From a bacterium (lineage in GTDB: Bacteria > UBA8248), in the NCBI GenBank assembly GCA_965213625.1, contig CBDBZU010000004.1, positions 3,040,001 through 3,104,000 of the forward strand: a DNA stretch of 64,000 nt, written 5' to 3'. The first letter of the stretch is position 1, and every line of letters begins with the position of its first letter. The translations under genes were made by a program, and so were the position numbers. The notes under the pieces were generated by a model. It made no database searches, was not told where the DNA came from, and saw nothing but the letters and a program-made list of their open reading frames with translations. Shown one piece after another: positions 1 to 64,000 of this stretch.

Positions 1-886
1 CCACGGGCAGCCTTGCCTCCTCCACCTCCACGCCTTTGGCCTTCAAGCTCGCGACGCACTCCTCGATTCGTCCGGCCACCTCCTCGCTCGCATGCGGGAG
101 AAGATCCTCTTTCCAGAAACACGCCCGTTTCGGTCTCACCGGCGCAGAGGCTTCGGCGTAATCAGGCACGGCTATGTCGGGCGCTTGCGCGTCTATTCCA
201 TCCGCACCCGCGATGGCCGTGAGCACGCGCGCCGCATCCTCCGTGCTCCTCGTGATCACGCCCACATGGTCCAGAATCCAGGACACCGAAATCAGTCCAC
301 TCCTCGGTATCCGCCCATAGCTGGGCTTGAGACCCACCACGCCGCAAAACGCAGCAGGCCGCAAGGTCGAGCCGCCCGTCTGGCTGCCGAGCGCCGCCGG
401 GACCATCCCCACCGCCACGGAGGCTGCGGAACCGCTGCTCGAACCGCCGGGGCTATGCTTCAGATTCCATGGATTTCGCGTCTGTGAGGGATCGGAGGTG
501 GCGAACTGCGTGGTGACCGTCTTGCCGAGGCAAATCGCGCCCGCATTTTTCAGGCGCGTCGTGACGGTGGCGTCCCTATCCGCTATATGGCCTTTCAGCA
601 AAGGAGAGTTCGCCTCGCGCGGCAGACCGGCGACGTCCACGATGTCCTTATACCCGATGGCGGCGCCCCCGAGCGGCCCACTCCCCTCACCGCTCGCAAG
701 TCTTTCGTCGATAGCTTTCGAACTGGCGAGCGCACCCTCCCTGTCCACGTGCGCCCACGCCAGTATTATTTCCTCCAGCGCGTCGATTCGCTCCAGCAAC
801 GAGCGCGTCCATTCAGATGCGGACAAGTTGCCTTCGGTGATTTTTCTCAGCCCATCAGAGAGGCTCAAGCGCCAGTGTTCACTCAT
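1..886 (-). CDS. Amidase-signature family protein (GatA/AtzE-like), runs off the left edge
   Basis: Not in the ORF track. Manual translation from ATG 886: MSEHWRLSL...GYKDIVDV...TRNPWNLKHSPGGSSSGSAASVAVG...ALGSQTGGSTLRPAAFCGVVGLKPSYG (amidase signature). GGGAG RBS upstream. Confidence 0.92.
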   Translation of the reverse strand, partial: MSEHWRLSLSDGLRKITEGNLSASEWTRSLLERIDALEEIILAWAHVDREGALASSKAIDERLASGEGSGPLGGAAIGYKDIVDVAGLPREANSPLLKGHIADRDATVTTRLKNAGAICLGKTVTTQFATSDPSQTRNPWNLKHSPGGSSSGSAASVAVGMVPAALGSQTGGSTLRPAAFCGVVGLKPSYGRIPRSGLISVSWILDHVGVITRSTEDAARVLTAIAGADGIDAQAPDIAVPDYAEASAPVRPKRACFWKEDLLPHASEEVAGRIEECVASLKAKGVEVEEARLPV

Positions 887-920
887 TTTTCACTCCCTTG
901 TTCCGCGTAACCCGCATAAT

Positions 921-1094
921 TTATTTATCGAGTTCTTCGAGCTTCTCCAATATTTCGAGCAAATGAGGCTTCCCGCCCGCAGGTGGACGCCAGCGCACGT
1001 GCATCACGGGCACGCTCTGGTTTTTTAACTCTTCCTCGAATATCTCAAGCCCGACATTCACGACCCGGAGCGGTTTCCGGCCTAATTCTTTCAT
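921..1094 (-). CDS. 57-aa FdrA C-terminal-domain protein (stand-alone)
   Basis: Below the ORF-track cutoff. MKELGRKPLRVVNVGLEIFEEELKNQSVPVMHVRWRPPAGGKPHLLEILEKLEELDK matches the VINxGL...VVHxxWxPxAGG tail of E. coli FdrA. Starts 3 nt after the FdrA-like stop. Confidence 0.8.
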   Translation of the reverse strand: MKELGRKPLRVVNVGLEIFEEELKNQSVPVMHVRWRPPAGGKPHLLEILEKLEELDK

Positions 1095-1097
1095 GGC

Positions 1098-2597
1098 TCA
1101 CCCAACACCCAGCAGTTCCGGTTTCACAAGCGCAGCTGCGAAGCGCGCCGCCTGCGCGTTGGAGGGAAGCACGACCACGCCGGCATCTTCGAGAATCCCA
1201 ACCTGCGCATCCAGCCCTTGCGGGTCATCCATCGTACCCACTACCGAGGCGACGAAAACAGGACGACTCCCCTTCCCTCTCGCGTCTTTTATCGCCCGCA
1301 CGAGAGGCCCCGCCGGGTCCTGTGAACTTGCCCTGCCCAGCATCAGGTCGAACAAGACGACGCCAACGCGGTCACTCGCTGCAGATGCCGCAATCATCTC
1401 CGCGCGGGACTCGGGGTCTATCATCGGGTGGGGCTTGCCGACCGTATAGCGATCATCCCCCAGGTCGAGAATCCGGTGACGGCCTGCATTCTCGTTCCAG
1501 GACACGTCGCCCAGCAACCCCTCGAGAATGAGACGGCTCTCATGGGCGAGCGTGCCGCCCGAGAAAAGCCCCAGCACGCTCGCGCCATCAAGCGCGTCAA
1601 CCTTTCCCAGGGAGGCAATTTTTTCTTTCAGCCCCGCTTGGGCGAAAAAATTTTCAGGCTCGTAGCTCTCGCCTTTCAAAATCGCCGCTACGGCGTGGCC
1701 TGCATCCTCCAGGGTCTCGGCCCAATCGGGATTTTCGGCGCCCAGAAAGCAAACGACGTACGGCTTGTTGAAGTTTTCAAGCGCCTCTTCGATTCTTGGC
1801 AGCACTTCTTCGTCAGGCGGCTTGGAAATGAGCGCCACGATTTCCGTCGCGGGATCACTCGACAGGAAATCGAGCGCGTGGAGCGTCATCAAGCCACCCA
1901 CTTCGGCGGACAGATCGCGTCCGCCCACGCCGATTCCGTGGGAAATCCCCTCGCCCAGGGCATCGAGTTGCGAAGCCACGGCCTGAAGACCCGTGCCCGA
2001 AGCGGCGATGCAGCCCACGCACCCCGGCTTTACAACGTTAGTGAAACCGAGCCCCACGCCCCCGATGTACGCCGTTCCGCAATCGGGGCCCATCAGGAGC
2101 AGATCGCGATCAATGGCCTCTCGCTTGAGCGCCACCTCATCAGCTATGGATACGTTGTCGCTGAAGAGAAACACGTGAAGCCCGCCCCGCAGGGCATCCA
2201 TGGCTTCTTTTGCGGCAAAGGCGCCGGGCACGGAAATCATCGCCAGGTTGGAATCAGGCGCTGCGGCAAGCGCTCCCGCCAGACTCGATGACGTAAAATC
2301 GCTCGCGTCACCATCGCCGACCCGCCCTTGCGTGAGAAAGGCTTTTGCCTCCTCGATCGCATCGAGTGCAAGCGCTCCTGAATCCGCCTCCACGGCCAGC
2401 ACCAGATCATTCGGTCCGGCCTCGACTTCGCTCTCCTCAAACAATCCCGCCTGAGCCAGGATCGCGTGATTCGCGGGCGTGCCCATGAGCGCCGCCATCT
2501 CGGAGACGCCCGGCCTTTTACGAATCTCACGCGCCAGGCGCATGAGTTTTACGGAATCCTGATAAAACGAAGGCAGTACGGCGCTTGCAAGCGGCAA
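1098..2597 (-). CDS. fdrA: FdrA (AllF)-like acyl-CoA synthetase-fold protein
   Basis: YQDSVKLM, LMGTPAN, ISVPGAFA, FLFSDNV, LLMGPDCGT, GIGVGGRDLS, LDLGDDRYTVGKPHPMIDP motifs. Confidence 0.85.
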   Translation of the reverse strand: MPLASAVLPSFYQDSVKLMRLAREIRKRPGVSEMAALMGTPANHAILAQAGLFEESEVEAGPNDLVLAVEADSGALALDAIEEAKAFLTQGRVGDGDASDFTSSSLAGALAAAPDSNLAMISVPGAFAAKEAMDALRGGLHVFLFSDNVSIADEVALKREAIDRDLLLMGPDCGTAYIGGVGLGFTNVVKPGCVGCIAASGTGLQAVASQLDALGEGISHGIGVGGRDLSAEVGGLMTLHALDFLSSDPATEIVALISKPPDEEVLPRIEEALENFNKPYVVCFLGAENPDWAETLEDAGHAVAAILKGESYEPENFFAQAGLKEKIASLGKVDALDGASVLGLFSGGTLAHESRLILEGLLGDVSWNENAGRHRILDLGDDRYTVGKPHPMIDPESRAEMIAASAASDRVGVVLFDLMLGRASSQDPAGPLVRAIKDARGKGSRPVFVASVVGTMDDPQGLDAQVGILEDAGVVVLPSNAQAARFAAALVKPELLGVG

Positions 2598-2598
2598 T

Positions 2599-2784
2599 TT
2601 ATTTCGCTTCTTTGGCGGGTGGAGCGAAGGGCTCCAGCGTTTTCTCGAGTGAGGCGGACGATAGCGTCTGCATCATCTCCGCGACCTCATCGGCATACCC
2701 GGCAATGCGCTCTTCATCTTCCAAGCCGAAGACGTCCCGCCCCATCCGTACGAGTTGTGAGGCAACTTCTGCTTTTTCATTCAT
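2599..2784 (-). CDS. 61-aa hypothetical protein (possible GatC/AtzG-like amidase partner)
   Basis: MNEKAEVASQLVRMGRDVFGLEDEERIAGYADEVAEMMQ...; ATGA overlap with the ubiX stop; ends 1 nt before the fdrA start. Function is inference. Confidence 0.65.
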   Translation of the reverse strand: MNEKAEVASQLVRMGRDVFGLEDEERIAGYADEVAEMMQTLSSASLEKTLEPFAPPAKEAK

Positions 2785-3395
2785 TCGTTCATCTCCCCAT
2801 CCTGACGCGCCGCGAGGCTCTTTCGCTCCGGGTGCTGGCCACGCCATTGCTCGAAAAGGTTTTGTTCGAGCCCCAGGCAGGTGAGCGTCTTGCCCACCAC
2901 GTGATCGATCAAATCTTCCATCGTCTGCGGTTTGAAGTAGAACCCCGGCGACGCCGGAAGGATGAAAACCCCCATCAGCGCGAGTTTGTGCATATTTTCC
3001 AGATGAATCGCCGAGAGCGGCATCTCGCGCGGCAGGAGAACGAGTTTTTTCTGCTCCTTGAGCATCACGTCCGCCGCGCGGCAGATGAGGTTATCGCCCG
3101 TGCCTGTAGCTATCAACCCCAGCGTCTTGAGCGAGCATGGCGCTATCACCATCGCGTCGAAGCCCGCGCTGCCGCTTGCGGGCCTTGCGCCGATGTCGCT
3201 CTCGGGATGAACGACGCTCGCCCACGAAGAGAGCTTTGCGATATCCACATCCGTCTCATAGCTCAGAACGCGGATGCCCGCCTTGGAGACGACCAAGTGG
3301 GTCTCCACTTCGGGATACGCATCGTGCAAAACTTCCATCAGGCGCGCGCCGTATATCGAACCGGAAGCGCCCGTAATACCCACAACCATTTTCAT
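2781..3395 (-). CDS. ubiX: Flavin prenyltransferase UbiX
   Basis: VVGITGASGSIYG, ASGS, IAPCS, RAADVMLKE, PREMPL, PGFY motifs. Start set at MKMVVG (GGAG upstream). Confidence 0.93.
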   Translation of the reverse strand: MKMVVGITGASGSIYGARLMEVLHDAYPEVETHLVVSKAGIRVLSYETDVDIAKLSSWASVVHPESDIGARPASGSAGFDAMVIAPCSLKTLGLIATGTGDNLICRAADVMLKEQKKLVLLPREMPLSAIHLENMHKLALMGVFILPASPGFYFKPQTMEDLIDHVVGKTLTCLGLEQNLFEQWRGQHPERKSLAARQDGEMNE

Positions 3396-3420
3396 CGGAA
3401 AACTCCAGCCGCAAGCGAAG

Positions 3421-4311
3421 CTACAAGCGCGTCTTCGATACCTTCTCGTAATCACGATACAACAAGGTGAAATCTTTTTCGATCATCCCGCGTTTGACGG
3501 CTTTCTCCAAAAACTCGAGCGTGGCCTCTCCGTGCTCGGTATGCGCCCTGTGCTTCTTGCCCATCTTCACGGCCATGCCGACGTCTTTGATCATGTTGTA
3601 GACGCGCGATTTGCCGTCCCACTTTTCCGACAATATGTGGTTCGGAAAACGGAACTGGCTCGCGTAGCTCCGCGCGTTCGATACGTTGAACACGTCAATC
3701 ATGTCCTCCACCTTGAGGCCCACTTTTTCGGCGAGTTTTCCTCCCTCGCAGGTCGCCATGAAGATGGAATGGCAGACCATGTTGTGGATGAGCTTCATGG
3801 CGTGGCCCGCGCCGCTCTCGCCCAGGTAGAAAAGATCGTCTGCTATCGGCTTCAAAAATCTTTTCGTGCGGCGGTAGGCCTTCTCGTCACCGCCTATCAT
3901 GAGCGTCAGCGTGCCTGCGGCGGCGCCCGTAGCTCCGCCGCTCATGCCCGCGTCGAGATAAGCCACTCCTTTCGCCTTCGCGCGGCGGGCGATCTTCCGG
4001 CTCACCGCGGGGTCTGAACTCGTGAAGTCATAGAGCACCAGATTCTTTTTCGCGTTCGCCAGAACGCCATTCCTTCCCTTGAGGGCTTCCTCGATTTCAG
4101 GCGATCCCGGCACCACGAAGAAGATGATGCCCGCCTGCCCCACCATCTCGCCAGGCTCAAGAATCTCCACGCCCCGTTTTCTCTCCCAGGGTTCCCTCGC
4201 CTCGGGGACCACGTCCCAAACCATCAAGGGGATTTTCGCCTTGTGCAGATTGCCCGCGACGCCTCGCCCCATGTTCCCCAATCCGACCACGCCTACTTTC
4301 GCTTGCGCCAT
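3421..4311 (-). CDS. NAD(P)-dependent oxidoreductase, 3-hydroxyisobutyrate/6-PGD family
   Basis: VGVVGLGNMG Rossmann motif, LDAGMSGG, GHAMKLIHN catalytic Lys motif. Confidence 0.9.
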   Translation of the reverse strand: MAQAKVGVVGLGNMGRGVAGNLHKAKIPLMVWDVVPEAREPWERKRGVEILEPGEMVGQAGIIFFVVPGSPEIEEALKGRNGVLANAKKNLVLYDFTSSDPAVSRKIARRAKAKGVAYLDAGMSGGATGAAAGTLTLMIGGDEKAYRRTKRFLKPIADDLFYLGESGAGHAMKLIHNMVCHSIFMATCEGGKLAEKVGLKVEDMIDVFNVSNARSYASQFRFPNHILSEKWDGKSRVYNMIKDVGMAVKMGKKHRAHTEHGEATLEFLEKAVKRGMIEKDFTLLYRDYEKVSKTRL

Positions 4312-4346
4312 ATCTGGTTACTCTCCTTCCTGTCCCTTCCCGCTTT

Positions 4347-6071
4347 CTATTTTTGGGCCGCCATGGGCGTATACGTCTTGAGCGGGTCTATATCGAATAA
4401 AATCTCATTGTCAGCCCCGTGGGTGAGGCGCGTCACGAAACTGCAATCCGCCTCGTTCGTCTCGGGATAATCGAGCCTGAAATGCGCGCCCCGGCTCTCG
4501 TTCCTGTTCAGTGCGGCTGTGGCGAGGAGTTTACCCAGAAGCGCCAGATTCCGGACCGAGAGCGCGCTTTCGAGTTCCTGGCCTTTTGTTTTCGCCGACG
4601 TACGCGCGCCCTCATCCAGCCGCATTTCTGGAATATCCTCGTTCTCGATGCGCGCATATTCTTCCAGCGCGTTACGGCAGCCCTCGGCGTCTCGTATGGG
4701 GCCGAGTTTCTCGTGCGCGAGCATCCGGCAGCGCATGCGCACGTCCTTCTGAAGCGGCCCCTCATCGCGTTCGATGAGCGTTTCCAGCCAGGCGCGCTCG
4801 GTCTCGGGGATTCCGCCGAAAACAGCAGGCGCGTCACGCCCGCTCTCTTTCACCTGTACGGAGACCGCCTGCCCCGCACGTCTCCCGTAGACTAAAGATG
4901 CCGAAAGCGCAGAGCCGCCGATTCGGTTGCCGCCGTGAATGCCGCCCCCCGTCTCGCCCGCGGCCCAAAGACCCGGCACGCGCGTTCTGCCGTCGACGTC
5001 GATCTCGAGACCGCCGAGCCAGGTATGGCTGCCCGGCGCCACCTCGAGCGGCGTTTTCGTGATGTCGATGCCGCGCGAGAGGCACGTTTTGTATACATGG
5101 GGAATCTGTTTCTGGATCGTCTCCATGGGGACCCGGGTGGCGTCCATATAAATGCCGCCCGTGAGGCCTGCGCGGCCCGCGTGAATCTCCTTCGCCATGG
5201 CGAGGATGACCTCGCTGCGCGTGCTCTTTTCCGCCGTGTCCGGGAAATAGCGCTTCAAGAACGCCTCTCCCTCCTGGTTCAGGAAAATGGCGCCCGCGTT
5301 GATGAAGCCGGTGGGATGCGGCGCGAAGCCGAACAACTCCTCGGGCGCACAGCACATGGCCTGAAAGTCGATCATCTCGATGCCCAGGAGTGAAGCGCCC
5401 GCGCGAAAGCCCAACACGTAGCCGTCGCCCGTCACCTGCGGGGGATTGTCGTTCACGTAGAAAAGGCCGCTGCCGCCCCCAGTGGCGAGAATCACCTCGC
5501 GCGCGGCGTAGACCATGAGGCAGCCGCGCGAGTAATCCACTCCCCATGCGCCGATGACGCGGCCCCCTTCGGTGATGAGGTCCACGATGGCCGTATGAGG
5601 ATGCTGCCCGATGCGGGCGTCACCCCGGAGTCTCTTTGAGAGTACCTTGGTAACCATGTTGCCCGTGGTGTCGTGGTGATGCAGAGCGCGGGGATAGGTG
5701 TGGCTCGGGAACATCTTGAGGTCGAGGTCGCCGTTATCATCCGTGATGAACTCCGCTCCCCACTCGCGCAAGTCGTGCACGACGTCGATGATGTCGTACA
5801 CCCAGGTTTTAGCCAGTTCGGGGTCGATGAGTTCTCCGCCGTATTTCAGGATTTCCTGTAAGTGAAGCTCGGGACTGTCGTCCGGCGCCATCGCCGCGGC
5901 GAAACCGCCCCTCGCCACGGTGGTCGTGCCGCTGGTGGCCCTGCCTTTGGTCGCCTGGATAACGCTCACGCCCGCCTGCGCGCACTCGAAGGCGGCCATC
6001 GTGCCCGCCGCACCCCCGCCCACGATCAACACATCGGTCTCGTGGCGTTCTTCCGTGATGTTTCCCACCAT
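4347..6071 (-). CDS. FAD-dependent oxidoreductase, SdhA/FrdA/NadB family (divergent)
   Basis: GGGAAG, LATGG, TGDG, HTWLGG, GLWAAGE, GIHGGNRIGG, RNESRGAHFRLDYPE. Confidence 0.88.
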   Translation of the reverse strand: MVGNITEERHETDVLIVGGGAAGTMAAFECAQAGVSVIQATKGRATSGTTTVARGGFAAAMAPDDSPELHLQEILKYGGELIDPELAKTWVYDIIDVVHDLREWGAEFITDDNGDLDLKMFPSHTYPRALHHHDTTGNMVTKVLSKRLRGDARIGQHPHTAIVDLITEGGRVIGAWGVDYSRGCLMVYAAREVILATGGGSGLFYVNDNPPQVTGDGYVLGFRAGASLLGIEMIDFQAMCCAPEELFGFAPHPTGFINAGAIFLNQEGEAFLKRYFPDTAEKSTRSEVILAMAKEIHAGRAGLTGGIYMDATRVPMETIQKQIPHVYKTCLSRGIDITKTPLEVAPGSHTWLGGLEIDVDGRTRVPGLWAAGETGGGIHGGNRIGGSALSASLVYGRRAGQAVSVQVKESGRDAPAVFGGIPETERAWLETLIERDEGPLQKDVRMRCRMLAHEKLGPIRDAEGCRNALEEYARIENEDIPEMRLDEGARTSAKTKGQELESALSVRNLALLGKLLATAALNRNESRGAHFRLDYPETNEADCSFVTRLTHGADNEILFDIDPLKTYTPMAAQK

Positions 6072-6174
6072 CTGAATCGTCCTTTCGCGCCTATCATTTG
6101 AAAAGAATCAAGATTTACGGGCGCATCTTAAAACATTTGAGGGCAAAAGACTCCCCGCCAAGGAGCGCCCCGGT

Positions 6175-7422
6175 TTATTCGCCCCGCGCAAGCATTTCGA
6201 TCATCTTATCCGCGCACGCATCGGCAAAAGCCTCATCGTTGATGTGCATATCGAGCGTGACGATCTCCCCCGTCCTCAGGTGTTCCTTTAACGAGGCGGC
6301 AAAGGCGGCGTCCACCTCGGGCTGACGCCAATCGCCCACCTCGCGTCCTTCCAGGTCGTGGGCCTTGCGCTTCGTATGCTCGCTGTAGCCTCGCGTGGGT
6401 ATCAAAACGGATAGAGGCCCCCTGGCGCGGTTGAGCTTATCCGCCATCAGGACGCCGAGCGCCTCGAATTCCTCCTGGTTCGTGCGCATGAGGAGGTTTT
6501 GTGCGTTGTACTGGAAAAACGCCCTGTTTTGATATTTCTCGGGCACTTGGCCCGTCCAGAAATTCGCGTGATCGAGCGCGCCCGGCACGACGACCTGCGG
6601 AATGCCCGCTGCGCCCGCCTCCTCGAGCCTCCCCGCACCCGCGCTGTAGACCCCGTCCACGAGCAGGTCCGTGAGCTCGTGCGTTGTGACGTCCACCACG
6701 CCGGCCAGCTCGCCCAGCCCGGCCAGCGACTCGAGCGCGCGGCCGCCGGGCCCCGAGGCATGAAAGAAAATGACCTCATAGCCCGCCTCGGTAAGCCTTG
6801 TCTCTACACGCTCGATACACGCCGCCGTGCCGCCGAAAGAAGATACTCCGATGAGGGGCGGCGCAGTTTCATCACTCTCTCCGACCGCTTCCTCTCGCTT
6901 CACCATGCCCGCAAGAGCGAGAGCGGCGTTCGTGAGCACCCCGCGTGTGATTCGGTTCAAGGATATATCGCCGATCGAGGGGAACATCATGATGTCGCTC
7001 TCGGCCACGTACCACTGCACGGCCGCCGTTGCGGCCACGACGCTCACCATCACCTTGGGCGCGAGGGGAGGCAGCGCGCGCATGATGGCGCAGGCCATCG
7101 AGGTGCCGTTCGCCCCGCCGAGGCCGACCGCACCCTGTATCTCACCTGCTTGAAATTTATTGACCAAAATACGCCTGCCACCTACCATCATTATTTCCGA
7201 GGCGGCGTTTCTCTCCATACGGGCCAGATCGTCCCAACTCCGCCCACCTTCGCCAGCCACTTCGGCGCCGGTGACGTCCGCACCGCCTGCTTCATGCGGC
7301 TTGCAGGAAAGATCCACCAGAAGGGGCTTTACACCCGATTCTGCTAGCACATCCGCCAGAAAGCGCGCCTCTCCACCCTTGCTGTCCATCGTCACCAATA
7401 TGGCTACACTCGGAATCGACAT
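6175..7422 (-). CDS. Tm-1-like ATP-binding protein (UPF0261)
   Basis: TMDSKGGEA, GLGGANGT, MRALP..PKVMVS, FHASGPGG, DVTTHE, PQVVVPGALD, HINDEAFA. AGGAG RBS before ATG 7422. Confidence 0.9.
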   Translation of the reverse strand: MSIPSVAILVTMDSKGGEARFLADVLAESGVKPLLVDLSCKPHEAGGADVTGAEVAGEGGRSWDDLARMERNAASEIMMVGGRRILVNKFQAGEIQGAVGLGGANGTSMACAIMRALPPLAPKVMVSVVAATAAVQWYVAESDIMMFPSIGDISLNRITRGVLTNAALALAGMVKREEAVGESDETAPPLIGVSSFGGTAACIERVETRLTEAGYEVIFFHASGPGGRALESLAGLGELAGVVDVTTHELTDLLVDGVYSAGAGRLEEAGAAGIPQVVVPGALDHANFWTGQVPEKYQNRAFFQYNAQNLLMRTNQEEFEALGVLMADKLNRARGPLSVLIPTRGYSEHTKRKAHDLEGREVGDWRQPEVDAAFAASLKEHLRTGEIVTLDMHINDEAFADACADKMIEMLARGE

Positions 7423-7491
7423 TTTCTCCTTACCCGGTGAAATCACTCTTCTCAAAGACCGTCACAATAATAGGTTCGTCGCGTCTGCGCC

Positions 7492-8328
7492 CTATTTCCG
7501 CAGTCGAACCGACTTGAAGCCCTGCGCCGCCTTCGGCACGGCATCCTCCACCGGAAAACGCTCGGCGGAGGAGCCGCCCACGTAGCCATCGAAGCGGCTC
7601 TCCAAGTCGAGGAGTCTCTCGAAGTCAGCGGGTGTCTCTATCGCGCCCCCATGACAGGTGAATATTCTCTCTTCATATTTCGGCAAAAGCGCGTCGAAGA
7701 TGGCTGCCGCCCGCTGTGCAGCCTGTTCCAGCGGCATCACCGTTTTTGAACCAATGGAGCCGCCTGAACTGTTCCCGAAGTGGATGATAATGTTGTCCAC
7801 ACCTGCTTCGGCCATGGCGAGGGCTTCAATCGGCGTTGTCGTGAAAGCCTTGGTGAACAGGCCTTTGCGGCTCGCGTATCCCAGCACGTCGACTTCTTTT
7901 GTGAAACCCATGCCGGTTTCTTCTAAATCTTTTCTGAAATTCCCGTCAATAAGAGCGACCGTAGGACAATTCATTACCCCGTGGAAGCCCACCGCATCGA
8001 TTTTGTCCACAAACCTGAACATGTTCCTCGTTGGATCCGCGCCCAGAAGACCCGCGATGACCGGGCATTCCCGAACCACGTTCAAGATGGATCGCTCGCC
8101 CAGTTCGAGCGTAATGGCGTTCGCGTCTCCGATGGGCAGATACCCCGCCATCGAGCTCAGACCCTGCATCCGGTAGTATGCGAGATTGAATGTAGTGACA
8201 AGGTCCGCTCCGCCGCGCGCAGCGAATTTCGCCGTGATGCCGCTTCCGCAAAGCGCGTCGTAAACGGCGCGTCCAGCGTCCCTCTCCGCATTCAAGCGAG
8301 CCACGATTTCATCCCGAGATAAGCTCAT
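7492..8328 (-). CDS. Phosphoenolpyruvate hydrolase-like TIM-barrel protein
   Basis: GSGITAKFA..GGAD, YYRMQG.SS.AG.LP..DAN, NCPTVALIDG.FR..LEETGMG, CHGG, GGSSAER. This family is the usual partner of UPF0261. Confidence 0.9.
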   Translation of the reverse strand: MSLSRDEIVARLNAERDAGRAVYDALCGSGITAKFAARGGADLVTTFNLAYYRMQGLSSMAGYLPIGDANAITLELGERSILNVVRECPVIAGLLGADPTRNMFRFVDKIDAVGFHGVMNCPTVALIDGNFRKDLEETGMGFTKEVDVLGYASRKGLFTKAFTTTPIEALAMAEAGVDNIIIHFGNSSGGSIGSKTVMPLEQAAQRAAAIFDALLPKYEERIFTCHGGAIETPADFERLLDLESRFDGYVGGSSAERFPVEDAVPKAAQGFKSVRLRK

Positions 8329-8558
8329 GACGATGTTACCCTCCAAATATCAATGATTTGCCTCTCATTTTCGAGAGGATACTCAATATAACAGCACATA
8401 AGCGCTTATGGAAAAGCGGTTAGTGTGCGCAAAAAACATTTTTCACTTGATACGATGCCAGTCTTTGTGTGAAAATAGGGTATTGAAAAGGCAGGCGATG
8501 TATCGCCTTAAAAATCATATTGTTCCAAGGATAAGTTCCAGTGGTCCCGTCCGCCCGA

Positions 8559-8588
8559 GCCGCTCCGCCCCTTAGTGGGTGGAGCGGC
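8559..8588. terminator. GC-rich hairpin downstream of the MoxR cluster
   Basis: GCCGCTCCGCCC-cttagt-GGGTGGAGCGGC; no clear U-tract. Confidence 0.35.
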
Positions 8589-8662
8589 ACGGGGCCACGC
8601 AAGTCCATAGAATCGAACGATTCAATCCTTCTGAGCAAAATCGAATAGATTGTCTGGAATCT

Positions 8663-10795
8663 TCAGGTCCTGTCCGCCAGGAACGCCTCGGCTACAAATA
8701 TCCCTCCCAACACGAGGAAAAGAAGCGCGCCCAAGTCGATGAGCCTCAAGATTGAATCCAGCGGGTCCGAGTCGTTCGCAGGCAAATCGCGCACGTCGAG
8801 TTTCTCGAGTTTTTCCTTGAAGGTGCTCATCTCCACGGGGGAGATGTTCACTTCCGAGGCGGGCGCGTTCACAGCCACGAAATGTTTTTCATCGGGCGTG
8901 AGAACACGGTAATACCCTGCGCGATATGCGTCCCGGTAATAGGCGACTGCGGCGCCGCTTCCTGTTTTGCCCAGCCTGAGACTATCGGCAGGTGCTGCTT
9001 CGGAGTCCGGTGTTTTTTCCATAAATTGAATCGCGCGCTCTTCCTGATCAGGCCCGCGTATCTGAATCGCTTCCCCCACCCGCAGAATGGGCGCCCTGAT
9101 TTCAAACGTGTCGCCAGCATTCGCGGATGAAGACACTCCTTTTCGGGTGCCGCCGAGAAAGTCCGAAACGCCCCGCATGAAGGGGACGAAAACGGGCCGC
9201 ACGGCGAGGTCCGTCCAGTCCCGATCGCATGTGGAGCCCCACACCATCACCTGTCCCGAACCCACCGTGCCGACCACCAGGGCGGGGGCGCCGTCTGGAA
9301 GCTCCAGCAAGGTCCGTCCACCTCTCGCAGGTTCAAGCGGCGTGACCCGCGCCAGACGCAAAGCGGAGAAAAACCGCCCGCCGTTCGCCCCCAGCAAAGA
9401 GAAGGCCGGGTGTGCTTCTTCTCCCTGTGCGATCTTGAGGCTTTGTGACGGGCGCAGCGTTTCGGGTTCTCCCGGCGTGGCCGGCATCCAACCGGGTCCA
9501 GCGGATTTTTCACTCGACAACTCGCCGGTGGCCCAGAAAAGCCCGCCGCCTTTTTCAACGAAATTCCTAAGCCCCTGCTTTCCCTGCTCGGGCCAACGAC
9601 CCAGGTTGCAGGCGATGACGAAGTCGTACTCCTCCCATGGCACGTTGTTTAGTTCATAAGACGCCACGACGCGCGTCAGCACAGGGGATTCTCCGCCCAA
9701 CGGGGCGGCGCTCAGGGCGTTGACGATGAAAAACGTCTCACTGTCCTGGAGTCCGCGCTTCGGGTCCCCGTCGATGACCAGCGCACGCAGGCGCTTCCCG
9801 ATACCCGCCGCGAAGTAGAACCGATTCGTCGCCGAGAGGTTGTCCTCCGGCAACTCGAGGCGTCCGTAGAGTACGCCCTTTTCAGGCGCGTTCACCCGAA
9901 AACTCAGTGGACTCGCTCCATTCGGCTCAAGGTCCACTTCTATCGTTTCCTGTAATTCTTCGCCCACGTACAACTGCACGGGCACTTTGGATTTCTTCTC
10001 CTCACCCCGGTTGAAGACACGCGCGCCGATGGTGAAGGAAAAACCCGCCTTGGGAGGCCACGGCTTCATCTTCACGCCCTGAAGACTCAGATCTTCCACC
10101 CCCGCTTCGGGGGCCACACGAACCAATTGAAGATGCACGTGCGGGTTCCATTGCTTTAGATTCCGAATCTGAAACGATTCCCAATCGCCCCGGGCGAAAT
10201 CGCTGAAAACGACGATGTTCCTCCGCCCCGCCTTGGGCGATGCGCTCTCGAGCGCATGCTGGACGATTCGGCCTGGCGCACCCATACCGTCGGTCTGGTG
10301 GACGCGCTCCAGGGCCGCGAGCGCATCCTCGCGCTTCAATTTCTTGAGTGTCGCGGCGGTCGATTCTCCGACGGTCGTCATGATGCTCATGCGATCCGCA
10401 TCGGACATGTCCTCGATCATCCGCCTCACGGCGCGACTGGCCACGTCGAATCGACTGCCCTTTTCCGTTGAAAACGCCATACTCGCCGAATTATCGATCA
10501 CGGCGACGGTGTGAACGGGAAACCATCCGACACCCGCTACGCCGCCTTCGGTCTCAAGGAGAGGGCGCGACGCCAGGAAGATGATGATCCCCACGGCGCA
10601 TACCCGCAGAAACAAGAGTATCCAGTTTCTGAGCCTGCTGCGGTTCGTGATGCGGCGTTGCGTTCTGAGTAAAAACTCGAAAGTGGGAAGCCGATGCCTG
10701 CGGACAAGGCGCCTCCTCAGCAGATGGATCAGGATGGGAAGAAAGACGAGTCCCATCCCCCAGAGAAGCGCTGCGTGTAAAAACTGGAAATTCAA
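8663..10795 (-). CDS. BatA N-terminal + vWA domain membrane protein
   Basis: N-terminal LPILIHLL...FLRV..LASRP (BatA), VIDNSASM (MIDAS), VFSD, C-terminal TM helix. Confidence 0.85.
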   Translation of the reverse strand: MNFQFLHAALLWGMGLVFLPILIHLLRRRLVRRHRLPTFEFLLRTQRRITNRSRLRNWILLFLRVCAVGIIIFLASRPLLETEGGVAGVGWFPVHTVAVIDNSASMAFSTEKGSRFDVASRAVRRMIEDMSDADRMSIMTTVGESTAATLKKLKREDALAALERVHQTDGMGAPGRIVQHALESASPKAGRRNIVVFSDFARGDWESFQIRNLKQWNPHVHLQLVRVAPEAGVEDLSLQGVKMKPWPPKAGFSFTIGARVFNRGEEKKSKVPVQLYVGEELQETIEVDLEPNGASPLSFRVNAPEKGVLYGRLELPEDNLSATNRFYFAAGIGKRLRALVIDGDPKRGLQDSETFFIVNALSAAPLGGESPVLTRVVASYELNNVPWEEYDFVIACNLGRWPEQGKQGLRNFVEKGGGLFWATGELSSEKSAGPGWMPATPGEPETLRPSQSLKIAQGEEAHPAFSLLGANGGRFFSALRLARVTPLEPARGGRTLLELPDGAPALVVGTVGSGQVMVWGSTCDRDWTDLAVRPVFVPFMRGVSDFLGGTRKGVSSSANAGDTFEIRAPILRVGEAIQIRGPDQEERAIQFMEKTPDSEAAPADSLRLGKTGSGAAVAYYRDAYRAGYYRVLTPDEKHFVAVNAPASEVNISPVEMSTFKEKLEKLDVRDLPANDSDPLDSILRLIDLGALLFLVLGGIFVAEAFLADRT

Positions 10796-10819
10796 GACCC
10801 CTTCCCCCCAAACACCTCT

Positions 10820-11713
10820 CTACACCTTCGAGCGGCTGCGCCACGCCAGAAAGCGGATGAGGCCCCTGTCCAGCGGCTCCGCCGTCGAGACGAGATGATA
10901 GTCTACGCCCAGGTCCGCGCACCGCTCGCGCGTTTGCTCGAGAAATTCTTCCAACAGGCCGAGATAGGGCCTCTTCACCACCTCGCATTCCACGGTGATG
11001 TTCCTGTCCGTCTCGACGTCGTCCATCCTGGCGAGTCCTTCGAAGGGAAACTCGAGCTCCACGCTGTCGAGAATATGGAATACGATGACGTCGTTTCCCT
11101 TGAGACAAAGCAGTTTGAGCGATTTTTCCACAGCTTCGGGGTCATCGAGCAAATCGGAAACGATGACGACGAGCTCCCTTCTCTTCAAGCGCTCCGCCAG
11201 GGCAAGCATCGAACGGGCGATTCCCGTACCCCCGCCGGGCGATGCCGCCTGAAGACCCGCCAACAGGGTCAGCAGATGCTTTCTGATGGATTTGGGCGGA
11301 ACCTGCGTATCTTCGTCCTCACGGGAGACCACCAGGCCCACCGAATCGGACTGGCCCAGCAGCAAATGCGCCATCGCCGAGGAGAGTGTGGCCGCATACG
11401 CCCATTTGCTCAGGGAGCCGTCGCCGAAATCCATCGAGGCGCTGGCGTCGATAACGAGATGCGCATATAGGTTCGTCTCGTCCTCATATTGCTTCACAAG
11501 ATAGCGATCGAATTTACCGTACGCCTTCCAGTCGATGTGCCGGAGTTCGTCGCCCGGGCAGTACGCCCTGTGTTCCTCGAAATCGACGCTGAAACCCCGC
11601 GAGCGGCTCCTGTGCACGCCGCTCATCAACCCCTCGACCACGTGGCGGGCGCGCAACTGGAGGTTGGACAATCTTGAGATGACGAGAGGGTCGAAATACA
11701 GATCCGTGTTCAA
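10820..11713 (-). CDS. DUF58 family protein
   Basis: GVHRSRSRGFSVDFEEHRAY.PGDELRHIDWK, DASASM, VSDLL. Confidence 0.93.
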   Translation of the reverse strand: MNTDLYFDPLVISRLSNLQLRARHVVEGLMSGVHRSRSRGFSVDFEEHRAYCPGDELRHIDWKAYGKFDRYLVKQYEDETNLYAHLVIDASASMDFGDGSLSKWAYAATLSSAMAHLLLGQSDSVGLVVSREDEDTQVPPKSIRKHLLTLLAGLQAASPGGGTGIARSMLALAERLKRRELVVIVSDLLDDPEAVEKSLKLLCLKGNDVIVFHILDSVELEFPFEGLARMDDVETDRNITVECEVVKRPYLGLLEEFLEQTRERCADLGVDYHLVSTAEPLDRGLIRFLAWRSRSKV

Positions 11714-11736
11714 ACCGATTCCCTTTGAGCAGGCGT

Positions 11737-12789
11737 TTACGCGGCTTCCGTGGCCTCCACCGGGGGCACGATGACATCGAGCAGTTGTCGTATCAGGGAT
11801 ACGGAGTCGTGGCCTTCCGCCTGACCGCGAAAGTTCACCAGAATCCGGTGGCGAAGAACGGGCTCAGCCAGCGCCCGTACGTCCTCGATGGTGGCGGCGT
11901 AACGTCCCCGTAGCAGCGCCCGCGCCCGCGCTCCCAGAATCAGATACTGGCTCGCCCTCGGGCCTGCGCCCCACTCCACGTAATTGCGAACGAAATCGGG
12001 AGCGCTTTCATCGTCGGGGCGGGATGCGCGCGCGAGCGAGACCGCGTATTCCACCACGTAGGGAGCCGCCGGCACGCGGCGCACCAGTTCCTGAAACGCC
12101 AGAATCTGCTCGTTGTCCAAAATTTCTTCGAGCTTGGGGTCGTAGTTCGAGGTCGTCTGCGCGACGATTTCCTTCTCCTCCGCCAGACTCGGGTATGACA
12201 CCCCGATCTCGAACATGAACCTGTCCAACTGCGCTTCGGGCAGCGGGTAAGTGCCTTCCTGCTCCACGGGGTTCTGGGTCGCGAGAACGAAAAACGGCGG
12301 GTTCAGATAGTGCGCCTGTCCACCGGCCGTCACGTGCAATTCCTGCATGGCCTGGAGCAGAGCCGCCTGTGTTTTTGGCGATGTGCGGTTGATCTCATCC
12401 GCCAGCAGTATCTGCGTGAAGATGGGCCCGCGAATAAAGCGGAACGAGCGCCTCCCCTCCATGGTGTCGTCCAGTATGTCCGTACCCGTGATGTCCGACG
12501 GCATCAGATCGGGCGTGAACTGGATGCGGTTGAAGTCGAGCTGCAGCACGCGGGCCAGGGTGCGAATGAGCAAGGTTTTCGCCAGGCCCGGCACGCCGAC
12601 CAGCAGACAGTGGCCCTTCGAGAGCAGGGCTATCAGAACAAGATCGATAACCTCCGCCTGACCGACGATGATCTTGTGCACCTGCTCGAGAATGGCGTCG
12701 CGCTTCACGCCTATCTCGCGCGCTATCTCCACATCCACCTCGTTCATGCCCGTCTCTTCGTTTCCCACACTACTCGTTACGTCGTCCAT
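11737..12789 (-). CDS. moxR: MoxR family AAA+ ATPase
   Basis: GVPGLAKT Walker [48 protein letters not shown]. Confidence 0.95.
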
Positions 12790-12810
12790 TCGTATCGCCT
12801 CTCGATGGGA

Positions 12811-14532
12811 TCAACGGGTAGACATGAGGCGAAGGGCTTCACGCTCCCGTTTCGCCTTTTCCGCCTCGCCCGTTCTTTCGTAATGCGCCAGCAGGCGCTC
12901 ATGAACCACTCGAATGAAGGGATTGATCTCCAGCACTTCCTCCCACGCCCTGAGGGCACGCCCGGGCTTTCCGCCCATCTCGCTCGCCAGCGCCCGATGC
13001 ACGTGCGTCATCGCGTAATCAGGGTCCACCTCCAGCGCCTTTTTAATGTGGCGCTCCGCCTGGGGAATCATGCCCAGATGAATCTCGATCTGGGCCGCGC
13101 GGTTGAGCAGGGGCTGGGAGTGCGGCTCATCGCGCAGGGCGCGGCGGTACTCAATGAGCGCCGCCCGCATTCTTCCCCGGAACGAGAGCCTGTCGCCCAG
13201 CCGCATGCGCCTTCTGGCCACAGCGCTCTTGAGCGCCGCCAGATCGATCGATCTCTCGCTCATCGGCCCTTTGGGCTTGAGTTTCGGCAGGGTAACCTGC
13301 GAGCCCGCATGCTTGCGTAGGGGGAGTTTCTTAAGGTCCTCAATCCAGAGTCTTTCGAACCCGCCCAGATCGACTCCGGCGAGGAGGCGAAGCCCGGACT
13401 CGGCGCTCTGGGGCGGACCGGTGGATTCGAGTTCGACGAGGCTCGCCCGCCTTTTGTGACGCATGCCGGGATTCTCCTCCCCGAGCGCCGGCGCGCCTTG
13501 CGACCTTTGCGCAGGCGGACCGTTGCGAATGCCCGACAGCAGGCGAACGAGCGCATTCTCACCCATTTTGCGCTGGATGAAATCTACGGCCGAAGCCGCC
13601 TCCGCATAGGCCAGATGCACCTCCTGCGGGGTATCGAGATAGATGAGGCTCGGCTCCATTTTCTTGAAGGGGACATAGTTGTTCGTCTGTCTCGCATTGA
13701 ACAGCAAGGCCTCCTCGCCCGGGTGGAGAAAACCGGTTTCCTCGCCTCGCCATTTTTTCTCCATATACTTGGCGATTCCCTCGTGCAGCCAGATGGGCGC
13801 GCGGTTCTTCGTCGCCAGCACGATGAGATAGTGGACGTACTCGTGCGCCGCGGTGTCGAGCCAGCGGTAGCCCCGAAGGAGCGCGCCAGGGGATAAAAAC
13901 ATCACCTTGTTGAACTTGCAGACCCCGACTGCGCCCTTCTCCTCGATGTCGCGCCTCGAGAGCGTGGATGAGCGATGAAAACGGACCGTGTCCGAAAACA
14001 ACTCCACGCGAATCCGTTGCGCGGGCCGCACGCCCAAAATTTCGCCATAGCGCGTATAGGCCTTCTCCAGCGCATCGCCCAGATAAGGCAGCAATACGGC
14101 GTCTTCCCCCGGCTCGTACCAGATGTCGAAATGCTCCGTTTTATACGCCTGGAACCCCTTGAGCGCCGTTTGAGTCTGGCGTACGTGGAGTCTCAGTTCG
14201 AGCCATTCGCCATCACCGGGTTTTTTCTTGAGCGCCGCGTTGAGGTTGGCGAGCGACTCAGAATATTTGCCTTCGAGATAATCCGCAGCCCCCGAGAGCG
14301 CCCGCCATTCTCCCAAACCGGGAGATTTGGCCGCTAGCGATGCGATCTTCTTCCTCGCGGCTGTGAGATTCCACGCCCGAAGTTCATCCACCACGGCGCG
14401 ATAGCCATCGGGCCGCTCCACGGCCTGGGAGAGAGGCACCGCGCGGTTGACGGTATGCGCCCATGAAGTCGGGGCGAACGCCACCGCCAAAAGAACACAA
14501 ACGCATATAGAAAGAAATTTTCTCGCCATCAC
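12811..14532 (-). CDS. Secreted TPR-containing gluzincin (peptidase MA-like)
   Basis: Signal peptide; HEYVH followed by WLHEGIAKY; TPR-like helices at both ends. Confidence 0.82.
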   Translation of the reverse strand: MMARKFLSICVCVLLAVAFAPTSWAHTVNRAVPLSQAVERPDGYRAVVDELRAWNLTAARKKIASLAAKSPGLGEWRALSGAADYLEGKYSESLANLNAALKKKPGDGEWLELRLHVRQTQTALKGFQAYKTEHFDIWYEPGEDAVLLPYLGDALEKAYTRYGEILGVRPAQRIRVELFSDTVRFHRSSTLSRRDIEEKGAVGVCKFNKVMFLSPGALLRGYRWLDTAAHEYVHYLIVLATKNRAPIWLHEGIAKYMEKKWRGEETGFLHPGEEALLFNARQTNNYVPFKKMEPSLIYLDTPQEVHLAYAEAASAVDFIQRKMGENALVRLLSGIRNGPPAQRSQGAPALGEENPGMRHKRRASLVELESTGPPQSAESGLRLLAGVDLGGFERLWIEDLKKLPLRKHAGSQVTLPKLKPKGPMSERSIDLAALKSAVARRRMRLGDRLSFRGRMRAALIEYRRALRDEPHSQPLLNRAAQIEIHLGMIPQAERHIKKALEVDPDYAMTHVHRALASEMGGKPGRALRAWEEVLEINPFIRVVHERLLAHYERTGEAEKAKREREALRLMSTR

Positions 14533-17500
14533 TTGGTCAGCCTGTCAAAATAATCTTCGATTTCGCCGCGCATCCCCTTCGGGAGGCCTTCCTTCATCGC
14601 TTCCATAATCTCTTCCCGGTACTTTGCGGGCACCTTGTATTGCTCCCGGTCAGGGATGAGAACCTCGCTGAACTGGGTGCCGAGATTGCCGTCCTCCTCC
14701 CTGCCTCGCTGGTTCGAACCGCGCGGCTGGGGAAAATTCGGGTTCCGCGACCACCAGGGCCTCTGCCCGCCCCGGCCCGGCCCCAAGGCGCCGAACCCCC
14801 TGGGCGTGCCCAGACCCACGTTGCCCCGCTGGGCCATCTGCTGCATGGCCTGCTGCATGGAGTTCTGCCCTTGGGCAAGCTTGCGTATCGCCTCCTCCTC
14901 AGGGGGCACCGCACGGGAAGAACTACGCTTCGCCAAAGAAGCGGTGGCCTCTTCCATCGCTTTTCCAGCCTCGCTGATTCTATGCAGAATGCTGGGGTTG
15001 ATGAAGGGGTACACCTGCATCATCTGACGCAAGTTCCGCTCGAAATCCCCCAACTTCTTGCGCAGGATATCCTGCCTGTCGCGCAAGCCGTCGAGCTTGG
15101 CGATTTCCGTGCCGCCTGCGTCTTTTTCAGATTTATCCAGGAGCCCTTCAAGATTCTTGACCAGCCCTTTCCAGGGCGCGGCTTCGGCTACTTCCGCGGA
15201 CTTCGACGCTCCCTTCTCCAATGACGCGGCGCCTGAATCTTTCGAACCCTTATCCTCTACCAACGCGTCCGCCTTGTTGCTCGCCACGCTGTCGTCAACT
15301 TGTTTTTTCGCTGTTTGCGCGGGAGCGACGCAGGGCGATTCGGCAATCGTCGCCGCCCATTCCGGCAATCGCTGGAAGATGATTCCCCACTCTCCCCGCT
15401 TGATCATGGTGTCGAACTCAGAGAGCGCCCGCACCTTCTCGCGCTGAATTTTTTCCGCGCGCGCCTGGGGAGAGAGTTTCTTCTTTGCGGGCGGGCCCAG
15501 CATCGAAATCTCAGGCTCTGCAGGCCCGGTTTTCTTCTCGGGCTCGGCCCCCACGAAACAATCGGTTGGGAGCGGCTTTGCGACAAAATCGCTTTTTTCC
15601 TTCCAATACGCCCGCGTGTTTTGCGAAACGTCGGTTATTTCTTCGGGCCACTTCTTCTTGAGGCGGTCCACCACGTTCTCCAGCACGCCCACCGTCTCGC
15701 CAAGTATGGCTTGCTGCTTCTCCACGATTTTGGCCAGTTCACTCTGCTGACGCCTGATGGGTCTGCCCCCGCGCTGGCTCATCATCTGCCGGCGCTGCAT
15801 CCCGCGCAGCGCCATGCGCATTCTCTGCAGCTGGCTCATCAGGCGTCTGAGTTGTTCCAGCGCACCCTGGAAATTGTTCTGGCGCATCATCTCGCGAATC
15901 CGCTCGAAGGAACGCATCATGTCCTGCATGGGCATCTCGCGCATACTGCGCTGATTCATGAACTCAGCAGGCATGCGCTGGGCCAGCGAAGCCATCTGCT
16001 GCATCAGCTCACCCAGCTGCTCCCTGAGTTTCCTCAACTCCTTCTCCACCCGCCGGAGCGCTTCTTGATCCGCGCCCATACTGCGCATCTTCTCCAGCGC
16101 CTGCTCGATAGACCTTTGCCTTTGAATCATCGATTCCGTCGTGCGGCCAGCCCTGTCCACCCGGATGTTGCGCTGTATCTCCTCGCTCATCGTAGCGAGG
16201 CGCTCCAGCGTTTCCGTCGCCTCCTCTTGCCGGGCGGCAATCTCGCGGTTCAGCCTTTCTCGTTCTTTTTTCGCATTCTCCCCCAATTTCGACAGCCGAG
16301 AGAGGGGGTTCAGGTATTGCGAAATCGCATTCCGCAGTTGCCGCTCGAGATTAGATAAATCCATGTCGGAGAGCGTCTCGCGCGGATTCTTGGGCCTGAG
16401 CATTGCCCTGGTTCGCTTGATACGCTCCAGAATTTTTGTGGCCCTCGCCTCGATGGCACCGCTTTTTCCCGCAAGTTTCCCGGGTTCTTTCGCCTCTTTC
16501 GTACTTTCTTCCGGCGGAAGGTCCTTCTCCAGGTAATCACCCAGCAAGTCGAGGAGTTCGTTTGATATTTCGCCCAGGTTCCTGTCCAACCCGGCCATCA
16601 CGGCTTCCCTGTCGCGAATGCTGATACGGTAGATTTTGCTCGTACCGACTTTGGGGCCGCTCACCGTATCCACGTCGGGCGCGACGAAACGATAGGAGAG
16701 AACTCCCCCCGGCCGTATGCCCATAGCGCTGAGCTCGAACTCGTAGCGGCCAAGTACATCTTTCTGGGGCTTCTCGCCGCTCCACACCTTGATTCTCCTC
16801 GGACGGCCGCTCCCGAGCCTGACTTCGAGATACACGTTCCTGACGCCGAAATCATCGGACGCGCGGTACTTAACGGTCACCCGCTCGTCGGCCTCCACCG
16901 TGAGGTCCTTGTCCGGGTGGGTAACCATCACATCGGGATAGGCATCAGGGATAATATCGATCTGGTATCGCTGGGGCGCCAGATTCGAAAAGCCGTGCGC
17001 ATCCTTCAGGCGAACCTGATAGGAACCCGCGCCGCCCAGGATCATCTTGCCATTCAGCGAATCGCCGCTTTCCGAAGGGTTGAGCGGCAATCGCCAGCCG
17101 TCGGCCAACGCAATGAGCGCCTCCTGTACCGGCTTGTTCGTCTTCACGGCCAATTGAACTTCGGACCCCATATAGGCCCGGATGTGGCCTCCCTTTTTCC
17201 CACCGCCGGGTTTTAAGTTCGTGTATTCCGGCGGATACTGTACAACTTCTATGGATTCCACCTTCGGCGGGGCGACCACGCGAACCTCGATCGTCCGGGA
17301 ACGGAACCTGCCCGTACGCGCCGTGATGCGCGCACCAGATCCCGCAGCAAGCCAACGGGCGCGAAAATGGTGAGGAGCCACTTTCTCCATGGCGATGCTC
17401 GCCTTGGATTCGGCGCTTTGGCGCACTTCCAGCTCCACGGAATCCGTCTCACGCCCCCTTGTTCTGACTTCGAGCGTCGTAGGCATCCCGGGAAGCAGCG

Positions 17501-18116
17501 TCGTGCGCTCCGCCCAAAGCTCCATATGGGTGATGCGCGAGGGCATGAGGTCCGCCGCGTTCGCCAGAAGATAACCCGCGCGCGGATAGAGCCCCGGCCA
17601 GATGAAAGCCATGAGCATGACGACGACAGCCAGAGCGCCGGCGAGCCGACCCAGCCTTTGAAATCCGGCGTGTGAAACGTAAGACTCCGGGTCGAGCGAT
17701 TCCACTTCCCGGCTGGTGTCGTTCACCAGCGCATCGATGAGCGCGGGCGATGTCGGGTCGTCGTCGCCGAGATCACCTTTGCGCGGGAAAAGCTGCAGCG
17801 AACTGATGAGATTACTGCCCAGGTCCGGATGGGTTTCCTCGATGTCGAGGGCGATTCTCTCGCGCCTCGGTCGACGGGTCGCCAGCCACCAGGATCGGAT
17901 GAGCGCTGCAGCCAAGAGTAGAACCGTCATCCCAACGTATACGATAGCCGAATATCCAAAGCGGATCTGGGAGACGACCGCCGCAGGAGCAAGCAGCAGT
18001 ACGGCCAGGACGCCCAACAGTAGAACCATCCCTGCTTCGAGACGCCTCACTTTGAGGCGAGCGCGAATTACGGAGTCGAGAAACTCGGTTATTTTCCTGA
18101 AAGATCGATCGGCCAT
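14529..18116 (-). CDS. DUF4175-like large membrane-anchored coiled-coil protein
   Basis: N-terminal TMs, PPEYT, ASDDFGV, Q/M-rich coiled coil, C-terminal YREEIMEAMKEGLP...YFDRL. Confidence 0.8.
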   Translation of the reverse strand: MADRSFRKITEFLDSVIRARLKVRRLEAGMVLLLGVLAVLLLAPAAVVSQIRFGYSAIVYVGMTVLLLAAALIRSWWLATRRPRRERIALDIEETHPDLGSNLISSLQLFPRKGDLGDDDPTSPALIDALVNDTSREVESLDPESYVSHAGFQRLGRLAGALAVVVMLMAFIWPGLYPRAGYLLANAADLMPSRITHMELWAERTTLLPGMPTTLEVRTRGRETDSVELEVRQSAESKASIAMEKVAPHHFRARWLAAGSGARITARTGRFRSRTIEVRVVAPPKVESIEVVQYPPEYTNLKPGGGKKGGHIRAYMGSEVQLAVKTNKPVQEALIALADGWRLPLNPSESGDSLNGKMILGGAGSYQVRLKDAHGFSNLAPQRYQIDIIPDAYPDVMVTHPDKDLTVEADERVTVKYRASDDFGVRNVYLEVRLGSGRPRRIKVWSGEKPQKDVLGRYEFELSAMGIRPGGVLSYRFVAPDVDTVSGPKVGTSKIYRISIRDREAVMAGLDRNLGEISNELLDLLGDYLEKDLPPEESTKEAKEPGKLAGKSGAIEARATKILERIKRTRAMLRPKNPRETLSDMDLSNLERQLRNAISQYLNPLSRLSKLGENAKKERERLNREIAARQEEATETLERLATMSEEIQRNIRVDRAGRTTESMIQRQRSIEQALEKMRSMGADQEALRRVEKELRKLREQLGELMQQMASLAQRMPAEFMNQRSMREMPMQDMMRSFERIREMMRQNNFQGALEQLRRLMSQLQRMRMALRGMQRRQMMSQRGGRPIRRQQSELAKIVEKQQAILGETVGVLENVVDRLKKKWPEEITDVSQNTRAYWKEKSDFVAKPLPTDCFVGAEPEKKTGPAEPEISMLGPPAKKKLSPQARAEKIQREKVRALSEFDTMIKRGEWGIIFQRLPEWAATIAESPCVAPAQTAKKQVDDSVASNKADALVEDKGSKDSGAASLEKGASKSAEVAEAAPWKGLVKNLEGLLDKSEKDAGGTEIAKLDGLRDRQDILRKKLGDFERNLRQMMQVYPFINPSILHRISEAGKAMEEATASLAKRSSSRAVPPEEEAIRKLAQGQNSMQQAMQQMAQRGNVGLGTPRGFGALGPGRGGQRPWWSRNPNFPQPRGSNQRGREEDGNLGTQFSEVLIPDREQYKVPAKYREEIMEAMKEGLPKGMRGEIEDYFDRLTK

Positions 18117-18226
18117 CTCCCGTTTCCCTTATATGAGTGAACGGCGAGGAGCAGAAAATGAATTGTAGTACATGACTCAAATTACCGCACGTTCGTTAAA
18201 TTTACCGCACGCCGACTCCTGCGCGC

Positions 18227-20569
18227 TCAAGCCAGCCCCCAAAGCCTCCGGGCGGTCCATTCCAGAGCAGGCAACAAAATGAGAATCATCCCAATCCAGG
18301 GGATGCTCCAGAGCCTCACGTCGCGCACCTCCATCACCCTGTGCGGCACCTTGCCCTTCAAGGCCTCCAGGACGCGGGCGGTCAAATCTTCCTCCCCCAC
18401 CGCGTCTGCGCGGAAAAACAACCCGCCCGTGTGCTTCGCCAGCGTTTGCAAATTCTCCCAGCGCGGGCTGACGTCGGCCCACTCCGCTTTGCCTGCTTCG
18501 CGGCCGATGCCGATCGTGCGCACCGCCTCGCCAATTACTTCTCCGCCCTGGACGGCCGTCATCCTCGCCCGATAGCTCCCGTTCCCGCGTGGGCGGAAGC
18601 GAACCTCGAATTCCCGGGAATCCGGGCGGTAGGCCGCGCTATACCGGCTGGTGACGCCATAGGGATCGCGAAGTTGCACACGCACCTGCGCCGCCTGAGC
18701 AGGCTGGTAGGATTCGTCCCTCACCTGCATCCTGAGAACGTAGGTTCCGTCTTTGCTTTGTTCCGCCTCGGGAAGTATCTGGACCTGGGAGCTTCCGGGG
18801 TCGCCCGAGAGCCACCTGATCATCTGCGCCACCAGGCGGATATAGAGACGGTTCGTCTTCTCCGCCGCCACCATCCCGAAATTCCACCGCCAGATATCAT
18901 CGGAGAAGATGCTCACGACCCTTCCCTCGCCTATCCGCTTCGTGGCGAGCAAGGGAACCCCGCCGTCTTTCGTCGATACGAGGATCTGCCCCTTCCCGAA
19001 CGGCGTCGTCGAATTGACGCGCCTCAAGGCGGGTAAAGCAGTCCAGAGCTTTTTGTTTTCCTCAATATCCGTGGAGAGTTGCGTGATGGGATGCCTGCCG
19101 CCGGTGGGTGTAAGCTGAGCGAGCAGGCGCCTTTGATCCTGATAATCATTCTGCTGCTGCAAGCGCACGGGCAAAAGATCCTCGATGGGGCTGCGGTAAT
19201 ACCCGCCCGCGCTGAAGGATTGCCTGCCGCCGAACTTGAGTAGCGCGCCGCCTTTGCGAACGTATTCCCCCACGCGCTCGAGGTAGTAGTTGCTGAAATA
19301 CTCCTGAGCGGAAAAATTATCGAAAACCACGATCTCGAAATTCTTGAGTTCTTCCAAAAACAGCTTGTCCACCGGAAAGGGCACGAGGCTCAGATGCCTG
19401 GTCGGAACGCCCGGGTCGTCCTCTGAGGTCCTCAGGAAAACGAACGACACGAGGTCGATGGCGGGGTCCCGCTTGAGCGCCATGCGCAAGAACCGATAGT
19501 TCCATGTGGGAGAACCCGAAATCGTCAACACACGAATCTTGTCCCGCCTTACCTCCAGGGGAATCTCGACGCGATTGTTCGACTCCACGATTTCGCCGCG
19601 CTGAACGGGTGTGACCACGCTGAGCACCTGGCTCCCTACTTCATTCGGCGTAAATCTGAATTTCACGAGACGGCGCAATGGACTGCGCCTGACGTCTATA
19701 GATTGCGTTCTGATGATGCGGCCCTCGCGCGTCAGGGCAACTGGCAGCTTGCGGCCTGAATAGCCCTTCACCGAAAGCGATACTTCCAGACTCATCTCCT
19801 TTCCCTGAAAGGCGATGCGCGGGGCCTGGATGTCCTGAATGGCGATATCGCGAAAAGAATCCGGCGCCCCGAAGCCCACTCCGATGAGGGGCGGAAAGGA
19901 TTTCACGTCCCCGGGCGGAAGAGCCGTCTCGGTGGTATCGCCGCCGTCAGTGAGCATCAAAACGCCGAGAGGGCCGTCCTGATGCTTACGCTCTACCTCC
20001 CCCGCCGTAACTCTTGACTCCCGGGCGCTGCGCAAAGCGCTGCGGATTGCGCCCAAGGGGTCGCTGCCCACCCCCTGGGCTTTCAGGTTTTCAAGCTCCT
20101 GTTCTCCCATGGGGGTTCTTCGAGCATCGTAGCGAGCGAGTTGCACGTCGTAGAGCTGCCTGAGGCCAGCGAGCAGGCTCGTGGGCGCATCTCCCTCATC
20201 CTCCTCTACCGGGGTTTGCGATTTTCCGAACTTTTTCGGGACCAGCAAAAAATCTTTTGCCAATTCGATGCGCGTTTTCTTGCTGTTTACGTCCTGAACG
20301 CTCATGCTCGCCGAACTGTCGAGGAGAACGAGCAGCTTCGGCGGCAGGGAACGCTCGCGCTTGTCGATCAGCGTGGGGCCCGAGAGGAAGAAGACGACCG
20401 CCGCATACAGCAGACCCCTCAGAATCTGAAGAAACCAGACGCGTCTCATGGGGAGTTTTTCGGCCAGATCGCGGTGCCTGCGCACGAGCGCCCAGCCCAG
20501 CCCGGCTGAGACGATGACGAGCACCCACCAGGGCGCGCCGCCGGGCCAATGGAGTGTGGACCAGTCCAT
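18227..20569 (-). CDS. vWA + class I glutamine-amidotransferase-like membrane protein
   Basis: LLDSSASM, LTDG, SGSPTWNYRFLR, LSLVPFP, GGALL..GG..SF..GGY, DDIWRW, EWTARR. Confidence 0.8.
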   Translation of the reverse strand: MDWSTLHWPGGAPWWVLVIVSAGLGWALVRRHRDLAEKLPMRRVWFLQILRGLLYAAVVFFLSGPTLIDKRERSLPPKLLVLLDSSASMSVQDVNSKKTRIELAKDFLLVPKKFGKSQTPVEEDEGDAPTSLLAGLRQLYDVQLARYDARRTPMGEQELENLKAQGVGSDPLGAIRSALRSARESRVTAGEVERKHQDGPLGVLMLTDGGDTTETALPPGDVKSFPPLIGVGFGAPDSFRDIAIQDIQAPRIAFQGKEMSLEVSLSVKGYSGRKLPVALTREGRIIRTQSIDVRRSPLRRLVKFRFTPNEVGSQVLSVVTPVQRGEIVESNNRVEIPLEVRRDKIRVLTISGSPTWNYRFLRMALKRDPAIDLVSFVFLRTSEDDPGVPTRHLSLVPFPVDKLFLEELKNFEIVVFDNFSAQEYFSNYYLERVGEYVRKGGALLKFGGRQSFSAGGYYRSPIEDLLPVRLQQQNDYQDQRRLLAQLTPTGGRHPITQLSTDIEENKKLWTALPALRRVNSTTPFGKGQILVSTKDGGVPLLATKRIGEGRVVSIFSDDIWRWNFGMVAAEKTNRLYIRLVAQMIRWLSGDPGSSQVQILPEAEQSKDGTYVLRMQVRDESYQPAQAAQVRVQLRDPYGVTSRYSAAYRPDSREFEVRFRPRGNGSYRARMTAVQGGEVIGEAVRTIGIGREAGKAEWADVSPRWENLQTLAKHTGGLFFRADAVGEEDLTARVLEALKGKVPHRVMEVRDVRLWSIPWIGMILILLPALEWTARRLWGLA

Positions 20570-20572
20570 CGT

Positions 20573-21421
20573 CTAGCCCTGGTTCAGCCTGCGCTGGATG
20601 AAGGGGTGGTGTATGAGGTCTTGCTTGTAGTTGCCCGTCATCGCGTAGAGAGAGATGTTGACGGCGAGTTGAAAGGCCGCGAGACGCTGGGGTTCCCCGC
20701 CGGGCGTGCACTCTTCGAGCCATCCGCCACCGGGACCCCTCGCCCACGCGCCGCCCAGGTCGTTTCGGCAGAAGATGACGGGGGTGAACATTCCCACATG
20801 GATACCCTGCAAGTCCTGGCTGACGGCCTGTCGCCCGCCAATGGAGCGGATCAGGTAATAACTCTTGAAAACGGCGTGTTCGCGCTGGAGCGCCTCGAAA
20901 GAAGTTCTCGGGAAGACCAGACGCATGAGATTCTCGACGGCGCCGCCAAAGGCTTCCCCCTCGAGCCCGAGCCCATCGTCGATGAGCAAAAATCCCCCGT
21001 AGGTGAGGTGGCGCCTCAGATTTTCAATCGCCCTCGAGTCAGGCATCTCGAACTCGTAGCGTCCCGACATATACAGGAAAGGATATTCGAAAATTTCGGG
21101 TGAGGAGATATCCACCACCTGCGCATCCCCTGCGGTTTCTATGCTCGTGCGCTTTCTCACCTCTCCGAGAAAAGAAGCCATCGCCGTGGCGTATTCCTGC
21201 CAGCGTCCGCCGGAATAGCGTAATTGGGCCGGCGTGAAATCGGGAAGTAGCGGCTTCTCCTCCTCGGAGGAGCGCGGGAAAAGATTTTTTTGCCACTCGC
21301 TCAGGGGTGAAGGGGATTGCGCGCTCACTCCACCGGGGAGGCCGAGCACCGCGGCCGCAGCCATTGCAGTGCGCGCGATGAACGCGCGGCGGCTCAAGAA
21401 TAAATTATGGGACATTGACAT
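20573..21421 (-). CDS. DUF4159 family protein with Tat-like signal
   Basis: SRRAFI signal; YPFLYMSG, LRRHL..GGFLLIDD, NDLGGAW, NISLYAMTGNYKQD. Confidence 0.88.
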   Translation of the reverse strand: MSMSHNLFLSRRAFIARTAMAAAAVLGLPGGVSAQSPSPLSEWQKNLFPRSSEEEKPLLPDFTPAQLRYSGGRWQEYATAMASFLGEVRKRTSIETAGDAQVVDISSPEIFEYPFLYMSGRYEFEMPDSRAIENLRRHLTYGGFLLIDDGLGLEGEAFGGAVENLMRLVFPRTSFEALQREHAVFKSYYLIRSIGGRQAVSQDLQGIHVGMFTPVIFCRNDLGGAWARGPGGGWLEECTPGGEPQRLAAFQLAVNISLYAMTGNYKQDLIHHPFIQRRLNQG

Positions 21422-22229
21422 CGGGCAACACCACGTAGGTCGTGGGCGGCGGCAGTCTTTTTCGCGTTAGCACGAGCTCGGTTTCCTGCGGGCGAAGGAC
21501 TCTCGTGATTCCCTCCGCCTTCAGGGCCTTTTCGAACTCGCCGGTCAATTCGGGACCGAAATAGTGCATCGGAATCACGATGTTGGGACCGATGCGCTTG
21601 ACGATCTTGGCCGCCACATCGTGAGGCACGGTGAAAGAGCCGTCAATCGAAAGCAAAAGCACGTGGATCTTCCCCAGGGCGCGAATCTGCCCGGGCGATG
21701 GTCCGAAGCGCGCGTTCCCGAAATGCGCGACGCATAGCCCGCCCGCCTGAAAAACGTGAATGGTGTTGAGGACGAAGGGATTGTTCTCGTCCCCGTCCAC
21801 CTGGGGGAAAGAGGCGATTCGCAGGTTCCCGAATTTCTCGTCGATGGCGTTGGGCTTTCCCTCCTGCGTCACGCCGAAAAAAATCTCCGATTTGCCCACG
21901 TAGGGTCCCGTCATGGAGTGGGTTTCGTGGAAATTGCTCACTGTGACGGCATCCGGCGGCGGGTCCAGAACAGGGATGACGTAGGGGTCCATGACGGCCC
22001 GCCCGCCGCCCGGGGCATCAATCAGAAAGCTCGAATGCCCTAAAAATTTAAGCCGTACTTCACGCGTTTGCCGAACGCTCTCCCATCCGCCTCTCATCGA
22101 GACGGGGATGAAACGCCCGTCGCGCTGGACGATTCCAGGTTTGCAGATGCCGTCCACCGCCCACGCGAGCGTTGACGAAAAGATGACGGACAAGAAGACG
22201 AACAGACTCAGCGAGATGATTTTTCTCAC
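21405..22229 (-). CDS. Secreted MBL-fold metallo-hydrolase
   Basis: LGHSSFLI, DP, SNFHETH, AHFGN, IPMHY. Start set at GTG 22229 before the signal peptide (ORF-track start 22523 overlaps the next gene). Confidence 0.82.
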   Translation of the reverse strand: MRKIISLSLFVFLSVIFSSTLAWAVDGICKPGIVQRDGRFIPVSMRGGWESVRQTREVRLKFLGHSSFLIDAPGGGRAVMDPYVIPVLDPPPDAVTVSNFHETHSMTGPYVGKSEIFFGVTQEGKPNAIDEKFGNLRIASFPQVDGDENNPFVLNTIHVFQAGGLCVAHFGNARFGPSPGQIRALGKIHVLLLSIDGSFTVPHDVAAKIVKRIGPNIVIPMHYFGPELTGEFEKALKAEGITRVLRPQETELVLTRKRLPPPTTYVVLPDVNVP

Positions 22230-22425
22230 CGGAGAACGAACTTCCCAGCGCGGGAATGAGCGACACTTCTCATAGGTGGGGTTCAATATACCGTCCCCCG
22301 AAATGAAATCGCTACTCAAAGATAGCGACAGCGCGGCGGCGCGAATGGGAAATTCTAGCGCATTTATCCACCCTGTGGATAGTCGCGCGCCGCTATCGGG
22401 TAATATATCGAAAGTAGCGGCATTC

Positions 22426-22965
22426 TCATCCGCGCGACGGTTCCCCCTGAGCGCTTCTGCGCCAAGGGGAAATCCATATCGCCGCGGCCAGGAGGCACGC
22501 CTTGAGCACGTCCGTGATGACATAGGCGCCGTGGTAGCGCCCGAATTCGCTCTGCACGGCGGGCGTTCCCGCAGAAGCTTCCCCGCTCGTGAGGATTCTA
22601 CCGAGCGCTTCTATTTTCGGCGAGAACCAAAAGACGTGCATACCCACGATGAGAAGCAGACACCCTGCCAGAACGGGCGATAAGCCGCGCATCCGCCCTG
22701 AGCGCCAGAGGAGGATAAACAGCAAGACACAGAAAACGATTTGCAGCCGGTTCCAGGCCTCGAATATGCGGGCGTTCACCTCTCGCGCGGCCATGCGGCC
22801 CTTGAGCTTCGTCTTCGAGGCGGGCTCGAACAGTTTCGACGCTACCGGGTTCTTCTGCGCATCGAACGTATCGAAGGAATTCGTCGCGGCCCACCAGACG
22901 CCCAGCGTGAGTGCGAGCCACGATACAAGAAGAGCAAAATGTAACGAGCGAACCAAAGCGGCCAA
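22426..22965 (-). CDS. DUF4149/TMEM205-like membrane protein
   Basis: Four hydrophobic helices; FGRYHG motif before the last TM. Confidence 0.7.
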   Translation of the reverse strand: MAALVRSLHFALLVSWLALTLGVWWAATNSFDTFDAQKNPVASKLFEPASKTKLKGRMAAREVNARIFEAWNRLQIVFCVLLFILLWRSGRMRGLSPVLAGCLLLIVGMHVFWFSPKIEALGRILTSGEASAGTPAVQSEFGRYHGAYVITDVLKACLLAAAIWISPWRRSAQGEPSRG

Positions 22966-23159
22966 ACCAGACTCCTCGAAACGAAAAGAGATATCCCCTC
23001 GTGAAGGTCCTCAATTTACTCGACAAGCCCCGCGCCTCACAAGCCGCAGGCGCAAGATGGGGCGGTTGAAAACGTTCCACGTCGCTCGGGATTGACCACC
23101 GACGTCATGACGAATAAAAAAACAATTTCGTCGTGGGTTCCGAGAAGAGAACGCCGCCT

Positions 23160-23850
23160 ACAGTAAGGACAGGCCCCCGTGCCTGTCCGCCGCCGCCGCC
23201 CCCCGGACCTTCATCCTGAGTAGGCCCGCCAGGGCCGTATCGAAGGATGGACCCGACTGGGGAGAGAGCGCCCCTTCGACAGGCTCAGGACAGGCCCTTC
23301 GATACGCGGCTTCGCCGCTACTCAGGGTGAGGGGTTCTGTGGACGCCTGGAAAACCACCCCCTACCCCCCTTTTGACAGGGGGGGCAAGAAAAGCCTTCC
23401 TGACAAGGGATTGTTGAAAAGTCCCGGGAAACGGATTTTGATCGCGCGTACGCCTTTGAAGTTCACTCCCTCTTGTTGAAAAAGCCCGGTGATGGAGAAA
23501 TTGAAGTGTAGGGACAACCCCTCCTCGGGGTTGTCCTGCCCTCCGTGGTTGTCCTTTTGCAGGATAGTTACAATCAGGACAGGCACGGAGGCCTGTCCCT
23601 ACGGGAGCATCATGTCGCCGACCGGAAGAAACAAGGTCTTTTTCAACAGACCCTTGAGGGGGGAGTGAAAAACCTTGGGGGTCATCTACCGAATAGCGAA
23701 GCCGGAGCATTTTCAACAGCCCGCGCGGCGCGGGTGTGCGCGGTGGTTTTGTAGCCGTAGGGACAGGTCGCGACCTGTCCTTACCGACTCCCTCCCCGAT
23801 CAACTCCATATGCCGAATCACACTGTAAATGGTTTTTCAACAACCCCAAG
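23160..23850. repeat. Nested cluster of REP-like palindromes and MITE-like ends (cluster A)
   Basis: GTAAGGACAGG..CCTGTCC 23163; CATCCTGAGTAG..TATCGAAGG / CCTTCGATAC..CTACTCAGGGTGAG pair 23212-23331 with nested CCCTTCGACAGGCTCAGG; five TGTTGAAAA/TTTTCAACA ends; REP doublet 23508-23602; palindrome 23757-23784. Confidence 0.85.
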
Positions 23851-23951
23851 GAGCGTCGCCCCGTCGCCATCCGAGGAAGTTATGCTGGACACTTCGCGTG
23901 GCGAACACTTAGAATGATTTGCGAGGCACCGCGGCTCACGGGGAGATTGCC

Positions 23952-25601
<1,650 letters not shown>

Positions 25602-25616
25602 AGCCGGAGCAGGAAA

Positions 25617-28358
25617 ATGCCTGACGATAAAGCGATCGCCATTACCATCGACGGCCGGGAAATCAAGGCCCGGGACGGCGCGACCATCTGGGAGGTGGCC
25701 CAGTCGATGGGCGTCGATATCCCCAGGCTATGCCATCAGCCCGGCATGGAGCCCGTGGGCGTATGCCGCGTATGCGCCATCGAGGTTAAAGGCGCGCGAA
25801 CGCTGGTTCCCTCCTGCCACCGGAAGATTGAACCCGGCATGGTGATCCGCACGGGAAGCGAGCGCGTCGTGCGCGCCCAGAAAACCCTGGTGGCCATGCT
25901 GATGGCGGACCACGGCGCGGAGTCCGAGTCCCAAAACTGCGAACTCACAGCACTCGCCGAGCAGATGAAAATCCAAAACGGCGTGAGCACCTTGCCGCCC
26001 AAGGAGACGGTGCGCGAGCGCGATCTCTCATCCGCCGTCATCGCCGTGGACCACAGCGCGTGCATCCTTTGCGACCGCTGCATCCGCGCCTGCACGGACG
26101 TTCAGGGCAACAACGTCATCGGACGCGGTGGTAAAGGCACGCATGCCGGCATCGTGTTCGACACCGATCTGCCCATGGGAGAATCCACCTGCGTCTCCTG
26201 CGGGGAGTGCATGGCCGCCTGCCCCACGGACGCGCTCACGAACAAATCCCTCACGCTGCAAATCGCCCCCGACAAGACCAAGGAGGTGGATTCCGTCTGC
26301 CCCTACTGCGGCGTGGGATGTTCCATCACCTATCAGGTGGCGGGCAACACGCTCCTGAGCGTCAGTGGGGATGAAACCAGTCCCGTGAACCAGGGAAGGC
26401 TCTGCGTGAAGGGGCGCTACGGGTTCGACTACGCGCATCACCCGGACAGGCTGACGACCCCCCTCATCCGAATAGAAGGCGCGCCCAAGACGAAGGAACT
26501 GCCCGGCAATCCGCTCTCCCTGTTCCGTGAGGCGAGTTGGGATGAAGCCATGGAACTCGCCGCAAGTTCGCTCCAGAAAATCCATGAGGACCACGGCCCC
26601 TCGAGCATGGCCGGCTTCGGTTCGGCGAAATGCTCGAACGAGGACAACTATCTTTTTCAGAAACTCATCCGCGCCGTGTTCGGCACGAACAACGTGGATC
26701 ACTGCACGAGGCTTTGCCACGCGAGCTCGGTGGCCGCTCTTTACCAGACCATCGGGTCGAGCGCGGTGAGCAACCCCTTCTCGGATGCGCTCAAGGCGGA
26801 TTTCATCCTCGTGGCGGGCGCGAACGCCACCGAAAACCACCCCGTGGCGGCCACCTTCATCAAGCAGGCCTCTACTGCGGGCGCCACGCTGGCCGTCGCG
26901 GACCCGAGGCGAATCGACCTCGTCGATCATGCGGACACCTTCGTGCAGTTCCGCCCCGGTACGGACGTGGCGCTGTTCAACGGGCTTTTGAACGTGGTGA
27001 TCGATGAAAAACTCTACGACGTCGATTTCGTCGCCGCGCGCACCGAGGGGTTCAATGAACTCGCAGAGAACGTAAAGCCCTATACGCCCCAAAACGTCGC
27101 CAAACTCACAGGCGTTGCCCCGGAAACGCTCCGGGCATTGGCCAGAGGGTATGCGACGGCTGAGCGCAGCATCATCTTCTGGGGCATGGGCCTCTCCCAG
27201 CACACCCACGGCACGGACAACTGCCGCGCGCTCATCGCGCTTTGCCTGATATGCGGGCAAATCGGGCGTGAGGGAACCGGCCTGCACCCCCTGCGCGGCC
27301 AGAACAACGTGCAGGGCGCATCGGACGTGGGCCTGATTCCCATGGTCTATTCCGCCTATCAGGACGTGGCCTCTCCCAGTATCCGCAGGAAATTCGAAAA
27401 AGCCTGGGGCCGGAAACTCGACCCAGTACCGGGCCTCACCGTGATGGAAATCGCCGACGCAGCCAACCGGGGCGAGATAAAGGGCATGTACATCATGGGC
27501 GAGAACCCGGCCATGAGCGATCCCAATCTCAATCATTCGCGGGGCGCGCTCGCCAACCTGGAATTCCTCGTCGTCCAGGACATTTTTCTCACGGAAACCG
27601 CCTATTTCGCAGACGTGGTGCTCCCTTCCACGGCGTTCCCGGAGAAAACGGGCACCTATACGAACACGGACAGGAGGGTGCAGATAGGAAGGCGGGCCAT
27701 CGACCCGCCAGGCCAAGCGCGCGAGGACTGGCGCATCGTGGCCGAACTCTCGGGTCGGCTGGGCTACCCGATGAAATATAAATCTGAAGCCGCCATTTTC
27801 GATGAAATCGCATCGCTGACACCGTTCATGGCAGGTATGTCTTATAAGCGCCTGGGGGAGCACGGACTCGTCTGGCCGTGCGCCAGACCCGATCGCCAGG
27901 GCACGGAAATCCTGTTCTCGAGATCATTCCCGTCAGGCCGAGGAAAGCTCATTCCCGTCCAGTATGCCCCCGCCAGGGAGATGCCGGACGAGGACTACCC
28001 TTTCGTGCTCAACACGGGTCGCAACATCTACCACTGGCATACGGGGGCCATCACCAGAAGGGCGCAGGCGTTAGAAGCCGCGGAGCCCGGCCCCTACGTG
28101 GAAATGTCGCCCGATGACCTGAAACGCCTGAAGATCAAAGACGGCTCGGACGTCCGCGTGGAATCGAGACGTGGTAATATCACCCTGCCCGCCCGGTCTT
28201 CATCGCGCGTGAGGCCAGGGCAGGTGTTCATCCCCTTCCACTATGTCGAGGCCGCCGCGAACCTGCTCACCGTAGACGACCTCGACCCCTACGGAAAAAT
28301 TCCCGAGTTCAAGTTCTGCGCCGTGCGGGTGAGGAAGACGAGGAGACAGCGGGGGTGA
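25617..28358 (+). CDS. fdhF: Formate dehydrogenase alpha subunit (Mo/W-bisPGD, Cys-type)
   Basis: N-terminal Fe-S clusters; CPYCGVGC, LCVKGRYG, NNVDHCTRLCH (Cys ligand), PLRGQNNVQG, KIPEFK. Confidence 0.93.
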   Translation: MPDDKAIAITIDGREIKARDGATIWEVAQSMGVDIPRLCHQPGMEPVGVCRVCAIEVKGARTLVPSCHRKIEPGMVIRTGSERVVRAQKTLVAMLMADHGAESESQNCELTALAEQMKIQNGVSTLPPKETVRERDLSSAVIAVDHSACILCDRCIRACTDVQGNNVIGRGGKGTHAGIVFDTDLPMGESTCVSCGECMAACPTDALTNKSLTLQIAPDKTKEVDSVCPYCGVGCSITYQVAGNTLLSVSGDETSPVNQGRLCVKGRYGFDYAHHPDRLTTPLIRIEGAPKTKELPGNPLSLFREASWDEAMELAASSLQKIHEDHGPSSMAGFGSAKCSNEDNYLFQKLIRAVFGTNNVDHCTRLCHASSVAALYQTIGSSAVSNPFSDALKADFILVAGANATENHPVAATFIKQASTAGATLAVADPRRIDLVDHADTFVQFRPGTDVALFNGLLNVVIDEKLYDVDFVAARTEGFNELAENVKPYTPQNVAKLTGVAPETLRALARGYATAERSIIFWGMGLSQHTHGTDNCRALIALCLICGQIGREGTGLHPLRGQNNVQGASDVGLIPMVYSAYQDVASPSIRRKFEKAWGRKLDPVPGLTVMEIADAANRGEIKGMYIMGENPAMSDPNLNHSRGALANLEFLVVQDIFLTETAYFADVVLPSTAFPEKTGTYTNTDRRVQIGRRAIDPPGQAREDWRIVAELSGRLGYPMKYKSEAAIFDEIASLTPFMAGMSYKRLGEHGLVWPCARPDRQGTEILFSRSFPSGRGKLIPVQYAPAREMPDEDYPFVLNTGRNIYHWHTGAITRRAQALEAAEPGPYVEMSPDDLKRLKIKDGSDVRVESRRGNITLPARSSSRVRPGQVFIPFHYVEAAANLLTVDDLDPYGKIPEFKFCAVRVRKTRRQRG

Positions 28359-28523
28359 GCGTATGACCGTCGGGTGTTCAACAAGAGCCAAACATCAAGT
28401 GTTACATTAGATTCAATACCAACACTTCCGACCAAGCAAGGCAAATATCCGCAAGCGGCGCATCCGGAGATACGGGGGTGGCCCACTCAGAGCGCAGGAA
28501 TGGTCCAGAGGCCAAGCCGTTCT

Positions 28524-28970
28524 CTAACGTACCGTCACCTTGAAGCTCTGCGTAACAGTGAGGCCAAAGGGGTCCGATGCTTCTACCGTGACGACCGTCG
28601 TGCCGGCTCTTATCGTTCTCACTGTCAAGTAGTTCGGACCACTTCCCCCGATCGCGGCGCTGGCAACGCCTTGACGGCTCGTGGATGAGCTGTAGGCCAG
28701 ACTGTCGAGGTCCGGGTCCGTAAAATAGGTGTCAAAACCTTCGGACCTCCATCGCTGCGGATTGCCGGGTTCATGCGTCAAGGTAATATCCGAGAAGGCC
28801 CGCAAGGTCGTGGGAGCGCCGTTTCTTGGCGGGGTGATCATCACTTCTGTTCCAGAACCACCTCCACCGCCGCCGCAGCCCGGCAGCGTCAAAGTGAGTA
28901 CCAGCGCAAACAAAAGCGCCAGGCATGAAAAAGGGGTTTCTATGAGGAATCGCTGCTTGAATCGAGACAT
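28524..28970 (-). CDS. Lipoprotein with a cadherin/Ig-like domain
   Basis: Hydrophobic signal ending LPGC, poly-Gly linker, then NGAP...YFTDPDLDSLAY...VTVEASDPFGLTVTQSFKVTVR. Confidence 0.75.
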   Translation of the reverse strand: MSRFKQRFLIETPFSCLALLFALVLTLTLPGCGGGGGGSGTEVMITPPRNGAPTTLRAFSDITLTHEPGNPQRWRSEGFDTYFTDPDLDSLAYSSSTSRQGVASAAIGGSGPNYLTVRTIRAGTTVVTVEASDPFGLTVTQSFKVTVR

Positions 28971-29268
28971 ACACTTTCTCCTCGTGGCGAAAGCAGCTAT
29001 CCGTCCACCCACAGACAACTTCTCTCATGATTTCGTCATAAAACCTGGATGAATCGCAGGATTTACACTTCCATCCCAGGCCGGGGCCTTTTGGAATTCG
29101 GCGTGCGCCAAATTGACCGCTTATGGTTTTCGGCGAGAAATATAATTTCATATGGTGTAACTAAATAATAATAAAAATACATGAAGCAGTAAAGCGATTC
29201 GCGCCCGCAAAATTTTTTGCTTTTTCTTCACCGATGAAAAATCGAGAGGGGTTCAGCCTTGTGGTTGC

Positions 29269-30174
29269 TCACCGAAAACTCGTGATCAGGAATCCCCCGA
29301 GCACGACGAGGCCAGCCGCGCCGAAAAGGCGCGCGTTCACGCGCTCCATATCGCCCATGAAGATGAGGCTCAGGAGCACCACCCAAATCGGGGCGGTGCG
29401 GCTTAAGGGCAGGACGACGGTGACGTCCGAGAACGTGAGGGTGTACCACAAAAGCCCCGTGGCGGTGGCGGAGAATAGTGAGCCCAGCAGTATCCAGCTG
29501 ACGTCGCGCCGGTCCGCCCGTATCTTGCCGCTCGCGCCCAGAAACGGCTTCGCCACCAGCAAAAAGAGAAAACCCGCCAGAAAGGCGAATCCCACCGCCG
29601 CGAAAGGCGTCCGCTGCTCGGCGTAGCCGATTTTCGCGATGACCGGCATGGCGGCGTACATGAACGAGGCGAAGACGGGGAACATCAGCGCGCGGCGGAA
29701 TTCGGGACCCATGCCGCCCTTGGCGACGTCCTTGCCCTCCCCCATCGAGATGAGCGCCACGCCCCCGACGATGGAGAGCGTGCCGAGCACGACCGCCACA
29801 CCCGGCTCTTCCCCCAGAAAGAAGGCGGCGAAAAAAACCGCCCATATTGGAGCCGAAGCCTGCACGGGGCTCGTCCGGCTCGCGCCGATGCGCTGGATGG
29901 CCGTATAGGAAGCCAGATGGCCCATTCCCTGCCCCAGACACCCCGCCAGCATGAACCACAGGACGGGCCTGAGGGATGAAGTCTGCAGCGTGCCCAGGGA
30001 AAAGGCGATGCTCAAGAGGAGCGCGCTCGCCACGGCGTTCGTGATGAGCACCCCTGTGATGGGAGAGGCGCTCCTCAGCCCCCGGCGGAAGGAAATGAGC
30101 GCCGCCGAGTAGATGAAAGACGATGAGAGAGCGAGGATTTCGCCCGCCATGAAAAAAGGAGCTTGCGCGTTCAT
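29269..30174 (-). CDS. DMT/EamA family transporter
   Basis: Ten TM helices in two EamA repeats; FLGEEP, VLPLSRTAPIW. Confidence 0.9.
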   Translation of the reverse strand: MNAQAPFFMAGEILALSSSFIYSAALISFRRGLRSASPITGVLITNAVASALLLSIAFSLGTLQTSSLRPVLWFMLAGCLGQGMGHLASYTAIQRIGASRTSPVQASAPIWAVFFAAFFLGEEPGVAVVLGTLSIVGGVALISMGEGKDVAKGGMGPEFRRALMFPVFASFMYAAMPVIAKIGYAEQRTPFAAVGFAFLAGFLFLLVAKPFLGASGKIRADRRDVSWILLGSLFSATATGLLWYTLTFSDVTVVLPLSRTAPIWVVLLSLIFMGDMERVNARLFGAAGLVVLGGFLITSFR

Positions 30175-30225
30175 GCGCGCGACTATACACGCCCCGAAGT
30201 ATTCACGCGAGAAAGGGTGAGTCTT

Positions 30226-31125
30226 TTACTTGAAAGCGGTAATGAGCACGCCACCCGCCACGACCATCCCCGCCGCGAATACGATGCGCGAGGTGATGCG
30301 CTCGAGCCCGCCCAGGAAGAGGTAGGTCCAAAGCACCACCCACAGGGGCACGAGGCGGCTGAGCGGCAGCACCGTCGAGACGGGCGCGATGCTCATCGCC
30401 GTCCAGAACATTATGGCCGCCAGCGTCGTGGTGACGCCTGCGCCGAGAAAAAGGTAGACGGCCCTCCTGTCGGCTTCGAGCTTGCCGCCGCCGGGCAGGA
30501 GGGGGCGCGTTACCGCGAGCAGGAGGGTTCCCGCCGTGAAGGCGCATGCGAAGCCCAGGATGGGGGTTTTCTGGTAGGAGAACGCGACGTTCGCCAGCAC
30601 GGGCAGCAGCGCATAGGAGAGCGACGATGTGAGCGGGTAGACCAGCCCGCCCTGAAAGAAGCTCTTGAAGCTCTGACCGCTGCGCCGCTCGCCGAGTGAG
30701 AGCAGGCAGACGCCCGCCACGATGAGAACCGTCCCCATCGCCACACCGACGCCGGGCCGCTCGCCCAGGAATATCATCGCGAAGGTGACCGAGAAAATGG
30801 GGGTGGAGGATTGAATCGGCACCGAGCGGCTCACGCCCATCTTCTCGATGCCGATGGCGTTCGTGAGCTGTCCCACGCCCTGCCCCAGGCAGCCGCCGAG
30901 CATGAATATCAACACCGGCGTGAGCATGGATTCCTGGAGCGTTCCGCGAGCAGCCGCGATGGTGAGGCCCAGAACGGAAACCGTCGCACTTAAGATAAGC
31001 ACGCCGGCTATCGGCGTCGCACTCCTCACTCCCTGGCGGATGGCGATCAGAGACGTCGAATAAGACAAAGACGCCCCTACCGCGAGTAATTCCCCCAAGC
31101 CTGCTTGTGCGAAAAGTCCCGACAT
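30226..31125 (-). CDS. DMT/EamA family transporter
   Basis: Paralogue of its neighbours; FLGERP, VLPLSRLVPLW. Confidence 0.9.
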   Translation of the reverse strand: MSGLFAQAGLGELLAVGASLSYSTSLIAIRQGVRSATPIAGVLILSATVSVLGLTIAAARGTLQESMLTPVLIFMLGGCLGQGVGQLTNAIGIEKMGVSRSVPIQSSTPIFSVTFAMIFLGERPGVGVAMGTVLIVAGVCLLSLGERRSGQSFKSFFQGGLVYPLTSSLSYALLPVLANVAFSYQKTPILGFACAFTAGTLLLAVTRPLLPGGGKLEADRRAVYLFLGAGVTTTLAAIMFWTAMSIAPVSTVLPLSRLVPLWVVLWTYLFLGGLERITSRIVFAAGMVVAGGVLITAFK

Positions 31126-31173
31126 TTTATGACTTACTGCTCCCCGATGATGCGCATCGCCGTCTTCAGGCGG

Positions 31174-32076
31174 CTAGCGGAACAGGGTGATCATCACCCC
31201 GCCGGACACGACGAGGCACGCTGCGAGGACCGTTCTTGCGGCAACGCGCTCTATTTTCCCCAGAAACAAGAAACTGAACAGGATCACCCAAAGGGGCGTC
31301 ATCCGGCTCAGCGGCAATACGCTCGACACCATGCCCGCCACGAACGCCGTCCACATCAGAAAAGCGGCGATGATGTTGAACGGAAGTCCCACGAGGAGGG
31401 CTTTCACCGTCTGGGCGTTGCCTCTTATCACCCCGCCGTCGGGCGTCATGCGCCTCGCCGCCAGCATCAGCAAAAGCCCTGAGCCGAACGCCACGCCGAA
31501 TCCCAGATAGGGCGCCTGCTGCTCGGCGAGACCCAGCTTGGCGAACACAGGCACCATCGCATAGCACAAAGAAGAGAAAAGCGGCAGGAGGTAATCCTTC
31601 CGGCTCCAGTTTGGAGACTCGCCTCCCGCGCGTTTTCGCTCCGGCCAGGAGAGCAGAAAGACGCCACCCACGATCCCGAGCGTCCCCAGGAGCACATAGA
31701 CGCCCGGCTGCTCGCCCAGGATGATGATGGCGAAAACCACGCCCCAAAGAGGCGCGGACGAGTGTACCGCCGTGGCCCGGTTCACGCCCAGACGCTCGAT
31801 GGCCGAGAAGAAGATGAGGCTCCCCGTACCGTGGCCGGCCACGCCCGTAAGAGCGAACCAGCCGAGCGCCCGCACGTTGGTGGACGCCAGGGTGCCGAGC
31901 ACGAGGGCGGTCGTCAGCCCCACGATGCTCACCAGCGAATTGAGGACGATGATGCTCATCAGGGGGCTTCCGGTCGTCATCGCCCGGCGCACCGTTATGA
32001 GTGTAATGGAATAACTGAACGAGGTCGCCAAAGCGAGAAACTCAGGACTCCCCCATGATGATATCCACTCGACCAT
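31174..32076 (-). CDS. DMT/EamA family transporter
   Basis: Paralogue; ILGEQP, VLPLSRMTPLW. Start set at ATG 32076. Confidence 0.9.
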   Translation of the reverse strand: MVEWISSWGSPEFLALATSFSYSITLITVRRAMTTGSPLMSIIVLNSLVSIVGLTTALVLGTLASTNVRALGWFALTGVAGHGTGSLIFFSAIERLGVNRATAVHSSAPLWGVVFAIIILGEQPGVYVLLGTLGIVGGVFLLSWPERKRAGGESPNWSRKDYLLPLFSSLCYAMVPVFAKLGLAEQQAPYLGFGVAFGSGLLLMLAARRMTPDGGVIRGNAQTVKALLVGLPFNIIAAFLMWTAFVAGMVSSVLPLSRMTPLWVILFSFLFLGKIERVAARTVLAACLVVSGGVMITLFR

Positions 32077-32202
32077 GGGCGGACTATACACCCCAAGTTC
32101 CCATGAGGCGAGGAGTAGGGAACCATCTGGTCACGGCCCGGTTCAACGGATAGAATACGCCCGATAAATCAAATTTTCATTCCATGAACCAGGAGGCGTA
32201 AT

Positions 32203-32514
32203 ATGGCGGATGAGAGAGTATTCCTGATCGCGTGGCTCAAACCAAAACCCGGAAAAGAAGACGAGATGGCGGAACTTTTAGGCGGCATGTGCGCACCCTC
32301 GCGCAATGAGGGCGGCTGCATCTTCTATAACCTCTTCAGGTCGACGGACGAGGCGGGCGCGTTCCATTTCATCGAGTGCTGGAAATCGCAGGCCGATCTC
32401 GACGCGCACCGGGAAGAGCCGCACTACAAGAATTTCAGGGAGAAACTGCCCGACCTGCTCGCAGAGCCCGTGGGCGTGAAATTCCTGGAAGCCGTCGATT
32501 CGACGATGGGGTGA
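32203..32514 (+). CDS. ABM-domain putative quinol monooxygenase
   Basis: KPGKEDE, SRNEGGCIFY, IECWKSQADLDAHREEPHY. AGGAGG RBS. Confidence 0.9.
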   Translation: MADERVFLIAWLKPKPGKEDEMAELLGGMCAPSRNEGGCIFYNLFRSTDEAGAFHFIECWKSQADLDAHREEPHYKNFREKLPDLLAEPVGVKFLEAVDSTMG

Positions 32515-32529
32515 TATTGGGTTGAAGGG

Positions 32530-32785
32530 TCGTAGCGTAGGGACAGGTCGCGGGGGCCTGTCCGCTACAAATGAAATGACAATCAAGACGGCTTGCCATC
32601 ATTCCGGCGTAAATTGAATGAAAACGAACTTCATGAACACTCCCCTTTGATCGGGTTGTCAATACATGTGTAGGGGTCGCATATTATGCGACCCGCATTG
32701 TGAAAACGAAAAGGCAGGGCCTCATGTATGTCGGACATATATGTCCGATCTACAACAGAAGCAGCAATGACGCCGGAATGACGAT
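32530..32785. repeat. REP-like cluster B
   Basis: Hybrid GTAGGGACAGGTCGCG/GGCCTGTCCGCTAC; TCATTCCGGCGT...ACGCCGGAATGA arms enclosing a GTAGGGGTCGCATATTATGCGACCC...TCGGACATATATGTCCGATCTAC doublet. Confidence 0.8.
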
Positions 32786-32822
32786 CAAAGGCGTACGCAG
32801 GCGAGCACAGGGAATCGCCCGC

Positions 32823-33533
32823 CTACCCCGGCACCTCCATGCGCCGGTAGGATTCGGCGCACTCGAGGCCGCCCTCTTCGCCCGAGCGTTTCGCCCAGTT
32901 TCTGAGATGGGGAACCAGCTCTTCAAAATCCTTGACCTGGCTCTTGTGGCACTTGAGCGCCTTGATTTTGAGGTCGAACGTATCGGTGATGTCCACCCAG
33001 GTGTCGGCGCCGCGAATCGTCTTGAAATAGACTTCCCTGGGATTGTGCGGCTCCAGACCCTCGGCCAACAGTTCGGGAAAGAAATTCGCATTCCCCACGG
33101 CGGGATAGAGCGCGTCGAAAACCGCCTTGGCGACGGCGCGGTGATCGCGGTGGTAGCCGTAGAAGCTGTCGAAAGCGTCGTTCGCCGGATCGTCGGCGAT
33201 GACGAGGTCCGGCTTGCACTCCCTCATCACATGCACGAGGTCGCGCCTGAGTTCGGTGGTGTTGCGCACTTCCCCGTCCGTATGGCGCAGGAAATGAACA
33301 TGCTCCACGCCGACGACGGCCGCCGCCGCGCGCTGTTCGCTCTCGCGAATCGCTCGTTTCTCCTCGATGGTCATGCGGCGCGATTCGGGGCCGTTCACGC
33401 CCTTGTCCCCGCTCGTGGCGAGGCAATACTCCACGCGCCTGCCCTCGCGCACCCATTTGGCGGCCGAGCCCGCCGAGCGGAACTCGATGTCGTCGGGGTG
33501 CGCGCAGATGATGAGAATTTTCTGATGTTCCAT
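32823..33533 (-). CDS. PIG-L/LmbE family deacetylase
   Basis: AHPDD, TSGDKG, RESEQRAA, YHRDHR, KALKCHKSQ. Confidence 0.92.
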   Translation of the reverse strand: MEHQKILIICAHPDDIEFRSAGSAAKWVREGRRVEYCLATSGDKGVNGPESRRMTIEEKRAIRESEQRAAAAVVGVEHVHFLRHTDGEVRNTTELRRDLVHVMRECKPDLVIADDPANDAFDSFYGYHRDHRAVAKAVFDALYPAVGNANFFPELLAEGLEPHNPREVYFKTIRGADTWVDITDTFDLKIKALKCHKSQVKDFEELVPHLRNWAKRSGEEGGLECAESYRRMEVPG

Positions 33534-33609
33534 CGGGGTTTCCTTATGTGGGCCAAGCGGCAAGGCGACTTATAGCAGGGGGCGATGCGCATCGCAAAGG
33601 GGAAGGGGC

Positions 33610-34330
33610 ACCCCCCCCTACCCCCCTTGTGTCGGGGTTGTTGAAAAAGTCTTTGTGTGAGATTTTTCGTTTGTTGTAGCGGACAGGCCCCTGCGCCTGT
33701 CTGGGGCCTCCGTGCCTGTCCTGAATGTAACCATCCTGCAAAAGGACAACCACGGAGGGCCGGACGACTCCGATAAGGGTTGTCCGGCTACACCCCCTCG
33801 CGTCGAACCCTCTCTCCCCGGTCGGCTCCATACGCCGAATCTCGAATTTGAGGCATTTTCAACAGCCCCCTTGTCAAAAGGGTAATAGCGATGTCCCCCG
33901 ACAAGAGAGTGGAAGAAAAGCCCCCCTTGACAAGGGGGAGTACGGGGTCAAACGCGAGCGAAGAGCGAGTGTTTGCAGCCTTTCCAGTCGAGAGGGGCGT
34001 CCTCTCTACTCTCTAAAAAGGGGACTTTTTCAACAACTCCCGTAAGGACAGGTCACGACCTGTCCCTACACCTTCTGAGATAATCATTCCTCCACGAATC
34101 GAATATCCGGTGTAGGTGACAGCTCCTCCTTGGGGCTGCTCCACGCATAAATGCGACCCTTGTTTTCTATCCAACGTAGCCTCGATAGATTATGATTTGA
34201 GTCCGAACGGGCCGCATGTATGCGGCCCCTACATTAATTTTCGACAAACAACTCAGAAGACAGATAGCTACTGCCGCCCCCCACTCCTCGGTCGGCGAAT
34301 GCTCGTTCCTCACTCGCGTTCGACCCCATG
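33610..34330. repeat. Nested REP/MITE-like cluster C
   Basis: GGGGTTGTTGAAAAAG 33634...TTTTCAACAGCCCC 33856 enclosing a REP doublet; CCCCCCTTGACAAGGGGG; palindrome 34042-34069; GGGCCGCATGTATGCGGCCCCTAC; inverted pair GGGGTCAAACGCGAGCGA (33944) / TCACTCGCGTTCGACCCC (34310). Confidence 0.85.
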
Positions 34331-34413
34331 GTCGCCACCCCGAAAATCTGCTAAAAATAATGAAAAACACCTGCGCGAGATTTATTGCGAACCTGAATGA
34401 GGAGGAGACCGAG

Positions 34414-35004
34414 ATGTCGAGAATCACGCCGATGCCAGATGACGCCAAAGGCGATCACGAACCGCTCTTCGAGCAATCGAGGGAAAGATGGGGCACTGTT
34501 CCCAGTTTCTACCGCGCCCTGGCGCATTCGCCCGAAGCGCTGCGCCACATCATGAACCTGACGGTGGCCCTGAGGAGCCAGTGGCGGGCCGAGCCTTCGA
34601 GAATGCGCCTGATGCAGTTGGCGATCCTGACGCCCTCGCTCATCAACGACTGCGAGATATGAACGAACCACAACATAAAGCTTGGTCAAGCTGCCGGTCT
34701 GAATGATGAACATGTATCTTTGATAGTCGATGGATGGGAGGACAGCGACCTGTTCGATGAGCGGGAAAAGGCGGTGATCCGCTGGGCGACGGCTCTCACG
34801 CGGAACACGGCCGCCGCAGACGACGCCTGTTTCGCGCCGCTCAGGGAGTTTTTCAGCGAGAAGGACATCGTGGAACTTACCTTGTTCACCTGCCTGTTCA
34901 ACGCCTGGAACCGCCTGCAGGACGGCCTCCACAACCCCGTTGAGCCGCCCGACGACATCATCGGCTGGAAGGAATGGGAGGAAGTGGCGCAGGTGTCGGA
35001 TTAG
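34414..35004 (+). CDS. AhpD/CMD-family peroxidase-like protein with in-frame UGA (probable selenocysteine, CxxU)
   Basis: GGAGGAG RBS then ATG 34414. ...NDCEI-TGA(34660-62)-TNHN... continues in frame through the track's 34720 ORF to TAG 35004 (196 aa). Typical C-terminal LFDEREKAVIRW...FSEKDIVELT...NAWNR. Confidence 0.85.
34679..34692 (+). promoter_or_regulatory. Candidate bacterial SECIS hairpin
   Basis: AGCTT-GGTC-AAGCT; the G-initial apical loop begins 21 nt after the UGA. Confidence 0.55.
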
Positions 35005-35018
35005 GTGGGGGGTGAGGC

Positions 35019-35267
35019 CGTAGGGGCGACCTTGCGTGGTCGCCCTTTATCGGATAGGCACAGGGGCCTGTCCCTACGGGTCAACCCAACTAAAGAGGGA
35101 AGAGTTTCAATGGATTTGTAGGGGCCGCATATTTGCGGCCCGCGCTGACAAGAGAGATCTATACGAGCCGAAAATCGCCTAGTCTCCACGAATTTTTGCG
35201 AAAACGGCAAGAATCAACCCACGGGTCGCATATATGTAGCGCTCCCAAGGAGGGAGCGCTACCTACA
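35019..35267. repeat. REP doublets (cluster D)
   Basis: GTAGGGGCGACCTTGCGTGGTCGCCC...GGCCTGTCCCTAC and GTAGGGGCCGCATATTTGCGGCCC...GGGTCGCATATATG-hairpin-CCTAC. Confidence 0.85.
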
Positions 35268-35328
35268 AAACAACCACGACTGATGAGAGAGGCAAACGCC
35301 CTCCTCCCTATTTCAACGAGAGATAAAC

Positions 35329-36123
35329 ATGGATTTAGGCATCAAGGGAAAATCGACACTAGTGACGGGCGGCAGCCGGGGCATCGGCCGCGAGACGGCG
35401 AGGCGCTTTCTCGAAGAGGGCGCCCGCGTGTTCACCTGCGCGAGAAACGAGGTGGCCCTTGCCGAGACCTGCGCCGGGCTCGCCGCAGAAACCGGAGGTG
35501 AAATCCACTACGCCGTGGCGGATACCTCGAACGAAGCCGAACTCGCGCCCCTGGTCGAGCGCGCGCAGGAAAAACTCGGTTCCATCGACATTCTGGTGAA
35601 CAACGCGGGAACCATGAGTTCTGGCAGGTTCGAGGCGCTCGATGACGCCGCTCTTCAGAATCAACTCGACACCAAGCTGTTCGGTTTCCTGAGGCTCATC
35701 CGACTGGTGGAGCCGGGGATGCGCGCGAAGGGGTGGGGCCGCATCGTGAACATGATCGGCGGCGCCGGGAAGGAACCCGACCCCTACATGTTCGGCAGCG
35801 GCATGACGAACAGCGCGCTCCTGAACATGACGAAATCGCTATCCACCGAATTCGGCGAGGCGGGCATTCACGTGAACGCGGTATGCCCCGGCTGGGTGGA
35901 TACCGCTCTCTGGAGAATGAACGCCCAGGGCCTTGCGGCGGAACTCGAAGCCGATTCCGAAGATGAGGCCCGCCGCCGCGCGGCGCGCAAGAACGCGCTG
36001 GGCCGGTTCGGCAAGCCCGAAGAATTGGCCGACGCCATCGTCTTTCTCTGCTCGGAACGTGCGAGCTACATTACCGGCATCTCTCTCAATCTCGACGGCG
36101 GCAGGCTGAAGGCGTTGTGGTAG
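35329..36123 (+). CDS. SDR family oxidoreductase
   Basis: VTGGSRGIG, ILVNNAG, VNAVCPG, ASYITG..L.LDGG. The canonical YxxxK is not evident (SGMTN). Confidence 0.9.
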   Translation: MDLGIKGKSTLVTGGSRGIGRETARRFLEEGARVFTCARNEVALAETCAGLAAETGGEIHYAVADTSNEAELAPLVERAQEKLGSIDILVNNAGTMSSGRFEALDDAALQNQLDTKLFGFLRLIRLVEPGMRAKGWGRIVNMIGGAGKEPDPYMFGSGMTNSALLNMTKSLSTEFGEAGIHVNAVCPGWVDTALWRMNAQGLAAELEADSEDEARRRAARKNALGRFGKPEELADAIVFLCSERASYITGISLNLDGGRLKALW

Positions 36124-36169
36124 AGGATAACCTCGCCTGATTTCTGCTGCGAATGTTTTATGGTCTGTT

Positions 36170-36507
36170 GTAAGGACAGGTCGCGACCTGTGGGACAGCC
36201 CCGAGAGGGGCTATCACTACCGAAACCGCTCGGTTTCAATGCCGGGCTTTCCCCTCGGAATGCCCGACCTTCAAGGGGTTGTTGAAAAAGTCCTCTTCGG
36301 CCTGAATTGACCACAGCCGTCATTCCGGCGAAAGCCGGAATCCATTGTCGAGCAGAATGACACTACTCCGTCTTTCCATCTCCCCGTCATTGGCGGGAAC
36401 CAATCAAAAAATAATAAACAAAGGCAAAACAAATGGATTCCGGCTTTCGCCGGAATGACGAACAAAACCGTACCGCATCGTAAGGACAGGTCGCGACCTG
36501 TCCCTAC
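36170..36507. repeat. REP cluster E including a perfect CGTC-type inverted pair
   Basis: CGTCATTCCGGCGAAAGCCGGAATCCATT 36318-36346 and its exact reverse complement 36432-36460; GTAAGGACAGGTCGCGACCTGT at 36170 and 36480; GGGGTTGTTGAAAAAG 36275. Confidence 0.88.
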
Positions 36508-36565
36508 CGAACGACACCCGCATTCCTGTCGACAAACTACAATCGCTCCTCGCTCGGTTTTGGTC

Positions 36566-36593
36566 TTGCACAAAATACCCAAATGATTACACT
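36566..36593 (+). promoter_or_regulatory. Putative sigma70 promoter of the AOR gene
   Basis: TTGCAC-N16-TACACT about 40 nt upstream of ATG 36635. Confidence 0.4.
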
Positions 36594-36634
36594 AGAGCTT
36601 CCAAAAAACTTCTTTCGTTCGCGTGGGGAAATCA

Positions 36635-38503
36635 ATGCTCGGATATCAAGGAAAAATACTTCACATCGACCTCAGCAACCGCACGTCCCGCACCGAGGAA
36701 TTCGGTGAAGAGATGGGCCGCAAATACCTGGGCGGAAACGGCTTCGGAGCCAAGATTCTCTGGGACCACCTGAAGCCCCGAACCGACGCGCTATCTCCTG
36801 AAAACATCATCGTCTTCGCCGTGGGGCCGTATACGGATTCCGCCGTGCCGAGCGCGAGCCGCGCGTGCGCCGCCTCCATCAGCCCGCTCACCGGGCTCTT
36901 CTTCGACTCCACCTTCGGCGGTGCGTGGCCCATCACCTTGAAGCGCACCGGGTGCGACGCTGTCGTCCTGCACGGAAAGGCCGATTCCCTGGTCTACCTC
37001 ATGCTCACGGAAGACGGCGTTGCGTTCAAAGACGCGAGCCACCTCAAGGGTAAATGGATTCGGGAGACGTGCGACACCATTACCGATACCGAGGGCGGCA
37101 CGGACGTATTGGCCATCGGCCCCGCCGGGGAGAACCAGGTGCGCTTCGCGGCCATGGCGCACACCTGGCGCAAGAGCCGAGACGGCATCAGCGGACGCGG
37201 GGGCATGGCGGCGGTTCTGGGAAGCAAGAACGTCAAGGCCATCGCCGTGCGCGGCAAGGCGAAAACCGCCTGGGCGGACGCCAAGGCGCTCAGGACCTAC
37301 GTGAACGAGACGGCGGAGGACGTGCGCACGGGCACGGCGGCGCTCCACAAATACGGAACGCCGATTCTCGTCAACATGATCAACAAGATGGGCGCGCTCG
37401 GCACGCGGAACCTCATGAGCGAAATCTTTGAGAACTGCGAACCCATCAGCGGCGAGTACATGCACGACAATTTCCTGGACAAGCACACCACCTGCCTCAA
37501 ATGCCCGGTGGCGTGCGGCAAGAATTTCAAGATGAAAGGCGGCGATTTCGACGGCCTGGTGTGGAAGCTCCCCGAGTACGAGACCATTTTCGCGCTGGGA
37601 ACCATGCTGGGCATCGGCGACCCGGGCGTCATGCTCCAGGCGAACATGCTCTGCGATGAACTGGGGCTCGACACGATATCCGCAGGCGTCACGCTCTCGC
37701 TGGCCTTCGAGAGCATGGAGAAAGGACTATTGAGCGAGGCGGAAGTCGGCGAGCCCCTCAACTGGGGCGATTCCGCCACCATGCTGAGGCTCCTGGAGGA
37801 CATGACCCACCGCAAGGGCTTCGGCGACAGGCTGGCCGAGGGCGGCAAGCGCCTGGCCGCGGATATCGGCGGCGACGCGCCCAATCTTCTGTATGCTTCG
37901 CGCGGACTTGAACTCCCGGCGCACAGCGCGCGCGCGCTCAAGGGCATGTCCATCGGCTACGCCACCGGCACGCGAGGCGGCAGCCACCACGACACCCGCC
38001 CCACCCTGCAGTACGCCTCTGACCACGACAATACCTCGACCGAGGGCAAGTCCGAGTTCGCCGTGCGCACGCAGAACTTCACGGCGCTTGGTGATTCCAT
38101 CACCCAGTGCCGCTTCACGGCGGAGCGCGGCTACGGGGCGATGATCAATGAAAAATATGCGGAAATGCTCAACCTGGTGACCGGCTGGGATACGACGGCG
38201 GATGAGCTGGAGGAAACCGGCGAGCGCATCTGCAACCTGGAGCGCGCCCTCCACGTGCGCGAAGGGGTGAGCCGCGCGGACGACATGCTGCCGTACAAGG
38301 TGATGCACGAGCCGATTCCCGACGGGCCGCACAAGGGGATGCACTGCCCGCCTGATGAGCTCGAAGGCATGAAAAACGAGTTTTATGGCATCCGCGGCTG
38401 GGATGAGAACGGGTTCCCCACGCAGGCGACGCTTCAAAGGCTCAAAATGGATGACGTGGCCGATGCGCTGGCAAACAACGGCGGGGGCAACGGCGCGGGT
38501 TGA
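36635..38503 (+). CDS. aor: Aldehyde:ferredoxin oxidoreductase (tungsten AOR family)
   Basis: YLGGNGFG, SPLTG, IGPAGEN, GRGGMAAVLGSKNVKAI, CLKCPVAC, PEYET, CDELGLDTIS, TGTRGGSH. Confidence 0.93.
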   Translation: MLGYQGKILHIDLSNRTSRTEEFGEEMGRKYLGGNGFGAKILWDHLKPRTDALSPENIIVFAVGPYTDSAVPSASRACAASISPLTGLFFDSTFGGAWPITLKRTGCDAVVLHGKADSLVYLMLTEDGVAFKDASHLKGKWIRETCDTITDTEGGTDVLAIGPAGENQVRFAAMAHTWRKSRDGISGRGGMAAVLGSKNVKAIAVRGKAKTAWADAKALRTYVNETAEDVRTGTAALHKYGTPILVNMINKMGALGTRNLMSEIFENCEPISGEYMHDNFLDKHTTCLKCPVACGKNFKMKGGDFDGLVWKLPEYETIFALGTMLGIGDPGVMLQANMLCDELGLDTISAGVTLSLAFESMEKGLLSEAEVGEPLNWGDSATMLRLLEDMTHRKGFGDRLAEGGKRLAADIGGDAPNLLYASRGLELPAHSARALKGMSIGYATGTRGGSHHDTRPTLQYASDHDNTSTEGKSEFAVRTQNFTALGDSITQCRFTAERGYGAMINEKYAEMLNLVTGWDTTADELEETGERICNLERALHVREGVSRADDMLPYKVMHEPIPDGPHKGMHCPPDELEGMKNEFYGIRGWDENGFPTQATLQRLKMDDVADALANNGGGNGAG

Positions 38504-38564
38504 GATAGCACGCCGGCGAAATGATGTTCATGTGGGGACAGGCACAGGGGCCTATGGGATAGCC

Positions 38565-38920
38565 TTGAGGAGGGGCTGTTGCTAAGAAATAGCCCTCCTT
38601 CTCCACTCGGCATACAGCTATCGCTCCTTGCTCAGTCGCGAATGCCCTCCCGGTCAGGAAAACAACCATAGGTGCGAAATTCATCCAGCCTCCCTGGCTG
38701 CTGGAAACGCCGATCCAGGCGGTGGGTGAGGTCGCTCTCTCCCCGGTCGTGAGCGACCTCAGTCGTCCGCATTTCCCCGCAATTGCCGCCACAGCGTTTT
38801 TGGTGAAATGCGCGAGAATCCACGCGCTGACCGGTAGTCCGGAGGAGGTCGTCATGTCCATTTCAAGGAACCACGAGAACCCCGCCCGGACTGGCCGATC
38901 CGTCCCCGCCCGAGGGGATT
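38565..38920 (-). ncRNA. Candidate structured non-coding RNA, family not recognised
   Basis: Intergenic between convergent genes; several consecutive hairpins; G-U pairs favour the minus strand; possible 5'-3' closing stem; AT-rich upstream region. Confidence 0.5.
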
Positions 38921-39087
38921 CGAAGATAATGAACAATTCGATAAATATCGATAAATTCACGGGGTTATTCGATAAATTCCTGAAAATTAATTGAGGGTTA
39001 TTCGAAGCAATATCAACCGTATACGGATTTCACAGGTCGTTTTTCAGGATATTTCGGCGCGCAAAATATTCAAGGGTTATGTAAAAT

Positions 39088-40242
39088 TCAAGCCGGGTAT
39101 TTCTCCACAAGGCGCTTCGCAATGACGATACGCTGAATGTCGTTCGTGCCCTCCCCCACCTGCAGGAGAATGGAGTCGCGGTAATAGCGCTCGACCGGCA
39201 ACTCCTTGATGTAGCCGTAGCCCCCGTGAATGTGGATGGCGGCTTCGGAGGCCCGCTGGCAGGCGTCGGAGGCGAAGAGCTTCGCCATGCCGGCCTCTAG
39301 ATCGCACCGCTCCCCCTGGTCTTTCATGCGCGCCGCGCGGTAGGTGAGCTGCCGGGCGGCTTCGAGGGAGGTGGCCATGTCCGCGAGCTTGATCTGGATG
39401 GCCTGATACTCGGCGATGGGCTTGCCCATGCTCTTTCTCTGCTGGGCGTATTTGATGGAATCCTCAAAACAGGCGGCATGAAGCCCCACCGCCCGTGCGG
39501 CCACCTGTATACGGCCCAACTCCAAGGCCGCCATAAGCTGATGGAATCCCCTGTTCTCCTCACCAATCAGGTACGAAGCCGGGACCGGGCAGTCGTCAAA
39601 TACCAGCTCTCCCGTCCGAAGCCCCTTGTAGCCCATCTTGTCCAGATGGCGGCTGGCGCTGAAACCGGGCAGATTCCTGTCCATGAGGATGCAGCTAATC
39701 CCCCGGGTGGGTTTTTCCGCCTTGGGGTTCGTACGGGCCATGATTGCGAAATGCGTGGCGTTCTCGCTGTTGGTGATGAACATTTTAGAGCCGTTGACGA
39801 TGTAATCCTGCCCTTCGCGGCGGGCGGACGTTCTCAATGCCGCGACGTCGGAGCCGCCATCCGCCTCGGTGATGCCGATGCCGAAACGCATTTTGCCTTC
39901 AGCCACATTCGGAAGCCACTCCTGTCGCTGCTCGTCGTTGCCGAATTCGTTGATCATCCATCCCACCATCGAATGTCCACCGAGCACGCCGGTCAAACTC
40001 ATCCAGCCCCGCGCCAATTCTTCGGTCAGAACTGTAAAACTCATCGCATCCATCTCGCTGCCGCCGTAGCATTCCGGCACGAGAGCGCCGAAATACCCCA
40101 ATTCCTTCATCCGATTGACCAGTGGATGCGGGTATTCGTCTTTATGCTCATACTCGCTGGCGACGGGGATGACTTCCTGGTTCACGAATTGCCGCACACT
40201 GCTTTGCAGTGCAGTCTGAAACTCGCTCAACTGAACATCCAT
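39088..40242 (-). CDS. Acyl-CoA dehydrogenase
   Basis: GITEADGGSD, NGSKMFITNS, KMG.KG..TGELVFD, GRIQVAA, HGGYGY, GEGTNDIQR. Confidence 0.95.
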   Translation of the reverse strand: MDVQLSEFQTALQSSVRQFVNQEVIPVASEYEHKDEYPHPLVNRMKELGYFGALVPECYGGSEMDAMSFTVLTEELARGWMSLTGVLGGHSMVGWMINEFGNDEQRQEWLPNVAEGKMRFGIGITEADGGSDVAALRTSARREGQDYIVNGSKMFITNSENATHFAIMARTNPKAEKPTRGISCILMDRNLPGFSASRHLDKMGYKGLRTGELVFDDCPVPASYLIGEENRGFHQLMAALELGRIQVAARAVGLHAACFEDSIKYAQQRKSMGKPIAEYQAIQIKLADMATSLEAARQLTYRAARMKDQGERCDLEAGMAKLFASDACQRASEAAIHIHGGYGYIKELPVERYYRDSILLQVGEGTNDIQRIVIAKRLVEKYPA

Positions 40243-40284
40243 TTCAGAGCTCCTGGAATTACATGCGATATTAGATTTTCGTTT

Positions 40285-40626
40285 TTAACCGAACAATGAA
40301 AGCCCGCTCATCTCTTCGGGTATCAAGAGCCGCTCCACGGGTTCGCCGTTTTCCAAATGTTTTTCCACGATTTCTTCGGCATCCTCCAGCCTGACACCGC
40401 CATACCAGACATTGTCGGGCATGACACAAATTACCGCTCCGTTCTCACAAACATCCATGCAACTCGTTGCGAGTATGCGCGCCCGGCCTTTGAGGTTTTT
40501 TTCTTCCAAAAGGGATTTCATCCGCTCTCTGATTTCTGCAGAGCCGCAGTTGGCGCAACTTCCTTTGGGATGGTCCGCCTCACGTTCGTTCGTGCATACC
40601 AGAACATAGCGCTTTTTTCTGAACAT
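40285..40626 (-). CDS. Thioredoxin-like [2Fe-2S] ferredoxin
   Basis: VLVCTNER...GSC...SCMDVCENG...PDNVWYG...IVEKHL..GEPVERL. Confidence 0.88.
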   Translation of the reverse strand: MFRKKRYVLVCTNEREADHPKGSCANCGSAEIRERMKSLLEEKNLKGRARILATSCMDVCENGAVICVMPDNVWYGGVRLEDAEEIVEKHLENGEPVERLLIPEEMSGLSLFG

Positions 40627-40841
40627 CTTCTCTACCCCGGAGCTTGGCGATGAAATGGGTATCCATATTTCCCATGGAGGAGTAAAGTCGCACTTGACTT
40701 TCATCTGATACCGTATGGAAGCTAGCATTTATGCAGTGTCCATTCAACGGGAATCTCCTTTTTCTTTGTTTGAATTGAAGCTGTAAAACAGCATAATATG
40801 TTGTTGCTGGGCTATACGTTCTCTTTTGCGGGGAAGGACAC

Positions 40842-41612
40842 ATGTCTCTCGAATCAACCGAAAATCGACCCAAGCGCGTATTGTTTTTCGCCACATGCCT
40901 GGTGGATCAGTTTTTCCCCGAAGTCGGCGAGGCCACAGTTCATTTGCTTGAGAGCGCGGATATCGAAGTGATTTATCCGGAAGGACTCACCTGCTGTGGA
41001 CTTCCGCACTTCAACAATGGCTTCAGGGCGGAGGCTAGAAAAACTCTCGAAACCCAATTACATCTACTGGAGGGCGACATTCCGATTATCGCTCCCTCGG
41101 GTTCATGCGGCTGGATGCTCAAATGCGTTTTGCCCACCTTGTTTGCAGACGACCCTTGGGCACGCGAAAAAGCGGCGCAAATCGCCGGAAGGGTAATCGA
41201 GTTATCCCAATTCCTCTGCAAGATAAACATGATAGATTTCGGCACTATGCTTCCCGGGAAGACCGTGTATCACGATTCGTGCCACTTGCTCCGCGGCATG
41301 GGGGAAAACCAAACGCCCCGTCAGTGCCTCGACCACGTAGCGGAAAACCGCGAAGAGTTGCCCAATTCTGATCGCTGCTGTGGGTTCGGCGGCTCGTTTT
41401 GCGTCAAATTTCCAGAAGTATCGTGCGCAATGCTTGAAGATAAGATCAAATCCGCTGAGGAAGTGGACGCGAACTGGCTCGTAGCAGCAGACGCCGGCTG
41501 CATGTTGAATATCGCGGGTGGATTATCAAGGCGAAACTCGAAAATCAAACTCCTCCACATTGCACAAGCCCTGGCTGGACCACACAATCCTGGCTGGCCC
41601 GAGGGGTATTAA
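40842..41612 (+). CDS. lutA: Lactate utilisation protein A (CCG domain)
   Basis: FATCLVD, TCCG.P, PSGSC, YHDSCH, CCGFGGSF, DAGCMLNI. Confidence 0.9.
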   Translation: MSLESTENRPKRVLFFATCLVDQFFPEVGEATVHLLESADIEVIYPEGLTCCGLPHFNNGFRAEARKTLETQLHLLEGDIPIIAPSGSCGWMLKCVLPTLFADDPWAREKAAQIAGRVIELSQFLCKINMIDFGTMLPGKTVYHDSCHLLRGMGENQTPRQCLDHVAENREELPNSDRCCGFGGSFCVKFPEVSCAMLEDKIKSAEEVDANWLVAADAGCMLNIAGGLSRRNSKIKLLHIAQALAGPHNPGWPEGY

Positions 41613-41614
41613 CT

Positions 41615-43726
41615 TTGAACTCATCTTTCAATCAGCGCGCAAATTCCGCTTTAGTCAATATCCCTTTGCAGGATGCTCTTCAAGCGGCTACAGGCAAATT
41701 CGCCAACCAGCGCGCACATGCCTTCGAGTCGACTGCGGCACCGCTCGCCTTAAGGGCGAAAGCAAGGGAAATCCGCAGGAAAACGTTCGATGAGATCGAC
41801 AAACATCTGGCAACTTTGTTCGAGAATCTCAAAAATCTCGGTGTACATATTCACACTGCACCCAATGCGGATTCCGCAAAGCGAATCGTCCTCGATATTG
41901 CCCGCAAACATGGGGTAAAGACGGTAGTCAAGAGTAAATCCATGGCTTCTGAGGAGATCCACCTGAATCAGGCGTTGGAGGCGGCTGGCATCACCCCGTA
42001 CGAAACCGACCTGGGCGAATGGATTCTTCAACTGGCCAACGAAACGCCTAGCCACCTGGTGGCGCCGGCCATCCATAAAACATTAAAGCAAGTACAAGAC
42101 CTTTTTCGCGAAAAGGTAGACCCGAATGCCGGTTCGGACCCTCAGGAGCTCACGGCTATCGCTCGTGAGAAACTCAGAACGGAATTTCTGCGGGCGGGCA
42201 TGGGAATCAGTGGCGTGAATTTCGCCGTAGCGGAAACCGGAACGCTATGTCTCGTCACAAACGAGGGGAACGGACGACTCGTCACCACTTTACCCAAAGT
42301 CCACGTGGCGATTATGGGGTTCGAAAAAGTAGTGCCCACGTTACGAGATACGCTTACACTCCTGTCAGTGCTCCCGCGCAGCGCAACAGGTCAAAAACTT
42401 ACCAGTTATTTCACCATGCTCACTGGACCAAGAAAAGAAATCGAAGCTGACGGCCCTGATGAAGTTCACCTCGTGCTCCTTGATGGAGGCCGCTCCAGGC
42501 ATCTCGGAACGCCGTTTCAGGAAGCATTTCATTGTATCCGGTGCGGGGCTTGTCAAAACGCCTGCCCTGTCTTCCAGACGGTAGGCGGTCATACATACGA
42601 CTCTGTATATGGTGGACCAATCGGTTCGATCTTGAGTCCAATGCTCCGCGGCCTCGAAGTTTCCGGTGAGCTTCCCGCGGCATCGAGTCTATGCGGCGCC
42701 TGCATGGACGCCTGTCCCGTATTTGTCGACATTCCTCGAATGCTACTGGAAATGAGAGAGGCGAGAACGGCCAAGAAAAATAACGCATTATTCGAGAGGT
42801 TTTCGTTCCGCTTGCTTGGGATGGCGATGCGCAAACCTTTTATTTGGGAGATGGGTTTCAAGACTGCCTCCATTTTTTCAAGATTTATGAATGCCAAAAC
42901 GGCCGCTTGGATGCCAGGACCTCTCGGCGCATGGGCGAAGGGGCGGGAACTTCCCAAAATTACGAAAAAGAGTTTTCGAGCGCGCTGGCGGGAGCAAAAA
43001 CGAGGGGTCAGCGAATCGTATTCAGCAATCCCTGACATTTCGCCAACGGACAGCCCGGAAGCGATTATCGAAAAAACCCACCATGCCCTGGACTTGGCCC
43101 ACGGATTATCACACGGCAACTTCGAAGCCACTGAGGGCCCATTACCGGAAATCACCGTCCCGGACAGCGCCGCTCGCTTTGCCATAGAGTTCGAAGCGGT
43201 GGCGAATCCCACTTATCGTCCGAAATCCGTAGATGACATCCGAGAATATATCGTTAATCTAGCGGGTAAATGGAAAGAATACCCCGTCGCCATCAGCGAA
43301 GGCCTGCCAATTGATGTCGTCAATTGGCTTGTAGAAGATGGCTATGATGTGATTTCTCCATCGAATGATGGAGATAACCGAGATGCAATCGCCCGTAGCG
43401 GTATCGGGATCACGGGCTGCGATTGGGCAATTGCGGAAACGGGCAGCATCGTCTTGCGAAGTGGACCAGGCCATCCGCGTCTGCATTCCCTACTCCCGGA
43501 AATTCACCTGGCCCTCATTCCCGAAAAGAACATTTTGCCGCATATTTCCTCGCTGGGCCCTGAACTCGAAAGGACCCTTAAACAAGAAGAAGGCGTCTCG
43601 CCCAGTTGCGTGAACATCATCACGGGGCCTAGCCGCTCGGCCGATATCGCACTGACACTCATCAAAGGTGTCCATGGCCCTCGCGATGTATTTGCAATTA
43701 TCATTCCTGACACGCTCATCACATGA
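41615..43726 (+). CDS. lutB: Lactate utilisation LutB-LutC fusion
   Basis: KSKSM.SEE, ETDLGE, TNEGNG, CIRCGACQNACP, LCGACMDACP, then a C-terminal LUD domain AETGS...ITGPSRSADI...GVHGP. Confidence 0.88.
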   Translation: MNSSFNQRANSALVNIPLQDALQAATGKFANQRAHAFESTAAPLALRAKAREIRRKTFDEIDKHLATLFENLKNLGVHIHTAPNADSAKRIVLDIARKHGVKTVVKSKSMASEEIHLNQALEAAGITPYETDLGEWILQLANETPSHLVAPAIHKTLKQVQDLFREKVDPNAGSDPQELTAIAREKLRTEFLRAGMGISGVNFAVAETGTLCLVTNEGNGRLVTTLPKVHVAIMGFEKVVPTLRDTLTLLSVLPRSATGQKLTSYFTMLTGPRKEIEADGPDEVHLVLLDGGRSRHLGTPFQEAFHCIRCGACQNACPVFQTVGGHTYDSVYGGPIGSILSPMLRGLEVSGELPAASSLCGACMDACPVFVDIPRMLLEMREARTAKKNNALFERFSFRLLGMAMRKPFIWEMGFKTASIFSRFMNAKTAAWMPGPLGAWAKGRELPKITKKSFRARWREQKRGVSESYSAIPDISPTDSPEAIIEKTHHALDLAHGLSHGNFEATEGPLPEITVPDSAARFAIEFEAVANPTYRPKSVDDIREYIVNLAGKWKEYPVAISEGLPIDVVNWLVEDGYDVISPSNDGDNRDAIARSGIGITGCDWAIAETGSIVLRSGPGHPRLHSLLPEIHLALIPEKNILPHISSLGPELERTLKQEEGVSPSCVNIITGPSRSADIALTLIKGVHGPRDVFAIIIPDTLIT

Positions 43727-43805
43727 AGCTCGTAAATACAACTGCTTGCTGAGTAGGAAAGGTATCGTTACAAAGCTGAATTGAAACTTTCATTCCGATA
43801 CAAAA

Positions 43806-43846
43806 AATAAACCCCTCGAGAAAATAATCCACTCGAGGGGTTTATT
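43806..43846. terminator. Bidirectional intrinsic terminator between lutB/C and glnA
   Basis: AATAAACCCCTCGAG-N11-CTCGAGGGGTTTATT between convergent genes. Confidence 0.8.
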
Positions 43847-43880
43847 GTACTCTGTTTTTCAGAATCAGTGACGCCGAAAT

Positions 43881-45293
43881 CTAGATGTCATAGTAGAGAG
43901 TAAATTCGTGGGGATGCGGACGCAGGCGAACAGCATCCACTTCCTCTACTCGCTTATATTCGATCCAGTTGTCGATGACATCTTTCGTAAATACGTCGCC
44001 TTTCAACAAGAACTCATAGTCAGCCTCAAGCGCATCCAAAGCCTCGGGCAGGCTTCCAGGCGTCTGCTGCACATTACCTTTTTCCTCAGGTTCGAGATCG
44101 TAGAGATTCTTGTCAATGGGCTCCGGCGGCATTATTTTATTCTGAATGCCGTCCAGACCTGCCATCAACATCGCGGCAAAGGCCATATAGGGGTTGCAGG
44201 AGGGGTCAGGGCAGCGGAACTCCACCCTCTTGGCCTTCTCGCTTGAGGAATACATCGGAATACGCACACAGGCGCTTCTGTTGCGGCAGCTATATATCAA
44301 GTTGATTGGCGCTTCATAGCCTGGCACCAAGCGGCGGTAGCTGTTCGTCGTCGGGTTGGTGAAAGCCAACAATGCAGGCGCATGCTTCAGCAAGCCGCCG
44401 ATGTAGTAAAGCGCGTCCGGACTCAGGTCGCCATAAGTTCCCGCGCGATACATGATATTCGCACCATCTTTCCAGATGCTTTGGTGGCAGTGCATTCCGG
44501 TACCATTATCGAGGAACACGGGTTTCGGCATGAAGGTCGCCGTCTTGCCATGCTTTCTCGCAACATTCTTGACGATGTATTTGTACTTCATCAGCTTATC
44601 CGCTGTAGTCACCAAGGTATCGAATCGAATATCGATTTCACATTGCCCGGCGGAGGCTACTTCATGGTGGTGCACTTCACACTCGACGCCACATTCCAGC
44701 ATCGCCAGCATCATTTCCGAGCGAACGTCCTGGAGCGTGTCGTTGGGAGGCACGGGGAAATAACCTTCTTTGTAGCGGTTCTTATGGCCGAGGTTTGGAT
44801 CTTCATTGGCGCCCGTGTTCCAGGCAGCCTCAGACGAATCGACCTCGTAGAAAGCATGATTTTCCGACCCCGAATAGCGCACATCGTCGAACACAAAAAA
44901 CTCGGCTTCAGGGCCGAAGTAGGCAACATCTCCGACACCTGTAGACTTCATGTATTGCTCCGCCTTGATGGCAATATGTCGCGGATCGCGATCGTACAAC
45001 TCGAGCGTAACCGGATCCTTTATGTCGCAGATAAGGACCAGCGTCGGGATTTTCATAAATGGGTCGATGAAAGCGGTCGTCGGATCCGGAATGAGGAGCA
45101 TGTCACTTTGATCGATACTTTGAAATCCCCGAATGCTCGAGCCGTCGAAGCCAACACCCTCCTCGAAGGTATCTTCCTCAAGCGTGTCGATGTGTGCTGA
45201 GAAATGTTGCCACATACCAGGCATATCTATGAAACGATAGTCAACAATTTTAGCGCCACTTTCCTTAGCCAGCTTCAAGACATCTGCAACCAT
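43881..45293 (-). CDS. glnA: Glutamine synthetase type I (beta)
   Basis: [52 protein letters not shown] adenylylation site. GGAGGAG RBS before ATG 45293. Confidence 0.97.
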
Positions 45294-45375
45294 CTGGTAC
45301 TCCTCCATATGGAATTGTGGTTTTGCGAGAAATTATCGGCACAAAACCAGGATTTGTTCAGCCCTTAAGGCTTTG

Positions 45376-48117
45376 TCATGATACGAAAGCGCCAACCGGG
45401 CGCCCTTCCTCAAGAATTTCACTAAGATGTCCGCACAGCTCCTTCAGTTTTGTCGTATCTTCAATTTTTCGACCGTTGTCGTCTGTTATGTAAAAAGCAT
45501 CTACTACGCATTGACCTTCTGTGGTGATTTTGGCCCGAGAGATGGATATGCCTTCTTGCGCGAAGAATTGAGCAATTTGCGCCAAAAGGCCGTGTCTATC
45601 CGGCGACACGACTTCCAGAACTGTCGCGTCCTCACTCGCAGTCAGATCGTATTCGACCAGTATCGGTAACTCGAACAACGTTCGTTTTTTCAATCGCAAA
45701 TACTTTTTGCTCCGCCCCAGGAATTCCGACAAGCCCAATTCGCCCGATAGCAATTCACCCAGCGATTTGCGGAATTTTTTCCAAAGAGCTTCGTCGACAA
45801 CCGCTTTTCCCTCGGAATCCACTACCTCAAACGTATCTATCACCAAACCATCCTCGCGCGTATATACTTTCGCATCCAATATGTTGAGTTCGTACACTGC
45901 AAATGCGCCAGCGACCAGTGCAAACAAACCGAGTTGATCTTTGCACAACAGCGTCAAGAGCGTATGCCCTCGTCTTCTGCGATGCGTTATATCGATCTCG
46001 CAAATCGTTTCAGCCGAAATACGGGTCCCGAGTTCGATATGGCGCAAGATGTCTTGCGGTGGTGTACCAGTGCTGTATCTGTCCGGCATAGACCCCATAT
46101 GTCCGGAGATTTCCTCGCGGCCTATACGGCTTCCTCCCGCTCTAGCCTCCAAACTCACCTGCTCTACGATATCTCCCGTCCGCTTTCGCCTGTACAAATC
46201 TTCTCCCGTTTCCATCACCCTGAGCACCCGCTTGTACAGCTCGTAGATTAAAGCGCTTCTCCATTCATTCCATATGCCGGGAGCTACGGCGGAAATATCC
46301 GCATATGTCAAGAGATAAAGCATTTGGAGCCTTTCCACCGTCTCCATTTTATCGGCGAAATTACTAATCAGGACAGGATCGTCGATATCACGTCTTTCAG
46401 CTGTGATGCTCATTTCAATGTGGCAAGCCACCAAAAATTCGATGATGCTCCCCTGGTCCGCCGGTAGGCCCATGCGCATTATGATATCGGGAAGCGCGGA
46501 AGAACTCTTGTGGACATGCCTCGGCCCCCTAGCTTTTCCGATATCGTGAAACAAGAGCGCAAGCCTCAATATGTTGGTACGCTCCATCTCTCGATGAATA
46601 TGGGCCGCTTGTTGTAAGGAAACGTCTTTTGTATATGTGAGCTCATCCAATGCAGCCAACGTCAGCAAAGTATGTTCATCTGCCGTATATCGATGGTAGT
46701 GATCATACTGAACGAAACATGTCAAAGGTTCGAATTCGGGAATATATCGCCCTAACAACCCGAGACCGTGCATTTCGTGCATCGTAGTCGTCACACCAGC
46801 TTTGCCGCTTAATATACGCAAAAAGCTGTCCCTTACATCGGAGGAAGCACGAAAATTGTCATCAACCGTATCAAAGTGGGCTCGAACGAAATTTCTTACG
46901 TTTGGCGACAGGCGGCAACCAAATCGATATTGATTCTCGAATATCCTCATTAGGCCCGTAGGGTTTTCAAGTATTGCTTCAGGATTCGACTCTTCCAGAA
47001 CGAGCGTATGGTAGTCCTGCAAAGCCAATCCATCTCCCAGAGGTTGGAGCCTGGGTTTTCTGTTGACCCATCTTCTGCTCTTCAAATGGTCTTCGAGAGT
47101 TTCGAAAAAATCACGGCAAAAAATATGCAGGTCTCTGGCATGCAAGAAGTAATCGCGCATCAGACATTCACTGGCCAGCGCGCTCTCTTCATCTTCATAA
47201 CCTAACGCGGGAGCGATCTCGGATTGTGCTGAAAAGTTCAACATATCGTTTTTGGCTTTTGCACGTATATGAAGTTGAGCTCGTATGCGAAGAAGAAAAT
47301 CATAAGCTTTCAGCGCTTTTTCGAACTCCGCCTGCGGCACCCAACCCTTTCGCCAAATCTCATCCATTTCTTTGAGCCCGAAAGTCTTGGCCAACCAGCA
47401 AACGGCATGAAAATCACGCAAGCCTCCCGCACTTTCTTTCACATTCGGCTCAAGAACATAAACCGATGGATCCCAGGAGCGATACCGTCTCATGCGTTCT
47501 TCAAGGCGATTTCGGAGATGTGAGCTTTTCGCGACACGCTGCAGGTAACTATCGAATTTCTTGTTGAATTCCCGGAAAACTTCTTCGCTGCCCGCCAATA
47601 AGCGATTCTCCAACATGGCGGTTTCGCTTTGGTAATCTTCCTTGGCGATTTTCAGGCAATTTGAAATGGTTCTGGCGCTGTGGCCTATCGTAAGACCTGC
47701 ATCCCACATCAGATACAGGACAGAGCGAATTAATTCGCTGATTTGCCCTTCATGCCCCGAAAACAAGAACAACAGATCAATATCAGAACCGGGAGACAAT
47801 TCTCCCCGCCCATATCCGCCAATCGCTACCAAAGCGCATGGAAACGCCTGGTCGCCATTGGTGAATTTTTTCCTTTCTCCTTCCAAAGCGTAAGTATAGA
47901 CCTGAGCGATATACGCATCCATGAAATTTGCATGTGCTTCACACAACTCGTAACCGCCCGCGCCCTCATGCTGCGCATTGCAAATATGTTCACCCGCCTG
48001 CGCATACGCCTCCTTGATATAGCGGAGAAAAACGCTCCTATCCCAACCGCTCGCCGCCAGAGTCGTTTCCCGAACATCTTTTTGAAGTTGTAGTAAATGA
48101 TTGAGAGATGGCGTCAT
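45376..48117 (-). CDS. glnD: [PII] uridylyltransferase/uridylyl-removing enzyme
   Basis: GGYGRGELSPGSDIDLL, EPNVKESAGGLRD, YHRYTADEH, LFHDIGK, two C-terminal ACT domains. Confidence 0.95.
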   Translation of the reverse strand: MTPSLNHLLQLQKDVRETTLAASGWDRSVFLRYIKEAYAQAGEHICNAQHEGAGGYELCEAHANFMDAYIAQVYTYALEGERKKFTNGDQAFPCALVAIGGYGRGELSPGSDIDLLFLFSGHEGQISELIRSVLYLMWDAGLTIGHSARTISNCLKIAKEDYQSETAMLENRLLAGSEEVFREFNKKFDSYLQRVAKSSHLRNRLEERMRRYRSWDPSVYVLEPNVKESAGGLRDFHAVCWLAKTFGLKEMDEIWRKGWVPQAEFEKALKAYDFLLRIRAQLHIRAKAKNDMLNFSAQSEIAPALGYEDEESALASECLMRDYFLHARDLHIFCRDFFETLEDHLKSRRWVNRKPRLQPLGDGLALQDYHTLVLEESNPEAILENPTGLMRIFENQYRFGCRLSPNVRNFVRAHFDTVDDNFRASSDVRDSFLRILSGKAGVTTTMHEMHGLGLLGRYIPEFEPLTCFVQYDHYHRYTADEHTLLTLAALDELTYTKDVSLQQAAHIHREMERTNILRLALLFHDIGKARGPRHVHKSSSALPDIIMRMGLPADQGSIIEFLVACHIEMSITAERRDIDDPVLISNFADKMETVERLQMLYLLTYADISAVAPGIWNEWRSALIYELYKRVLRVMETGEDLYRRKRTGDIVEQVSLEARAGGSRIGREEISGHMGSMPDRYSTGTPPQDILRHIELGTRISAETICEIDITHRRRRGHTLLTLLCKDQLGLFALVAGAFAVYELNILDAKVYTREDGLVIDTFEVVDSEGKAVVDEALWKKFRKSLGELLSGELGLSEFLGRSKKYLRLKKRTLFELPILVEYDLTASEDATVLEVVSPDRHGLLAQIAQFFAQEGISISRAKITTEGQCVVDAFYITDDNGRKIEDTTKLKELCGHLSEILEEGRPVGAFVS

Positions 48118-48129
48118 CGGAAGATATCG

Positions 48130-48486
<357 letters not shown>

Positions 48487-48520
48487 TCAAGTGAAAGTAC
48501 CAATGGGATGGTTTCTATCG

Positions 48521-48548
48521 ACTATATCACGCAATGATTGGTCGTCAA
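48521..48548 (-). promoter_or_regulatory. Putative sigma70 promoter of glnB-glnD-glnA
   Basis: Minus strand TTGACG-N16-TATAGT with an extended -10 TG. Confidence 0.55.
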
Positions 48549-48794
48549 TCAATAAACCCAATGAATAACTGCTCTCTACCCTCTAAAACAGAGTATGTAC
48601 ACGAAATATGTTTCCATGGTGTTACAAGGGGCTGATGAACAATTTTAGATTTTGCGCCAAGTCTGCGTAATTTTTTACGAATCACATCGTCAGGTGGTTG
48701 CACGATGCAGTGCTTTTCCATAAACTTTTCTGAGTAATATCTCGTATTCCTGTTTATTTAATAGTGATTTATTTTTCGTAGGAGATATTCAGTA

Positions 48795-49115
48795 ATGGAA
48801 TGTACGCTTCTTGAAGCACCCGTAGAATGCCATTTCGCATCGAAAGGCTCCAATGGCCAAAATGCATGTTCATACAATGGAAGTTCTTGCTTACCTGTCG
48901 TAGAGGAATGCCTTTCGGGTGATGACGAGAAAGCATGCGAGCACATTCTGGAGCTTCCAAAAGGAAAATTCTGCGCTAAATTCCCCAATCCGGAAAATCG
49001 TTGGGAACGCGGCAGATGCCCTCTTGCAACACATATAAAATTGGACTTTGAAGCCCCCTTGGAGAAGAAACTAAATCCCCTAAAGGCCTCCAAGCGAGCC
49101 GCACGAGGAAACTAA
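48795..49115 (+). CDS. PxxKW-family cysteine-rich small protein
   Basis: C...CLPVVEEC...C...CAKFPNPENRW..G.CPLATH and basic tail KKLNPLKASKRAAR. AGGAG RBS. Confidence 0.75.
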   Translation: MECTLLEAPVECHFASKGSNGQNACSYNGSSCLPVVEECLSGDDEKACEHILELPKGKFCAKFPNPENRWERGRCPLATHIKLDFEAPLEKKLNPLKASKRAARGN

Positions 49116-49141
49116 ATACAAAAATCACTATCACATTCGCT

Positions 49142-49185
49142 CCCATAAAAAAGCCGCGCTTCATGAAGCGCGGCTTTTTTATGGG
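49142..49185. terminator. Bidirectional intrinsic terminator
   Basis: Perfect 44-bp palindrome CCCATAAAAAAGCCGCGCTTCA|TGAAGCGCGGCTTTTTTATGGG between convergent genes. Confidence 0.9.
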
Positions 49186-49194
49186 GTAAGAATG

Positions 49195-50913
49195 CTAAAA
49201 TACTATAAAGGCTAGAACACCAGCAATGATAAATATTTGATCGGTGGCCACTTCCATGAGTCCGCTATGCCCCAATATCTTCTGAGAGTACCAATATAGA
49301 CATGTTCCCGCATAAACCACAGGTATGAGCATGGCATAACCATACAATGGAACCACCCATTCATTGATGGAAGCACTAACAAGAACAACGGCCAATGCAG
49401 CGCAAATCACTCCTAACAGCGCTTCTGTCTGTTCCTTTCCTAACACAATCGGTAAGGTCCTTTTGCCCACGATTCGATCACCTTGAATATCTCTCAATTC
49501 CATCAAACCGGTCCGGAAAATGACCAAACCGAAGGCGACAAATATGGACACTACCCAACCGGTGGAAATCATCTGGGAATTCGCCAATGCCGGTAGAAAC
49601 GCCAAGCTAAAGGTCCAGCCCGCCGCAAGAACCAAGATTTTCAAGGCCGGGAAATTCATTACCCTTCCCACAAGAGCTCGAGGCTCAAGCTTAAGGCTAC
49701 AGAAAATGGCCCAAATTAATCCCACAACCATAATGCCCCCGGTCAAATAGGAGACCCCGATACCGAACAGGATAGATACAAAAGCAGCAACTCCACCCAA
49801 GGACAATAGTTTGGTTTTGTGTTTTTCATAAAACTGAGCTCGATTAGGTTCGTTGTACCTATCAGCCTCGTAGCTGACACAACGATTTATCGTATGAGCG
49901 GCGAAAAGATACAGAGCTGCCGTTGTCGCAAGTTGCATCGAGAGGGGAAAACCACCCAACATCGAGATGGCTATACTGCCCAATAACGCAGAGAAGAAAA
50001 GAAGAACATTTGCTCTCGACAGTATTTTAAGAACATCGGACAGCTTATCTACGAAATTCGGATCCGGATCCGGAATCGCCTCAATTCGATTCACGACACG
50101 TCGAATCATCCAATCGGGTGTAGAAGCGCCCGCCGTAACGGCTATGTTTTTGTATTTCTGCAATAATTTTTCATCAATCTCATCTTCAGTTTCAATGAGA
50201 ATGGAATCCGCGCCCCCTTCCTTCGCCACCTCCACCAAGCGGTTCGTATTGCCGCTATTACGCCCTCCAACGACAACCATTAAGTCGACATCAGGTGCTA
50301 ATTTCTTTACTTCTTCTTGGCGAACTTCCGTCGCATCACAAATTGTATTAAACATTTGGGCTTGGGGGTATTTACTTAATATCGCTTCTTCCACATCTTT
50401 CCACTCACGCATGTTGATAGTAGTTTGCGCAACCACTACGACAGCTCGATCACCGATGTCCGGGAGCCCGGACACATCGTCCATGCACGTTATCAGGTGG
50501 TTGCCAGCCTCCGCGTACCCTTTATGGCCATCCACCTCCGGGTGGCCTTCTTCTCCAATAATTACTGTGAATGCACCCATGCGAGAATGTTTTCTGATTA
50601 CTCCATGAACTTTGGCCACCAGGGGGCAAGTTGCATCTCTAAGACCAGCGCCAGAACTTCTTAACCGATCACGAACTTGAGGCGAGATGCCGTGCGCTCG
50701 AATAACGACCAAGCTCGTACTACTTGGCGTCTCTTGAGGGTCAGACACCAATACACTCTTTTCCTCCAATAATTCCACCGTCTGTGGATTGTGAATCAAT
50801 GGCCCGTGCGTGAGGACTTCGCTGGACGCATCATTGGCTGTGTCCAAGGCGATATCGAGTGCCCTTTCCACTCCCCAGCAGAAACCAGCCGTCTTAGCTA
50901 GCTTGACTCTCAA
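49195..50913 (-). CDS. ispH: IspH (HMBPP reductase) fused to a UbiA-like prenyltransferase domain
   Basis: AGFCWGV, LIHN, RAHG, DATCPLV, HPEV, AQTT, NTICDAT, SGNT, TAGASTP; C-terminal multi-TM domain with RDIQGDRIVGKRTLP. Confidence 0.92.
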   Translation of the reverse strand: MRVKLAKTAGFCWGVERALDIALDTANDASSEVLTHGPLIHNPQTVELLEEKSVLVSDPQETPSSTSLVVIRAHGISPQVRDRLRSSGAGLRDATCPLVAKVHGVIRKHSRMGAFTVIIGEEGHPEVDGHKGYAEAGNHLITCMDDVSGLPDIGDRAVVVVAQTTINMREWKDVEEAILSKYPQAQMFNTICDATEVRQEEVKKLAPDVDLMVVVGGRNSGNTNRLVEVAKEGGADSILIETEDEIDEKLLQKYKNIAVTAGASTPDWMIRRVVNRIEAIPDPDPNFVDKLSDVLKILSRANVLLFFSALLGSIAISMLGGFPLSMQLATTAALYLFAAHTINRCVSYEADRYNEPNRAQFYEKHKTKLLSLGGVAAFVSILFGIGVSYLTGGIMVVGLIWAIFCSLKLEPRALVGRVMNFPALKILVLAAGWTFSLAFLPALANSQMISTGWVVSIFVAFGLVIFRTGLMELRDIQGDRIVGKRTLPIVLGKEQTEALLGVICAALAVVLVSASINEWVVPLYGYAMLIPVVYAGTCLYWYSQKILGHSGLMEVATDQIFIIAGVLAFIVF

Positions 50914-51015
50914 CTACAATCCTCCTGAGTGACATGAATATGCCGTATGGTCCTTCCCGCTTCCACATTCACACACTATAGCCCTACTCTCGAATAATAT
51001 GCAATAAAATACAAA

Positions 51016-51561
51016 TCAACTATCATACGAAAAGCGAGGCCGCTCAAAGCGATATTCGATGATAGGCGGTGCATGTTCCAGGTGAGTGAGATCAGAGATT
51101 CGAAACCAACCACCGGAAGCATCCAAAATCACCTCGCCGATCGTGCTGGGTAGATCGAACCTCTTCGGGCCGCAACTCCCAGGATTGAAGAATACGGTCT
51201 TCCCTATCATTCGGCAAAGCGGCTGATGACTATGACCGAAAATCACCAGATCCATCGCTTCATGTTCAAGAAGCATATTTAATTCCCGGGATGGTCCACC
51301 CCGGTGCCAGACAATATGCTGAATCATGATGCGCCAGCCTGCAATAAGGGTTTTCTCCCGTACTGGTGCCAAATCGGAGGCATCCACGTTTCCCGAAACA
51401 CACACGACGGGGGCAATGCTCTCTAGCGCCGGCAAGATGATGTCAGAACCTACATCTCCGGCATGAAAGATATAGTCAGTATCCTGACAAAATTCGAGCA
51501 CGTCTTGCGTAAGTCGACCATGAGTATCCGACAAAACGCATATTCTAACGCTCGAAGTCAT
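51016..51561 (-). CDS. YfcE-like metallophosphoesterase
   Basis: SDTHG, HAGD, GNVD, FGHSH, NPGS. Confidence 0.9.
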   Translation of the reverse strand: MTSSVRICVLSDTHGRLTQDVLEFCQDTDYIFHAGDVGSDIILPALESIAPVVCVSGNVDASDLAPVREKTLIAGWRIMIQHIVWHRGGPSRELNMLLEHEAMDLVIFGHSHQPLCRMIGKTVFFNPGSCGPKRFDLPSTIGEVILDASGGWFRISDLTHLEHAPPIIEYRFERPRFSYDS

Positions 51562-51760
51562 TGTTGATGGTCCTATAAGTCTCATCCGCACAAGATGTCA
51601 GATAAAACCCTCGCTTCCATAAGAGGAAATAGAGGTGGATGTTTCTGAAGTAGGAAACTGTATTTTTCGTTCTTGCTCATTGCAAATAAATCACTCAATT
51701 CCCATACATCCTTTTCCGCATGAAAAAAGCAAGCATGGCATACCGAGACACAGGGGAATG

Positions 51761-52621
51761 CTAGTTTTTTAATCTTCCGCCCAATACGATACCGATCAAT
51801 ACAAGAGAGCATGCGAAGAGCCGACTTGGCGTAGGAACTTCCTGAAGCAGCCACCAAGCCAATCCCGTTGCCACTAATGGCTCTCCCACAACTGCAAGCG
51901 CCACTTTCCCGGGGTATAAATGACCCAACGCATAATTAACCGAAGTATGACCAATCAATGTCGGAACAAGTATCATGGCGAATAAGAGAAGCCAGGTATC
52001 ATTGGAATAATCGCTGAGAGGTTGTTCCAGAACGAAAGCCGCACCAATCAGCAAAATTCCGCTGAATCCATAACACCCCGTCACGTATGTCGCAACTGGA
52101 ATTTTCACTCTCAGCTTTCGGCCGCATAGCATATAAGCGGAGGCCATCACAGCCGCAGACAACGCGAGAGAATTTCCCCAGAAGCTCCCTGCCCAGCCCA
52201 TAAAGTCGGAAAACGCCAAAACTGCGCTACCGCCTATCGCCATCACCACACCGAGCCAAAAATTCCGCCCTTCCCTTTCTCCCAAAAGAACGATTGCGCC
52301 GATTCCTGCAAATATGGGATTGGTCGTCGCAAGCACGACGGAACTTGCTACCGACGTATGCGATAGCGATTCTATCCAAAACGCAAAATGAAAAGCCAAA
52401 AATGTACCCGAACCCACCCAGATTATCTTCTCTTGCATCGACAAGGCGCCCCATACGTTCAGGACGTTCCTCCATGTGAACGGCAGCAACAATAAAGCAC
52501 CGCCACCCATTCGGTATGCCGCAATAGCCAATGGTTCAGCATCCGCCAAACGTATGAGTATGGCGGAGCTGCCCAGGGCAATGACCCCTACGAACAAATA
52601 AAAATACACGGGAATTTTCAT
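51761..52621 (-). CDS. DMT/EamA family transporter
   Basis: Ten TM helices; SSAILIR, HFAFWIESL.HTSVA, PTLIGH. Confidence 0.9.
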   Translation of the reverse strand: MKIPVYFYLFVGVIALGSSAILIRLADAEPLAIAAYRMGGGALLLLPFTWRNVLNVWGALSMQEKIIWVGSGTFLAFHFAFWIESLSHTSVASSVVLATTNPIFAGIGAIVLLGEREGRNFWLGVVMAIGGSAVLAFSDFMGWAGSFWGNSLALSAAVMASAYMLCGRKLRVKIPVATYVTGCYGFSGILLIGAAFVLEQPLSDYSNDTWLLLFAMILVPTLIGHTSVNYALGHLYPGKVALAVVGEPLVATGLAWWLLQEVPTPSRLFACSLVLIGIVLGGRLKN

Positions 52622-52670
52622 GATTAAGCTTCAGGGCCGGATTGAACAGGGCCGGTGCTTTGGAAGCCGT

Positions 52671-53453
52671 CTATAAATCATTGATGAATTGGGCGATGAA
52701 ATCTCCGACGATATCAGGTTGCTCCAGCATCACCATATGACCAGATTGTGGAACAACAAAATATTTGGCATTCGGCATCTTTTCGGACATAAATTGAGAA
52801 TATTTGGGAGGCGTTAAAAGATCATCTGCCCCACACACGATCAGAGCGGGAGTAGAGATTGATTCCAATTCGGGGATTACATCGAATTGATTGCACGCCA
52901 TGAAGTCATGATGCAGGGTATCTGCATCGCATCGCAACAAACTTCGGGTGCTTTCTCGGATAAGAGATGGTTCTGCTGTCGGGGAAAAAGAAAAATTTAT
53001 AATTTCATTCACAGTATTTACAAAATCGCTTTTCACACCCCCTAAAATGGAATCTTTCACTCTGAGTTTCGCGCCTGAGCCAATAAGAATGACACCTTGC
53101 AACAACTCAGAATGCGTCATAACACTTTCAAGAACTACAGCGCCCCCCATTGAATGGCCGCTGAGAAAAACAGATTTCAACTTTTTGGCTTTCAAGAATT
53201 CAAGAACGATGCGGCTGTATTCTTTGATATCCGAGATTTGTGCTGCATCAGATTCGCCGTGACCGGGCAACTCCAGAGCCAAGCTGCTGACATCCAGTTC
53301 CGCCAAATTCCGCATTAAAGGAATCCAGCTTTCCCTATACCCCCCTGCCCCATGAATACAGACGACAACGCTGCTTGAAACCGGGGGACCGGCCTCACAA
53401 TAGGCGATCCTGTAATCAGATAGACTTAGATCATCCTGACGCAACCAAGACAA
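52671..53453 (-). CDS. Alpha/beta hydrolase
   Basis: IHGAGG, LPGHG, GHSMGG nucleophile elbow, GADD, GHMVMLE. Confidence 0.92.
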   Translation of the reverse strand: MSWLRQDDLSLSDYRIAYCEAGPPVSSSVVVCIHGAGGYRESWIPLMRNLAELDVSSLALELPGHGESDAAQISDIKEYSRIVLEFLKAKKLKSVFLSGHSMGGAVVLESVMTHSELLQGVILIGSGAKLRVKDSILGGVKSDFVNTVNEIINFSFSPTAEPSLIRESTRSLLRCDADTLHHDFMACNQFDVIPELESISTPALIVCGADDLLTPPKYSQFMSEKMPNAKYFVVPQSGHMVMLEQPDIVGDFIAQFINDL

Positions 53454-53496
53454 GTAAAGAGCATCCTAAACTATCAGAGAGTCATGAAATAGAGAA

Positions 53497-53823
53497 TTAA
53501 ATAGCGCGATCGATGGCAGCCTTCAAATCGGCTTTTGATTTAACTCCCACGACCTGTTCTACAACCTCACCTCCCTTGAATAACATCAATGTCGGGATAC
53601 CGCGTATTCCAAATTTCGTGGGAACCGATGGATTCTCATCTATATTCAACTTTCCGATGCGCACTTTTCCTTCGTATTCCTGAGCAAGAGCTTCAACAGT
53701 TGGCGCTATCATTTTACAAGGAGCACACCACTCCGCCCAAAAATCAACTAATGTAGGAGTATCTGAGCCGATCACATCCGTATCGAAATTTTGGTCCGTA
53801 AACTCGAAAACACCTTCCGCCAT
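53497..53823 (-). CDS. trxA: Thioredoxin
   Basis: VDFWAEWCAPCKMI, GIPTL. Confidence 0.95.
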   Translation of the reverse strand: MAEGVFEFTDQNFDTDVIGSDTPTLVDFWAEWCAPCKMIAPTVEALAQEYEGKVRIGKLNIDENPSVPTKFGIRGIPTLMLFKGGEVVEQVVGVKSKADLKAAIDRAI

Positions 53824-54062
53824 CTCATATCCTCCGGGGCAAATTTCATCAGGCTGGATTAACCGACAAGCAACTAAAGCTATGCCAAAATTATTTTTCT
53901 CAGGCGAGCATGACTTTTCGATGAAAAACGTGGAATATCATTCCCTATTGGCGAATCGGCGTCAACACCACATTCCCTACAATCTATCGGGTTTTCTTGA
54001 ACTCGCGACTCCGGGTGGCCAGTTGGAAGCGACTATGGGCAATAAGAGGCGCAGGAGAAAAC

Positions 54063-57059
54063 TCAGGGCGTCTCAACTGGTTCTTCGCCTGGAATCTCAC
54101 TTACCAAGACCTGTCTTCGTTTTACTCCATCCGCCGGGCCGATGATTCCCTCTTGCTCCATACGTTCGATCATGCGCGCCGCCCTATTGTATCCAATCCT
54201 CAAATGTCTCTGGATCAGAGAAATAGATGCCTCCCGTGTCCTGGAGACAAGCGCAATCGCATCATCATACCGCTCATCATACTCTTCATCGTTATTTGGC
54301 TCATTCTGAGAGGCGTTTTCATCTTCTACAAACCAATCATCCCGGAAAAACGCTTCCCCTTGAGATTTCCAATGAGCAACGAGTTGAGAAATCTCATTAT
54401 CTGAAACATATGCTCCATGAATACGAACAGGAGTGCTAGACCCTGGCGGCACGAATAACATGTCCCCTTTACCTAGTAGGCGTTCTGCCCCATTTGAATC
54501 CAAGATTGTCCGAGAATCTGTTCGTGTAGCAACGCGGAGCGCCATTCTGGATGGGAAATTTGCTTTAATGAGACCAGTGAGAACATCCACAGAAGGACGT
54601 TGGGTGGCGACCAATAAATGGATACCAGATGCACGGGCCATCTGGGCCAGGCGCGTCATCGATTCTTCCACCTCACGTGGCGCAACCATCATCAGATCCG
54701 CTAATTCATCAATCACCACAACGATATAAGGAAGAAAATCAAGAGCAGACTCCTCTTTGGAGAGAGATTCTTTCCACCTTTCATTCGCCTTTTTCTCACC
54801 CAATTGCTGCGCCACGGATGCATTGTAGCCCTCGATGTTCCTTACTCCTGCCTTACTCATCATCTTGTATCGCCGTTCCATCTCCACCAAGACACCCCTT
54901 AGGCCTGCAGCTGCTTTCTTGGGATCAGTCACAACAGGAACGAGCTGATGAGGGATGCCTTCATAGATCGACAACTCCAGCATTTTAGGGTCAATCATCA
55001 GAAAACGAACCTCTCGAGGTGTGCACCTAGCCAAAAGGCTACAAATCATCATATTCAGGGCAACGCTTTTCCCTGCGCCGGTTGTTCCCGCAATCAAGAG
55101 ATGTGGAATTTTTGCCAAATCGGTAAACGCCGTTCTTCCAAGAATATCCTTTCCCAAGCCCATCGTAAGCTTATCTTCGGCCTGTATGAATTCCCTTGAA
55201 GAGAGCACTTCTTTAGCTAGAACGGCGTCACGTTTAATATTAGGTACCTCGATGCCTACAACCGATTTTCCGGGAATGGGGGCAACAATTCGGACACTTA
55301 GCGCGGATAAAGCTCGGGCAAGATCGTCTGCGAGGCCGGTAATCTTAGAAACCTTGATCCCCGGGGCAGGATCATACTCGAAACTTGTAATGACTGGACC
55401 TGTTTTTACTTCCCTTACAATTCCAACGACGCCAAATTCTTTTAAAGTTTGCTCAAGAAGTAAAGAATGTTCGCGTATGCCTGCTTCGTCCACTACCAAT
55501 CCGCCGGAGGGCGGATCCGCAAAAATATCCATCGAGGGAAGAACATAATTTTTCTTCGGTTCAGGGATTCGTTGATCCCGCTGAGTATCTTCCTCCGGTG
55601 TCTTGGAACGTACCAGGGCATGGTCTTGAATTTGGACGGCATCCGACTCGCCGACGGTTCCCGCGTGTCTCACTATAATTTCTGCATCCGTTTTTCGGCT
55701 CGTGGCCGACTCTTCAACTGGATTTTCATCATTCAACGAAGGTGAATCGGATAGCTCATCAAGTGTCTCTTCAGGGGCATGAGCCTCTTTCAGCGAAGTA
55801 GGCAATACAGCGCCATTGCCATCAAGATTTTTCTTCCGTTTAATCCGCAGACCGCCGGGCACAGATTTTCTCTCTGATTTCACCTGTTTTGCTTCATCTT
55901 CGCTTTTCTCAATTGCCTTTTGCGGAAGTTCGTTATCCACGTTCAGGGGCAAGTCGTTACGCGTTCCATAGTTGGCCAGGCGCAGATCGTCATCATCATT
56001 TCGGAGAAGCGTATCCAACGCCGTTCTTGGCATTGCTTCCTCGAAATGATTATACGGGTTTTCAGTGAGTTCAAATTCCTCCTCGCCGGCTGCCGGGCCT
56101 CGCAGCGCAGGCAACTCCGGCTCTGGAAATTTCTCTCCTCCAAACAGCGAGGGGCCATTTTGCGCCGATGGGCGTGAAACACGCCTTCCATGCTTTTGGT
56201 TTAAGGTGCATGAATTATTCGGCTCCAAAATCAACTTGCTGACATCTTTTTTCGAGTGGCTCTGCCGTGGTTTCTCGCTCTCTAAGCCGTTTTCCCCGAA
56301 AAATCCCGTCCCTGCATCTTCACCACCCGCTATCGCCTCTGCATATCCGGCATGCGGCTCCTTTTCACTTAGCGCTGCCGGAAAAGATAAGATCGCTGAA
56401 ATCAGTTTCCGGGTCGCAAATGCAACGCCCCTTGTTGACCCAAGCACCACTCTTTTGAAAACCGTAAAGATTCGCGAAAAAAACCACCAATGCGCAACCG
56501 CCAGCCCCGATATCATTTTTTTGAATGAAAAACCGGTAATGCCAACAAACGAAGCCAGTAACACGGAAGCAAGCAGGACCCAACTACCCGCACTACCCAG
56601 AGAAGTACTGAGCAACATAACGACACCATAACCGACAATTCCACCGGCCAGCGTCGTCGCACCAAAAAGAGGATCGGTTTCAAAAGACTTGAAAAATAAC
56701 CCAGAGGCACTCAAAAGGAAAAATAAACCAACCAGTTCGCGCCAACCCGGTCGCCATGAGCGCAAACCTGCGAAAGCGGTTACGCCCCATACAAGAAATC
56801 CGATGGGCATCAATACCGAGAATGCGCCCACCGCCTGAACCATGGCGCCGGCAGTATATGCACCTACAGCTCCACCATAGTTTCGGATTTGCCATTTTTG
56901 ATTGACGTATGCGCCCCAAGTCGGATCGCCGGAATTGAAAGTCCAAAGCGATAACGCAAGAAAAACCGCGAATCCAACTAAGGATACACCTACGATTTCA
57001 TTGGTTCTTTGAGAAACTGGAGATGGTCCAGCCTGGATACCCGAGCGACGAGTAGGCAT
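54063..57059 (-). CDS. ftsK: DNA translocase FtsK
   Basis: N-terminal 4TM (NYGG.VGA), long acidic linker, HLLIAGTTGAGKS, IDELADLM, ATQRPSVD, gamma domain QRHLRIGYNRAAR. Start approximate. Confidence 0.95.
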   Translation of the reverse strand: MPTRRSGIQAGPSPVSQRTNEIVGVSLVGFAVFLALSLWTFNSGDPTWGAYVNQKWQIRNYGGAVGAYTAGAMVQAVGAFSVLMPIGFLVWGVTAFAGLRSWRPGWRELVGLFFLLSASGLFFKSFETDPLFGATTLAGGIVGYGVVMLLSTSLGSAGSWVLLASVLLASFVGITGFSFKKMISGLAVAHWWFFSRIFTVFKRVVLGSTRGVAFATRKLISAILSFPAALSEKEPHAGYAEAIAGGEDAGTGFFGENGLESEKPRQSHSKKDVSKLILEPNNSCTLNQKHGRRVSRPSAQNGPSLFGGEKFPEPELPALRGPAAGEEEFELTENPYNHFEEAMPRTALDTLLRNDDDDLRLANYGTRNDLPLNVDNELPQKAIEKSEDEAKQVKSERKSVPGGLRIKRKKNLDGNGAVLPTSLKEAHAPEETLDELSDSPSLNDENPVEESATSRKTDAEIIVRHAGTVGESDAVQIQDHALVRSKTPEEDTQRDQRIPEPKKNYVLPSMDIFADPPSGGLVVDEAGIREHSLLLEQTLKEFGVVGIVREVKTGPVITSFEYDPAPGIKVSKITGLADDLARALSALSVRIVAPIPGKSVVGIEVPNIKRDAVLAKEVLSSREFIQAEDKLTMGLGKDILGRTAFTDLAKIPHLLIAGTTGAGKSVALNMMICSLLARCTPREVRFLMIDPKMLELSIYEGIPHQLVPVVTDPKKAAAGLRGVLVEMERRYKMMSKAGVRNIEGYNASVAQQLGEKKANERWKESLSKEESALDFLPYIVVVIDELADLMMVAPREVEESMTRLAQMARASGIHLLVATQRPSVDVLTGLIKANFPSRMALRVATRTDSRTILDSNGAERLLGKGDMLFVPPGSSTPVRIHGAYVSDNEISQLVAHWKSQGEAFFRDDWFVEDENASQNEPNNDEEYDERYDDAIALVSRTREASISLIQRHLRIGYNRAARMIERMEQEGIIGPADGVKRRQVLVSEIPGEEPVETP

Positions 57060-57435
57060 AAACTGAATCCTATGTTCCCACCCACAAGCAGAGTAGGATA
57101 TGTGTCCTCGGGCAGAGGAAAACCTAGAAACGCTATCAAATTTAAGTGGGAAATGCAAGAAAAGTTTGAGGTTAATGATTTCATATGTGGAAATCATCAA
57201 CCGAATCCATTATCTAAAACATCTACAAGTGGAAGTCTGTTCCTGCTATTTTCATCATTTTCGCCAAAATACGGCATGCCCTGGAAATATAGTTTCGAAT
57301 CAAGTTGCAATGTGGGGAGTGATATTTATATCGCTCACTCTTCTATATTAATACCTGGCATATATCGATTCAATTCTTATCATAGGGGCTTATTACAAAG
57401 ACTCCACATGCCAAAGGGAGGGGCTCATCGCCGGA

Positions 57436-60400
57436 TTACTTTACGCCAAACAAACCACGGAGTCCTTTTTGCAAGGTTTTCTCGAGATTTTTTCCAAATT
57501 GCTCAAGTTTATTTTTTTCAGCTTCTTTCCCGGAGTTTTTGTCTGGCGATGTTCTGCTGTCCTTCGGTATTGGCACTATTTTTTGCACCCCCTCTATGGC
57601 AGTGCCGAGAATTCCGGTTACGATATCCTTCACATTACCTCCCAGGTTCAGCGCCTTCTCGAACAGGTTCACAAACAAGGGCTCCACAATCGCGTCCAGA
57701 ACATGAAACTCGGGGTCATCCAAACGCCCGGTTACCTGAACATTCAATTCAATCGTATCGTCCGGCCTCTCGAAAAGACGGAATACCGTCTCGCGGAGTA
57801 ATTTCACCACGATATCGACCAAGGGAAACGTCTCGTCTGGTTTCATGCGCAATCCGATAAGCTTCGCCTTCCCGTCTAACTTCAATTGGCTCTTTCTCAA
57901 CGAATATGTGGACTTGAAATCCAGCGCGCCTCTCGTGATTTCGCTCCCTCTCATCAACAAGGCGCTTGCGCTCTCTCCCTTGCTGTCTCGGATATAAGGA
58001 GAAATTTTGCGCAGGTCGAAATGCGAAAGGTTGAAAATTCCATCCGCATCAGGGGGCGCAGAACCTGGGTTCAAGTTCGCCTTCGCCAGGATGGAGGGCG
58101 ATTGACCAAGCGTCTTGAACTCCAGACGCGTTTCCCGCAGGCTGGGAGCCATTAGCGTATCCAAATTTCTGACCGAAAGCTTGGCATCCGGAACCTTCAC
58201 AATAACCGGCGGTTTATCTGCGGCGATAAAATCTTGAAAATGAAACCCCATCCTGGCGACTTCGAATTTTTCTATTTTGACCACCGGGAAAAGAGGTGCA
58301 TTCCGCAGATTCTCGCCCTTTAGGCGCTTCCCCGATCCCACTTTCGCATCTGAAGATAAAGGAGGAACTGGGAGCTTCTTGCCCCGCGCCGTTGTTCCCT
58401 TTTCTCCATTCTTCATTCGCTGGGCTCGTTTCTCCCCTCTTTCCGCCACCTCCAATAATGAATCAAAATTGGTTGTTCCCTTCTCGTGGCGCACATAGCG
58501 AATGTTCAACTTGTTGATACGAACGCTCGGCGATCGTATCTCTCCCCGCGAAATCGACGAGCGATTCAGCGATGCACTTAAATCTCTGAGAATAACGTCG
58601 GGCTCTGAATTCGGTTTTTTGAAATTGATCGTCTTTAGCGTCGGAATTCGAATTTTAATTGCATCGTCATCCCCATGCCCCGAAAAACCACCCGCTACTT
58701 TCAAATTCGGATAAGTAACATGCGCGAGCGATGAGAAATTCGCCGCGAACGACCAATTGGTGGAAATCGATTGTGCGTTTTTACTGCTTCTCAAAAATTT
58801 CATTGAGCCATTGGCGACGCCGGCCAATGTAAATTCCGATATCGGCGCTCCCCAAATACTCCCTGCCAAACGAGCTGCACCCTCAAGACTCGATACCGCC
58901 CATTGGATTCGGCCAGATTCCACTCCGTGCATACTCCAGCTGACGGGCCTGGATGTCCTAATATACCCGAATGGCATGTTCAGATTCAGACTCTGTAACT
59001 TCCCGGATTGATTTTGGAAATCATATGCACCCACAGTTTTCACGCTGAATTTGCCCGTACGTACTTTCTTCCAATCGCGGCTCATCAGCGTCAGGAATTC
59101 TCCGCTCAAATTTTCACTGGTGAGGCCGATATTCCAGTTCACCCTTTTCCCGGGAGCGTATGAAAACTCTAATGCCCCGCCAATCTTTCCAACTGGCTCA
59201 CGAACTACTGGAGGAAGCCCCACGAATTTCACCCAATGGGATACACGGAGAGGATTGAACGACGCCGAACCCTTATAGGAAAAACCAGACCCATTTTTTC
59301 TGTCTCTCATCCCGGAGAGCGAAATTTTGAGTTTTTCATTCTTAGGTCCCGCTTTAATCGGATGCTCCAACAATTCGCCCAACCACACTTCAGCGGTGCT
59401 CAAATCCGTGACGTCGATTGTCAACGAAAATACATCCCTGCCCTCTTTATTCCACAATGCCTTGCGATTCAGATACATCCTCGCAAAGGGCAACCTCAAA
59501 CCCAACGTCTGAATTTCAGCGAATTCTTTCGAGGCGGAATAGATGCCACTCGATTGAATCCCCATAGATTCCAGGACGACTCGACGCGGCTTTTCCTCTG
59601 AAATGAGCCTGGCCCTCGCACCGAGATTCTTCCCGACGATATCCGCCTTCCACTGGAGGACGCCACCCGGAGCCGAGGACACCTGTAATTCACCGCTTAC
59701 TCGACCGGTGGCTTTTTGCACATATGCAGACAAGGGGGCCAAGTCCAATAGTGGCGCGACCTGCAAAGAGACGAAACGCGCATTCACATCTGCTTTGAAG
59801 GCCGAGAGAGTTTTCCGGTTTCGCGACACAGCGACGTCAAAATTGAGCTTCGCACCTCGTGGGACATCTCCAAGAGATACCAAGTCGAGCCTTTGCAAGA
59901 AATCATTCGCAGATGGAAAGTCACGAACCTCGATGGAAAACGCAGCTTCATCATTACTATTTACATTCCATTTCGCGGGCTTTTTGAGTTTCGCCATAGC
60001 GAACGGCAACTTGATTTCCAGGGTGTTGATACTCGCGGACACATTCTTCGTATCGATGTTTCCCCTTGAGTGAAGAACGGTTTTCCCTAAAGACAGGGCC
60101 TTCCATTGATTTCTCTTGTCCATCCTTACTTTCGCGCCGAAGTCCCGGATTTCCAGAGCCACATCCCATCCCACACGTTCGCCGGAAACTAAAACTATTC
60201 GCGCTCTTCCGCCCACCTTTCCCTTAATTTTCGAGACATGGTCAACAGGGGGAATCAATTTATCGAACCGATCCAGACCCACCGGATCGAAGCGGGACTC
60301 CACCTCTACCTGGACGAAGTCGTCCGTCTTCTTGCGAACCCGCTTCGCCGATATGATAACCCGGGCTGTCGCTCTTTCCTGGAACCCTCTTAGGTCAATG

Positions 60401-61578
60401 CCCACGACTCGTGAAAGCCAGTCGCCCGTCTCACGCATGTCACGGATGTTCGCTTCCAAATACACATCATCTTGAGCCGAGACGTTCCAGAACGAAGGCT
60501 TCGCAATTTTCGCATCCAGAAAAGGCGTTTCGACAAAGAAATTATCGATGCGAGCGGAACCATCGATCGGATTGAATCGGCCCTTAGTCTTCAACTTCAA
60601 CTTGGGCAACGCCAACTTTCGCCAATTTGATCGTTGATTTAATTTGAAATCCGCAAAAATGTTTTTACCGTTCAAATCGATTTCCCAGGCAACTGATTTT
60701 TCCGCGACATACTCGAACTTCAAGTTCCCAGAGAAAATTCCTTGCCTGAATCGATAACCAGGGATTGTCGGCGCCACCGCAGGCAGGACAGACAAATCGA
60801 GCAGGGGCATCTCGAGCGACGCCCGATAACTCGGACCTTTCAAGACAACGCGCGCATTACCTTTCAATTCGATGAGTTGTTGTCCATCCGGCCTCCGGCA
60901 TTTTCCGTCGAGAAAAACGTCCAGGGGCTTACCAGGCGTTATTTTGTCGATTTTAATATGAGCAATAGAACATGACCCATCAAAAGACGGCGCGGCGTCG
61001 CCGGCATCGAATTGCAATTCGACTTTTGTGTCATAAAGGTCGAGTTCGTGAATGTTAATTCTGAACCCTGATTCAGAATCTATCGGGGCACTTTCCGCCG
61101 CCTCGGCGGATTTGATGAATGAAAACGTGTTTTCCGCACTCGTCGAAATCGCTTTGCTTGTTCCCCTATTGAGGTTGTCGATGATGTCCTGGAAATTGAA
61201 TCTGCCGTACGTATCCCGGTGCACGCGGGCGGAGGCGCTATTGATTGTGAGTTGGAGAATGCTGATACGCTTGTAAATCAGGGTCGATGGATTCAGCAGT
61301 ATTTCAACATCGTCGAAACGAACGAAGGGTGTATTGCTCTGCGCCTCGACTTTTTCTGTTCGCCCGCCGATAACGATTCCACTCGCCTCGATCTTGAATA
61401 GTCCCAGTTCCAGCCGCTCGATGGAGACTCTTCGGCCCAGGATTTTTCGCCCTTCTCTCTCTGCGATTCTGATTATCTCGTCAGATGAAAGAAAAATTTG
61501 TGCGGCGACGATCGCAATGACGATAAAAACGAAACATATGCCGGCAACCCAAACCAACCATTTAAGGAATCGATACAT
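57436..61578 (-). CDS. AsmA/DUF748-like repeating beta-groove protein
   Basis: N-terminal TM, LGRRVSI, GRFNFQDI; beta-rich internal repeats; C-terminal DLRKISPY...IELNVQVTGRLDDPEF. Confidence 0.75.
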   Translation of the reverse strand: MYRFLKWLVWVAGICFVFIVIAIVAAQIFLSSDEIIRIAEREGRKILGRRVSIERLELGLFKIEASGIVIGGRTEKVEAQSNTPFVRFDDVEILLNPSTLIYKRISILQLTINSASARVHRDTYGRFNFQDIIDNLNRGTSKAISTSAENTFSFIKSAEAAESAPIDSESGFRINIHELDLYDTKVELQFDAGDAAPSFDGSCSIAHIKIDKITPGKPLDVFLDGKCRRPDGQQLIELKGNARVVLKGPSYRASLEMPLLDLSVLPAVAPTIPGYRFRQGIFSGNLKFEYVAEKSVAWEIDLNGKNIFADFKLNQRSNWRKLALPKLKLKTKGRFNPIDGSARIDNFFVETPFLDAKIAKPSFWNVSAQDDVYLEANIRDMRETGDWLSRVVGIDLRGFQERATARVIISAKRVRKKTDDFVQVEVESRFDPVGLDRFDKLIPPVDHVSKIKGKVGGRARIVLVSGERVGWDVALEIRDFGAKVRMDKRNQWKALSLGKTVLHSRGNIDTKNVSASINTLEIKLPFAMAKLKKPAKWNVNSNDEAAFSIEVRDFPSANDFLQRLDLVSLGDVPRGAKLNFDVAVSRNRKTLSAFKADVNARFVSLQVAPLLDLAPLSAYVQKATGRVSGELQVSSAPGGVLQWKADIVGKNLGARARLISEEKPRRVVLESMGIQSSGIYSASKEFAEIQTLGLRLPFARMYLNRKALWNKEGRDVFSLTIDVTDLSTAEVWLGELLEHPIKAGPKNEKLKISLSGMRDRKNGSGFSYKGSASFNPLRVSHWVKFVGLPPVVREPVGKIGGALEFSYAPGKRVNWNIGLTSENLSGEFLTLMSRDWKKVRTGKFSVKTVGAYDFQNQSGKLQSLNLNMPFGYIRTSRPVSWSMHGVESGRIQWAVSSLEGAARLAGSIWGAPISEFTLAGVANGSMKFLRSSKNAQSISTNWSFAANFSSLAHVTYPNLKVAGGFSGHGDDDAIKIRIPTLKTINFKKPNSEPDVILRDLSASLNRSSISRGEIRSPSVRINKLNIRYVRHEKGTTNFDSLLEVAERGEKRAQRMKNGEKGTTARGKKLPVPPLSSDAKVGSGKRLKGENLRNAPLFPVVKIEKFEVARMGFHFQDFIAADKPPVIVKVPDAKLSVRNLDTLMAPSLRETRLEFKTLGQSPSILAKANLNPGSAPPDADGIFNLSHFDLRKISPYIRDSKGESASALLMRGSEITRGALDFKSTYSLRKSQLKLDGKAKLIGLRMKPDETFPLVDIVVKLLRETVFRLFERPDDTIELNVQVTGRLDDPEFHVLDAIVEPLFVNLFEKALNLGGNVKDIVTGILGTAIEGVQKIVPIPKDSRTSPDKNSGKEAEKNKLEQFGKNLEKTLQKGLRGLFGVK

Positions 61579-61650
61579 AGAGGACTCATGTCGGAAATAC
61601 GGAAAGCGGCTCATTGCTCATAAAAAATATTGCGGATTTCACACCACCTC

Positions 61651-61670
61651 CTGCTAATATATATTAGCAG
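61651..61670. promoter_or_regulatory. Perfect palindrome in a divergent promoter region (putative operator)
   Basis: CTGCTAATAT|ATATTAGCAG between the AsmA-like and MFS genes. Confidence 0.5.
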
Positions 61671-61739
61671 AACACAAAATAAATTGTTTCTCCTGTGATA
61701 TTGACAGCAGATACATTCTCCATTTGATAAAGCGCCTAT

Positions 61740-63035
61740 ATGAAGAAAAATCATGATAGCCCAATTGCAAATCATCCCATTTTGAAGCCGAAACAAGGGC
61801 GAGAAGTTTTTTCCTGGTGTATGTACGACTTTGCAAACTCAGCTTTTCCGACACTAATCATTACAGTTGCATATAGCGTCTATTTCAAGACAATCGTAGC
61901 CGGCGGAGGCGGGAAAGGAGACTTCCTATGGGGGGTAGCACTCTCGGTAGCCATGATTTTAAGCGTGACCATCACCCCGCCTTTGAGCGCGATCGCCGAC
62001 AGGCAAAGCGCTCGGAAACGCTTCTTACTCCTTTTCGCCTATATTTGCGTATTAGCCACCGCTCTACTGGCGAATGTAACCTCTGGGATGATCTTCGCCG
62101 GAATGGCAATTTTTATCATCGCCACCGCTGCATTCGAAAGTTCCCTCATCTTTTACAACTCTTTTTTACCCGATGTCTCCGTGCCGAAAACCATCGGCAA
62201 GATAAGTGGCTGGGGTTGGGGACTTGGTTATATGGGCGGATTACTCTGTCTTTTTCTGGTTAAACCATTTTTGGCCGGGGGGTTCTCGCCGGAAAACCTT
62301 CCTTTGTTCCGCATGAGCTTCGTTGCGGTCGCCGGGTTTTATGGTCTATTCACGATTCCGTTGATTTTTTGGCTTCGAGAAGCCCCGAAAAATAATACAA
62401 ACCCAAGCGAAAAAAGCGTTTTCGCTGAATTATGGAAAACACTACGGGACACGAGAAAGACTCCCGGCGCGCTCAGGTTCCTAATTGCCTTTTTTCTCTA
62501 TAACGATGGAATTGTCACCGTCATCTCTTTCAGTTCGATCTATGCGGTCTCTACGCTGAATTTCAGCATGGGCGAAGTATTGAGTCTCTTTATCATGGTT
62601 CAAGTCTCGGCAGGCGTCGGCGCGTTTGCGCTCGGATATCTGGTGGATGCCTGGGGACCGCGAAAAACGATTCTACTGACTCTGGTGAATTGGTGTGTCG
62701 TCGTCATCGTGGCCTATTTCACGGAAACGAAATATGTCTTCCTGGGCGTCTCGTTGCTGGCGGGGCTTTCCCTCGGTTCCAGCCAATCAGCAAGCCGCGC
62801 CCTGATGGCCAGCTACATTCCAGAGAAAAAAACCGCACAATCATTTTCGTTTTACGGGATTTGCGGCAAAATGAGTTCAGTTCTCGGTCCACTTGTTTTC
62901 GGCGGTGTTTCCGCGCTTACTGGAGAGCAAAGAACAGCAATATTATCCGTGCTCGTCTTTTTCCTTGTAGGCGGCGCCTTGCTATGGCTAACGCCTGAAA
63001 CCAGGAATTCGACTCTGCATAGCCGGAGGACATGA
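61740..63035 (+). CDS. MFS transporter, UMF1/Atg22 family
   Basis: SWCMYDFANSAF, FYNSFLP, ISGWGWGLGYMGG, FLYNDG, QSASRA. Confidence 0.92.
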   Translation: MKKNHDSPIANHPILKPKQGREVFSWCMYDFANSAFPTLIITVAYSVYFKTIVAGGGGKGDFLWGVALSVAMILSVTITPPLSAIADRQSARKRFLLLFAYICVLATALLANVTSGMIFAGMAIFIIATAAFESSLIFYNSFLPDVSVPKTIGKISGWGWGLGYMGGLLCLFLVKPFLAGGFSPENLPLFRMSFVAVAGFYGLFTIPLIFWLREAPKNNTNPSEKSVFAELWKTLRDTRKTPGALRFLIAFFLYNDGIVTVISFSSIYAVSTLNFSMGEVLSLFIMVQVSAGVGAFALGYLVDAWGPRKTILLTLVNWCVVVIVAYFTETKYVFLGVSLLAGLSLGSSQSASRALMASYIPEKKTAQSFSFYGICGKMSSVLGPLVFGGVSALTGEQRTAILSVLVFFLVGGALLWLTPETRNSTLHSRRT

Positions 63036-63073
63036 TATGCTCGCCCACTCCCGTAGAAAGCGCAACATTTTGA

Positions 63074-63475
63074 TTGTTTCGTCCCCTTCGTCCATATCTC
63101 GGAGTAGACTTGGATTTTCGTGAACAGATTTACCAAAGACTGATGTTTCATCTTGGGGAAGTCGATGTTTCGAGAGAAACCGTCGATGCCTTCACATCGG
63201 ACATCGTTCACATCCTTGACCGCATAACACAAAACAGAATTTACGGGGCCAGTTTACGGCAAATTCTACAGCGATACGCCGATGAATGGGCCGAGCAGTC
63301 TTCTCGCAGGATTTTAGATTCTCAAAATGACGAGGCTACGGAAATCGTTTACGAAATGATTGACAGACAAGCCAGAAACCGCGCTATCCGCGCACTCAGG
63401 AAAGCCTTGCTCGAAACGCTGCAAGGCCAGCAAAAACCTTTGGACGATCTCGATTTTTTTGACGAAACCGAATGA
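63074..63475 (+). CDS. Hypothetical protein
   Basis: Helical, charged ORF filling the gap between co-directional genes; start uncertain. Confidence 0.55.
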   Translation: MFRPLRPYLGVDLDFREQIYQRLMFHLGEVDVSRETVDAFTSDIVHILDRITQNRIYGASLRQILQRYADEWAEQSSRRILDSQNDEATEIVYEMIDRQARNRAIRALRKALLETLQGQQKPLDDLDFFDETE

Positions 63476-63496
63476 TTCTCAAGATAGGGGTTCTCG

Positions 63497-63892
63497 ATGC
63501 CAGAAAATAATTTAGCAAAAGAAATCGCAGAACGCAGAGGGCACAGATACCCGGCCCATGAATTTATCGCCGAAAAATTTCCCGACTACATGGAAGCACT
63601 TTTACATCTCGATGAGATCATTCGTGCGAAAGAGAGAAGATTCGATGAAACAATGCATGAACTCTTTCATGTTTTAGCCCTCGCCGTTGAGGGTTCTAAC
63701 CCACATAACCAGCCTCACCTCAAACAACATCTGAAAAAAGGGCTCAAGCTAGGATTGCATCCAGAAGAAATAGCAGAAGCGCTCATGGTCTGTGTAAACC
63801 CTGCAGGCTCGAAGGTGCTCACCTATGGCGTCACTTGCATGCTCGAAGCAATGGATGAACTCAAGGAAGAGGGCTGGAAATACCCCGACTAA
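63497..63892 (+). CDS. Carboxymuconolactone decarboxylase (CMD)-like protein
   Basis: RRGHR...PDY..A, HEL...ALA, HLKKGLKLGLHPEEIAEALMV...AG. Confidence 0.75.
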   Translation: MPENNLAKEIAERRGHRYPAHEFIAEKFPDYMEALLHLDEIIRAKERRFDETMHELFHVLALAVEGSNPHNQPHLKQHLKKGLKLGLHPEEIAEALMVCVNPAGSKVLTYGVTCMLEAMDELKEEGWKYPD

Positions 63893-64000
63893 CAAGACTT
63901 TTATTGGCAATTCTCACGCATCTGCTCGAATCGCTTCCTCACGCAATGGAGAATATATACCGATATATGTAATGGGTGTCGGCGCATCCAACTGATGCGG

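Follow-up and report, generated by a model that had tools for sequence, protein, structure and literature searches.

Gene structure and reading frame

The stretch of DNA analysed here (64,000 nt, hereafter the window) contains two open reading frames, 34216-34662 and 34720-35004, which share one frame and are separated by a single stop codon, TGA. A preliminary description had joined them into one hidden selenoprotein gene, and each statement that it made about the sequence of the two frames was verified. Read through the TGA, the frame encodes N-D-C-E-I-[TGA]-T-N-H around the interruption and yields a protein of the length that had been proposed. The start was placed at 34414 and not at 34216 because an ATG sits exactly 82 codons before the TGA in 27/27 orthologues. 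These orthologues, all from Nitrospinota (59-96% identity), are 193-213 aa long; each is interrupted by a single internal TGA and is otherwise free of stops and frameshifts. Values of dN/dS are equally low on the two sides of the codon, at 0.03-0.27 before the TGA and 0.03-0.24 after it. Coordinates of the features at this locus are given in Table 1.

Table 1. Features at the locus of the predicted AhpD-like selenoprotein, in window coordinates.
Feature	Position	Strand	Basis or remark
Shine-Dalgarno-like AGGAGGAG	34400-34407	+	6 nt before ATG 34414; putative function, from sequence
Predicted AhpD-like selenoprotein CDS, 196 residues	34414-35004	+	ATG 34414; Sec-TGA at codon 83; stop TAG 35002-35004
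Redox motif C80-E-I-U83-T-N-H86-N87 (CxxUxxHN)	34651-34674	+	Translation, homologue counts, model
Frozen synonymous sites, codons 82, 84-87 and 90-92	34657-34689	+	UGA context, spacer, 5' arm, loop and start of 3' arm
In-frame TGA, codon 83, very probably read as selenocysteine	34660-34662	+	TGA conservation, alignment with Cys
SECIS-type hairpin, stem AGCUU/AAGCU (5 bp), loop GGUC (34684-34687)	34679-34692	+	Covariation, RNAalifold
GC-rich palindrome GTAGGGGCGACC...GGTCGCCC	35020-35045	+	16 nt past the stop codon

The palindrome that follows the gene may be of terminator-like or REP-like type and need not belong to the gene; a terminator scan did not call it. A promoter scan returned one promoter-like site, at 34332-34361, and shuffled sequences yield as many.

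Protein family and predicted fold

Sequence comparison and the predicted structure place the read-through protein in the AhpD/CMD superfamily, as a member of the TIGR01926/COG2128 type. TIGR01926 is its best NCBIfam match (E 8.7e-20), and PDB entry 2gmy is matched at E 5.5e-18. The curated cut-offs are missed both for the Pfam CMD family PF02627 (16.7 against 23) and for TIGR01926 (71.2 against 81.8), with homology still significant. The AlphaFold model (pLDDT 93.8) is all-alpha with 10 helices, and it places C80 just before helix 81-93 and U83 within the first turn of that helix. The top Foldseek matches in the PDB are all AhpD-like or CMD proteins at probability 1.00, with target-normalised TM scores of 0.71-0.86 for the AhpD-like ones. 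Membership of this family suggests a peroxidase or thiol-reductase activity. A second ORF with a CMD domain lies at 63497-63892 of the window; lacking both a Cys pair and a TGA, it is unrelated to the selenoprotein gene.

Solved AhpD-like and CMD structures include Atu0492 (2gmy), PA0269/AhpD of P. aeruginosa (2o4d, 2ijc, 7xw1) and the alkyl hydroperoxide reductase of D. radiodurans (6k40). The AhpD-like set shares the all-alpha fold with the window protein (target-normalised TM 0.80-0.86; 24-32% identity; E 5.5e-18 to 8.6e-08), and its CxxC aligns to the CxxU. Unlike the window protein, all of these use Cys, and those of 145-165 residues lack the first ~38 residues; most are structural-genomics entries without an assigned substrate. 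The spacing of the histidine also differs, at +3 from Sec here (CxxUxxHN) as against +4 in 2gmy (CxxCxxxH) and in P0008. A more distant relative is the tetrabromopyrrole debrominase Bmp8 (6ohi/6ohj), a CMD-family protein with a catalytic cysteine (the PDB entry title names a C82A mutant), which shares the fold (target-normalised TM about 0.77) and matches weakly in sequence (1.9e-06), with just 17% identity.

AhpD-like selenoproteins with a CxxU motif are already known. As described in 2005, the family comprised 27 sequences from the Sargasso Sea (PMC1088965), and in the GOS metagenomes 299 sequences of 'AhpD-like 1' were counted, fourth by number among the rows listed (PMC2398784). A 2026 review gives TIGR01926 as the model for the AhpD-like selenoprotein family (PMC13188914). 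The window protein belongs to the same superfamily and resembles that family (COG2128/TIGR01926) in two ways: Sec takes the place of the second Cys, and the UGA is closely followed by a SECIS-like stem-loop whose small apical loop contains a G. It differs in scoring below the TIGR01926 cut-off. Two other models named as families with Sec members, NF053654 (YciW-related) and NF041238 (AhpD_rel_CFYUT (seleno)protein), are homologous to it over residues 2-173 and 8-177, respectively, but scores of 51.7 against a cut-off of 310 and 21.2 against 175 mean that it is not a member of either. Our search of the literature found no experimental study on any member of the CxxUxxHN subfamily.

The UGA codon and its counterpart in relatives

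The in-frame TGA aligns with the second Cys of the CxxC motif in 2gmy and 2ijc, which is where the preliminary description had put it. Among 134 full-length homologues, position 83 is Cys in 109 and Trp in just 1, position 80 is Cys in 104 and position 86 is His in 94; both flanks of the TGA are conserved in the protein alignment. The expectation that homologues would carry Cys or Sec at position 83, with conservation on either side, was thus borne out.

The TGA also recurs in related genomes, as anticipated. Of 80 related genomic loci, 78 have TGA at codon 83, the other 2 have TGC and none has TAA or TAG. A pseudogene, or an assembly or sequencing error in an ordinary Cys-type AhpD-like gene, would need one base change only (TGC or TGT to TGA), and the window comes from a single assembly. 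The 80 loci were, however, independently assembled, and those with TGA are spread over three clades and several phyla; selection is intact downstream of the codon, and none of the 27 orthologues has a further stop or frameshift. With the TGA conserved, the orthologues intact and dN/dS low, these sequence comparisons leave this explanation effectively refuted.

The TGA might instead terminate translation, with the 82-aa product and a restart product made separately and assembling into one domain. Low dN/dS on both sides would fit such a split gene too, and gene callers do yield fragments of this kind, as had been predicted of annotation pipelines: public protein sets hold split fragments of relatives, of which P0009 (82 aa) corresponds to residues 1-82 and P0003 and P0010 are C-terminal pieces. 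We nevertheless consider a split gene very unlikely. The break is always TGA (78/78) and never TAA or TAG, though TAG or TAA ends 20 of the 34 other window genes with Pfam support, and it falls exactly at the most conserved catalytic Cys. Neither a conserved restart codon nor a ribosome-binding site follows the TGA, codon 88 varying among ATA, ATT, GTA, GTC, GTG and GTT. The next start past the TGA in the window is TTG 34720, and a restart there would lose residues 84-87 (T-N-H-N), which are conserved. Covariation in the RNA hairpin downstream of the codon, described below, also speaks against two separate products and for a single gene that is read through.

A conserved hairpin downstream of the UGA

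A hairpin with a GGUC loop 21 nt past the TGA had been noticed in the window, and it proved to be conserved: all 79 TGA sequences carry it, its stem measures 4-8 bp, and the substitutions within it include compensatory ones. The distance from UGA to loop is 21 nt in 61 sequences (the window and 60 relatives) and 17 nt in 18 betaproteobacterial ones. By our tally, 75 of the 79 loops read GGUC; the loop is invariant in the 61 in-register sequences and reads GGUC, GGUU or CGUU in the 18 betaproteobacterial ones. The preliminary description had also pointed to a GGTCTG further downstream as resembling the loop of the E. coli fdhF SECIS. This hexamer is present at 34696-34701, but orthologues have GGTTTG, GGATTG or GGCCTG in its place and no role for it is visible; the fdhF-like element is the hairpin's own GGUC loop.

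Pairing was counted on 61 of the 79 sequences, the 18 betaproteobacterial ones being left out as their spacer is 4 nt shorter and MAFFT aligned them out of register. In these 61, 88.7% of cells are paired compared with 79.1% in shuffles (0/500 reach 88.7%), and 37 cells are changed on both sides compared with 14.1 (0/500 reach 37), counts that overstate the number of independent events as the sequences are kin. Sliding the register lowers pairing to merely 22-50%. Two of the five covariation measures are not clearly above shuffles, namely pairs changed on both sides (266/500) and further pair types (19/500). At the closing pair, 33 distinct rows have CG, 20 have UA and none is broken; this pair couples a synonymous change in Leu to an amino-acid change between Gln and Arg. 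RNAalifold independently gives the same 5-bp helix. An extension to 7 bp was rejected, as its two outer pairs fail to form in 24 and 17, respectively, of the 53 distinct rows, so that only the 5-bp core is general. A second candidate, a 3-bp pairing of the ACG after the UGA with a site ~60 nt downstream, has some two-sided changes and is too small to interpret.

Synonymous sites around the hairpin are frozen. Among 20 close sequences, the third position is invariant in 8/8 eligible codons (degenerate and amino-acid-invariant) of 34657-34689, as against 25/122 across the gene, where the other 97/122 vary. Part of the nucleotide conservation of the hairpin arises because the peptide that it encodes, L-G-Q/R-A, is itself conserved, in Cys homologues as well. 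The hairpin is absent from both loci with a TGC codon, which are the only negative controls (n = 2). The hairpin is under selection as RNA.

In the window alone the element is weak. Its 5-bp hairpin has an energy of -2.7 kcal/mol evaluated by itself and -3.8 kcal/mol with dangling ends, a stability matched by 86/200 shuffles. A 42-nt segment of the window has an MFE of -4.5 kcal/mol, and the 71 nt after the UGA are no stabler than shuffles (z +1.48), with an MFE structure that differs from the hairpin. Taken alone the window hairpin is thus at chance level, and its significance comes solely from the comparison with relatives. A search of the whole 64-kb window against Rfam gave no match at gathering score, and a permissive search of 34600-34780 returned one lncRNA match at chance level (E 9.5).

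The bacterial SECIS model, as set out in PMC13188914, has a loop of 3-9 nt, an upper stem of 4-16 bp, a G in one of the first two loop positions (G[G/U]), a UGA-to-loop distance of 16-37 nt and an MFE of -7.5 kcal/mol or lower. The window hairpin agrees with these values in loop and stem size, loop G and distance, and is weaker than the energy limit. Among the 79 sequences, the hairpin alone reaches that limit in 46, for example in relatives L017 (-10.2 kcal/mol) and L018 (-10.7 kcal/mol); stems of 7-8 bp occur in L017 and L029. The comparative pattern indicates that the window hairpin works like a SECIS, though it lies below the published energy threshold.

The SECIS of E. coli fdhF likewise lies in the coding sequence right after the UGA, with an apical GGUC loop on a Watson-Crick helix; the distance from UGA to loop is 18 nt in fdhF, compared with 21 nt for the window element and 17 nt for the betaproteobacterial clade. 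The window element is a mini-hairpin that has just 5 bp, an energy of about -3 to -4 kcal/mol and no lower stem that is conserved, whereas the fdhF structure spans ~40 nt, includes a lower stem and reaches -14.9 kcal/mol. The fdhF SECIS also has a bulged U that is important for SelB binding.

Selenocysteine machinery and genomic context

ARAGORN found no tRNA genes in the 64-kb window, hence no tRNA-Sec there, and selA, selB and selD are likewise absent from the window; the flanking regions of 13 loci also showed none of these genes. A survey of TGA-interrupted genes in the window gave 29 candidates, and none apart from the gene described here had a redox motif or family support. PMC13326102 reports related MAGs of "Nitrospinota"/UBA8248 with about 50 selenoprotein genes. 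The MAG that contains orthologue L018 has 54 selenoprotein genes in BSepDB, a collection of species with a Sec pathway (PMC13326102). The same MAG carries, along with L018, the paralogue L054. The clade of this paralogue is found in a conserved cluster with QueF-like, molybdenum-hydroxylase (XDH-family) and luciferase-like monooxygenase genes.

These observations bear on a reading in which the UGA is decoded as Trp, Cys, Gly or Arg, through near-cognate or suppressor decoding or a reassigned code, and no selenium is involved. The lack of visible Sec machinery in the 64-kb window and the thermodynamic weakness of the window hairpin would be compatible with it. Yet TGA is the normal stop of 14 of the 34 other window genes with Pfam support, so the recoding is site-specific and the code has not been reassigned. 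The residue at position 83 of homologues is overwhelmingly Cys, and Trp in a single case; in loop sequence and spacing the hairpin matches a SelB-type SECIS; and, as noted above, an orthologue-bearing MAG is listed in BSepDB among species with a Sec pathway (PMC13326102). Insertion of a standard amino acid is therefore highly improbable in our judgement.

Discussion

We conclude that 34414-35004 is very probably one gene for an AhpD-like thiol/selenol oxidoreductase in which UGA 83 is decoded as Sec, directed by the in-frame GGUC hairpin as its SECIS. From these comparisons we infer the incorporation of selenium, its dependence on SelB, and the substrate and chemistry considered here. By analogy with E. 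coli fdhF, the hairpin would bring SelB, loaded with Sec-tRNA(Sec), to the ribosome ahead of the action of release factor 2. With Sec at the UGA, the redox centre would be C80-x-x-U83-x-x-H86, at the N-terminal end of a helix. The selenolate of Sec83 would be the likely attacking nucleophile, directed at a hydroperoxide or at an oxidised cysteine in a partner protein, for example a peroxiredoxin. The intermediate would then be resolved by Cys80 to form an Se-S bond, which a cellular thiol system would reduce, and His86 may help in proton transfer.

A narrower function may be imagined, in which the CxxUxxHN subfamily acts on another substrate as a specialised reductase that works through a selenol, and not as a general peroxide scavenger. 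We put this forward tentatively and regard it as unlikely; the suggestion comes from the gene cluster of the paralogue (QueF-like, XDH-family and luciferase-like) and from the fold shared with Bmp8. The chemistry of Bmp8 has reportedly been compared with that of deiodinase, a selenoenzyme. Brominated compounds abound in sponges, and we take the names of some of the closest MAGs to be codes of sponge samples. Were the enzyme such a specialised reductase, Sec-dependent reductive dehalogenation would be one conceivable role for it, and that of a dedicated redox partner another.

Both this kind of selenoprotein and the selenium-rich lineage have already been described, and the window gene is a further member that opens no new kind of system. 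It should be annotated as one selenoprotein of 196 residues, neither as two fragments nor as a pseudogene. None of the orthologue, paralogue and betaproteobacterial representatives tested reaches a curated NCBIfam or Pfam cut-off, so pipelines are likely to keep missing the subfamily, including the paralogous and betaproteobacterial clades. For a lineage reported among the most selenoprotein-rich bacteria, the gene adds one more redox enzyme with Sec in place of Cys. If functional, the GGUC mini-hairpin of the window gene, with its 5 bp, would rank with the smallest SECIS elements of bacteria and fall short of the energy threshold of current search models. Together with its relatives it forms a natural series of minimal GGUC-loop SECIS elements, running from a 5-bp stem (about -3 kcal/mol) up to 8-bp stems (about -10 kcal/mol), which could be used to probe how little structure SelB needs.

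Gene structure and family assignment

Under the standard code the region holds two same-frame ORFs, 34216-34662 and 34720-35004, separated solely by the TGA at 34660-34662. Direct reading of the sequence agrees with the preliminary description, which had reported one frame, a single TGA, a redox motif and a hairpin at this position. Read through from the ATG at 34414, the frame encodes 196 residues; its codon 83 is the TGA, set within the peptide S-L-I-N-D-C-E-I-U-T-N-H-N. An ATG lies exactly 82 codons ahead of the TGA in 27/27 orthologues, and therefore 34414, not 34216, is taken as the true start. Split products of this AhpD-like gene are present among the protein homologues: P0009 (82 aa) corresponds to residues 1-82 with 83% identity, P0010 (100 aa) to residues 97-192, and P0003 (109 aa; from a 2.9-Mb NCBI/ENA record) to a C-terminal piece. 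These fragments end or begin at the break, demonstrating that gene callers do split the gene, as had been predicted. A further homologue, P0007 (113 aa, on a 953-nt contig), shares 77% identity over residues 1-64 and diverges completely after that; its appearance suggests a frameshift or poor contig quality, not another form of the gene.

With Cys substituted for Sec, the read-through protein matches curated models significantly yet below threshold. It scores 16.7 bits with Pfam CMD (cut-off 23) and 71.2 bits (cut-off 81.8; E 8.7e-20) with NCBIfam TIGR01926 "peroxidase-related enzyme", and its matches to two NCBIfam AhpD-related "(seleno)protein" models are weak. Matches to solved structures include Atu0492 (2gmy, 5.5e-18), PA0269 (2ijc, 2o4d), Pseudomonas aeruginosa AhpD (7xw1) and a Deinococcus radiodurans alkyl hydroperoxide reductase (6k40), in alignments that span the TGA and place it at the second Cys of CxxC. 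The AlphaFold model (62 sequences) is all-alpha, with a pLDDT of 93.8 and a pTM of 0.89; C80 sits just ahead of helix 81-93, and U83 is in its first turn. The top Foldseek matches in the PDB were all AhpD-like/CMD proteins (TM-scores 0.71-0.86, normalised to target length).

An exhaustive profile-free search returned 2468 homologues at E <= 0.001, and residues were counted in the 134 of 154 retrieved proteins that cover residues 78-88. Position 83 is Cys in 109/134, with Glu (9), Ser (5) and Trp (1) also recorded there. Cys occupies position 80 in 104 sequences, and His occupies position 86 in 94.

Conservation of the TGA and of the downstream frame

A 4-sequence alignment, scanned against GTDB species genomes, recovered 80 loci in three groups. 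These are 27 orthologues (59-96% identity), whose MAGs carry the labels Nitrospinota, Nitrospinaceae or "bacterium"; paralogues forming a clade of their own (about 35-40%), often found in the same genomes; and a mostly betaproteobacterial clade (about 32-36%). The preliminary description had proposed looking for the TGA in related genomes; it occupies the equivalent of codon 83 in 78/80 loci, with TGC in the other two (L042, L055) and TAA or TAG in none of the 80. All 27 orthologues carry one internal TGA and no other stop, in frames of 193-213 residues. Conservation on both sides of the TGA was likewise borne out, with pairwise dN/dS against the window, for pairs with an estimable dS, of 0.03-0.27 over codons 1-82 and 0.03-0.24 over codons 84-185. 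The low ratio past the TGA indicates that the downstream part is translated in frame. The relatives share no restart codon, codon 88 being ATA, ATT, GTA, GTC, GTG or GTT, and the next start codon past the TGA in the window is the TTG at 34720. TGA ends 14 of the 34 Pfam-supported genes in the window (TAG 13, TAA 7), so it is an ordinary stop here and the recoding is local.

The other two clades have motifs of their own. The paralogous clade reads L-T-E/Q-C-N-N-U-I/V-G-H-N-V and has a stronger hairpin (6-8 bp, GGUC loop). In 4/4 loci examined the paralogue lies directly 3' of a QueF-like gene (a TENA/THI-4-family ORF in L043) and an XDH-family molybdenum-cofactor subunit, and a luciferase-like monooxygenase follows it in L028 and L043. 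The betaproteobacterial clade (L058, L059, L061-L063, L065, L067-L073, L075, L076, L078-L080; some loci are labelled with improbable organisms, e.g., Bordetella parapertussis and Streptomyces MAGs) reads L-N-E-C-R/K/Q-Y-U-I-K-H-N-R, and its hairpin, CGCCU-GGUC-GGGCG, lies 17 nt past the UGA, not 21.

A conserved hairpin downstream of the UGA

On its own sequence the window hairpin is unimpressive: it folds at -3.8 kcal/mol, 86/200 shuffles fold equally well, and the 71-nt region past the TGA folds worse than its shuffles. Comparison with relatives alters this picture. The hairpin with a G-initial loop that had been noted 21 nt past the UGA has a counterpart in all 79 TGA sequences (the window and 78 loci), with stems of 4-8 bp. 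The spacing is 21 nt in 61 of them; the 18 betaproteobacterial sequences have 17 nt. By hand tally the loop is GGUC in 75, GGUU in 3 and CGUU in 1. The hairpin is absent from both TGC loci, which make two negative controls only.

Pairing was scored for the 61 sequences that align in register (53 distinct rows) against 500 column shuffles. Paired cells amount to 88.7% versus 79.1% in shuffles, and cells with two-sided changes number 37 versus 14.1, neither value being reached by any of the 500; registers shifted by 1-3 columns pair at merely 22-50%. Two further pairing measures were not clearly beyond the shuffles (266/500 and 19/500). C-G closes the loop in 33 rows and U-A in 20, with this pair broken in none, and the outermost core pair is A-U in 40, G-C in 7, C-G in 3, U-A, G-U and unpaired in 1 each. 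When the closing pair switches, a synonymous Leu change (CTT/CTC) goes together with a Gln/Arg replacement (CAA/CGA), a coupling that selection on the protein alone does not readily explain. RNAalifold, unaided, returned the identical 5-bp helix. Among 20 close sequences the third position varies in 97/122 amino-acid-invariant degenerate codons, and in 8/8 such codons from 82 to 92 it is frozen. RNAalifold also drew a 3-bp long-range pairing around the hairpin (34664-34666 with about 34727-34729; columns 8-10 with 71-73 of the RNA alignment), which shows two-sided changes in 4-5/20 sequences and is too short to judge.

In E. coli fdhF the TGA is followed after 18 nt by a GGUC loop closed by UGCA/UGCA; the window loop is identical and its distance from the UGA nearly equal. 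The bacterial SECIS model, in the part of its description drawn on here, specifies a loop of 3-9 nt and a stem of 4-16 bp, a G in loop positions 1-2, a spacing of 16-37 nt and an MFE <= -7.5 kcal/mol (PMC13188914). The window element agrees with three of these four (loop and stem size, loop G, spacing) and fails the MFE limit, which 46/79 TGA sequences pass on the hairpin alone. The window shares the weakest version of the hairpin with its closest relatives (L001-L012, L014-L016, L026, L027).

Genomic neighbourhood

Locations of features in the window and in related loci
Feature	Location	Strand	Remark
AGGAGGAG	6 nt upstream of ATG 34414	+	Direct sequence reading
Hairpin AGCTT-GGTC-AAGCT	34679-34692	+	Loop starts 21 nt past UGA
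Palindrome GGGCCGCA-N4-TGCGGCCC	34209-34228 and 35122-35141	Opposite orientations	Either side of gene
Other GC-rich palindromes near gene	35020-35045, 34042-34069, 36176-36191, 36480-36507
PIG-L/LmbE-family deacetylase	32823-33563	-	Divergent, upstream of selenoprotein gene
PIG-L/LmbE deacetylase in relatives	L001 1859-2626, L018 2168-2932, L022 2098-2805
NuoF-like subunit, then molybdopterin oxidoreductase	23919-25601, 25617-28358	+
Paralogue matches	L028, L029, L043, L046, about 3001-3549 in each

GC-rich palindromes with a GTAGGG or GTAAGG head flank the selenoprotein gene. The GGGCCGCA-N4-TGCGGCCC pattern occurs twice versus 0.10 expected, and copies of a GTAAGGACAGGTC/GACCTGTCCCTAC palindrome lie farther away. 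These look like REP-type intergenic repeats, a GTAG head being a REP/RAYT hallmark.

A PIG-L/LmbE deacetylase is likewise the divergent upstream neighbour of the gene in 3/5 orthologous loci examined. Its best NCBIfam matches, to the bacillithiol deacetylases BshB1 and BshB2, score far under the cut-off (96.8 versus 182.5), and this neighbour may link the selenoprotein gene to low-molecular-weight thiol metabolism. The molybdopterin oxidoreductase (913 residues, N-terminal 2Fe-2S and 4Fe-4S domains) is laid out like the alpha subunit of an NAD-linked formate dehydrogenase. No stop interrupts its frame, and it is therefore not a Sec form in this window. A second CMD-domain protein (63497-63892, + strand, 131 aa) has neither a CxxC motif nor an in-frame TGA and has no connection with this finding.

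No tRNA was detected in the 64-kb window, no SelA, SelB or SelD domain among the 41 window ORFs scanned, and no Sec machinery in the flanking regions inspected at 13 loci. Orthologue L018 and paralogue L054 both come from MAG FO_M_Nitrospinota_01, which BSepDB lists with 54 selenoprotein genes. BSepDB was, in the part of its description cited here, built from species possessing the Sec pathway, and the entry for this MAG thus gives indirect support for Sec machinery (PMC13326102).

Proposed chemistry and relation to known selenoproteins

We propose that the enzyme is a selenol/thiol oxidoreductase. Sec83 would attack either an oxidant or the oxidised cysteine of a partner, Cys80 would resolve the intermediate into an Se-S bond, His86 would aid proton transfer, and a thiol system would afterwards recycle the enzyme. 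The key nucleophile being the second motif position fits its higher conservation (109 versus 104 of 134), the homologues that keep the second Cys alone (e.g., N-H-S-I-N-C) and the Sec forms with Ser at the first position; M. tuberculosis AhpD is consistent with this assignment. In those forms (L046, L051; codon at 3232) Ser replaces the first Cys and the TGA is kept (A-Q-S-D-Y-U-A-G-H-N-I). They would be single-Sec forms lacking a resolving Cys in the motif, similar to the Cys homologues that retain the second position only.

In the portions of the literature cited here, AhpD-like CxxU proteins were described in 2005 as a new selenoprotein family (27 sequences, COG2128; PMC1088965), the GOS table gives 299 sequences for "AhpD-like 1", the fourth-highest count in its listed part (PMC2398784), and a 2026 review has an entry "AhpD-like protein, TIGR01926, CxxU" (PMC13188914). 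The gene therefore belongs to a known family, in a lineage whose richness in selenoproteins was already established. What is mildly new is a CxxUxxHN subfamily that is almost wholly Sec-using in genomes, falls below every curated model cut-off and has a very small GGUC-loop SECIS.

Follow-up and report, generated by a model that had tools for sequence, protein, structure and literature searches.

A structured intergenic stretch of a Nitrospinota genome is probably a mosaic of interspersed repeats and not an RNA gene

The stretch at positions 38565-38920 of the 64,000-nt window, the window being the whole stretch of DNA that was analysed, is probably a mosaic of interspersed repeats and not an RNA gene. 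It sits inside an intergenic gap of 583-584 nt (38504-39087) bounded by two converging genes, an acyl-CoA dehydrogenase gene on the minus strand and an aldehyde:ferredoxin oxidoreductase gene on the plus strand, and makes up the variable inner part, together with the flank, of a repeat composite that is old and decayed. At least five repeat families and one lineage-specific palindrome make up the gap. Visible constraint across the genus is confined to two parts: an AT-rich repeat module (AT module) together with the spacer that connects it to the dehydrogenase stop codon, and a 64-nt promoter-like block. The features of the gap and of its two flanking genes are:

36623..38503, plus strand: aldehyde:ferredoxin oxidoreductase gene (Pfam AFOR_N, E 1.9e-68; AFOR_C, E 1.3e-120)
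38514..38601, no strand assigned: hairpin related to GCTGTTGAAAAA-type repeats plus a REP half-site (38536-38553); 5-9 matches in the own genome
38610..38655, no strand assigned: member of a low-copy repeat family; 8 weak BLAST matches in the own genome, with E up to 1
38727..38761, no strand assigned: perfect 11-bp hairpin with the recurrent loop motif CGACCGGGGAG, found 29 times in the genome
38767..38830, plus strand: conserved promoter-like block of 64 nt; 117 genome copies (pattern search, at most 4 mismatches)
38829..38900, no strand assigned: long imperfect palindrome (the long hairpin), lineage-specific; no other match in the own genome
38930..38992, minus strand: AT-rich interspersed repeat module of ~60 nt; 66 BLAST copies in the own genome
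38993..39087, no strand assigned: AT-rich spacer, single-copy in the own genome and conserved at orthologous loci
39088..40242, minus strand: acyl-CoA dehydrogenase gene (Pfam Acyl-CoA_dh_N/M/1, E 1e-47 to 5e-34); its stop codon forms the gap boundary

The mosaic was mapped through a sensitive BLAST search of positions 38450-39150 against the own genome, counting the other copies that cover each segment. Read from the dehydrogenase side, the AT module (38992-38930) is covered by 65-79 other copies and the block (38830-38767) by 7-30, with none covering the long hairpin between them. Further along, 38765-38660 has 1-3 weak matches, 38655-38610 has eight other copies and 38595-38514 has 5-9. When the gap was searched against this genome and 60 relatives, matches were found in 17 of the 22 other genomes of the genus, in none of the 14 genomes from the family's other genera and in none of the more distant ones, and nearly all of them are accounted for by two things, the AT module and segments that align at orthologous loci. 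A distant-mode search of plasmid and phage collections with the gap returned no match.

At the orthologous loci, only positions 39087-38930, which run from the dehydrogenase stop codon through the AT module, and positions 38830-38767, the block, can be aligned; the rest of the gap is replaced or absent in the relatives. Spacer and AT module align at 72-81% identity in G003, G005, G020, G017, G018, G012, G011, G014 and G002. Gap length differs widely: against 583-584 nt here, five orthologues have gaps of 658, 1001, 1240, 1243 and ~1239 nt. Another gene takes the far side in G020 (L011/L147), G011 (L022/L140) and G016 (L144), and the locus is rearranged in G008 (L021) and G022 (L026/L152). The gap is thus a synteny breakpoint in five genomes, where either the dehydrogenase side or the oxidoreductase side adjoins other genes. 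In the comparison with G022, the homologous part stops precisely at the block's outermost base. The position of the long hairpin, a 73-nt palindrome here, is occupied by a 14-nt palindrome in G008, a 38-nt palindrome in G022 and unrelated sequence of roughly 190-290 nt in eight other orthologues. The gaps of G003 and G005 (L009, L010) also hold an extra ~700-800 nt of lower G+C content, located ~430-1240 nt past the dehydrogenase stop codon and absent here.

The preliminary description had read the minus strand of this stretch as a stand-alone, multi-domain non-coding RNA of 320-350 nt started from the neighbouring AT-rich tract. All of the stems it listed are present in the sequence, and most are recovered in the minus-strand minimum-free-energy fold: the long hairpin lies at 38900-38829, GCGCG/CGCGC and GCAUUUC/GAAAUGC fall within the block (38830-38767), the 11-bp hairpin occupies 38761-38727, CAGCC/GGCUG is found near 38700-38683, and the closing stem is as first described. 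The intergenic location, the lack of a family for the ORFs found there and the folding energy of the minus strand (-153.2 kcal/mol, z -2.47, 1 of 100 shuffles as good), which is 7.6 kcal/mol better than that of the plus strand, are consistent with such an RNA. The plus strand, however, is just as unusual (-145.6 kcal/mol, z -2.71, a value that none of 100 shuffles reached), so that the excess of structure is modest and indicates no strand, a pattern typical of palindromic DNA. Searches with the 4227 Rfam models gave no match at gathering score in the whole window and none at E≤10 in 38300-39300, and a tRNA/tmRNA search was likewise empty.

Covariation, which the preliminary description had itself chosen as the yardstick for its RNA, was assessed on two alignments. 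GCGCG/CGCGC, GCAUUUC/GAAAUGC and a small inner stem were written onto the block alignment of 11 loci, where none of the 13 pairs had changed on both sides in any of the 11 sequences (covariation score 0); the substitutions break pairs, and in 5-6 of the 11 sequences two positions of the GCAUUUC/GAAAUGC helix do not pair. The 11-bp hairpin and CAGCC/GGCUG were aligned across three sequences in all (the own one plus G002 and G013), a small number for such a test; again, none of the 16 pairs had changed on both sides, and three outer pairs of the 11-bp hairpin are lost in both relatives without compensation. The long hairpin occurs in this genome alone. With no compensatory change, helices broken in relatives and no conservation as a unit, the reading as a non-coding RNA fails, and we consider such a gene highly improbable. 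The candidate appears to have been a false lead created by stacked palindromic repeats, and the case shows that, where a genome is rich in repeats, a favourable z-score for folding does not amount to evidence for an RNA gene.

The tract proposed as the start of this RNA is AT-rich as described, with a G+C content of 0.36-0.40 over 38900-39099, but it belongs to the 66-copy interspersed repeat, whose copies occur in all neighbour orientations. A consensus scan of 38400-39200 found no sigma-70-like promoter and no terminator-like site on either strand. The only promoter-like signal in the gap reads along the plus strand, opposite to the proposed RNA.

This signal resides in the 64-nt block. On the plus strand, the block consists of two 10-bp direct repeats, CGCATTTCCCCGCAATTGCCG (38768-38788), a 25-nt spacer and the -10-like hexamer GAGAAT (38814-38819), which has the A at position 2 and the T at position 6 by which a -10 element was judged. 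Throughout the 117 copies the hexamer keeps a fixed offset; its second base is A in 86 of them and its sixth base T in 84, in a genome of 59% G+C, and subfamilies carry CAGAAT, TATGAT, TATCCT, TATCGT or GAGAAT, all of which keep positions 2 and 6. Across 11 related loci, mean column identity of the block alignment is 83%; both repeats and the hexamer are invariant and the spacer is variable, a pattern that would suit a promoter lacking a -35 box and served by an activator site further upstream. A -35 hexamer was looked for 16-18 nt upstream of the -10-like hexamer, where there are no conserved columns, and the consensus scan finds no promoter here. The block also precedes genes, for example recombinase gene pairs and a transaldolase-like gene. 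A role as a general promoter of annotated genes was rejected, as blocks show no enrichment ahead of genes running in their direction: among 108 intergenic blocks, 15 have such a gene within 300 nt downstream compared with 25 when flipped, counts that are approximate because the gene map is a crude GC-frame ORF filter that chose the wrong strand at least once. Judged from these patterns in the DNA, the chances that the block is an active promoter seem about even.

If it is active, the block may belong to a plus-strand unit whose short transcript, containing a hairpin or a small ORF, would cross the AT module, reach the 3' end of the acyl-CoA dehydrogenase gene in antisense orientation and act as a cis-antisense or leader-type regulator. 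The invariant repeats and hexamer, the fixed hexamer offset and the presence of the block ahead of real genes are in line with this, as is the arrangement immediately downstream. The long palindrome holds GGAGGAGG (38841-38848) and an ATG (38854) on the plus strand, which opens a 46-aa ORF (38854-38994), and a Shine-Dalgarno motif with ATG is found 34-50 nt past the hexamer both here and in eight orthologues, where the Shine-Dalgarno motif is strong and the ORFs begin with MERTIR or MERAIR. These ORFs, however, do not evolve as coding sequence: variable sites are spread over the three codon positions (21, 16, 20 of 57; 13, 13, 14 of 75) with no third-position excess, no ORF exists at the equivalent place in G008 and G022, and the 46-aa ORF has no Pfam match. 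We consider this plus-strand unit distinctly unlikely. Codon-type conservation of the ORFs, which the preliminary description had raised as a sign against its RNA, was thus not found. Small protein genes at 38854-38994 (plus), 38442-38960 (minus) and 38722-38994 (plus) were rejected, being without Pfam match, absent or different in orthologues and not coding-like.

The second conserved part, the AT module, has a core of ~55 nt with three TTTATCGA boxes at spacings of 21 and 10 nt. An exact-pattern scan for this core through one genome per prokaryotic species recovered at least 102 stretches, and among the matches listed, 80 of 80 records are titled Nitrospinota, Nitrospinaceae or 'bacterium'. 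Three functional assignments were tried and rejected. The module is not coding, as its reverse frame (..DKFTG..), the only one sometimes open, is not consistently so in 64 tabulated copies and closes within a few codons in many of them; conservation is flat over the codon positions (1.31, 1.22 and 1.30 bits), with no 3-nt period. Neither is it a general gene promoter, its neighbour arrangements being unbiased (21, 19, 15 and 11 of the 66 copies, approximate counts given the same crude gene map). Finally, the TTTATCGA boxes are not DnaA boxes of this organism, since the region upstream of dnaA contains four boxes of the classical type (at most 1 mismatch) and no TTTATCGA.

The two modules tend to occur together. 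An AT module lies within 1.5 kb of 62 of 93 block-motif matches in one count and of 93 of 117 blocks in another. An alignment of 22 copies revealed a common layout, in which a block pointing inwards precedes the AT module and at least one block pointing back follows 100-300 nt further on, with similarity ending sharply at the outer ends of the blocks. Twenty inverted block pairs, 242-519 nt apart, enclose no ORF of 100 aa or more. With their inverted ends, small size and lack of an ORF, these composites look like MITEs. The focal copy retains the AT module and the right-hand block only, and with it a single end. Inspection of 17 composites revealed no target-site duplication, and a search for gene-bearing elements enclosed by inverted blocks at distances of up to 6 kb found none; one end of this type is, however, present upstream of recombinase gene pairs. 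Of the 1536 ends of segments duplicated recently at large scale, one has an AT module compared with ~12 expected, which gives no sign of current mobility. At C4:3900629, comparing presence and absence between G003 and this genome gave a 90-nt difference and no clean insertion. Unit numbers vary as well, with 2 to ~6 copies of the 10-bp unit and a similar variation in 24-28-nt hairpin units. Two loci (G000 C4:3113650-3113800 and 3271280-3271400) have AT module and block separated by ~47-nt units in tandem (CCCTATGAAACGGCTGCGA..), and both loci also share an AT-rich stretch of ~150 nt.

A multi-copy match of 1.1-1.3 kb adjoining some of the blocks led to tandem pairs of tyrosine-recombinase genes, both genes of a pair encoding Phage_integrase and Arm-DNA-bind_3 domains. 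None of these genes reaches an NCBIfam equivalog cut-off. This genome has ~10 such loci with 53-85% identity between them, and elsewhere in the genus up to 27 matches are found per genome, with none in five genomes. The loci on contig C4 of G000 are:

C4:5733-8094, recombinase locus
C4:190490-192851, recombinase locus
C4:~334500-336840, recombinase locus
C4:~487890-490320, recombinase locus
C4:~955730-957700, recombinase locus
C4:~1725270-1727640, recombinase locus
C4:~1975060-1977430, recombinase locus
C4:4071924-4074274, recombinase locus
C4: near 3512200-3513300, single recombinase copy

The paired genes and their high copy number suggest a mobile element. Both ends of the composites are matched upstream of these genes. 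The pairs at C4:5733, 190490 and 4071924 have a CAGAAT-type block and leader ~340 nt upstream in the same direction, and block and leader (C4:5391, 190148 and 4071582) align with 11 composites at their left ends, with 70-89% identity across 103-154 nt. Upstream of the pair at C4:487892, two blocks and the stretch with them correspond to composite right ends as far as the point where the AT module begins. By these alignments, both conserved modules are homologous to upstream regions of the multi-copy tandem recombinase pairs. The preliminary description had alternatively suggested the RNA-encoding end of a mobile element sitting next to a REP. This alternative goes in the right direction: the conserved pieces do match recombinase upstream regions and a REP relic does adjoin, but an RNA-encoding end is unsupported.

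All 17 genus genomes with the AT module contain the recombinase family (E≤1e-30) and none of the 5 without the module does, a co-occurrence that may reflect few independent events, as the five genomes without either feature may form one clade. Block matches also occur in three recombinase-free genomes (6 in G007, 4 in G001 and 1 in G009), so the block may be a host regulatory motif, possibly an older one of which the element makes use, and not a transposon end. Whether the recombinase link is causal appears evenly balanced on these comparisons.

For the mosaic reading, the following mechanism can be proposed. The composite would derive from a tyrosine-recombinase element and be what is left, in non-autonomous form, of its regulatory or attachment region, with the phased direct repeats, namely the 10-bp units and the TTTATCGA boxes, serving as putative protein-binding sites. 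The block would be an activator-dependent promoter on the plus strand that reads through the palindrome into the AT module. The GC-rich palindromes would be selfish or neutral DNA and at most act as 3'-end barriers or stabilisers for the converging mRNAs. Taking this further, we tentatively hypothesize, as a possibility we would not favour over its negation, that the AT module and the 10-bp arrays are binding and recombination sites of an undescribed multi-copy element (~10 loci per genome) driven by a tandem pair of Arm-domain tyrosine recombinases, and that the ~66-117 composites are its non-autonomous MITE-like derivatives with a portable activator-dependent promoter. Were the recombinase link causal, it would provide an unusual example in which tyrosine recombinases mobilise small non-autonomous elements and these spread a promoter-like cassette. 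If the hypothesis holds, one element family would have distributed a single regulatory motif through the intergenic regions of an entire Nitrospinota genus.

The REP relic noted in the preliminary description at the edge of the stretch proved correct. Positions 38536-38553 are a half copy of a family of GACAGG..CCTGTC palindromes with 124 copies in the genome, the gap holding only this half-site. Short imperfect palindromes of this kind are present in many intergenic copies, and two copies lie within 400 nt of, and flank, the only Y1_Tnp match of the genome (22.3 bits, 27.5 with neighbours), a Y1-transposase-like gene at C4:1978614-1978778; the assignment as REP follows from this arrangement. 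Seven full REP-type palindromes are found elsewhere in the window, at 23168, 23578, 23762, 32542, 33682, 34047 and 36485.

Clusters of REP sequences can function as transcription barriers or 3'-end stabilisers. The palindromes of the gap might likewise be kept as two-way transcription barriers or 3'-end stabilisers of the converging genes, an explanation that is compatible with the repeat mosaic. It gains from the location of the gap between convergent genes, an arrangement shared by 11 of the 66 AT modules, and from the similar situation at C4:3900629 in both this genome and G003. Against it, the hairpins are not conserved between species and none is followed by a U-tract, there being no site in 38400-39200 with the GC-rich hairpin and U-tract of an intrinsic terminator. 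Overall, we consider such a retained function rather unlikely.

The 11-bp hairpin is part of a further repeat family. Its loop motif, with 29 occurrences in the genome, is found twice in a reversed-sequence control and is usually flanked by short inverted or tandem arms of varying sequence. Members with a conserved purine-rich loop (CGACCGRRGAG..) form short hairpins or 24-28-nt tandem units, for example at G000 C4:417990-418100, 410480-410400 and 1395860-1395960, the focal member being 38727-38761; arrays often lie just after an AT module. A constant loop combined with arms that vary from copy to copy is odd for a REP-like repeat.

Several known repeat systems resemble the locus in architecture. 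The REP/BIME mosaics of enterobacteria are intergenic, often between convergent genes, and form patchworks of short palindromic and linker motifs. The gap is similarly an intergenic patchwork of motifs present at tens to hundreds of copies, in a genome with a REP-flanked Y1-transposase (RAYT-like) gene. It differs in that there is no sequence relation and that the conserved modules are phased direct repeats, one with a promoter-like hexamer. BOX elements of Streptococcus pneumoniae are interspersed and modular, and the number of their internal units differs between copies, comparable to the varying 10-bp units (2 to ~6) and 24-28-nt hairpin units described here, but sequence and phylum are unrelated. 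Attachment sites of lambda- or P4-type integrases combine arm-type sites with sites for bending proteins, as phased repeats next to AT-rich DNA. The recombinases found here carry an Arm DNA-binding domain, and phased direct repeats lie beside AT-rich DNA; in contrast to such arm regions, the ~66-117 modules are scattered and mostly far from any recombinase gene. Multi-recombinase elements of the RIT and GInt types are described as trios or quartets, whereas pairs are found here. Correia elements (CREE) of Neisseria are described as small, non-coding, bounded by inverted repeats and able to create a promoter at either or both ends, around an IHF-binding core (PMC2649163). The inverted blocks with their -10-like hexamers around an AT-rich core are reminiscent of this layout. 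Set against that description, the elements here are longer (~240-520 nt), modular and show no target-site duplication at the copies inspected; the likeness is one of architecture. On sequence grounds, the locus belongs to none of REP/BIME, BOX or CREE. A description of these repeats was not found among literature titles and abstracts, a thin basis for calling them unpublished. What is worth keeping is the repeat system, comprising two genus-specific modules of phased direct repeats that are tied to recombinase pairs and mark synteny breakpoints.

Other repeats were observed in this genome. A ~1.53-kb repeat with nearly 30 copies at 95-100% identity (e.g. G000 C4:618792-620340, 801301-802834 and 3738863-3740408) is probably an active insertion sequence, and a second family of ~1.54 kb (C4:589094-590635) has ~7 copies; AT modules are not located at the ends of either. 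Two large duplications were seen, one of 11.1 kb at 99.8% identity (C4:1-11070 and 184758-195821), which starts at contig base 1, and one of 13.5 kb at 98.3% (C4:15146-28638 and 4111211-4124725). These are either real segmental duplications or an effect of the assembly, the genome being rated 5% contaminated.
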